Of a DNA stretch of 25,712 nucleotides, positions 1-25,712 are shown piece by piece. The DNA is from a virus (Duplodnaviria; Caudoviricetes): positions 1-25,712 of the IMG/VR virus record IMGVR_UViG_3300031758_000509; one strand, 5' to 3'. Made by a program: the position numbers and the translations under genes. Below the pieces are notes generated by a model. It saw only the letters and a list, made by a program, of their open reading frames with translations. It made no database searches and was not told where the DNA came from. The first letter of the stretch is position 1; the number at the start of each line of letters is the position of its first letter.

Positions 1-65
1 AGGGCTTGCGTGCGAGGGCAGGTTTCAGGATTTGGATTGAGCACAAAAATAGATCGGAGTTGACG

Positions 66-554
66 ATGGGACAGCGTGGGCCAGCACCTCAGCCGACTCG
101 GTTGAAGCTGCTGCGCGGCGAGACGCGCCCTAGCCGAGTCAACTATTCCGAGCCACTTCCGGCTCGCACGGACTTCAGCCCTCCAGCCGAACTGAACGCG
201 GAGGCCCGCCAAGTTTGGAACGAGGTGGTCGAGGCGGTCGCCCATACGGGGATGTTGACTGCCGCAGACCTGCACACGCTCCGCCTCTATTGCGAGGCAG
301 CGGTGCGCTATCGGGAGGCTGACCGGCTCTATGCCGAGACTGGCCCGCTCACGCGGGGACAGGCTGGCGAGTTGGTAAAGAATCCTTTACATCAGATCGT
401 CCGCGACAACGCGACGCTGATGCTCCAGCTCGCTGGCAAACTGGGCCTCACACCGGCTGCGAGAAGCGGCCTGACAGGAGACCTAGATGCCCAAGCGAAC
501 TCGGCGGCAGCCAAACTCGATGCCCTCATCTCGGCAGCCCGCAAAGCCAAATAG
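66..554 (+). CDS. terS: Terminase small subunit (P27-family-like)
   Basis: N-terminus MGQRGPAPQPTRLKLLRG and C-terminal KNP...LGLTPAAR are typical of P27-type small terminases. GGAG SD lies before ATG 66, preferred over the TTG at 6. Directly upstream of terL. Confidence 0.92.
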   Translation: MGQRGPAPQPTRLKLLRGETRPSRVNYSEPLPARTDFSPPAELNAEARQVWNEVVEAVAHTGMLTAADLHTLRLYCEAAVRYREADRLYAETGPLTRGQAGELVKNPLHQIVRDNATLMLQLAGKLGLTPAARSGLTGDLDAQANSAAAKLDALISAARKAK

Positions 555-1986
555 TCAGGGCAGCCAAGTCTCGGACTTCATTGAGAACTTCTGCCGACTG
601 ACCAAAGGCGACGACGCTGGCAAGCAGATCACCCTGCGCCCGTGGCAGAAACAGATCCTCAACGACCTCTACGAGCTGGACGAGAACGGGCTACGGAAAC
701 ACCGGCGCGCCCTCATCGGGCTGCCCCGTAAGAACTCCAAGTCACTTCTCGGCGCTGGCATCGCCCTCTTCGGCCTTGTCGTGGATGAAGTTGGATCAGA
801 GGTCTACGCCGTCGCCGGAGACCGCGCTCAAGGGCGTATTGTCTTCCGCGAGGCGGCTCGGATGGTGGAACTTGATCCAATCCTCTCGCAGCGCCTTCGC
901 GTGATGCGCGATGTGATTGAGATGCCGTCCACCGGCTCCGTCTTCCGCGTCCTCTCAGCCGACGCTTCCCGCGCCGAGGGTCTCAACCCAAGCACGGTGG
1001 TCTTTGACGAGGTGCACGTCCAGCCTGACGACAGGCTTTGGAACACGATGAACCTCGGTTCTGGTACGCGCAAGCAGCCGCTGATCGTGGGCATCACGAC
1101 GGCAGGCAGCCGCACGGATAGCCGTGGGCAAGACACCGTATGCTTCAAGCTCTGGCAATACGGGATGCGACTCAAGGCAGGCGAGATCGCCGACCCCTCC
1201 TTCTTCTTCCGTTGGCACGGCGCTCCTGACGGAGCCAATCACCTTGACCCGAAGGTCTGGGCCGAAGCCAACCCCGCCTTTGGCGACTTCCTCCACCCGT
1301 CTGACTTTGAGTCGGCGGTGCTGAGCATCCCTGAGGCAGAGTTCAGAACCAAGCGCCTCAACCAATGGGTCACGGCGGCGACCGGCTGGCTACCAGGCGG
1401 GGCGTGGGATCGGCTCGCAGGCGAGCGCCAGATCCAAGATGGCGAGGAGATCGTCATTGGCTTTGACGGCTCGTTCAGCGGTGACTGCACAGCGATGGTC
1501 GGCTGCACGAAGGATGGCTTTATCCAGCCGCTCGCCCTCTGGGAGCGTCCGATGGACGACCCTCATTGGCAGGTGCCAATGGACGAGGTTGAAGCCCGAA
1601 TGTACGACCTCTGCAAGAAATATCAAGTGCGCGAGATCAGCGCAGACCCCTATCGCTGGGCGAGGACCCTGCAAAAGTGGGAGACGGACGGCTTGCCCGT
1701 GGTCATCTACCCGCAGAGTCCTGCCCGAATGGTCCCAGCTTGTGCCGCCTTCTACGAGGCGGTGACGCAGGAGACCGTAAGCCACAACGGTGACGCGGCG
1801 ATGAGCCGCCACCTAGACAACTGCTCGGTCAAGATTGACCGCTTCGGCCCTCGTATCGTCAAGGAGCACCGAGGCTCCCCGCGAAAGATTGACCTCGCCG
1901 TGTGCGCGGTGATGGCGTATGATCGTGCCCGCTACCACGCACAAGCACCAGCGGCACCTAAAGCAGCGGAGTTCATCACCCTATGA
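487..1986 (+). CDS. terL: Terminase large subunit
   Basis: Q-motif LRPWQ, Walker A-like PRKNSKS, Walker B VVFDEVH, coupling motif ITTAG, nuclease motifs IGFDGS and KIDLAV. Start position uncertain (68-nt overlap with terS). Confidence 0.96.
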   Translation: MPKRTRRQPNSMPSSRQPAKPNSQGSQVSDFIENFCRLTKGDDAGKQITLRPWQKQILNDLYELDENGLRKHRRALIGLPRKNSKSLLGAGIALFGLVVDEVGSEVYAVAGDRAQGRIVFREAARMVELDPILSQRLRVMRDVIEMPSTGSVFRVLSADASRAEGLNPSTVVFDEVHVQPDDRLWNTMNLGSGTRKQPLIVGITTAGSRTDSRGQDTVCFKLWQYGMRLKAGEIADPSFFFRWHGAPDGANHLDPKVWAEANPAFGDFLHPSDFESAVLSIPEAEFRTKRLNQWVTAATGWLPGGAWDRLAGERQIQDGEEIVIGFDGSFSGDCTAMVGCTKDGFIQPLALWERPMDDPHWQVPMDEVEARMYDLCKKYQVREISADPYRWARTLQKWETDGLPVVIYPQSPARMVPACAAFYEAVTQETVSHNGDAAMSRHLDNCSVKIDRFGPRIVKEHRGSPRKIDLAVCAVMAYDRARYHAQAPAAPKAAEFITL

Positions 1987-2114
1987 AATCAACCATCCTA
2001 GAGTTGTCGGGCATTGTCCTCGTCATCGCAGGTCTCTGGCTCATTGAGCCGCTGAGCCTGATCGCTGCCGCGGGTGCCGTCCTTGTCGCTCTCGGCTATA
2101 CCTGGAGGGACTAA
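1983..2114 (+). CDS. Small hydrophobic (1-2 TM) protein, 43 aa, not in ORF track
   Basis: ATGA overlap with terL stop; stop TAA abuts the portal GTG. Translation MKSTILELSGIVLVIAGLWLIEPLSLIAAAGAVLVALGYTWRD. Confidence 0.8.
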   Translation: MKSTILELSGIVLVIAGLWLIEPLSLIAAAGAVLVALGYTWRD

Positions 2115-3572
2115 GTGAGCATCCTGCGTCGCGTCTTCACCTCATCCGAGCAGCGATCATTGACGCTGCAAAACCTCACGCCGCTCGCCTTTGACAAGGT
2201 TCCCTTCCTCGGCAACCGTGAGGTTGATCAGAAGGCGGCGCTCGGACTCACGGCAGCCTACGCCAGCGTGCGACTGCTTGCCGATGTCGTCTCATCCTTC
2301 CCTCTTGACGCCTATCGCCGCGACAACGGCATCCGACGACCGTACCGTCCAGCGGGCGCGAAGCCGTCGTGGATGCTCACGCCGATCCCTGACGAGCCGA
2401 CCTACACGATCAACCAGCTCATCAGCGAGATCGTGGTGTCTCTCTACACGGACGGCAACGCCTTCATCTACGCGCCGCGCGACGAGCGTGGTGAGGTGCT
2501 GGAGGTGCGAGCCGTTGACCCGCGCCGCGTGGAGATCTACCGCGAAGGTCGCGAGATCAAATACAAGATCCATCAGGGGCAGGGCCAGCCGACGGCGGTT
2601 TACGGGCAGGAGACCATCCTGCACATCCCGCTCATCGCGATGCCAGGCGAACTTCGCGGCATCAACCCGATCCATCAACTCCGCGTCTCCCTTGCCCTCG
2701 GCTTGACGCTTGAGGACTACGCGAGCAACTTCTTCCGCACCGGCAGCACGCCAACGGGCATCATCGAGGTGCCGACTGATCTGACCAAAGAGCAGGGCGA
2801 GCAGCTCAAGGCGGGCTGGGCACGCCATCACAGCGGGCAGAATATGCACACGCCAGGCGTGCTCACGGGCGGCGCAACCTTCAAGCCGCTCACCTTCCGA
2901 CCTGAAGACGCGCAACTCCTCGCCTCGCGACAGTTCAATGTTGAGGAGGTTGCCCGCATCTTCCGCATCCCGCCGAATCTCTTGCAGGTCACGACGCCAG
3001 GCGCGATGTCCTACAACTCGGTGGAGCAGCAGAACCTCGCCTTCGTGCAATACACCCTGCGACCGCTCGTGGAGATGATCGAGCGACCGCTCAGCACGCT
3101 GATCCTCCTGCCAGACGCCTTCGTCAAGTTCTCAATGGACTCCATCCTGCGAGGCACGACGAAGGATCGCTACGACACCTACCGCGTCGGGCTTCAAGAG
3201 GGCTGGCTCAATGTCAACGACATTCGTAAGTTTGAGGACTTCGGGCCGATTGAGTCAGGCGACTCCTACCGAATGCCTCTCAACGAAGCCGATGCCGAGA
3301 CCGCGATGCTCTCCACGAAGGTAGACATCGTAGCGAAACTCGTGCAGGCTGGCTTCTCTCCAGCCGACGCCTCACGCCTTGTCGGAATCAAAGTCGCGCA
3401 CACTGGCGCAGCGCCAGTGACCGTGCAGCAACAGAACGCAGCTGAGGATGACACCGAGAAGCGCGAGGTCATCCAGCCGATCATAAATGTCACCGTTCCG
3501 ACGCCTGAGGCGCGCACGCGCCGAGTAGAGCGCGACGAGAGCGGCAATATCACCGCAATCGTAGAGGAGTAG
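2115..3572 (+). CDS. Portal protein, HK97 family, with C-terminal extension
   Basis: Motifs AYASVRLLADVVSSFPL, GNAF, ILHI, G.NPI, FFRTGSTPTGII, EEVARIFRIPP, SYNSVEQQ, LNVNDIRKFE. Position after terL; GGAGG SD. Confidence 0.96.
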   Translation: MSILRRVFTSSEQRSLTLQNLTPLAFDKVPFLGNREVDQKAALGLTAAYASVRLLADVVSSFPLDAYRRDNGIRRPYRPAGAKPSWMLTPIPDEPTYTINQLISEIVVSLYTDGNAFIYAPRDERGEVLEVRAVDPRRVEIYREGREIKYKIHQGQGQPTAVYGQETILHIPLIAMPGELRGINPIHQLRVSLALGLTLEDYASNFFRTGSTPTGIIEVPTDLTKEQGEQLKAGWARHHSGQNMHTPGVLTGGATFKPLTFRPEDAQLLASRQFNVEEVARIFRIPPNLLQVTTPGAMSYNSVEQQNLAFVQYTLRPLVEMIERPLSTLILLPDAFVKFSMDSILRGTTKDRYDTYRVGLQEGWLNVNDIRKFEDFGPIESGDSYRMPLNEADAETAMLSTKVDIVAKLVQAGFSPADASRLVGIKVAHTGAAPVTVQQQNAAEDDTEKREVIQPIINVTVPTPEARTRRVERDESGNITAIVEE

Positions 3573-3576
3573 ACCG

Positions 3577-3930
3577 ATGGCACTGACCCCAACGACACGC
3601 AACACGATGCTCGGCACGATCACGAGCAATGTCACGCACTTCAGCCTGCACACGGCTGACCCAGGCACGGCTGGCACCGCAGAGGTCACAGGCTCCCCGT
3701 ACACGCGCGAGGCGGCATCGTGGGCAGCGGCATCAGGTGGCACCGCAGCCACAAGCGCGGAAGTTGTCTTTGATGTGCCTGGCTCTACGACGATCACGCA
3801 CATCGGCTATTGGTCGGCATCTACCGCAGGCACCTTCTACGGCAGCCGCTCACTCGATGCTTCGCAGACCTACGCCACGACGGGAACCTACACGCTCGCC
3901 AGCGGGAACATCACCGAATCCCTGACCTAA
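3577..3930 (+). CDS. Putative minor virion beta-sandwich protein (LHTADPG family, usually annotated tail-fibre-like)
   Basis: SLHTADPG..G.AEV.G..Y.R....W and ITHIGYWSASTAGTF signature; Thr/Ala/Ser-rich; GAGGAG SD. Confidence 0.7.
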   Translation: MALTPTTRNTMLGTITSNVTHFSLHTADPGTAGTAEVTGSPYTREAASWAAASGGTAATSAEVVFDVPGSTTITHIGYWSASTAGTFYGSRSLDASQTYATTGTYTLASGNITESLT

Positions 3931-3933
3931 CCA

Positions 3934-4503
3934 ATGGCGACGGGCCGTTGGCAACCAAGCGCCACGAAGGGCGCGATCTGGGACGCATACGAATGGGGAC
4001 TAGGGCCTGAGGCAGACGGGAGCGTCGCTGGCGTCACCACGAGCGCAGGATCTGCGACGGGGCGCGAGAACGATCTCGGGATCATCACCGGCATCACCAC
4101 GAGCGCGTTCAGCGTGCTCGGCGTGCTGGATATTGCAGCCTCGATCAACGGAATCACAGAGAGCACAGGCACGGCGCAGGGCACAAAGCCAGGCGCAGCT
4201 TCGCGTCCAGGCTACTACGCACAGCGACCAGTGCCAGTCTTCAAGCCGCAGGCAATCGCCTTCAAGGGCGAGGTGTTCGCCTACTCCTTCTCTCGCGGCA
4301 CCGCTCGCGGTGCTCAGGGCTTCGCGGGCCGCGCAATCAGCGCACCGCTCACGACCGAAGGTCGCGCCGCACGCTCCGCGTGGGGCTACGCAGGGCGGGT
4401 CAAGGCAGCGAGCCACACCAAAGAACTGCGGGCCAAAGGATGGGGTCGCACACACGAAGAACGCCGACACGAGGAAGATCTCCTCGTGCTCAACCTGAGG
4501 TGA
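3934..4503 (+). CDS. Hypothetical, probably virion-associated protein
   Basis: Fills the gap with phage-like codon usage. WDAYEWG motif, G/T/S/A-rich quasi-repeats, C-terminal EEDLLVL. Confidence 0.6.
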   Translation: MATGRWQPSATKGAIWDAYEWGLGPEADGSVAGVTTSAGSATGRENDLGIITGITTSAFSVLGVLDIAASINGITESTGTAQGTKPGAASRPGYYAQRPVPVFKPQAIAFKGEVFAYSFSRGTARGAQGFAGRAISAPLTTEGRAARSAWGYAGRVKAASHTKELRAKGWGRTHEERRHEEDLLVLNLR

Positions 4504-4507
4504 TCAG

Positions 4508-4777
4508 ATGACCTTCCGCGCAGAGCAATACAGCATTGGAACAGCGGCGGCGGCAATCGCCACTGCGACGGCAAAGAACATCCACGAGATCTCAATGGAA
4601 CTCGGCGCGAACAAGAACATCTGGGTTGGCGGCGCAGCCGTCACAAGCACCACAGGGTTTGAGATCGTCAAGGGCGGCCTTACGACGCTCAAGATCGGCA
4701 ACGGCGATGTGCTTTACGCCATCTCTGACTCTGCCGATACCGTGCTGGATGTGTACGACTTCCAGGTTGATCCGTAA
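4508..4777 (+). CDS. Hypothetical small beta-rich protein (possible head decoration)
   Basis: GAGGTG SD; stop overlaps the next start (TAATG). IWVGG..VT...GF and LYAIS pattern resembles small phage structural proteins. Confidence 0.65.
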   Translation: MTFRAEQYSIGTAAAAIATATAKNIHEISMELGANKNIWVGGAAVTSTTGFEIVKGGLTTLKIGNGDVLYAISDSADTVLDVYDFQVDP

Positions 4778-6666
4778 TGCCGTACTTCATCACCGATGAC
4801 AGCGCACAGTGCAGCGGCTGGGCGGTCGTCAAGCAGGACGGCGAAGTGATGGGCTGCCATACCACCAAGCAGGACGCCATCGCACAAATGGTCGCGATCT
4901 CGCAGGCTGAAGGCATTGAGCCTGGCGGCGAGCGCGCCTTGCCAGACAACTACCGTCCCGCACTCGCTCCTGATGTGCCCGAAGGCCGCGCCTGCGGCAA
5001 CTGCCACTTCTACAACGAAGATATGGTTCAGGGCGACAAGGCGTATTGCGAGAAGTGGGAAGCCTATGTCAACGGCGCGTACTATTGCAATGCGTGGCAG
5101 CCGCACGAGGAAGAGGAAGCAGGCTACGGCTACGACGACGAAGACTACGACGACGAAGACGAGGATGACTACGAGGACCGCGCCGATGCGCCCGCTCCGC
5201 CGAAAGATCAGATCACGGGCAGCGACGAGAATGAGCCAGGCTCCGCAGGAAATAAGACCGGCGACATCACGCTGACTGAAGCCACGGAGACTGCGCTTCA
5301 GAACAAGGCCGATGCCCACAACGAAGAGATGAACAAGCAGGATCGCCCGAACTGGACGCGGGTGCGCGTCGGATCGCTGCGATCCGTGTATCGCCGAGGA
5401 TCGGGCGCATACTCAGTCAGCCATCGCCCAGGCGTCAGCCGAGCGGCGTGGTCAATGGCTCGCGTCAACGCCTTCCTCTACCTCGCACGCACGGGCGCAC
5501 CAAAGAACTCTGCCTATGTCGGCGACAACGATCTGCTTCACCCAGATCATCCGCGCTATCGCAATGAGGAGCGCGCTCCGATCAACCCAGACGGCTACAA
5601 GCCGACCGAGGCAATGCAGGCAGAGGCGAGGCGCGGCCTTGATTGGCGCGCTGAGTTTGGACGCGGCGGGACCCTTGTGGGCGTGGCTCGCGCACGCGAC
5701 ATCGTGAATGGCAGCAACCTGCCGTTTGAGACGGTGGTGCGGATGCGCTCGTTCTTTGCACGACACGAAGTGGACAAGCAAGGTCAAGGATTCAATCCCG
5801 GCGAAGACGGCTATCCGTCCGCTGGCAGGATCGCGTGGGCGCTTTGGGGCGGCGACGCGGGTAAGCGGTGGGCCGACAATATCGTCGAGAACGCCGAGCG
5901 TAAGGAGAAACCGAAGATGGCAATCGAGTACCGACAGTTCCAGACGGAGATCCGCGCGGAAGGCGAGGACGGGCACACCTTCACGGGTTATGCCGCCATC
6001 TTCAACTCCGAAGCCGAAGGGCTGAGCACGCGGGAGATCATCAAGCCAGGCGCGTTCTCCAAGAGCGTAGCTGCGGCTGAGCGCGGCGAGTGGGAAGTCA
6101 AGGCGCTTCAGGATCACGATCCAAAGTACTTCCTCGGCTCAACCAAGACCGGCACGCTGGATCTTGAAGAGGATGATCGCGGCCTCAAGGTGCGCGTCTC
6201 CCTCAACCCAGAGGTGACCTTCGCCTCCGACCTCGCCGCAATGCTGCGCCGAGACGGTGCGGCGATGGGAATGTCCTTCGGCTTCTCCGTGCCGAACAAG
6301 GGCGATGCCTACGACGACAAGGGCGTGCGTGAGCTGCGGAATGTCCGCCTGCACGAAGTCAGCCTCCTGACGGGCAACCAGCCCGCCTATCCAGCCACCA
6401 TCGGCTTGGGCGCAGTCCGTTCGCTCTCTGAGCGCACCGAGATTGACCCATCAACGCTGATGCGTGCCTTTGACGCACTTCTCGCGGGAGCGCCCGATGC
6501 GGATTCAGCCGCAACGCTTGATCTCGCAATCCGCAAGATCAGTCCTGATCTGCGGCCTGAACCTGAGACTACAACGGAGCCAGAGGAAGCCGATGACCGG
6601 CTCGTACCTCTCTCTGTTCGTGAGCGCCAGTTGGCACTTGCCAAACTGGAACAGCAGATTCGCTAG
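4777..6666 (+). CDS. HK97-family prohead maturation protease fused to four N-terminal modules
   Basis: C-terminal part has FTGYAAIFN, REIIKPGAF, catalytic His (QDHD), catalytic Ser (GMSFGF) and LHEVSL..PAYPAT. Located between portal and capsid. The first 380 aa are extra modules. Confidence 0.93.
   Translation: MPYFITDDSAQCSGWAVVKQDGEVMGCHTTKQDAIAQMVAISQAEGIEPGGERALPDNYRPALAPDVPEGRACGNCHFYNEDMVQGDKAYCEKWEAYVNGAYYCNAWQPHEEEEAGYGYDDEDYDDEDEDDYEDRADAPAPPKDQITGSDENEPGSAGNKTGDITLTEATETALQNKADAHNEEMNKQDRPNWTRVRVGSLRSVYRRGSGAYSVSHRPGVSRAAWSMARVNAFLYLARTGAPKNSAYVGDNDLLHPDHPRYRNEERAPINPDGYKPTEAMQAEARRGLDWRAEFGRGGTLVGVARARDIVNGSNLPFETVVRMRSFFARHEVDKQGQGFNPGEDGYPSAGRIAWALWGGDAGKRWADNIVENAERKEKPKMAIEYRQFQTEIRAEGEDGHTFTGYAAIFNSEAEGLSTREIIKPGAFSKSVAAAERGEWEVKALQDHDPKYFLGSTKTGTLDLEEDDRGLKVRVSLNPEVTFASDLAAMLRRDGAAMGMSFGFSVPNKGDAYDDKGVRELRNVRLHEVSLLTGNQPAYPATIGLGAVRSLSERTEIDPSTLMRAFDALLAGAPDADSAATLDLAIRKISPDLRPEPETTTEPEEADDRLVPLSVRERQLALAKLEQQIR
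5897..5919 (+). promoter_or_regulatory. Internal SD plus in-frame ATG (5917) for the protease core
   Basis: AGCGTAAGGAG (5897-5907) is identical to the 11-mer before the capsid start (6739-6749). ATG follows 9 nt later, at the start of the protease domain (M381). Confidence 0.65.
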
Positions 6667-6757
6667 GGCGCAGCGCGAGGGCCTCACGGCACCACCGCTG
6701 GACGCACCACCGATGACGCAATCAACCCCAAACCAGATAGCGTAAGGAGTTAGACCA

Positions 6758-7933
6758 ATGTCTGACATCACCAAGACGCTTCACGAGCAGTACCGAAACG
6801 ACTGGGAAGAGGCTAAGTCCCTCCTCAATCGTGCGGCTGACGAGAAGCGCGAACTTTCCGCAGAGGAAGAGGCTCGTTGGACGAGCCTGAACGATTCAAT
6901 GTCTGCACGCAAGGCCAAGATGGATCAGGTTGCTGCCGCTGAAGAGCGCAGTGAGAAGATCGGCGCACTCGCAGAGCGCGCACTCAAGGTTGAGAATGCA
7001 GTCAAGGCTGACAACGATAGCGATGTCCTTCGGGCAATCGCAACCGGCGAGAAGCGACGCGCTCAGTTTGAGATCCGCGCTCTTGCATCCGCAGCCGCAA
7101 CCGTCCCAGTCACCTTCGCCGACTTCGTTGTCGTCGCGTTGACTGAGGGCAACCCGATCTACGAAGGCGCAACGAAGCTTCGCACGACCACGGGCGAGCA
7201 GATCACTCTGCCACGCGTGACGGCGAACCAGTCAGCCGCTTTCGTGACCGAAGGTTCAACGATCACCCCAGCCGATCCGACGATCTCGTCAATCACCCTC
7301 TATGCGAACAAGATCGCCAGCCTGACGCTTTTGTCGGCTGAACTTGTCCGCGATTCTGGATTTGACATCCTCGGCACAGTGGGCACCCAGGCGGGGGCCC
7401 AGATTAGTTTCGTTAGCGGTTCAGCGATGACCATCGGCACCGGCACGGTTCTGCCACAGGGCTTCGTCTCTGCGGCAACGGGCTTGAGCACCGCAACAAA
7501 GGCAGGCACCGTCTCGGCGACCTTCTTTGATGCGCTTGACCTTGCAACCGTCCTTTACTCGCTCAATCCTTCGTATCGCAACACCAACACTGTTTGGCAC
7601 GCGGCTACGACGGCAGTGAGCAAGCTCCGCAAGTTGCAGGATCTCAACGGGCAGTTTGTCTTCCAGCCGTCAATGGCGGCTGGTCAGCCTGACACCCTGA
7701 TGGGATACCGACTCAAGGAGAATGTCCATATGGCAGCGGTGGCTTCGGCCTCCAAGTCAGTGGCCATTATCCACGAGCCTTCGTACTATGTACGAGAACT
7801 CCCGATTGAGGTTGCGTCGTCAAGCGACTACCTCTTCAACACAAACCAGATTGCGCTACGCACTCTGTATGGTGTTGACGGAAACATCCCTGACCTGAAC
7901 GCGGTCAAGGTGCTCGTCTCGGCGAACACCTGA
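6758..7933 (+). CDS. Major capsid protein, HK97 fold, with N-terminal delta (scaffold) domain
   Basis: Helical, charged first ~107 aa ending EIR|A; then VP, A.FVTEG, S.ELVRDS, LRKLQDLNGQFVFQP, DTLMGY, F.TNQIALR. TAAGGAG SD. Confidence 0.96.
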   Translation: MSDITKTLHEQYRNDWEEAKSLLNRAADEKRELSAEEEARWTSLNDSMSARKAKMDQVAAAEERSEKIGALAERALKVENAVKADNDSDVLRAIATGEKRRAQFEIRALASAAATVPVTFADFVVVALTEGNPIYEGATKLRTTTGEQITLPRVTANQSAAFVTEGSTITPADPTISSITLYANKIASLTLLSAELVRDSGFDILGTVGTQAGAQISFVSGSAMTIGTGTVLPQGFVSAATGLSTATKAGTVSATFFDALDLATVLYSLNPSYRNTNTVWHAATTAVSKLRKLQDLNGQFVFQPSMAAGQPDTLMGYRLKENVHMAAVASASKSVAIIHEPSYYVRELPIEVASSSDYLFNTNQIALRTLYGVDGNIPDLNAVKVLVSANT

Positions 7934-7954
7934 TCCTAGCGATCTAGGCTCAAC

Positions 7955-7984
7955 CCTCCCGTCGGGCTTCGGCTCGGCGGGAGG
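7955..7984 (+). terminator. 13-bp hairpin with C(UUCG)G loop after capsid gene (attenuator or mRNA-stabilising element)
   Basis: CCTCCCGTCGGGC-TTCG-GCTCGGCGGGAGG with two G-U pairs. No U-tract, so read-through is likely. A small CCTAG-CGAT-CTAGG hairpin precedes it at 7935-7948. Confidence 0.65.
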
Positions 7985-8009
7985 ACAAATAACAGGAGGA
8001 GGCAGCACC

Positions 8010-9242
8010 GTGAGAATCGGTTGGACATCTAACGCGCCGTGGGCACCCACGGGATACGGCACACAGACGAACGAGATCGTCCCGCGCCTTGCAGCCGATG
8101 GGCATAAGGTCGCGATAATGGCGAACTACGGCTTCGCTGGCTCCACGATGGAGTGGCGACCTGGCATCCCCGTGATGGGACAAGGGCTAGACGCCTACAG
8201 CAATGACCTCACGCCCGCGCAGATCGGCAACTGGATCAACCAGACGACCGAGGATGGCGCAGGGCTGGGCATCTCTCTCTACGATGTCTGGGTATACAAG
8301 TCGCCGCAGTGGGACGAGATCCCAATGGCGTCGTGGACGCCTGTTGATCACAGCGTCGTACCTGAAGAGGTCAAGGCGTGGTTCAACCGTAAGGGCGCAG
8401 GCAAGTGGGCTATCGCGATGAGTCGCTTTGGCGAGCGCGAACTGCTTGATGCTGGACTAGAGCGCGACCGACTCTTCTACGCGCCGCACAGCATTCCGCT
8501 TGACATCTTCAAGCCTACGCCATCCAACATCCGCGCCGACCTGAATATTCCAGCCGACGCGCACCTCACGATTTGCCCGCAGGCGAACAAGGGCGTCACC
8601 CCGATCCGCAAGGCGTGGCCCGAACTGCTCCTCGCGTGGAGCCGCTTCGCACAGAAACACACCGATGCCTACCTCTACCTTCACACTGAGATGTTCGGTC
8701 TCGCTAACGGCACGAAGTTGGAGCGGCTGCTCAAGGCGGTCAACGCCCCGATGGATCGGGTGCGAGCCGTGCCGCAGTTCGCCTATCGGCAGGGGCTGGA
8801 TCAGGCGGTGCTCGCCAAGTGCTACACTGCAGCCGATGTGCTCCTTCAGCCCAGCAAGGGCGAGGGCTTCGGCATCCCGACAATCGAGGCGCAGGCGTGC
8901 GGCACGCCCGTGATCGTCACGAACTGGACGGCAATGCCCGAACTCGTGGGCGTCGGCTGGAAGGTCGGCGGTCAGCCAGAGTGGGATGAGCTGCAGACCG
9001 GCTGGTGGATGACCCCGAATGTTGACGAGATCGTAGACGCGCTGGAGCAGTCCTACGCGCTCAAGGCTGACACCGAGAAGGCGAAGGCAGCGTCCGAGGC
9101 GGCGGTTGCTTTCGCATCTAACTACAGCACCGAGAAGGTCTACGCCGAGAACTGGCGTCCGATCCTCAAGCAGATCGAGTCTGAGATCCCGAAGGCGAGC
9201 GGCCTGAACCGCGAACAGCGGCGAGCCGCCAAGCGCAAATGA
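8010..9242 (+). CDS. Glycosyltransferase, GT-B fold (GT4-like)
   Basis: N-terminal SNAPW.PTGYG, RKAWPELL, and E-x7-E motif PSKGEGFGIPTIEAQACGTPVI. GGAGG SD. Confidence 0.93.
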   Translation: MRIGWTSNAPWAPTGYGTQTNEIVPRLAADGHKVAIMANYGFAGSTMEWRPGIPVMGQGLDAYSNDLTPAQIGNWINQTTEDGAGLGISLYDVWVYKSPQWDEIPMASWTPVDHSVVPEEVKAWFNRKGAGKWAIAMSRFGERELLDAGLERDRLFYAPHSIPLDIFKPTPSNIRADLNIPADAHLTICPQANKGVTPIRKAWPELLLAWSRFAQKHTDAYLYLHTEMFGLANGTKLERLLKAVNAPMDRVRAVPQFAYRQGLDQAVLAKCYTAADVLLQPSKGEGFGIPTIEAQACGTPVIVTNWTAMPELVGVGWKVGGQPEWDELQTGWWMTPNVDEIVDALEQSYALKADTEKAKAASEAAVAFASNYSTEKVYAENWRPILKQIESEIPKASGLNREQRRAAKRK

Positions 9243-9766
9243 GCGTCACGGTTGTCACGGCAACGCTGCCTGAGCGGGAGAAACTGCTCAAGCGAGCCGT
9301 TGATTCGGTGCGAGAGCAGATCCTCCAACCAAGCGCACACCTGATCGGCGTGGATTATGCACGACGCGGCGGCGCGGCAATGAAGAACGATCTGGCTTTT
9401 GCCGCGCAGACCAAGTGGATCGCGCTGCTAGACGATGATGACTACCTCTACCCCAATCACCTGTCCTCGCTCGTTGAGGCTGCGGAGCGCGACGGATCTG
9501 ACATCGCCTACTCCTACGATGACGGTGCAAGGATGTACCGCGTCGGCTTTGAGGCGAACGCGCTGCGATCTAGCAGCATCGTCAGCCACAACGCCATCGT
9601 TCGCACCGCGCTCTTCAGAGAGTTGTGCGGCTTTGATGTCATCAAGGGCTACGACTGGCACTTCTGGGTCAAGGCGCTCAACCACGGCGCGAAGTTCACA
9701 CTCGTGCAAGAAGCGACCTGGTTCTACGATCTCAGCAACGAATGGAAGCACGAGAGCCGACCGTGA
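9239..9766 (+). CDS. Glycosyltransferase, GT-A fold (GT2-like)
   Basis: VTVVTAT..ER..LL.RAV.SV..Q, DxD motif in WIALLDDDD, and DWHFW. ATGA coupling. Confidence 0.9.
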   Translation: MSVTVVTATLPEREKLLKRAVDSVREQILQPSAHLIGVDYARRGGAAMKNDLAFAAQTKWIALLDDDDYLYPNHLSSLVEAAERDGSDIAYSYDDGARMYRVGFEANALRSSSIVSHNAIVRTALFRELCGFDVIKGYDWHFWVKALNHGAKFTLVQEATWFYDLSNEWKHESRP

Positions 9767-10386
9767 TCGTCATCCTCGCCGCTGGCAAAGCATCACGGTT
9801 AGGCGGCACGAACAAACTGCTCGTGGAGGCGGCTGGGCTGCCCGTGCACGAGTGGCACCGGCGTGCGGCTGGCAAACAGCCGACCTACGCGGTTGTGAGG
9901 CGAGACGACGAGAAGTCGGTGCTCAGCGCCGCTCCCTGGCTGGCTGGGGTGATTCCCCACGATGAGGCAGACGGCCCGTCTGGGGCGCTCCTGAGTGCCT
10001 CTACGGGGCTTCCAGGCGGCGCGCTCACCGTGCTCTTCGCCGATACCCTGCTCCCGCAGGTGCCAACGCACGATGGCGACTGGGTGGGTGTAGCTGCGGC
10101 ACCGTGGAGAATCTGGGACTACTACGACGCTTCCACCGAAGGCGGCTGGACGCGCGGCATTCCCGAAGTGCTTGTATGCTGCGGCATCTACCGCTTCACC
10201 AATCGCGAACTCCTCAATGACATCTGCTATGACCTCAAACTCGGCTCAACCAATGAAGTGCATATGGCTGATGTTCTGAGGTCGTATGCACCTCACCAGC
10301 CGCTCACGGAACTCATCGTGTCCGGCTGGCAGGATGCTGGCGACCCTGACGCGCTCAAGCGTGTCCAACCAATCAAGGAGACCTGA
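9763..10386 (+). CDS. Nucleotidyltransferase (sugar-phosphate NTP-transferase superfamily)
   Basis: VILAAGKASRL...NKLL signature, FADTL, CGIYRF, WQDAG. GTG 9763 overlaps the GT2 stop (GTGA), preferred over ATG 9742. Confidence 0.85.
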   Translation: MIVILAAGKASRLGGTNKLLVEAAGLPVHEWHRRAAGKQPTYAVVRRDDEKSVLSAAPWLAGVIPHDEADGPSGALLSASTGLPGGALTVLFADTLLPQVPTHDGDWVGVAAAPWRIWDYYDASTEGGWTRGIPEVLVCCGIYRFTNRELLNDICYDLKLGSTNEVHMADVLRSYAPHQPLTELIVSGWQDAGDPDALKRVQPIKET

Positions 10387-10988
10387 TGGCAATCACGAAC
10401 GGCTACACGACCGGCTCTGCGGTCAAGACGGCTCTGGGCATCATTGACGCAACCTCGGACACCGAGTTGGAACTCGTGATCGAGTCGGTCAGCCGCCTGA
10501 TTGACGATTATTGCGGGCGATTCTTCTATCAGTCCGCTGCATCCACCGCCTTCTACACGGCGCAGGACTATCTCGTGCAGCCGATTGACGACTTCGCCAG
10601 CGTCTCCGCGATCACGACTGACGGCGATGCCAACGGCACCTTCAGCACCTCGTGGGTCATCAACACCGACTGCGCGCTTGCGCCGTTCAACGCAGCGACT
10701 ACTGGACGACCGTTCACCGAGGTCATCGCGCTCACCGAAGGCGCGAACACCTTCCCTGTGGAGATCGTCAAGGCGGTCAAGATCGTCGGAACACGCGGCT
10801 GGCCTTCAGTGCCCAAGCCCGTAGAGATGGCAACCATCATCCAAAGCGGGCGTATCTTCAACCGACGCAACACTCCATTCGGAATCGCAGGATCGCCGGA
10901 AGTGGGGCAGATGCGTCTGCTCGCACGCCTTGACCCTGATGTGGAGCAGATGCTGCGCGCCTACCGCGTCGCAGCCCAGGCGGTCTAA
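10386..10988 (+). CDS. Head-tail adaptor (HK97 gp6/SPP1 gp15-like)
   Basis: Y.T...VK..L.I.D...DTEL..VI...SR.ID.YCGR.F, GWPSVPKPV..A, DPDV..ML..YR. AAGGAG SD. Confidence 0.85.
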   Translation: MAITNGYTTGSAVKTALGIIDATSDTELELVIESVSRLIDDYCGRFFYQSAASTAFYTAQDYLVQPIDDFASVSAITTDGDANGTFSTSWVINTDCALAPFNAATTGRPFTEVIALTEGANTFPVEIVKAVKIVGTRGWPSVPKPVEMATIIQSGRIFNRRNTPFGIAGSPEVGQMRLLARLDPDVEQMLRAYRVAAQAV

Positions 10989-11447
10989 ATGGCGCTGGAT
11001 ACCTACGCCATCGGCACGGCGCTCGCCGCTCGATTCTCGGCTGCCAACACGACGCCCCCTGCGGGCTACGACGAGGTGCGGCTAGCGACGGCGAACCCGC
11101 CTGATATGATCTCGGTGTTTCCGTCCGTGGTGGTCTTTCCCCCTTCCACCACGGCGGAATACGGCCCCAATCGCCTCGTGCGACAGATTCACCGCTTCCC
11201 CGTGCGCTTCTATGTGGCAAAGGGGATGGGCACCGACCGTGCAGTCAAGGCGCTCTACGCCTGGCGCGATGTGCTCGTAGAGGGCGTGGTCAGCGATATG
11301 CAGCTCGGCTTGCCGAATGTCGTCGTCAAGGCACTCGTGCCGGATATCCGTATGGGAGAATCCGAGTACGGCGGCGAGATGTTCGCCGTGATCGAGATGC
11401 AGGTGGAAGTGACGACTCGCGAAGTGCTGAGCACGATCGCCCCGTAA
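10989..11447 (+). CDS. Putative tail terminator / tail completion protein
   Basis: Size, position and pattern (helix, P.VVV, beta strands, helix, terminal strand) match tail terminators. Confidence 0.6.
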   Translation: MALDTYAIGTALAARFSAANTTPPAGYDEVRLATANPPDMISVFPSVVVFPPSTTAEYGPNRLVRQIHRFPVRFYVAKGMGTDRAVKALYAWRDVLVEGVVSDMQLGLPNVVVKALVPDIRMGESEYGGEMFAVIEMQVEVTTREVLSTIAP

Positions 11448-11965
11448 TGGCAGAAACCAAAGTCTCTTTCAGTATCCAATACAAGACCGAAGCGACCGAG
11501 CGCTACTTCTCGCAGTTCTATGGTTCTGAACTAGAGGCAGTGCTTGAGGCAATGCGCGATGCTGCTGGTAAGGCGATGCAGCCAGTCTTGCAGCAGTCGT
11601 ATCTCTCTAGGGGCGTTGGTCGTAAAACAGGGAACCTGTATCGCTCAATCAAGCCAGTCAAAATCAAGCGACAGCCAGGCACCATCGGCGTCATTGCTGG
11701 CCCGATTCCAGGCAAGCGCGGCGGCAATCATCGCCATCTGATTGAGTTTGGCACGGGAGCGCACCGTATTTATCCGAAGGAAAATGGGATTTTGCGAGCA
11801 GCATTCGGCTATGCCAAGTTGGTTGAGCACCCTGGTGGTCGAGCAAAGCCGTTCGTCACACCAGCAGCAGCCAGCGCATTGGAAGCAGGTCAGCAAGCGG
11901 CTGACGCAGTTCTTGGAAGATACTTGGAGAAGGCAAACGCCCTCTCCTCTGTAGAAGAAAGTTAG
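11447..11965 (+). CDS. HK97 gp10-like neck/tail component
   Basis: KTGNLYRSI, HLIEFGT, HPG.RAKPF..PA motifs. Confidence 0.82.
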   Translation: MAETKVSFSIQYKTEATERYFSQFYGSELEAVLEAMRDAAGKAMQPVLQQSYLSRGVGRKTGNLYRSIKPVKIKRQPGTIGVIAGPIPGKRGGNHRHLIEFGTGAHRIYPKENGILRAAFGYAKLVEHPGGRAKPFVTPAAASALEAGQQAADAVLGRYLEKANALSSVEES

Positions 11966-11974
11966 GAGAAACAA

Positions 11975-12958
11975 ATGGCAGTCAACCAGTTACTCAAACT
12001 CGTGGGAGCGCTTGAATCAACGGCTGGTTCCGCTGCCACCGCAACCCGAGTCCTCTACGCGAATGAGGCAACCCCTTCACAGGAAGTCACGAGCATCGCT
12101 AACACGACGCTTCGCGGCACCTACTTTGAGGCGTATGAGATCAACCCTGGCGTTGAGCGCAACGGCTTGAACATCGCAGGGCCAGTCCTCTACAGCCAGA
12201 TTCCGTTCTGGCTTGAGAGCAGCGTCAAGGGCGGCGTCACGCCTTCCGGCACCGTCGCGCCATACACCTGGACTTACAGCCCGAACAGCGGCACGGCGAA
12301 CGCGCCGAAGACCTTCACGGCTGAGTGGGGCTGGGCAGACGGCGGCACGGTTGTGCCAACCTACCGTCTCGCTGGCTGCGCCACGGACGAACTGAGCATC
12401 TCCTATGTCAAGGACGAGGCGGTCACCTTCACGGCGACAACCATCGCCGCAGGCACGGTCGCGCTCGGAACTGCATACAGCGCCTCACCAAGCGATACCA
12501 CACAGGTCAGCGTGCTCGGCGTAGACGCAGCCGTGTTCATTGACGCGACGACGATCGGCTCAACCGCCGACACCTCGGTGCAAGAGGCAACCTTCACGCT
12601 CACGCGCGGACTCGTCCGACGCGAAGTGCTTGACGGAACCTCGGCAGCCGTGGATACGGTGGCTCCTGTTGCGCGACAGGCGCGACTTGAGATCGTCCGA
12701 TACTTCACGAACCGCAACGAACTTGATCAGTTCCTGCTCAAGAGCGAGCGAAAGATTCGCATCTTGTCCACAGGGCCAACGCTCGGCGCGGGCACCTATG
12801 AGTTCCAGTTGGACTTCTATGGTGTGGCAGACACTCACGAGATCGCGGAAGTTGATGGCGTCATCGTGGCGAACATCACCTATCGTGGCATCGTGGATTC
12901 GGCTGCGAACACGGACTTCTCCATCGTGGTAAAGAACAACCTCGCAACGATTTCCTAA
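11975..12958 (+). CDS. Major tail tube protein
   Basis: E...G near the N-terminus, YTWTYSP, FT.EWG, GC..DELSI; precedes chaperone and tape measure. AGGAG SD. Confidence 0.85.
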   Translation: MAVNQLLKLVGALESTAGSAATATRVLYANEATPSQEVTSIANTTLRGTYFEAYEINPGVERNGLNIAGPVLYSQIPFWLESSVKGGVTPSGTVAPYTWTYSPNSGTANAPKTFTAEWGWADGGTVVPTYRLAGCATDELSISYVKDEAVTFTATTIAAGTVALGTAYSASPSDTTQVSVLGVDAAVFIDATTIGSTADTSVQEATFTLTRGLVRREVLDGTSAAVDTVAPVARQARLEIVRYFTNRNELDQFLLKSERKIRILSTGPTLGAGTYEFQLDFYGVADTHEIAEVDGVIVANITYRGIVDSAANTDFSIVVKNNLATIS

Positions 12959-12976
12959 GCAGGACAAGGAGGCAGA

Positions 12977-13282
12977 ATGCTAAAGGCAAAGACGACTAAA
13001 CTTGAGTTGACCGGCGATCTCGCTGGTCACTGGGTTGAAGTTAGAGAGTTTACTTGGGGCGAGATCAAGGCTATCCGCGCCGCAGACGCGACCGAAGAAG
13101 AGAGTACCGACAGGCTCCTGTCGCTCATCTCGTCGCACAACCTCGGCGTGGATAGTCTTGACAACCTCCCGCTCAGCGGTCTCATCGTGATCGCGAACCG
13201 AATGCGCGACTGGATTGAGGAACTTACACTCCCAAAAGAGCAGGGCAGCAACTCCGTACAGCCCTCGCCAGAACAGCAATAA
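12977..13282 (+). CDS. Tail assembly chaperone (gpG-like)
   Basis: Between tail tube and tape measure; contains the slippery heptamer C CCA AAA. Confidence 0.8.
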   Translation: MLKAKTTKLELTGDLAGHWVEVREFTWGEIKAIRAADATEEESTDRLLSLISSHNLGVDSLDNLPLSGLIVIANRMRDWIEELTLPKEQGSNSVQPSPEQQ

Positions 13283-13458
13283 ACCCCGACGCGAAAGCGC
13301 CGGTGCCGCTGGAGTACGCGCTCGATGCGCTAGCTCAGCGGTGGGGCGTCGCGCCGTGGGAACTGGAAGAGGCTCCTGGCGAATGGGTGCTGCGTGGCTT
13401 GGAGTTTATGAGGATTGAATCGTCGGTGACGACGAGAAAGGCGGGCAAGCGTGGCTGA
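13231..13458 (+). CDS. -1 frameshift extension of tail assembly chaperone (gpGT-like, ~160 aa total)
   Basis: C-CCA-AAA at 13231-13237 is in the correct register. The -1 frame reads RAGQQLRTALARTAINPDAKAPVPLEYALDALAQRWGVAPWELEEAPGEWVLRGLEFMRIESSVTTRKAGKRG to TGA 13456-13458, overlapping the tape measure start. Confidence 0.82.
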   Translation, partial: PKRAGQQLRTALARTAINPDAKAPVPLEYALDALAQRWGVAPWELEEAPGEWVLRGLEFMRIESSVTTRKAGKRG

Positions 13459-15163
13459 ACGAACGACGACACTTGCCGTCATTCTCAAGGATGGTGCCTC
13501 TAAGGGAATGCGCGAACTCAATAAGACAGCGCGCACCTTAGAAAAAACGGCTGGCAAACTCAACGCTCCGTTCGCCGCAGCCGCGAAGGGCTTTGCGATT
13601 GCGGCGGGTGCAGCCGTCGTCGTGGGCGGTGCGATGTTCGCAGCGGCGAAGGCAGCAGCCGATGAAGAAGCGTCAATCGCTCGTCTTGATGCTGCTCTCG
13701 CGGCCAATACAAAGATCACCGAGGATCAGCGCAAGCAGATGGACGCGGCTATTGAGACGCGCAAGAATCTTGCTTTCAGCGATGATGATTTACGAGACTC
13801 CCTTGCTCGGCTCGTACCACGCACAGGCGATGTGACGAAGGCGATTGAACTACAAGGGTTGGCAACAGATTTCGCTCGTCTCAGGAACATTGACCTGAAA
13901 ACTGCAACCGAAGTAGTCGGCAAAGTCTTCAGCGGCAACACTGGAATCTTGAGCCGATACGGTATCACCGTCGGTAAGGGGACAACCGCAACGGAGGCTC
14001 TTGCCTTGATGCAGGAGCAGGCGGCTGGTTCTGCGGATGCATACGCAAACACAACCGCAGGAATGATGGAGACGATTCAGAACACGCTTGATGATGTCGT
14101 TGAGGACATTGGAGGCGTTGTGTTGCCGATCTTGTCAGAGGTTCTGACATTTTTCCGCGACGAGATTTTGCCTCGCATCCGTGATTTCGGTATTGCATTT
14201 GCCAACGCCTTCACGCAGGCTGTGGAGTTCCTGCGACCGTTCATCACCACGATGGTCACGCAGGTTCTGCCCGCCATCATCAACGTCGCTGGCGCAATCA
14301 TTGGAAAACTTGTTGAGGCGTTCAAGGCGATCGCCAAGTTCGTCAGCGAAAACATTGGCATCATTCTTGTTGTTGTAGGGGCGTATACCGCATTCACCAT
14401 CGCCGTAAACATCGCTGCAGCCGCTGTTGGTGCGTACCGAACCATTATGGCGTTGACTAATCTCACAATGCAATCTTTTGGTGGCCCGATCGTTGTGGCC
14501 ATCGCGCTTATCGCCGCGCTTGTCGCGGGGCTGATCATTGCCTACAACTCAAGCGAAGACTTCCGCAACATTGTGAACGCAATCTTTGACGCGATCAAGC
14601 CAGTCCTAAAAATCCTCGGCGACCTTTTCCTAATGGTAGGCACGACTATCGTCCGCGCCTTTGGTGCGGCATTTGACATTGTGAAAAGCCTCGTTGCGCT
14701 TCTCTGGGGCGACGGCAAGGGACCGCTTGCCATTGCCGTAGGCGCAATCGGCGACTTGTTTGGCGGGCTAGGTGAAATCATTGGCTTCTTTGTTGGACTG
14801 GTACAGGGCGCGCTTGACATCGTGCAGAAACTTATCAACCTTGCCAACAATCTGCCGTTCATCGGCGGCTTCTTGCCAGCCCAGGGCACGCGCACGAAGC
14901 GCGAGCGCGAGCGCGCACTTGGTGGCCCTGTCACCGGCGGGCAACAGTATATGGTCGGCGAGCGAGGGCCTGAACTCTTCGTACCGAATCAGTCAGGCAG
15001 CATCGTGCCAAACAACTCCCTCGGCGGTCAGATAAATGTCACCGTGCAGGCGGGTGCCTTCCTCGGCTCGTCTGACGATGCCCGCGAGTTCGCTCGCCGC
15101 ATCTACGGCGCGCTGAATGACGAAGCCAAGCGCCGAGGCACGGTACTCGGAGGTGCTCGATGA
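13451..15163 (+). CDS. Tape measure protein (short, 570 aa)
   Basis: Ala-rich helical protein with periodic Phe/hydrophobic repeats, AY..SE.FRNIVN, and C-terminal RALGGPV..G..YMVGERGPELFVP. Confidence 0.92.
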   Translation: MAERTTTLAVILKDGASKGMRELNKTARTLEKTAGKLNAPFAAAAKGFAIAAGAAVVVGGAMFAAAKAAADEEASIARLDAALAANTKITEDQRKQMDAAIETRKNLAFSDDDLRDSLARLVPRTGDVTKAIELQGLATDFARLRNIDLKTATEVVGKVFSGNTGILSRYGITVGKGTTATEALALMQEQAAGSADAYANTTAGMMETIQNTLDDVVEDIGGVVLPILSEVLTFFRDEILPRIRDFGIAFANAFTQAVEFLRPFITTMVTQVLPAIINVAGAIIGKLVEAFKAIAKFVSENIGIILVVVGAYTAFTIAVNIAAAAVGAYRTIMALTNLTMQSFGGPIVVAIALIAALVAGLIIAYNSSEDFRNIVNAIFDAIKPVLKILGDLFLMVGTTIVRAFGAAFDIVKSLVALLWGDGKGPLAIAVGAIGDLFGGLGEIIGFFVGLVQGALDIVQKLINLANNLPFIGGFLPAQGTRTKRERERALGGPVTGGQQYMVGERGPELFVPNQSGSIVPNNSLGGQINVTVQAGAFLGSSDDAREFARRIYGALNDEAKRRGTVLGGAR

Positions 15164-15564
15164 GCGTAAGTCAGCCAACCCTATCCTCTGGCGCGACGAC
15201 GATCACGCTGCCATTCCCTGTCCGCACGAACGCGGTCAAGCTGGAATACAGCACGGTCGGCGGCAGCCGCCTCACCGTCAACGGCTCAATCCGTACCTGG
15301 TCAGTCGGCTATCGTTTCTCCTACTCGCTCGCCTTTGAGTACGAGAATGTCACGACTTACGACGCGCTCGTCGCGCTCTATTGGGCGAATGTCAGCAACC
15401 AGACCACCACGACCTTCACCTGGACGGGCGGCCCGTTCACGCCAGCCCAGGCTGGAGTCACCGTCCGCATTGACTCAATCAGCGATCTGGTCACCGTCTA
15501 CCCCGATGTGACGAAGGGCGACTACCAGATCACGCTCGTTGAGGTTGACGCCCGCACAACCTAA
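15160..15564 (+). CDS. Putative distal tail protein (Dit-like)
   Basis: 134-aa beta-rich protein coupled (ATGA) to the tape measure; ends Y.ITLVEV. Confidence 0.65.
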   Translation: MSVSQPTLSSGATTITLPFPVRTNAVKLEYSTVGGSRLTVNGSIRTWSVGYRFSYSLAFEYENVTTYDALVALYWANVSNQTTTTFTWTGGPFTPAQAGVTVRIDSISDLVTVYPDVTKGDYQITLVEVDARTT

Positions 15565-15573
15565 GGAGGCATC

Positions 15574-17373
15574 GTGGCACTGAGCGCAAACCTGATCGCC
15601 GCGATTGCCGACAAGCAGCATCGTCCAGTCATCAAGCTGGAGATTGACTGGGATGGCGATGGCGTCTTTGACGACGAGACCGGCTATGTGCTTGACGCGG
15701 TTGGCATTGAGTCCTTTGACCCTGACACGGGCGCGCTCCAGCCAGGCGAGTGCAACCTCACGCTGGACAATCTCAATCAACGCTTCAGCGCAGAGAACGA
15801 GAACAGCCCGATCTACGCCTACCTTCAGGGCGCATTCCTGAGCACGAAGGCGAAGGTCAGCCTCGGATATTTCTACAACGGCGCGGCACAGACGCGCACG
15901 CTCGGCACCTACATCGTGCGCTCGGTCGTGCCGCGTGAGCAGGCGCGAGTGGCGCAGATGCGCCTGCTTGACATCTCCGCGCGGTTTGCCAACACGCCGA
16001 CCTACTACGGCCCTCGTGCCAATGTCGCGCTGGATACGATCTTCACCGCGTTCGCAGACAAGGCGGGGCTTGGCACGGCATCGTACGCAGCCGTCGGCAC
16101 CGCCTTCGGCACCGCGCAGTTCGCAGCGGCGACCGGCGAGCCGCTGGGCGCTGAACTCGGGCTGCTCGCCATCGCCGAGGGTGGACGCATCTTCGTGGAC
16201 GAGGATGGCGTGCTCACCTTCAACGACCGCACGACGCATCAAGCTGCGCTGCAAGCGCCACTGATCACGCTTGATAAGGAATCTTATCCGTTTGAGATCA
16301 GCATCCTCCGCAACACGGAGACGGCGGTCAACCGCGCCCTGCTTGAGTACGAGGATCGTGCCTCGGCGGTCAGCGATGAGACGGTCTTCCAGATCACCAC
16401 GCCGATCACCGTGCCAGCCGCAGGATCGGCAGACGGCTTCTTCGTGCCTGGCGAGATCACGCTCAGCATCGAGGCGCAGGACAAGACGCGCTGGATTGAC
16501 TACACGCCCGTCACTTGGGCGTCGGTAGGAACGGCTGGGGGGAATAACCCCAGCGCTGCTACGGCGGCCTCTGCACCCACAGGCGGGACAGCGATCCCGA
16601 TGGTGCAGGGCGATCCGCCTAGCCTCGTCTCGCTAGACGGCAACCTCTACTACGAACTCACGGTCGGCGGCACGGCAACCGGCGACGGCAACCGCGCAAC
16701 CGTGACCTTCAAGAATATGGCGGCGGCGACGGCGATCTATGTGCAGGCGTTTACCCTGATCGGGAAGCCAGCACGCCTCTCCTCGCTCTACGCGACGCAG
16801 GCAGATGACATTGACGGGCAGGAGCTGCTCGGCGGTCAGATTCTGCCGCTCAGCCTCAAGAATCCGTACCTGCCGAGCACGGACAAGGCGTACACGCGGG
16901 CACTTGACCTGCTCTTCTTCCGCAGCGTCCGACGCCTCCGCATCTCGCTGGAGTCTGCGCCAGGCGTGCCACTCAAGGCGGGCGAAGTATTCGGCGTGTT
17001 GGATGCCGCAAAGAGCAAGACCTTCTTGCAGCAGGTCGCAACGATCAACTGGAGTTTCAACGCGCAGAGCGGCTACGAGTGCAGCATCGAGGGCTTGCCC
17101 GCGCTGCCAGGGCCGCTGCAACTTGAGTTCGGCGATGTGGTCGCCGCGCCGACCGATGTCATCACGACGGCACTCAACGAAGGGCCGTGGTACTGGGCAC
17201 CAGCGGGTGCAGGAGATAGCGCGCTCACTTGGGATAACAGCCTGTGGGGGCCATTGTCATCACCGACGCCAGTTGGTGATGCGGTGGGAGCCGTCACTGA
17301 TACAATCACGACAAGCGTAGTCCAAGTCCTTACCTGGGATTCTGGGTATTGGGATGTGAATCCGTGGGGTTGA
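15574..17373 (+). CDS. Baseplate hub / Tal-like minor tail protein
   Basis: Position after Dit; LTLDN...RFS, EGGRIFVDEDGVLTF.DR typical of hub proteins; C-terminal WDxxxW repeats. Confidence 0.75.
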   Translation: MALSANLIAAIADKQHRPVIKLEIDWDGDGVFDDETGYVLDAVGIESFDPDTGALQPGECNLTLDNLNQRFSAENENSPIYAYLQGAFLSTKAKVSLGYFYNGAAQTRTLGTYIVRSVVPREQARVAQMRLLDISARFANTPTYYGPRANVALDTIFTAFADKAGLGTASYAAVGTAFGTAQFAAATGEPLGAELGLLAIAEGGRIFVDEDGVLTFNDRTTHQAALQAPLITLDKESYPFEISILRNTETAVNRALLEYEDRASAVSDETVFQITTPITVPAAGSADGFFVPGEITLSIEAQDKTRWIDYTPVTWASVGTAGGNNPSAATAASAPTGGTAIPMVQGDPPSLVSLDGNLYYELTVGGTATGDGNRATVTFKNMAAATAIYVQAFTLIGKPARLSSLYATQADDIDGQELLGGQILPLSLKNPYLPSTDKAYTRALDLLFFRSVRRLRISLESAPGVPLKAGEVFGVLDAAKSKTFLQQVATINWSFNAQSGYECSIEGLPALPGPLQLEFGDVVAAPTDVITTALNEGPWYWAPAGAGDSALTWDNSLWGPLSSPTPVGDAVGAVTDTITTSVVQVLTWDSGYWDVNPWG

Positions 17374-17376
17374 TAA

Positions 17377-18303
17377 ATGTTTGATTCTATTTGGAAGCCA
17401 ACAGGGGTCGTGACGGTACGACTCACGCGAGCCGACGGCTCGTTGATCACCGAGCAGGTGCAGCCGAACACCTTCACGCTGGCGGGCGCAACCCGCATCG
17501 CGGCGAAGCTCGCAGGCGAGGCTGGCACGCTGACCTCCACCGATATCCAGTCGTCCTTTGGTGGCACGAGGATCTACGACTTTGACTCCACCGCTGGCTT
17601 TAGCGGCACGGCGACCCTTGAGACGACGATCTACCGGCAGGGTGCTGGCGCGTTCAAGATTGAGGCCGCGCCTTCGGGCACGCAGTATGTCTTTGACGCG
17701 ACCACGGTCACCTCGTCCACGGCGGTCACAGGATCGTCCATCGAGGTCAGCCTCCGCTTCACGACGCTCGCCAATGTGAACAAGTCCAGCACCGAGCTGC
17801 GGATCTTCACGGGCGGCAACTCGTCCAACTACTACGGGATCAGCGTGACGAGCATCGAGTCTGCGCTCGGCGCATTCGCCGACGCGACTTGGAAGATCTG
17901 CCGCATCCCGATCTCGTCCTTCAATATCACGGGCGGCGCGCCGTCCTTCAACGCGGTCACCGGCATCGGCTTGAACCTCGTGGCTGGCACGGCTGGCACC
18001 GCGACCGCATACATTGACAACGCCTTCGTGGTCAACGGCAACAATGACATCACGGCGTCAGCCTCATCCGTCCCTGCGGTCTACGACACGCAGAGCGTGA
18101 CTGCGACCCGCGTCACCCGCACGGTGACCTCGGTCGCAACCTGGGGGCTGAACACGGCGGTCGGCGAGACCTTCTACATCTTCGGACTTCGGGATCACGG
18201 CACGAATCTGCTCGCGATCACGGGGTACGGAGCAGGATCAGGGATCTACAAGGAGCCAAACTCAATCCTCACGGTCAGTTGGGCGCTGACCACCACAGCC
18301 TAA
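17377..18303 (+). CDS. Minor tail protein with probable inserted carbohydrate-binding jelly-roll domain
   Basis: Scaffold N- and C-termini (N.FT.AG...IA..L, LTVSW.LT) flank a ~160-aa insert with WK..RIP.SSF and YIDN. Confidence 0.65.
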   Translation: MFDSIWKPTGVVTVRLTRADGSLITEQVQPNTFTLAGATRIAAKLAGEAGTLTSTDIQSSFGGTRIYDFDSTAGFSGTATLETTIYRQGAGAFKIEAAPSGTQYVFDATTVTSSTAVTGSSIEVSLRFTTLANVNKSSTELRIFTGGNSSNYYGISVTSIESALGAFADATWKICRIPISSFNITGGAPSFNAVTGIGLNLVAGTAGTATAYIDNAFVVNGNNDITASASSVPAVYDTQSVTATRVTRTVTSVATWGLNTAVGETFYIFGLRDHGTNLLAITGYGAGSGIYKEPNSILTVSWALTTTA

Positions 18304-18314
18304 AGGAGGCTTAG

Positions 18315-19490
18315 ATGCCAAACAGCGGTACGGTCACAGCAGGCAGCGCAGCGCTGGCCTCGCAATACAACAATCTTCGCGACGATGTGCTCAATGTCAG
18401 CACAGGGCATACGCATACTGGCGCGTCCGAAAACGGCGCGAAGGTTGCAGCGACTGGCATCTCGTCTGGCACGGCTGCCAATGGCGCAGTCTTGACCGCC
18501 GATGGATCTGGCGCATCTGCGTTCTTGGCTGCGGCTGCCGCTGGCGGCATCCTCAAGTATCAGGAGTTCACTTCGTCTGGCTCATTCGTTATTCCTGCAA
18601 ACGCATCGTCAAGCGCAATCTTGGTTTTGGATGTTTGGGGCGCTGGCGCAGGCGGAGACGGTGGCAATAACCGAGGAAGCGGCACCTCAACTGTCGCAAA
18701 GCCAGGAGGCACAGGTGGCGCACACGGGCTGTTCTATTACCTGTCCTCTCAGTTTGGAACCGCTGGCGGAACGGTAACAGTGACGATTGGTGCTGGCGGC
18801 GCAGGCGGAAGTGCAACAAGCGCGACTGGTGGCACTGGTGGGGACGGCGCTGGTGGCGGAGAGACATCATTTGGTTCGGCTTCTTTTTTCGGCGCACGAG
18901 GGAAACCTTCTGCAGGCGTTTATCCAGCGCCATTCAACTCATATGAGGGTGCTTTATGGTTTAGGCTTAATCCTCAACCACAAACTGAGAATGTCGCAAC
19001 GGGAACAGTAGTTTTCAATGATTTCGTCACAGATGTTTTCTATTCTGCGGGCGGTTATGGCGGAGTGGGAAACTCTGAGCAATATAGATCGGGAACAGAC
19101 AATGGCGGCTTTGGTGGTGGCGGTGGAGCATCGGGCGGCGGGATCACCGCTGGAAATGTTGCGAGCCAGGGAGGCATCGGCGGAAAAGCCAGACTTGCTC
19201 CACGCTCAGAAATCGTTGGTCAAACTGGCGGAACGCCACAGTTTAGTTTCGGAAACGGCTCTGGCACGGCTGGTACTGCTGGAGGAGGCGCTGGTGGCGC
19301 TGGAACTTCAGGAACTGGTGACGGCGGCGGTGGCGGTGGGGCATCCACTACGGGCAATGGTGGCGCAGGCGGCGCTGGTTCCACGCCTGGAGGCGGCGGA
19401 GGAAGCGGCGGTGCGTGTCGCACAGGATCAACCTCGGGAGCAGGCGGAGCAGGCGGCGATGGCCGCGTGAGAGTATGGGTGATTGGATGA
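18315..19490 (+). CDS. Glycine-rich tail fibre / receptor-binding protein
   Basis: N-terminal anchor (ASQYNNLRDD, GHTHTG), then EFTSSGSF..P, WGAGAGG, VTVTIGAGG, many GGxGG repeats, and terminal GGDGRVRVW. Confidence 0.8.
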   Translation: MPNSGTVTAGSAALASQYNNLRDDVLNVSTGHTHTGASENGAKVAATGISSGTAANGAVLTADGSGASAFLAAAAAGGILKYQEFTSSGSFVIPANASSSAILVLDVWGAGAGGDGGNNRGSGTSTVAKPGGTGGAHGLFYYLSSQFGTAGGTVTVTIGAGGAGGSATSATGGTGGDGAGGGETSFGSASFFGARGKPSAGVYPAPFNSYEGALWFRLNPQPQTENVATGTVVFNDFVTDVFYSAGGYGGVGNSEQYRSGTDNGGFGGGGGASGGGITAGNVASQGGIGGKARLAPRSEIVGQTGGTPQFSFGNGSGTAGTAGGGAGGAGTSGTGDGGGGGGASTTGNGGAGGAGSTPGGGGGSGGACRTGSTSGAGGAGGDGRVRVWVIG

Positions 19491-19753
19491 GTACCTATCT
19501 TGTAATCAAAGACAATAAGGTCGTCAACACGGTCGTCTGGGACGGCGAGTCCGACTGGACTGCGCCTGAAGGCGCGACCACTCAGGTCGCGCCCGCAGGC
19601 GTGGGCATCGGCTGGACGAAGAGCGGCAGCAACTGGATCGCTCCAGAGCCACCGCCTGCGCCTACGCCAGATCCAAACAAGGTCAGCGCACGCGAGAAAC
19701 TCGCCGCGCTTGGTCTGACCGAAGCCGAGATCACCGCGCTCCTCGGAGCGTAA
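19487..19753 (+). CDS. Putative tail fibre assembly/chaperone protein
   Basis: ATGA coupling at 19487. Y.VI.DNKVVN.VVWDG...W..P, GIGW, and C-terminal SAREKLAALGLTEAEI. Confidence 0.7.
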   Translation: MSTYLVIKDNKVVNTVVWDGESDWTAPEGATTQVAPAGVGIGWTKSGSNWIAPEPPPAPTPDPNKVSAREKLAALGLTEAEITALLGA

Positions 19754-19754
19754 G

Positions 19755-19937
19755 GTGACCAAGAGCCAAGTTGACGCAATCCTAGAGCGGCTTGATCGGA
19801 TTGAATCCGATCTTGCCTGCGTGCGCGTTGAAATGGCAGAGACCCGAGGAGCCTACCGATTGGCGAAGTTCGTCATCGCGCTGCTCGGAATCAGCGGGCT
19901 GGGAGGCCTGACAGCCTGGCTTTCTAACAGTAAGTGA
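19755..19937 (+). CDS. Small coiled-coil protein with C-terminal TM (XhlA-like architecture)
   Basis: ILERLDRIESDL heptads followed by FVIALLGISGLGGLTAWL. Confidence 0.7.
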   Translation: MTKSQVDAILERLDRIESDLACVRVEMAETRGAYRLAKFVIALLGISGLGGLTAWLSNSK

Positions 19938-21064
19938 ACCGCCGCCTAGTCGCTCTCGTGGCGGCGGCGGCGGTTTTCTTGCCGTTCGCGCAGGTCTACG
20001 CGCTCGATGAGCTAGACGAGTGGGAGTTCAGCACGGACTCCAACGGCACCATCGTGCTCAACGAAGATGGCTCAGCCACGCTTGGCGGCGCGAATGACCC
20101 GCTGCCGGAGCAGCCGCGCTGGAACGCGCTCACCAGCCTGACTACAACCGCGCTAGAGGCTGAGACGGCGCAGTACCTCTGGTCATACCTGACCACTGAC
20201 GGCGCGTACTACGACAAGCCGCAGTATCTAGTGGGCGGCGAGTGGCTCACGCTCGCAGAGGGAAACACGCAATCAGCGACTGGCTACATCGAGGTGGTGC
20301 TGGCCGCAGGTGACCTGTTCGGCTTCCGCGTGCTGAGCACGGATTCGTGCTGCGGCATCGGCTACCTGACCATCGCCGTAGGCAGCCCTACGCCGTCCCC
20401 AGAGCCGACTCCTGAGCCGACCCCGACACCTACGCCAGAGCCGAGCGTAGAGCCGTCTCCGTCGCCTACAGAGCCACCTACGCCTGAGCCAACGCCAGAA
20501 CCTACGCCTGAACCTACTCCCGAGCCAACCCCGCAGCCAACACCTGAGCCGTCGCCGGAGCCGTCGCCTGAGCCAACGCCAGAGCCGACCCCAGAGCCGA
20601 CGCCAGAGCCAAGCGAGGAGCCATCCAATGAGCCAACACCTGATCCAACGCAACCAGACGAGACTGCCTCACCCGAGCCGACGACCGCTCCATCCGAAGA
20701 GCCGTCGGAATCTCCTGTGGTATCTCCTGATCCCACTCCTGTACCTCCTGACGAACCCGAATCCCCTCTGCCAGATCTAGGCGAGGCCGCTGAAGCGGCT
20801 GCCGAGGTTGCAGGCGCAGCCGTGGAAGCCGTTGCCGATGCGCTCGGCGACATCGCTGCAATCGGCGAGATCGGGAAAGACCTAGACGCAACTGAGAAGG
20901 AAGAGGCGCAACCGATGGCGGTCGCCGTCATCTCCAGCCAGATCGCCAGCGTCGCAGCGGCGGCAGCAAATGCCGCACGCAGCACGACCGGCGGATCAAG
21001 CGGCGGAGGTGGAGGCGGCGGAGGCGGCGAGACGGGGGCGCGTAGCAGAAAGGGCCGCCGCTAA
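19934..21064 (+). CDS. Secreted protein with beta domain, EPTP-repeat stalk and hydrophobic/basic C-terminus
   Basis: Signal peptide MNRRLVALVAAAAVFLPFAQVYA, acidic beta domain with DSCCG, Pro/Glu/Thr repeats, Ala-rich helix, poly-Gly and RSRKGRR tail. Confidence 0.8.
   Translation: MNRRLVALVAAAAVFLPFAQVYALDELDEWEFSTDSNGTIVLNEDGSATLGGANDPLPEQPRWNALTSLTTTALEAETAQYLWSYLTTDGAYYDKPQYLVGGEWLTLAEGNTQSATGYIEVVLAAGDLFGFRVLSTDSCCGIGYLTIAVGSPTPSPEPTPEPTPTPTPEPSVEPSPSPTEPPTPEPTPEPTPEPTPEPTPQPTPEPSPEPSPEPTPEPTPEPTPEPSEEPSNEPTPDPTQPDETASPEPTTAPSEEPSESPVVSPDPTPVPPDEPESPLPDLGEAAEAAAEVAGAAVEAVADALGDIAAIGEIGKDLDATEKEEAQPMAVAVISSQIASVAAAAANAARSTTGGSSGGGGGGGGGETGARSRKGRR
20384..20769 (+). repeat. Coding 12-bp tandem repeats (EPTP/EPSP)
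   Basis: Repeated GAGCCNACNCCN units with synonymous variation. Confidence 0.9.
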
Positions 21065-21234
21065 TGTTCAAGAACATCATCCTTGACCTAATCGGAGGAG
21101 CCTGGACGATTCTAGGACTCCTCTTCGCCGTAGTCGTGCTCCCAGAGGGTCAGACCCAGAGCACGATGGCGGCACTATTCATCCTGTTGACGATCGCGTG
21201 GATCGCTACAGGGCCACTACGATGGAGGGAGTAA
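21064..21234 (+). CDS. Two-TM membrane protein, 56 aa, not in ORF track
   Basis: TAATG coupling. Translation MFKNIILDLIGGAWTILGLLFAVVVLPEGQTQSTMAALFILLTIAWIATGPLRWRE; stop abuts the next ATG. Confidence 0.82.
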   Translation: MFKNIILDLIGGAWTILGLLFAVVVLPEGQTQSTMAALFILLTIAWIATGPLRWRE

Positions 21235-21492
21235 ATGGCACGAACGACAGATCACATTGACGACATCCACGAGCAGGGCTGGACGCGGGTTGATACCGCA
21301 CCAGGCGAGTGGGTCGCGCTCGTTCCAAATGAGGACAACAGCGCCTTCGGCGGCACGCTTTGGAAGCGTGGCGAGGATGGCAATGACTACAGCGAAGGCT
21401 GCACGGCGGGGCATCCTGTCAGCGCCGCGAAGGGCTTTGAGGACGCGGCTCGTGCCGTCGCCGTGATCGTGAAGCAGGAGAACCCATCGTGA
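21235..21492 (+). CDS. Hypothetical protein
   Basis: GGAGG SD; coupled on both sides. Confidence 0.7.
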   Translation: MARTTDHIDDIHEQGWTRVDTAPGEWVALVPNEDNSAFGGTLWKRGEDGNDYSEGCTAGHPVSAAKGFEDAARAVAVIVKQENPS

Positions 21493-22115
21493 AGATGCGG
21501 ATCAAGTCGCAACTCTACTCTGACGCCGAGGCGCAGAAAAAGGTTGGCGCGGTGCTAGATGACTGCGGCCCGAGCAGCGCGGCTGCGGCGGTCGCCTATG
21601 TCAACGGCTACAACCCTGATCTCCAGGCATCCGACGGCGTGGCTGCGAAGGCGCGTGCCACCGGCTTCGTGGAGAAGCAGGGCGTGAGCGACAACGGCTC
21701 CAGCCTGCCAGAGTTGATGAAGACCGTGCGCGAGCTAGGCGGCAAGGCTCGTCCCGCCGACACCTTCGCCGAGGCGGTCGAGGCGGCTAAGGCGGGCGCA
21801 GCCCTGATCTTGTGGGTGCAATGTCCCTCTGGGTACCCAAAGCAGGCGCTCTCGAAGTGGCACCGCAACTGGGCGTCGTACTGGCAGAAGAAGGACCCGA
21901 AAGTCATCGCCGCAGGCTACGGGCATATGACAAGCGCCTCCTACGACTCGGACGCGCAAACCCTACAGTTCGCCGACCCTACCTTTGACGACAAGAATCC
22001 AAAAGAGCAGTTTGCCGTGCCAATCACGGAGGCTGACCTCAAGGCCATCGCATCGGGCAAGCCAGGCTCGCCCGCATCACACATCGTCATCGTGACGAAG
22101 AAGGAGACCGTATGA
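21489..22115 (+). CDS. Papain-like C39-type peptidase, putative endolysin
   Basis: Oxyanion Q (SQL), catalytic Cys (DDCGPSSAA), His (GYGHM), Asp (FADP). Directly upstream of holin. Confidence 0.78.
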   Translation: MKMRIKSQLYSDAEAQKKVGAVLDDCGPSSAAAAVAYVNGYNPDLQASDGVAAKARATGFVEKQGVSDNGSSLPELMKTVRELGGKARPADTFAEAVEAAKAGAALILWVQCPSGYPKQALSKWHRNWASYWQKKDPKVIAAGYGHMTSASYDSDAQTLQFADPTFDDKNPKEQFAVPITEADLKAIASGKPGSPASHIVIVTKKETV

Positions 22116-22357
22116 GCAAGTTCACAGCATTCCTCGCAACGACCTCGGTAGACGAGGCGATCATTGACTTCCTCCGCACCGGCTTGAGCACGGCAATCGC
22201 CGTGAGTCTCGGCTTGGGCATCCCGCTGATGGACATCTCGGGCGGCGACTTCCGCACGATTATCAGCGCCTCGCTCGCCGCTGGGCTTCAGGTCTTGCAG
22301 ACCTACCTCGATCCGTCCAACGACCGCTACGGTCTCAAGACAAAGCCTAAGAAGTAG
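22112..22357 (+). CDS. Putative holin
   Basis: 81 aa with two hydrophobic segments, LDP.N.RYG and a basic C-terminus KTKPKK. AAGGAG SD; adjacent to the peptidase. Confidence 0.75.
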   Translation: MSKFTAFLATTSVDEAIIDFLRTGLSTAIAVSLGLGIPLMDISGGDFRTIISASLAAGLQVLQTYLDPSNDRYGLKTKPKK

Positions 22358-22433
22358 TGCCAGACACTTGGCATAGGTAAGGCTGTATGTTGGTGATCGC
22401 GGCACAAGCCGCTTGTGGAAGGAGGCAATCACC

Positions 22434-22676
22434 GTGTCTAAACTCGCGGCTGCGCTTGAAGCAGTCTCAGCAACGAAGAAGGGGCCGCAGTGCGGGGTCT
22501 CTGCACTTCTCGCCCGTGTGGATCAAGAAGAGCGAAAGGCGCTGGTGGCAGCACTTGCAGATCCGACACGCAACCGGCGCATCCTCTCCGAAGCGATCAG
22601 GAACGCCTACAAGGTAGAGATCGCGCAGGAGACGCTGGCTCGCCATATGCGCGGTCACTGTAAGTGCCCACGATGA
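22434..22676 (+). CDS. Small putative Zn-binding/DNA-binding protein
   Basis: AAGGAGG SD before GTG 22434; Cys near the N-terminus and terminal RHMRGHCKC. Confidence 0.72.
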   Translation: MSKLAAALEAVSATKKGPQCGVSALLARVDQEERKALVAALADPTRNRRILSEAIRNAYKVEIAQETLARHMRGHCKCPR

Positions 22677-23716
22677 GCGACCTAGAGAAAGCCCTCGCGG
22701 AAACGCAGGCATACGAGGAGTTGCGAGCGGCGCACAATCGTGCGCTCCGTGCGCTCTCCAAGCGTGACAACGATCAGGCTGAACTCGTGGATGCGGTCTA
22801 CCGCGCCGCGAAGGATGCCGCACTGGGGATGAAGATCCCTTCGGTTCCGACCCCGAAGCCGTCTGGCAAGAAGGGCACGCCTGAGACACTGACGGTGCTG
22901 CTTGGCGACTGGCAGCTCGGCAAGAACTCAGAGACCTACAACATCGAGGTGGCGAAGCAGCGCATTGACCTGCTCGCCCAGAAAGTCGCGCGGCTCATTG
23001 AGTTGCACGGCGTGCCGGTCAACGAGATTCAATGCGCGCTGCTCGGGGACTTCGTGGAGTCCGACGGGAACATCTTCCCAAGCCAAGCCTACGAGGTTGA
23101 GCAGGGCGGCCTGTATGTGCAGATCTTTGAGGGCGCTGCGATGCTCGCGCAGTTCGTGCGGGCGATGGCTGCGCTCGCACCGAAGGTCACCGTTCGCGGT
23201 GCCATCGGTAACCACGGCAGGCTCGGACGCTTCGGCGATCACAGCAACGAGAGCAACGCTGACGCGATCCTGTACCGCGTGGCGAAGGATCTCGTGAAGG
23301 CAGAGAAGCGCATTGACTGGAAGGAATCGCTCACGATGGGCGGTCGGCACTGGTACGACACGCTGGACCTGCCAGGCGGCAAGACGGCGATGCTCGTCCA
23401 CGGCGATCAGTTCCGTGGCGGTGCCTTTGGGCTGCCGTACTATGCCATCGCCAAGCGCGCGCAGGGTTGGAATCTCAGTGTCCAGCCAATGGATTTTCTG
23501 TTCTACGGGCACTGGCACACGCCAGCGCGACTCGTCTTGAGCGACGGAGCGCACACGGTCTGGGGCAACGCCAGCATCGAGTCGTCCAATCGCTATGCAC
23601 AGGAGTGGCTGGCTGCATCTGGCACGCCAGCTCAGTGGGCGATCTTCTTTGGCAAGGATGGCCCGACGGCTGAGTATCTCGTGCGGCTTGATGGTCACGG
23701 TCGCAAAGCGCCGTGA
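22673..23716 (+). CDS. Calcineurin-like metallophosphoesterase (Mre11/SbcD superfamily) with N-terminal coiled coil
   Basis: All five motifs present: GDWQLG (DxH variant), LGDFVE, GNHG, HGD, GHWH. ATGA coupling at 22673. Confidence 0.88.
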   Translation: MSDLEKALAETQAYEELRAAHNRALRALSKRDNDQAELVDAVYRAAKDAALGMKIPSVPTPKPSGKKGTPETLTVLLGDWQLGKNSETYNIEVAKQRIDLLAQKVARLIELHGVPVNEIQCALLGDFVESDGNIFPSQAYEVEQGGLYVQIFEGAAMLAQFVRAMAALAPKVTVRGAIGNHGRLGRFGDHSNESNADAILYRVAKDLVKAEKRIDWKESLTMGGRHWYDTLDLPGGKTAMLVHGDQFRGGAFGLPYYAIAKRAQGWNLSVQPMDFLFYGHWHTPARLVLSDGAHTVWGNASIESSNRYAQEWLAASGTPAQWAIFFGKDGPTAEYLVRLDGHGRKAP

Positions 23717-23894
23717 TCCGCAGACCTGCGATGTCTGCGAGGAGCCATCTGAAAGGGTCTACGCCTTCGGCGCGCTGATCCTCGGCATTGACCTTCGCAC
23801 CGGCGATCAGATCGTCAACGAACACCGCATCTGTTCTGGCTGCCTTGAGGTCTTGGTTGATCTCGTGCTCCACGATCAGATCCCTCCCGAATGA
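23691..23894 (+). CDS. Small Zn-finger protein
   Basis: CDVC...CSGC. Start uncertain. Confidence 0.6.
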   Translation: MVTVAKRRDPQTCDVCEEPSERVYAFGALILGIDLRTGDQIVNEHRICSGCLEVLVDLVLHDQIPPE

Positions 23895-23899
23895 CTACG

Positions 23900-24008
23900 C
23901 CTCTGCCTTCGGGCAGGGGTCTAGGGCTGGAGGTGGCTGGGCGCGAGCCTCCCGCTGCCTGACCTCCTCCAGCCCGCCACACCCTATTTCGTGCGTGAAA
24001 TAGGGTGT
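23900..24008 (+). terminator. Three consecutive hairpins ending the late operon
   Basis: CCTCTGCC-TTCG-GGCAGGGG (23900-23919); GGGCTGGAGG...CCTCCAGCCC (23924-23975); ACACCCTATTTC-GTGCGT-GAAATAGGGTGT (23979-24008). Confidence 0.6.
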
Positions 24009-24037
24009 TGACAGGGGGATTGGTACGGGCGTACGAT
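24008..24037 (+). promoter_or_regulatory. Sigma70/SigA-type early promoter
   Basis: TTGACA (24008-24013), 18-nt spacer, TACGAT (24032-24037), in the largest intergenic gap and upstream of early-type genes. Confidence 0.8.
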
Positions 24038-24089
24038 TACCCCACGAGGAGGGAAGACAGCCCTCCCGAAGTTCTAGGGGGTAAAGAAA

Positions 24090-24284
24090 ATGAAGAAGGC
24101 AACAAAGAGCCAAGTGTTCTGCGCTGATTGTGGCGTCAGACTCTCAGACTCAATCTACCCGCCAGCACTCAGTCGCAGAAGCCGACGCGATCTGCCAAAC
24201 GGATCGTTGAAGCGCAAGAAGTATGTCTGCCACGGGTGCAGCGTGATGCAAGCAATGGAATCACTTGAATGGACGGTGCGCTGA
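24090..24284 (+). CDS. Small basic Zn-ribbon protein
   Basis: CADC...CHGC; first ORF after the promoter. Confidence 0.65.
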   Translation: MKKATKSQVFCADCGVRLSDSIYPPALSRRSRRDLPNGSLKRKKYVCHGCSVMQAMESLEWTVR

Positions 24285-24370
24285 TGAGGACGATGATCTT
24301 GGACGCACTCGCACTCGCAGCGTTCATCGCGTCAATGATTCTGCTCTTGGCAGTGGGGTCAATGCGATGA
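24284..24370 (+). CDS. 28-aa single-TM microprotein, not in ORF track
   Basis: MRTMILDALALAAFIASMILLLAVGSMR; TGATG coupling upstream and ATGA coupling downstream. Confidence 0.65.
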   Translation: MRTMILDALALAAFIASMILLLAVGSMR

Positions 24371-24534
24371 ACGAGAAACTCAATCTTGACGATCTGTTCG
24401 TCGTCATCGGACAGGATGACGAAGTGAACGCGAAGGTGAAGAAGGCACTCGTCGCAAAGATTGCAGACGAATGGGAAGGGCCGTACAAGCCCAAGCCCGC
24501 GAAGCGCCGAAAGGCGAAGAAGGAGGCAAAGTGA
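24367..24534 (+). CDS. Hypothetical protein with basic tail
   Basis: Starts MNEKLNLDD at the ATGA overlap; ends KKEAK at a GTGA overlap. Confidence 0.65.
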   Translation: MNEKLNLDDLFVVIGQDDEVNAKVKKALVAKIADEWEGPYKPKPAKRRKAKKEAK

Positions 24535-24689
24535 AACTCAATCGCAGAACCCAGCCGCTGGTTTACAGGCGAGTGCCTATCCGCACGACACTGCTCGATG
24601 AGCAGCGACGCAGCGATCAGCAGCTTGACATCGCCATTGGCATTCTCGGCGCGATTCTGGTGGTGATGATGTTCGTGGTGGCTGGCTGA
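24531..24689 (+). CDS. Small protein with C-terminal TM
   Basis: AAGGAGG SD plus GTG; C-terminal IAIGILGAILVVMMFVVAG. Confidence 0.7.
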   Translation: MKLNRRTQPLVYRRVPIRTTLLDEQRRSDQQLDIAIGILGAILVVMMFVVAG

Positions 24690-24880
24690 TGCCGGTGTAC
24701 GAATACCGCTGCGGCGATTGCGGGGCGCGTGAGGAGCACACGCATTCAATCAAGGAGATCTACAACCCGAGGTGCGCCAAGTGTGGGCGCTGGATGCGGA
24801 TGGTCTACACGCCCGCTGCATCGGTGTTCATCGGCGAGGGCTGGGCAAAGAAAGATCGGCAGAAGAAGGAGGCAAAGTGA
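24689..24880 (+). CDS. FmdB-family zinc-ribbon protein
   Basis: MPVYEYRCGDCG...PRCAKCG..M...Y......F.G.GW...D matches the family signature. Confidence 0.88.
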   Translation: MPVYEYRCGDCGAREEHTHSIKEIYNPRCAKCGRWMRMVYTPAASVFIGEGWAKKDRQKKEAK

Positions 24881-25712
24881 GCAAGAGGTTTGAGTTCGTG
24901 AAGGCAGAGCAGCGCAGCCCTGAGTGGTTCGCGCTTAGGCACGACGGCATCACGGCGACGGAGGCGGCGGTCATCGCCGGTCTCTCGCCGTACAAAACTC
25001 CCTATCAACTGTGGGCAGAGAAACGCGGAGCCTATACGCCTGATCCAGTCGGGCCAGCCGCCGTGCGCGGCATCCTGCTCGAGAGCACGGTCGCGGAGTT
25101 CTACGAGATGGAGACAGGTCGTGAGCTGCGACGAAGCAACGGCATCGTGAGGATCAAGGACATCCCGTGGGTGATGGCATCGCTGGATCGCACCATCGTC
25201 GGCGAGGAGGGGCTGGTTGAGATCAAGACGAGCACCTCGCCGCGCTGGAGCCTGTATCCCGTACCGCCCGAGGTAGAAGCCCAAGTGCAGTGGCAGATGT
25301 TCGTGACGGGCGCACCGTGGGTGGATGTGGCAGCCCTCTTGGGCGGCCTCGTCTTCCGCATTGAGCGCGTGGTTGAGGACTTTGAGTTCCAGACGCGGCT
25401 CTACCAAAAGGCAATCGCATTCAGGGATTGCGTGATGAACGGCACGCCACCGGCGCTGCAAGGCGAGGACTCGGACGCGCTGGCTGCGGTCATCCCGTGG
25501 TCGGGCACCGATGAGTTCGCGCAGGCGAACGATGGCATCGAGCGCGTGGCTGCGCTCTACGCCGAGAAGCAGTACGAGTCCAAGCTGCTGGATCAGGAGT
25601 TGCAGAATCTCGCGATCTCACTCAAGGAGGCGATTGGCGAGAAGGCAGGCGTCTACGGCGAGGGCTGGCAGGCGACTTGGAAGCAGAACAAGCCGACCGT
25701 CAAGACGGATTG
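24877..25712 (+). CDS. YqaJ/lambda-exonuclease-family recombination nuclease (3' truncated), not in ORF track
   Basis: GTG 24877 after AAGGAGG. QRSPEWFALR..GITATE, SPYKTPYQLWAEK, G..LE, ASLDR, LVEIKT, QVQWQM. Open to the window end. Confidence 0.92.
   Translation, partial: MSKRFEFVKAEQRSPEWFALRHDGITATEAAVIAGLSPYKTPYQLWAEKRGAYTPDPVGPAAVRGILLESTVAEFYEMETGRELRRSNGIVRIKDIPWVMASLDRTIVGEEGLVEIKTSTSPRWSLYPVPPEVEAQVQWQMFVTGAPWVDVAALLGGLVFRIERVVEDFEFQTRLYQKAIAFRDCVMNGTPPALQGEDSDALAAVIPWSGTDEFAQANDGIERVAALYAEKQYESKLLDQELQNLAISLKEAIGEKAGVYGEGWQATWKQNKPTVKTD

Follow-up and report, generated by a model that had tools for sequence, protein, structure and literature searches.

The window analysed here, a stretch of 25,712 nucleotides from a virus of the Caudoviricetes (IMG/VR record IMGVR_UViG_3300031758_000509), contains a 629-aa ORF placed between the portal gene and an HK97-type capsid gene. 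The relevant features are given below, the bar within a motif marking the putative point of cleavage.

2115..3572, + strand: portal protein, with E-Q-R|S at R14 as a candidate site for the S78 protease
4508..4777, + strand: 89-aa gene; its stop and the start of the 629-aa ORF overlap
4777..6666, + strand: 629-aa ORF, comprising four modules, an S78 prohead protease and a C-terminal helical region
4777..4935, + strand: module 1 (aa 1-53), ending at R53 (G-E-R|A)
4936..5106, + strand: module 2 core (aa 54-110), a HiPIP-like four-Cys domain by weak matches
5107..5181, + strand: acidic linker ending at R135 (E-D-R|A), pLDDT <50, of differing length among relatives
5182..5574, + strand: module 3 (aa 136-266), DUF5824, ending at R266 (E-E-R|A)
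5575..5907, + strand: module 4 (aa 267-377), an unnamed helical domain with a final helix at 359-377
5901..5919, + strand: strong Shine-Dalgarno site and ATG of M381
5917..6420, + strand: protease core, with E384-x-R386, H447 and S500 invariant and R393 near-invariant
6616..6663, + strand: C-terminal Leu-rich helix (aa 614-628), predicted with low confidence
6758..7933, + strand: HK97-fold major capsid protein, with a delta domain (aa 1-107) closing in E-I-R|A at 7070-7081

A preliminary description of this DNA regarded the ORF as four modules followed by a protease, and Pfam, the comparison of homologs and the separability of the modules all agree with it. Peptidase_S78 covers aa 391-541, and the four separable modules N-terminal to it have sizes of 5.5-14.4 kDa. 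Domain searches returned no recognised enzymatic domain among them. The identical 629 aa are encoded at three loci (L001-L003), one of which is possibly the window's own record, and an artefact of a single contig is thereby ruled out. The overlap of stop and start makes translational coupling of the 89-aa gene and the 629-aa ORF likely. This small gene was also found upstream of module-bearing proteases at other loci.

The protease scores 110.1 bits against PF04586 (gathering cutoff 21), and its model matches T4 gp21 (5jbl; E 1.4e-3, probability 1.00). H447 and S500, which we take to be the active-site His and Ser of the S78 protease, are invariant in 42/42 aligned sequences, as is an E-Y-R|Q motif at R386 that had been overlooked. 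Both R386 and R393 lie inside predicted beta-strands of the protease, and cargo-free proteases likewise open with these two E-x-R (or E-R-R) motifs. The EIR|A at R393 had been proposed as the end of the fourth segment. Because R393 falls in the first protease strands and is present in cargo-free proteases, it is not a module boundary and belongs to the protease N-terminus. As modelled, module 4 would end at R375, the last Arg of helix 359-377, and either R375 or R386 is a likelier boundary than R393. The C-terminal Leu-rich helix is a candidate prohead-binding element by HK97 precedent, and the 16 same-order fusions listed have similar ends; of the 8 listed strings with the order 1-2-3-4 and no protease, only 4 finish with such a helix.

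Module 1 combines a three-strand sheet with a helix, bears two conserved Cys and a His, and is N-terminal in 73/75 matches. Module 2 resembles the HiPIPs (PF01355) in its four Cys, which have HiPIP spacing and are invariant in A1 and A2, and in a terminal C-x-x-W, and its profile covers the Cys region of 1hpi. It differs from them in scoring under the Pfam cutoff (14.6 bits, gathering 22, E=0.04), in having no export signal and in being embedded in a phage head protein. HiPIPs account for 9/13 of its PDB sequence matches (E 0.13-1.6); structural comparison of this poorly modelled module, which was not folded singly, gave E 3.6 and probability 0.60 with Foldseek, and Z 4.4 and rmsd 4.2 over 61 aligned residues with VIA. 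The HiPIP-like identity, new here, is suggested tentatively by these weak matches, and the domain would likely bind a [4Fe-4S] cluster.

Module 3, previously said to resemble DUF5824, does belong to that family (PF19141; 32.9 bits, gathering cutoff 25), and Atlas agrees. It is helical, with a basic core (pI 10.2), and is missing in 22/46 close loci, where module 2 abuts module 4. Several VIA matches to sigma region 2 (Z 4.2-5.0) are too weak for helical bundles to establish that identity. Module 4 represents a family of 5,297 clusters at E<=0.001. Fold searches with modules 1, 3 and 4, none folded singly, produced no Foldseek match at E<=0.001 and nothing above noise in VIA (best Z 5.8), the VIA matches of module 1 being PH-like and weak; the PDB sequence search gave no match for module 4 or the protease. 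Conserved Arg/His surfaces suggest that modules 3 and 4 likely bind nucleic acid or nucleotides.

All the R|A positions reported for the 629-aa protein (53, 135, 266 and 393) and the EIR|A at R107 of the capsid were located in the sequence. E-x-R-A occurs four times in the 629-aa protein against 0.53 expected (10,000 shuffles, p=0.002). The strict E-x-R|A matches are R71, R135, R266 and R393, whereas R53 closes a G-E-R|A sequence in which the Glu occupies P2. R71 (E-G-R|A), absent from the preliminary description, lies inside module 2, where the motif is probably structural. The consensus over 204 Arg boundaries has Glu at P3 in 41% and at P2 in 28%, and Ala or Gln at P1' in 58% and 18%, respectively. 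Owing to this spread, strict E-x-R|A is too narrow and is rejected as a rule; the junction motif is the looser acidic…R|A/Q. Since R71 lies within a domain and R393 is no boundary, the motif alone does not predict cutting.

Arg stands two residues before module 2 in 45/47 cases (background 7.4%). The last basic residue before module 3 is Arg in 60/75, at a distance that varies between 3 and 10 residues, and before module 4 it is Arg or Lys in 159/167, 74 of them at one offset. A random 12-mer contains K or R 79% of the time, so that only position and P1' are informative. Pooled over junctions, all six Arg codons are used, and 84 distinct 9-mers occur among 90 junctions; selection thus acts on the protein, and an origin of the junctions as DNA recombination scars is rejected. 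Sites reach 2.26 per 100 aa in linkers vs 0.45 in cores, a ratio inflated because linkers are acidic anyway. The junctions have pLDDT <50, and the boundaries in the model of a protease-free string are low-confidence linkers. Across loci, Arg is also found at the end of the capsid delta domain, which is the predicted maturation point, and at the portal N-terminus. The flanks of module 4 are Lys in XkdF-type loci, and K and R seem to covary between its two flanks (40,13;14,29; p=3e-5); a phylogeny-aware test of low power, with only 2-3 supported independent pairs, was not significant. K-type cores are also richer in Lys (0.34 vs 0.26). Two close loci (L038 and L039) have lost module 4, and their junctions are not at R|A.

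Homologs of the ORF reveal extensive shuffling, with 54 architectures among 236 non-redundant proteins. Among 120 homologs, modules are shuffled or missing, and extra ones (HAD, Tudor-like) appear in some; the order 1-2-3-4-protease was found in 44, 1-3-2-4-protease in 23 and a protease-free 1-2-3-4 in 34. In cultured phages, gp6 of phiPsal1 unites modules 1-2-4 with the protease, and gp4 of S-CBS1 and gp39 of CRP-821 are further carriers. The expectation that number and order would vary between fixed boundaries is borne out in that an Arg lies just before each module whatever precedes it, but not for strict E-x-R|A. The protease-free strings adjoin a separate protease gene (portal-protease-string at 7 loci, portal-string-protease at 6). 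Of the carriers of module 4 that were scanned, 63/117 have it joined to a family of head proteins, which gives indirect support to the earlier suggestion that the fusion loads cargo into the head. Partners of module 4 include S78, XkdF, ClpP and Mu-type proteases, four portal families, MuF and capsid proteins. It also exists as a free 110-aa gene amid replication genes in PaBG; gp148 is unmentioned in the main text of the PaBG publication. These strings beside a protease gene, and the occurrence of module 4 both with many head-protein families and as a free gene, are new here. A literature search found no virion proteomics bearing on these modules, S-CBS1 included, and no paper on DUF5824.

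A probable internal start at M381, missed in the preliminary description, is also new. Its Shine-Dalgarno site is predicted at -9.2 kcal, compared with a weak -3.2 at the start of the 629-aa ORF, and a start codon with a site of <= -5 kcal occurs in 12/28 loci vs 4/66 other linkers. Because M381 has such a strong ribosome-binding site, there is a fair likelihood that a second, short cargo-free protease of 249 aa is made as well, which would dilute cargo copy number.

HK97-type proteases are packaged in the prohead and cut shell and internal proteins. The reading favoured here, on balance probable, is that the modules are packaged along with the protease, separated by cleavage and likely retained as internal proteins of the head. 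By way of its protease end, the long form would co-assemble with the prohead interior, and it would be cut after Arg at 53, 135 and 266 and near 375/386, leaving folded domains of 5-14 kDa that may stay in the head. Cleavage at the module junctions is quite likely; retention of the folded modules has slightly better than even chances, and their ejection with the DNA, raised in the preliminary description, seems rather unlikely.

Modules acting only in head assembly, as scaffold or chaperone helpers that Arg sites allow to be removed, to leave or to be degraded, would explain why fusion partners are overwhelmingly assembly proteins and why the discarded delta domain bears the same motif several times. 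This is nevertheless unlikely, as phages with proteases 87-99% identical differ in which modules they have and in what order, the module cores are conserved and poor in sites, the module 4 of PaBG lies away from head genes, and enzymes (HAD, ADP-ribosyltransferase-like and zeta/AAA_33 kinase-like) fill the same slots. Slightly less probable still is a late cytoplasmic role for the long form or for the modules cut from it. The M381 product would then mature the head, and the fusion would signify no more than the loss of the stop codon that separated a late accessory gene from the protease. The contrast between the two ribosome-binding sites, the pairs of unfused string and protease gene, and the free module 4 gene fit this explanation; against it, modules also occur C-terminal to the protease and at portal, MuF and capsid N-termini, which indicates the head interior, and prohead proteases act mainly inside the prohead. 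Least probable is a protein that stays whole, with each junction Arg either capping the N-terminus of its module structurally or surviving as a relic: R71, R386 and R393 are evidence that an E-x-R motif may have a structural role in this protein, and the Arg before module 2 keeps a fixed distance from the core, but the signature is common to three unrelated folds, capsid and portal, the distance to module 3 varies, and the residue before module 4 is Lys in other lineages and missing in halovirus HGTV-1.

Several known systems come close to this protein. It shares with the HK97 gp4-type prohead protease (PF04586) the S78 domain, the invariant His/Ser and a gene between portal and capsid, the latter with a delta domain of ~107 aa, and it differs in its 380 aa of shuffled N-terminal modules and in the Arg at predicted sites; the HK97 protease cuts after Lys.

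The T4 proteins IPI-III and Alt, of about 8-20 kDa, enter the prohead, where gp21 cleaves them and they are retained; they have separate genes and a targeting propeptide of 10-19 aa each, are cut after Glu, and their ejection has been shown. The T4 prohead protease is itself packaged, and it processes the shell as well as internal proteins (PMC9026906). The modules are of similarly small size, and they differ in being several cargos chained to the protease, which is of the S78 and not the gp21 (S77) type, with Arg junctions, in a small HK97-type phage. They work like T4 internal proteins with a capsid targeting sequence but are not members of that group.

The preliminary description knew of no such architecture, yet protease-fused cargo is in print in general terms: polyvalent proteins may end in assemblin-like peptidases (Iyer et al. 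2017, PMC5512222), and Nudix is fused to a capsid-processing serine peptidase (Iyer et al. 2022, PMC9503650). As far as the available text of these sources goes, the 629-aa protein shares with polyvalent proteins the range of 2-15 domains, the shuffled, variable architecture and the head-gene linkage; it differs in having no recognised enzymatic or DNA-binding effector, HAD and ART-like domains being present in relatives. The same portions of both papers mention no junction motif, DUF5824, module 4, HiPIP-like module or internal start, and the term HiPIP has 0 matches in the text of the 2017 article.

Once mature, heads of the HK97 type are generally regarded as empty of protein. Should the modules be released and kept, a very common class of small aquatic phages would carry T4-like internal proteins by the simpler route of chaining them to the protease. 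Cargo could then be predicted in sequences by means of the junction motif, and DUF5824 and the large unnamed family of module 4 could be assigned a location and a role open to testing. A more speculative and improbable extension is that thousands of mobile domains of the head interior form a common pool among small aquatic HK97-type phages and are clipped in and out by means of a sequence-readable protease code that follows the specificity of each phage (Arg or Lys). The released domains, among them a HiPIP-type Fe-S protein and two Arg-rich helical domains, would then be injected together with the DNA to act early in host takeover or against host defences, at a dose tuned by the internal start that also makes cargo-free protease. 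Cultured carriers include Pontimonas phiPsal1, Synechococcus S-CBS1/3 and Roseobacter CRP-821.

The window (25.7 kb, about 83% complete as a virus record) encodes a terminase, a portal, a protease and an HK97-type capsid protein. The protease ends a 629-aa protein with four N-terminal modules: module 1 (aa 1-53), module 2 (from aa 54, with an acidic linker to R135), module 3 (aa 136-266) and module 4 (aa 267-377). This protein is a real, widespread and testable variant of predicted head-cargo loading, and a corrected junction motif and a predicted internal start are added here to its earlier reading. Pfam places three features on the ORF at 4777-6666, and the second confirms the preliminary description of module 3:

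aa 391-541, Peptidase_S78, the protease
aa 181-245, DUF5824, module 3
aa 65-107, sub-threshold HiPIP match, module 2

PHROG 80 (head maturation protease) covers modules 1 and 2 as well as residues 274-578, and thus an N-terminal extension is common among the family. An 89-aa gene (4508-4777; no Pfam match, weak PHROG matches) recurs immediately upstream of module-bearing proteases at many loci. The portal-protease interval also holds a 117-aa Gp80/phrog_240-like gene (3577-3930), found at several related loci.

Variation of the modules in number and order among homologs was borne out. The best 120 of 7,881 matches to aa 1-380 (7,995 candidates scored) show 12 orders, including 1-2-3-4-protease (44), 1-3-2-4-protease (23) and protease-free 1-2-3-4 (34); clustering 475 module-bearing proteins at 70% identity left 236, with 54 architectures. 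The protease-free strings are real genes adjoining a separate protease gene, in the order portal-protease-string at 7 of 80 loci and portal-string-protease at 6. Among 46 close viral loci, 15 have module 3 and 22 lack it; in the latter, module 2 leads directly to module 4 across an acidic linker with an R↓A junction (the arrow marks the predicted cut). One locus keeps module 1 only, a HAD domain replaces modules 1-3 in at least one (L025), and two (L038, L039) lack module 4 and have junctions not at R↓A. Modules are also found C-terminal to the protease or fused to portal or protease-capsid proteins, with cultured examples in Roseobacter CRP-821 and Synechococcus S-CBS1; gp6 of Pontimonas phiPsal1 comprises modules 1-2-4 and the protease. 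Marine lambda-like phages have module-protease-capsid fusions with another unnamed module, which begins directly after an Arg junction (L048:3986-6910, L117, L127).

E-x-R-A occurs four times in the window protein (0.53 expected, p=0.002), at R71, R135, R266 and R393. It had been proposed to end every module, which holds for R135 and R266; R53 lies in G-E-R↓A, and R71, also a strict match, is inside module 2. R71 is probably shielded from cleavage, since it aligns to the HiPIP residue two positions ahead of the first Cys. The capsid protein has E-I-R↓A at R107, as first described, and R14 of the portal lies in E-Q-R↓S. Judged by eye and uncounted, most same-locus capsid proteins carry E-x-R↓A/D/T at the end of the N-terminal delta domain, and many portals E-x-R↓A/S near their start. 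Across homologs the Arg is kept, and the fuller E-x-R↓A/S is not: in 204 Arg junctions P1' is Ala in 58% or Gln in 18%, P3 is Glu in only 41% and P2 is Glu in 28%. The second residue ahead of module 2 is Arg in 45/47 (background 7.4%). Ahead of module 3 (75 cases), the last basic residue is Arg 60 times and Lys 12 times, and 3 cases have none; ahead of module 4 (167 cases), it is Arg 96 times and Lys 63 times, 8 cases have none, and 74 share one offset. Because 79% of random 12-mers contain K or R, the fixed position and P1' are the informative part. Acidic-R↓A/Q/S density is 2.26 per 100 aa in linkers versus 0.45 in cores, many core cases being the R71-type site of module 2. In the window protein model, R135 and R266 are in segments with pLDDT<50 and R53 is at the edge of one, module 2 being poorly modelled there; module boundaries in a protease-free string model are also within such segments. 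An origin of the junctions as DNA scars was excluded by the use of all six Arg codons and by 84 distinct 9-mers among 90.

R393, initially taken as the end of a fourth segment, is instead a piece of the protease N-terminus: it lies in a predicted strand (393-395; R386 is in 384-388), is near-invariant in 42 aligned sequences in which E384, R386, H447 and S500 are invariant, and belongs to a double motif that also starts cargo-free proteases. T4 gp21 is the top structural match of the protease model. As the final modelled helix of module 4 ends at residue 377, R375, or R386 by self-cleavage, is the likelier predicted release point.

The ORF start overlaps the stop of the upstream gene and has a weak Shine-Dalgarno site (-3.2 kcal); the sites ahead of M381 and the capsid start reach -9.2 and -8.7 kcal. 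These last two have a ten-base context in common (5901-5919 for M381). A Met 3-10 residues ahead of the protease E-x-R is present in 28/54 fused homologs versus 27/118 other junctions (p=4e-4, kinship ignored), and a start codon with a site of -5 kcal or stronger at 12/28 loci versus 4/66 control linkers (p=5e-5, kinship ignored). The strong site and this enrichment suggest that a nested 249-aa cargo-free protease is probably made in addition to the long form. That this short form performs maturation while the modules act in the cytoplasm is improbable, slightly more so than an assembly role of the modules followed by disposal; uncleaved junctions are the least credible alternative.

HK97 gp4 enters the prohead via its protease end. 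By analogy, the long form would most likely enter likewise, and the protease would cut the delta domain, the portal tip and the linkers after Arg; cleavage at the predicted Arg junctions is quite likely. The folded 5-14 kDa modules would probably then stay as internal proteins, like T4 IPI-III (PMC9026906). Retention in the head is on balance favored, and ejection is doubtful.

The junction code may track protease specificity, although the evidence is suggestive only. XkdF-type protease loci have K↓A or K↓S on the module 4 flanks, and the residues on its two sides covary (p=3e-5); the Arg/Lys label switches about 20 times across the module-4 tree, and a tree-aware test was not significant, with only 2-3 independent pairs supported. 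Lys content of module 4 cores differs between label types as well, and halovirus HGTV-1 has no basic residue ahead of module 4.

Module 2, with four invariant Cys, appears HiPIP-like, membership not being proven: HiPIPs provide 9/13 PDB sequence matches (E<=10; E 0.13-1.6), the top match is the unrelated FlhC, and structural support is weak. A second, different HiPIP-like four-Cys module was seen by eye, unscored, in protease strings (L058:251-3300, L129:2975-5467, L164:4758-5834). Searches assigned no fold to modules 1, 3 and 4. The DUF5824 core is basic, and fusions of DUF5824 with ferritin/Dps domains exist in viral proteins (an Atlas cluster and a BFVD entry). Module 4 has 5,297 relatives at the 50%-identity level. 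Among 117 of the best 150, short ones and those already annotated by the profiles built in this analysis being set aside, 63 also have a domain from a protease, portal, MuF or capsid family. HAD, ADP-ribosyltransferase-like, zeta/AAA_33 and Hva1 Tudor domains occur in such strings as well; some strings end in the ADP-ribosyltransferase-like domain or combine an XkdF protease with a zeta/AAA_33 kinase-like domain (L108:6707-8161, L162:4404-6632, L177:4998-7961). Phage PaBG carries module 4 as a stand-alone 110-aa gene amid replication genes, and the module is therefore able to act alone. This very basic gp148 (L208:4956-5288), which sits between the genes for an RNA 2'-phosphotransferase and for topoisomerase II, offers a simple handle on module 4 function.

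Iyer 2017 describes polyvalent proteins that end in assemblin-like peptidases and suggests that they are processed (PMC5512222), and Iyer 2022 describes a Nudix domain fused to a capsid-processing peptidase (PMC9503650). Nothing on these modules was found in the available parts of PMC7824862, PMC9024508, PMC7412058 and PMC12991175, and literature searches, subscription papers and supplements aside, gave no description of DUF5824 or of the module-protease architecture.

Immediately 3' of the capsid gene, as in phiPsal1, lies a glycosyltransferase gene (Pfam GT1/GT4), followed by two genes resembling, by eye, GT2 and a nucleotidyltransferase; this group (8010-10386) is possibly involved in virion glycosylation. 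Past the tail genes, the 376-aa product of 19934-21064 contains a long stretch of Pro-Thr-Pro-Glu repeats.
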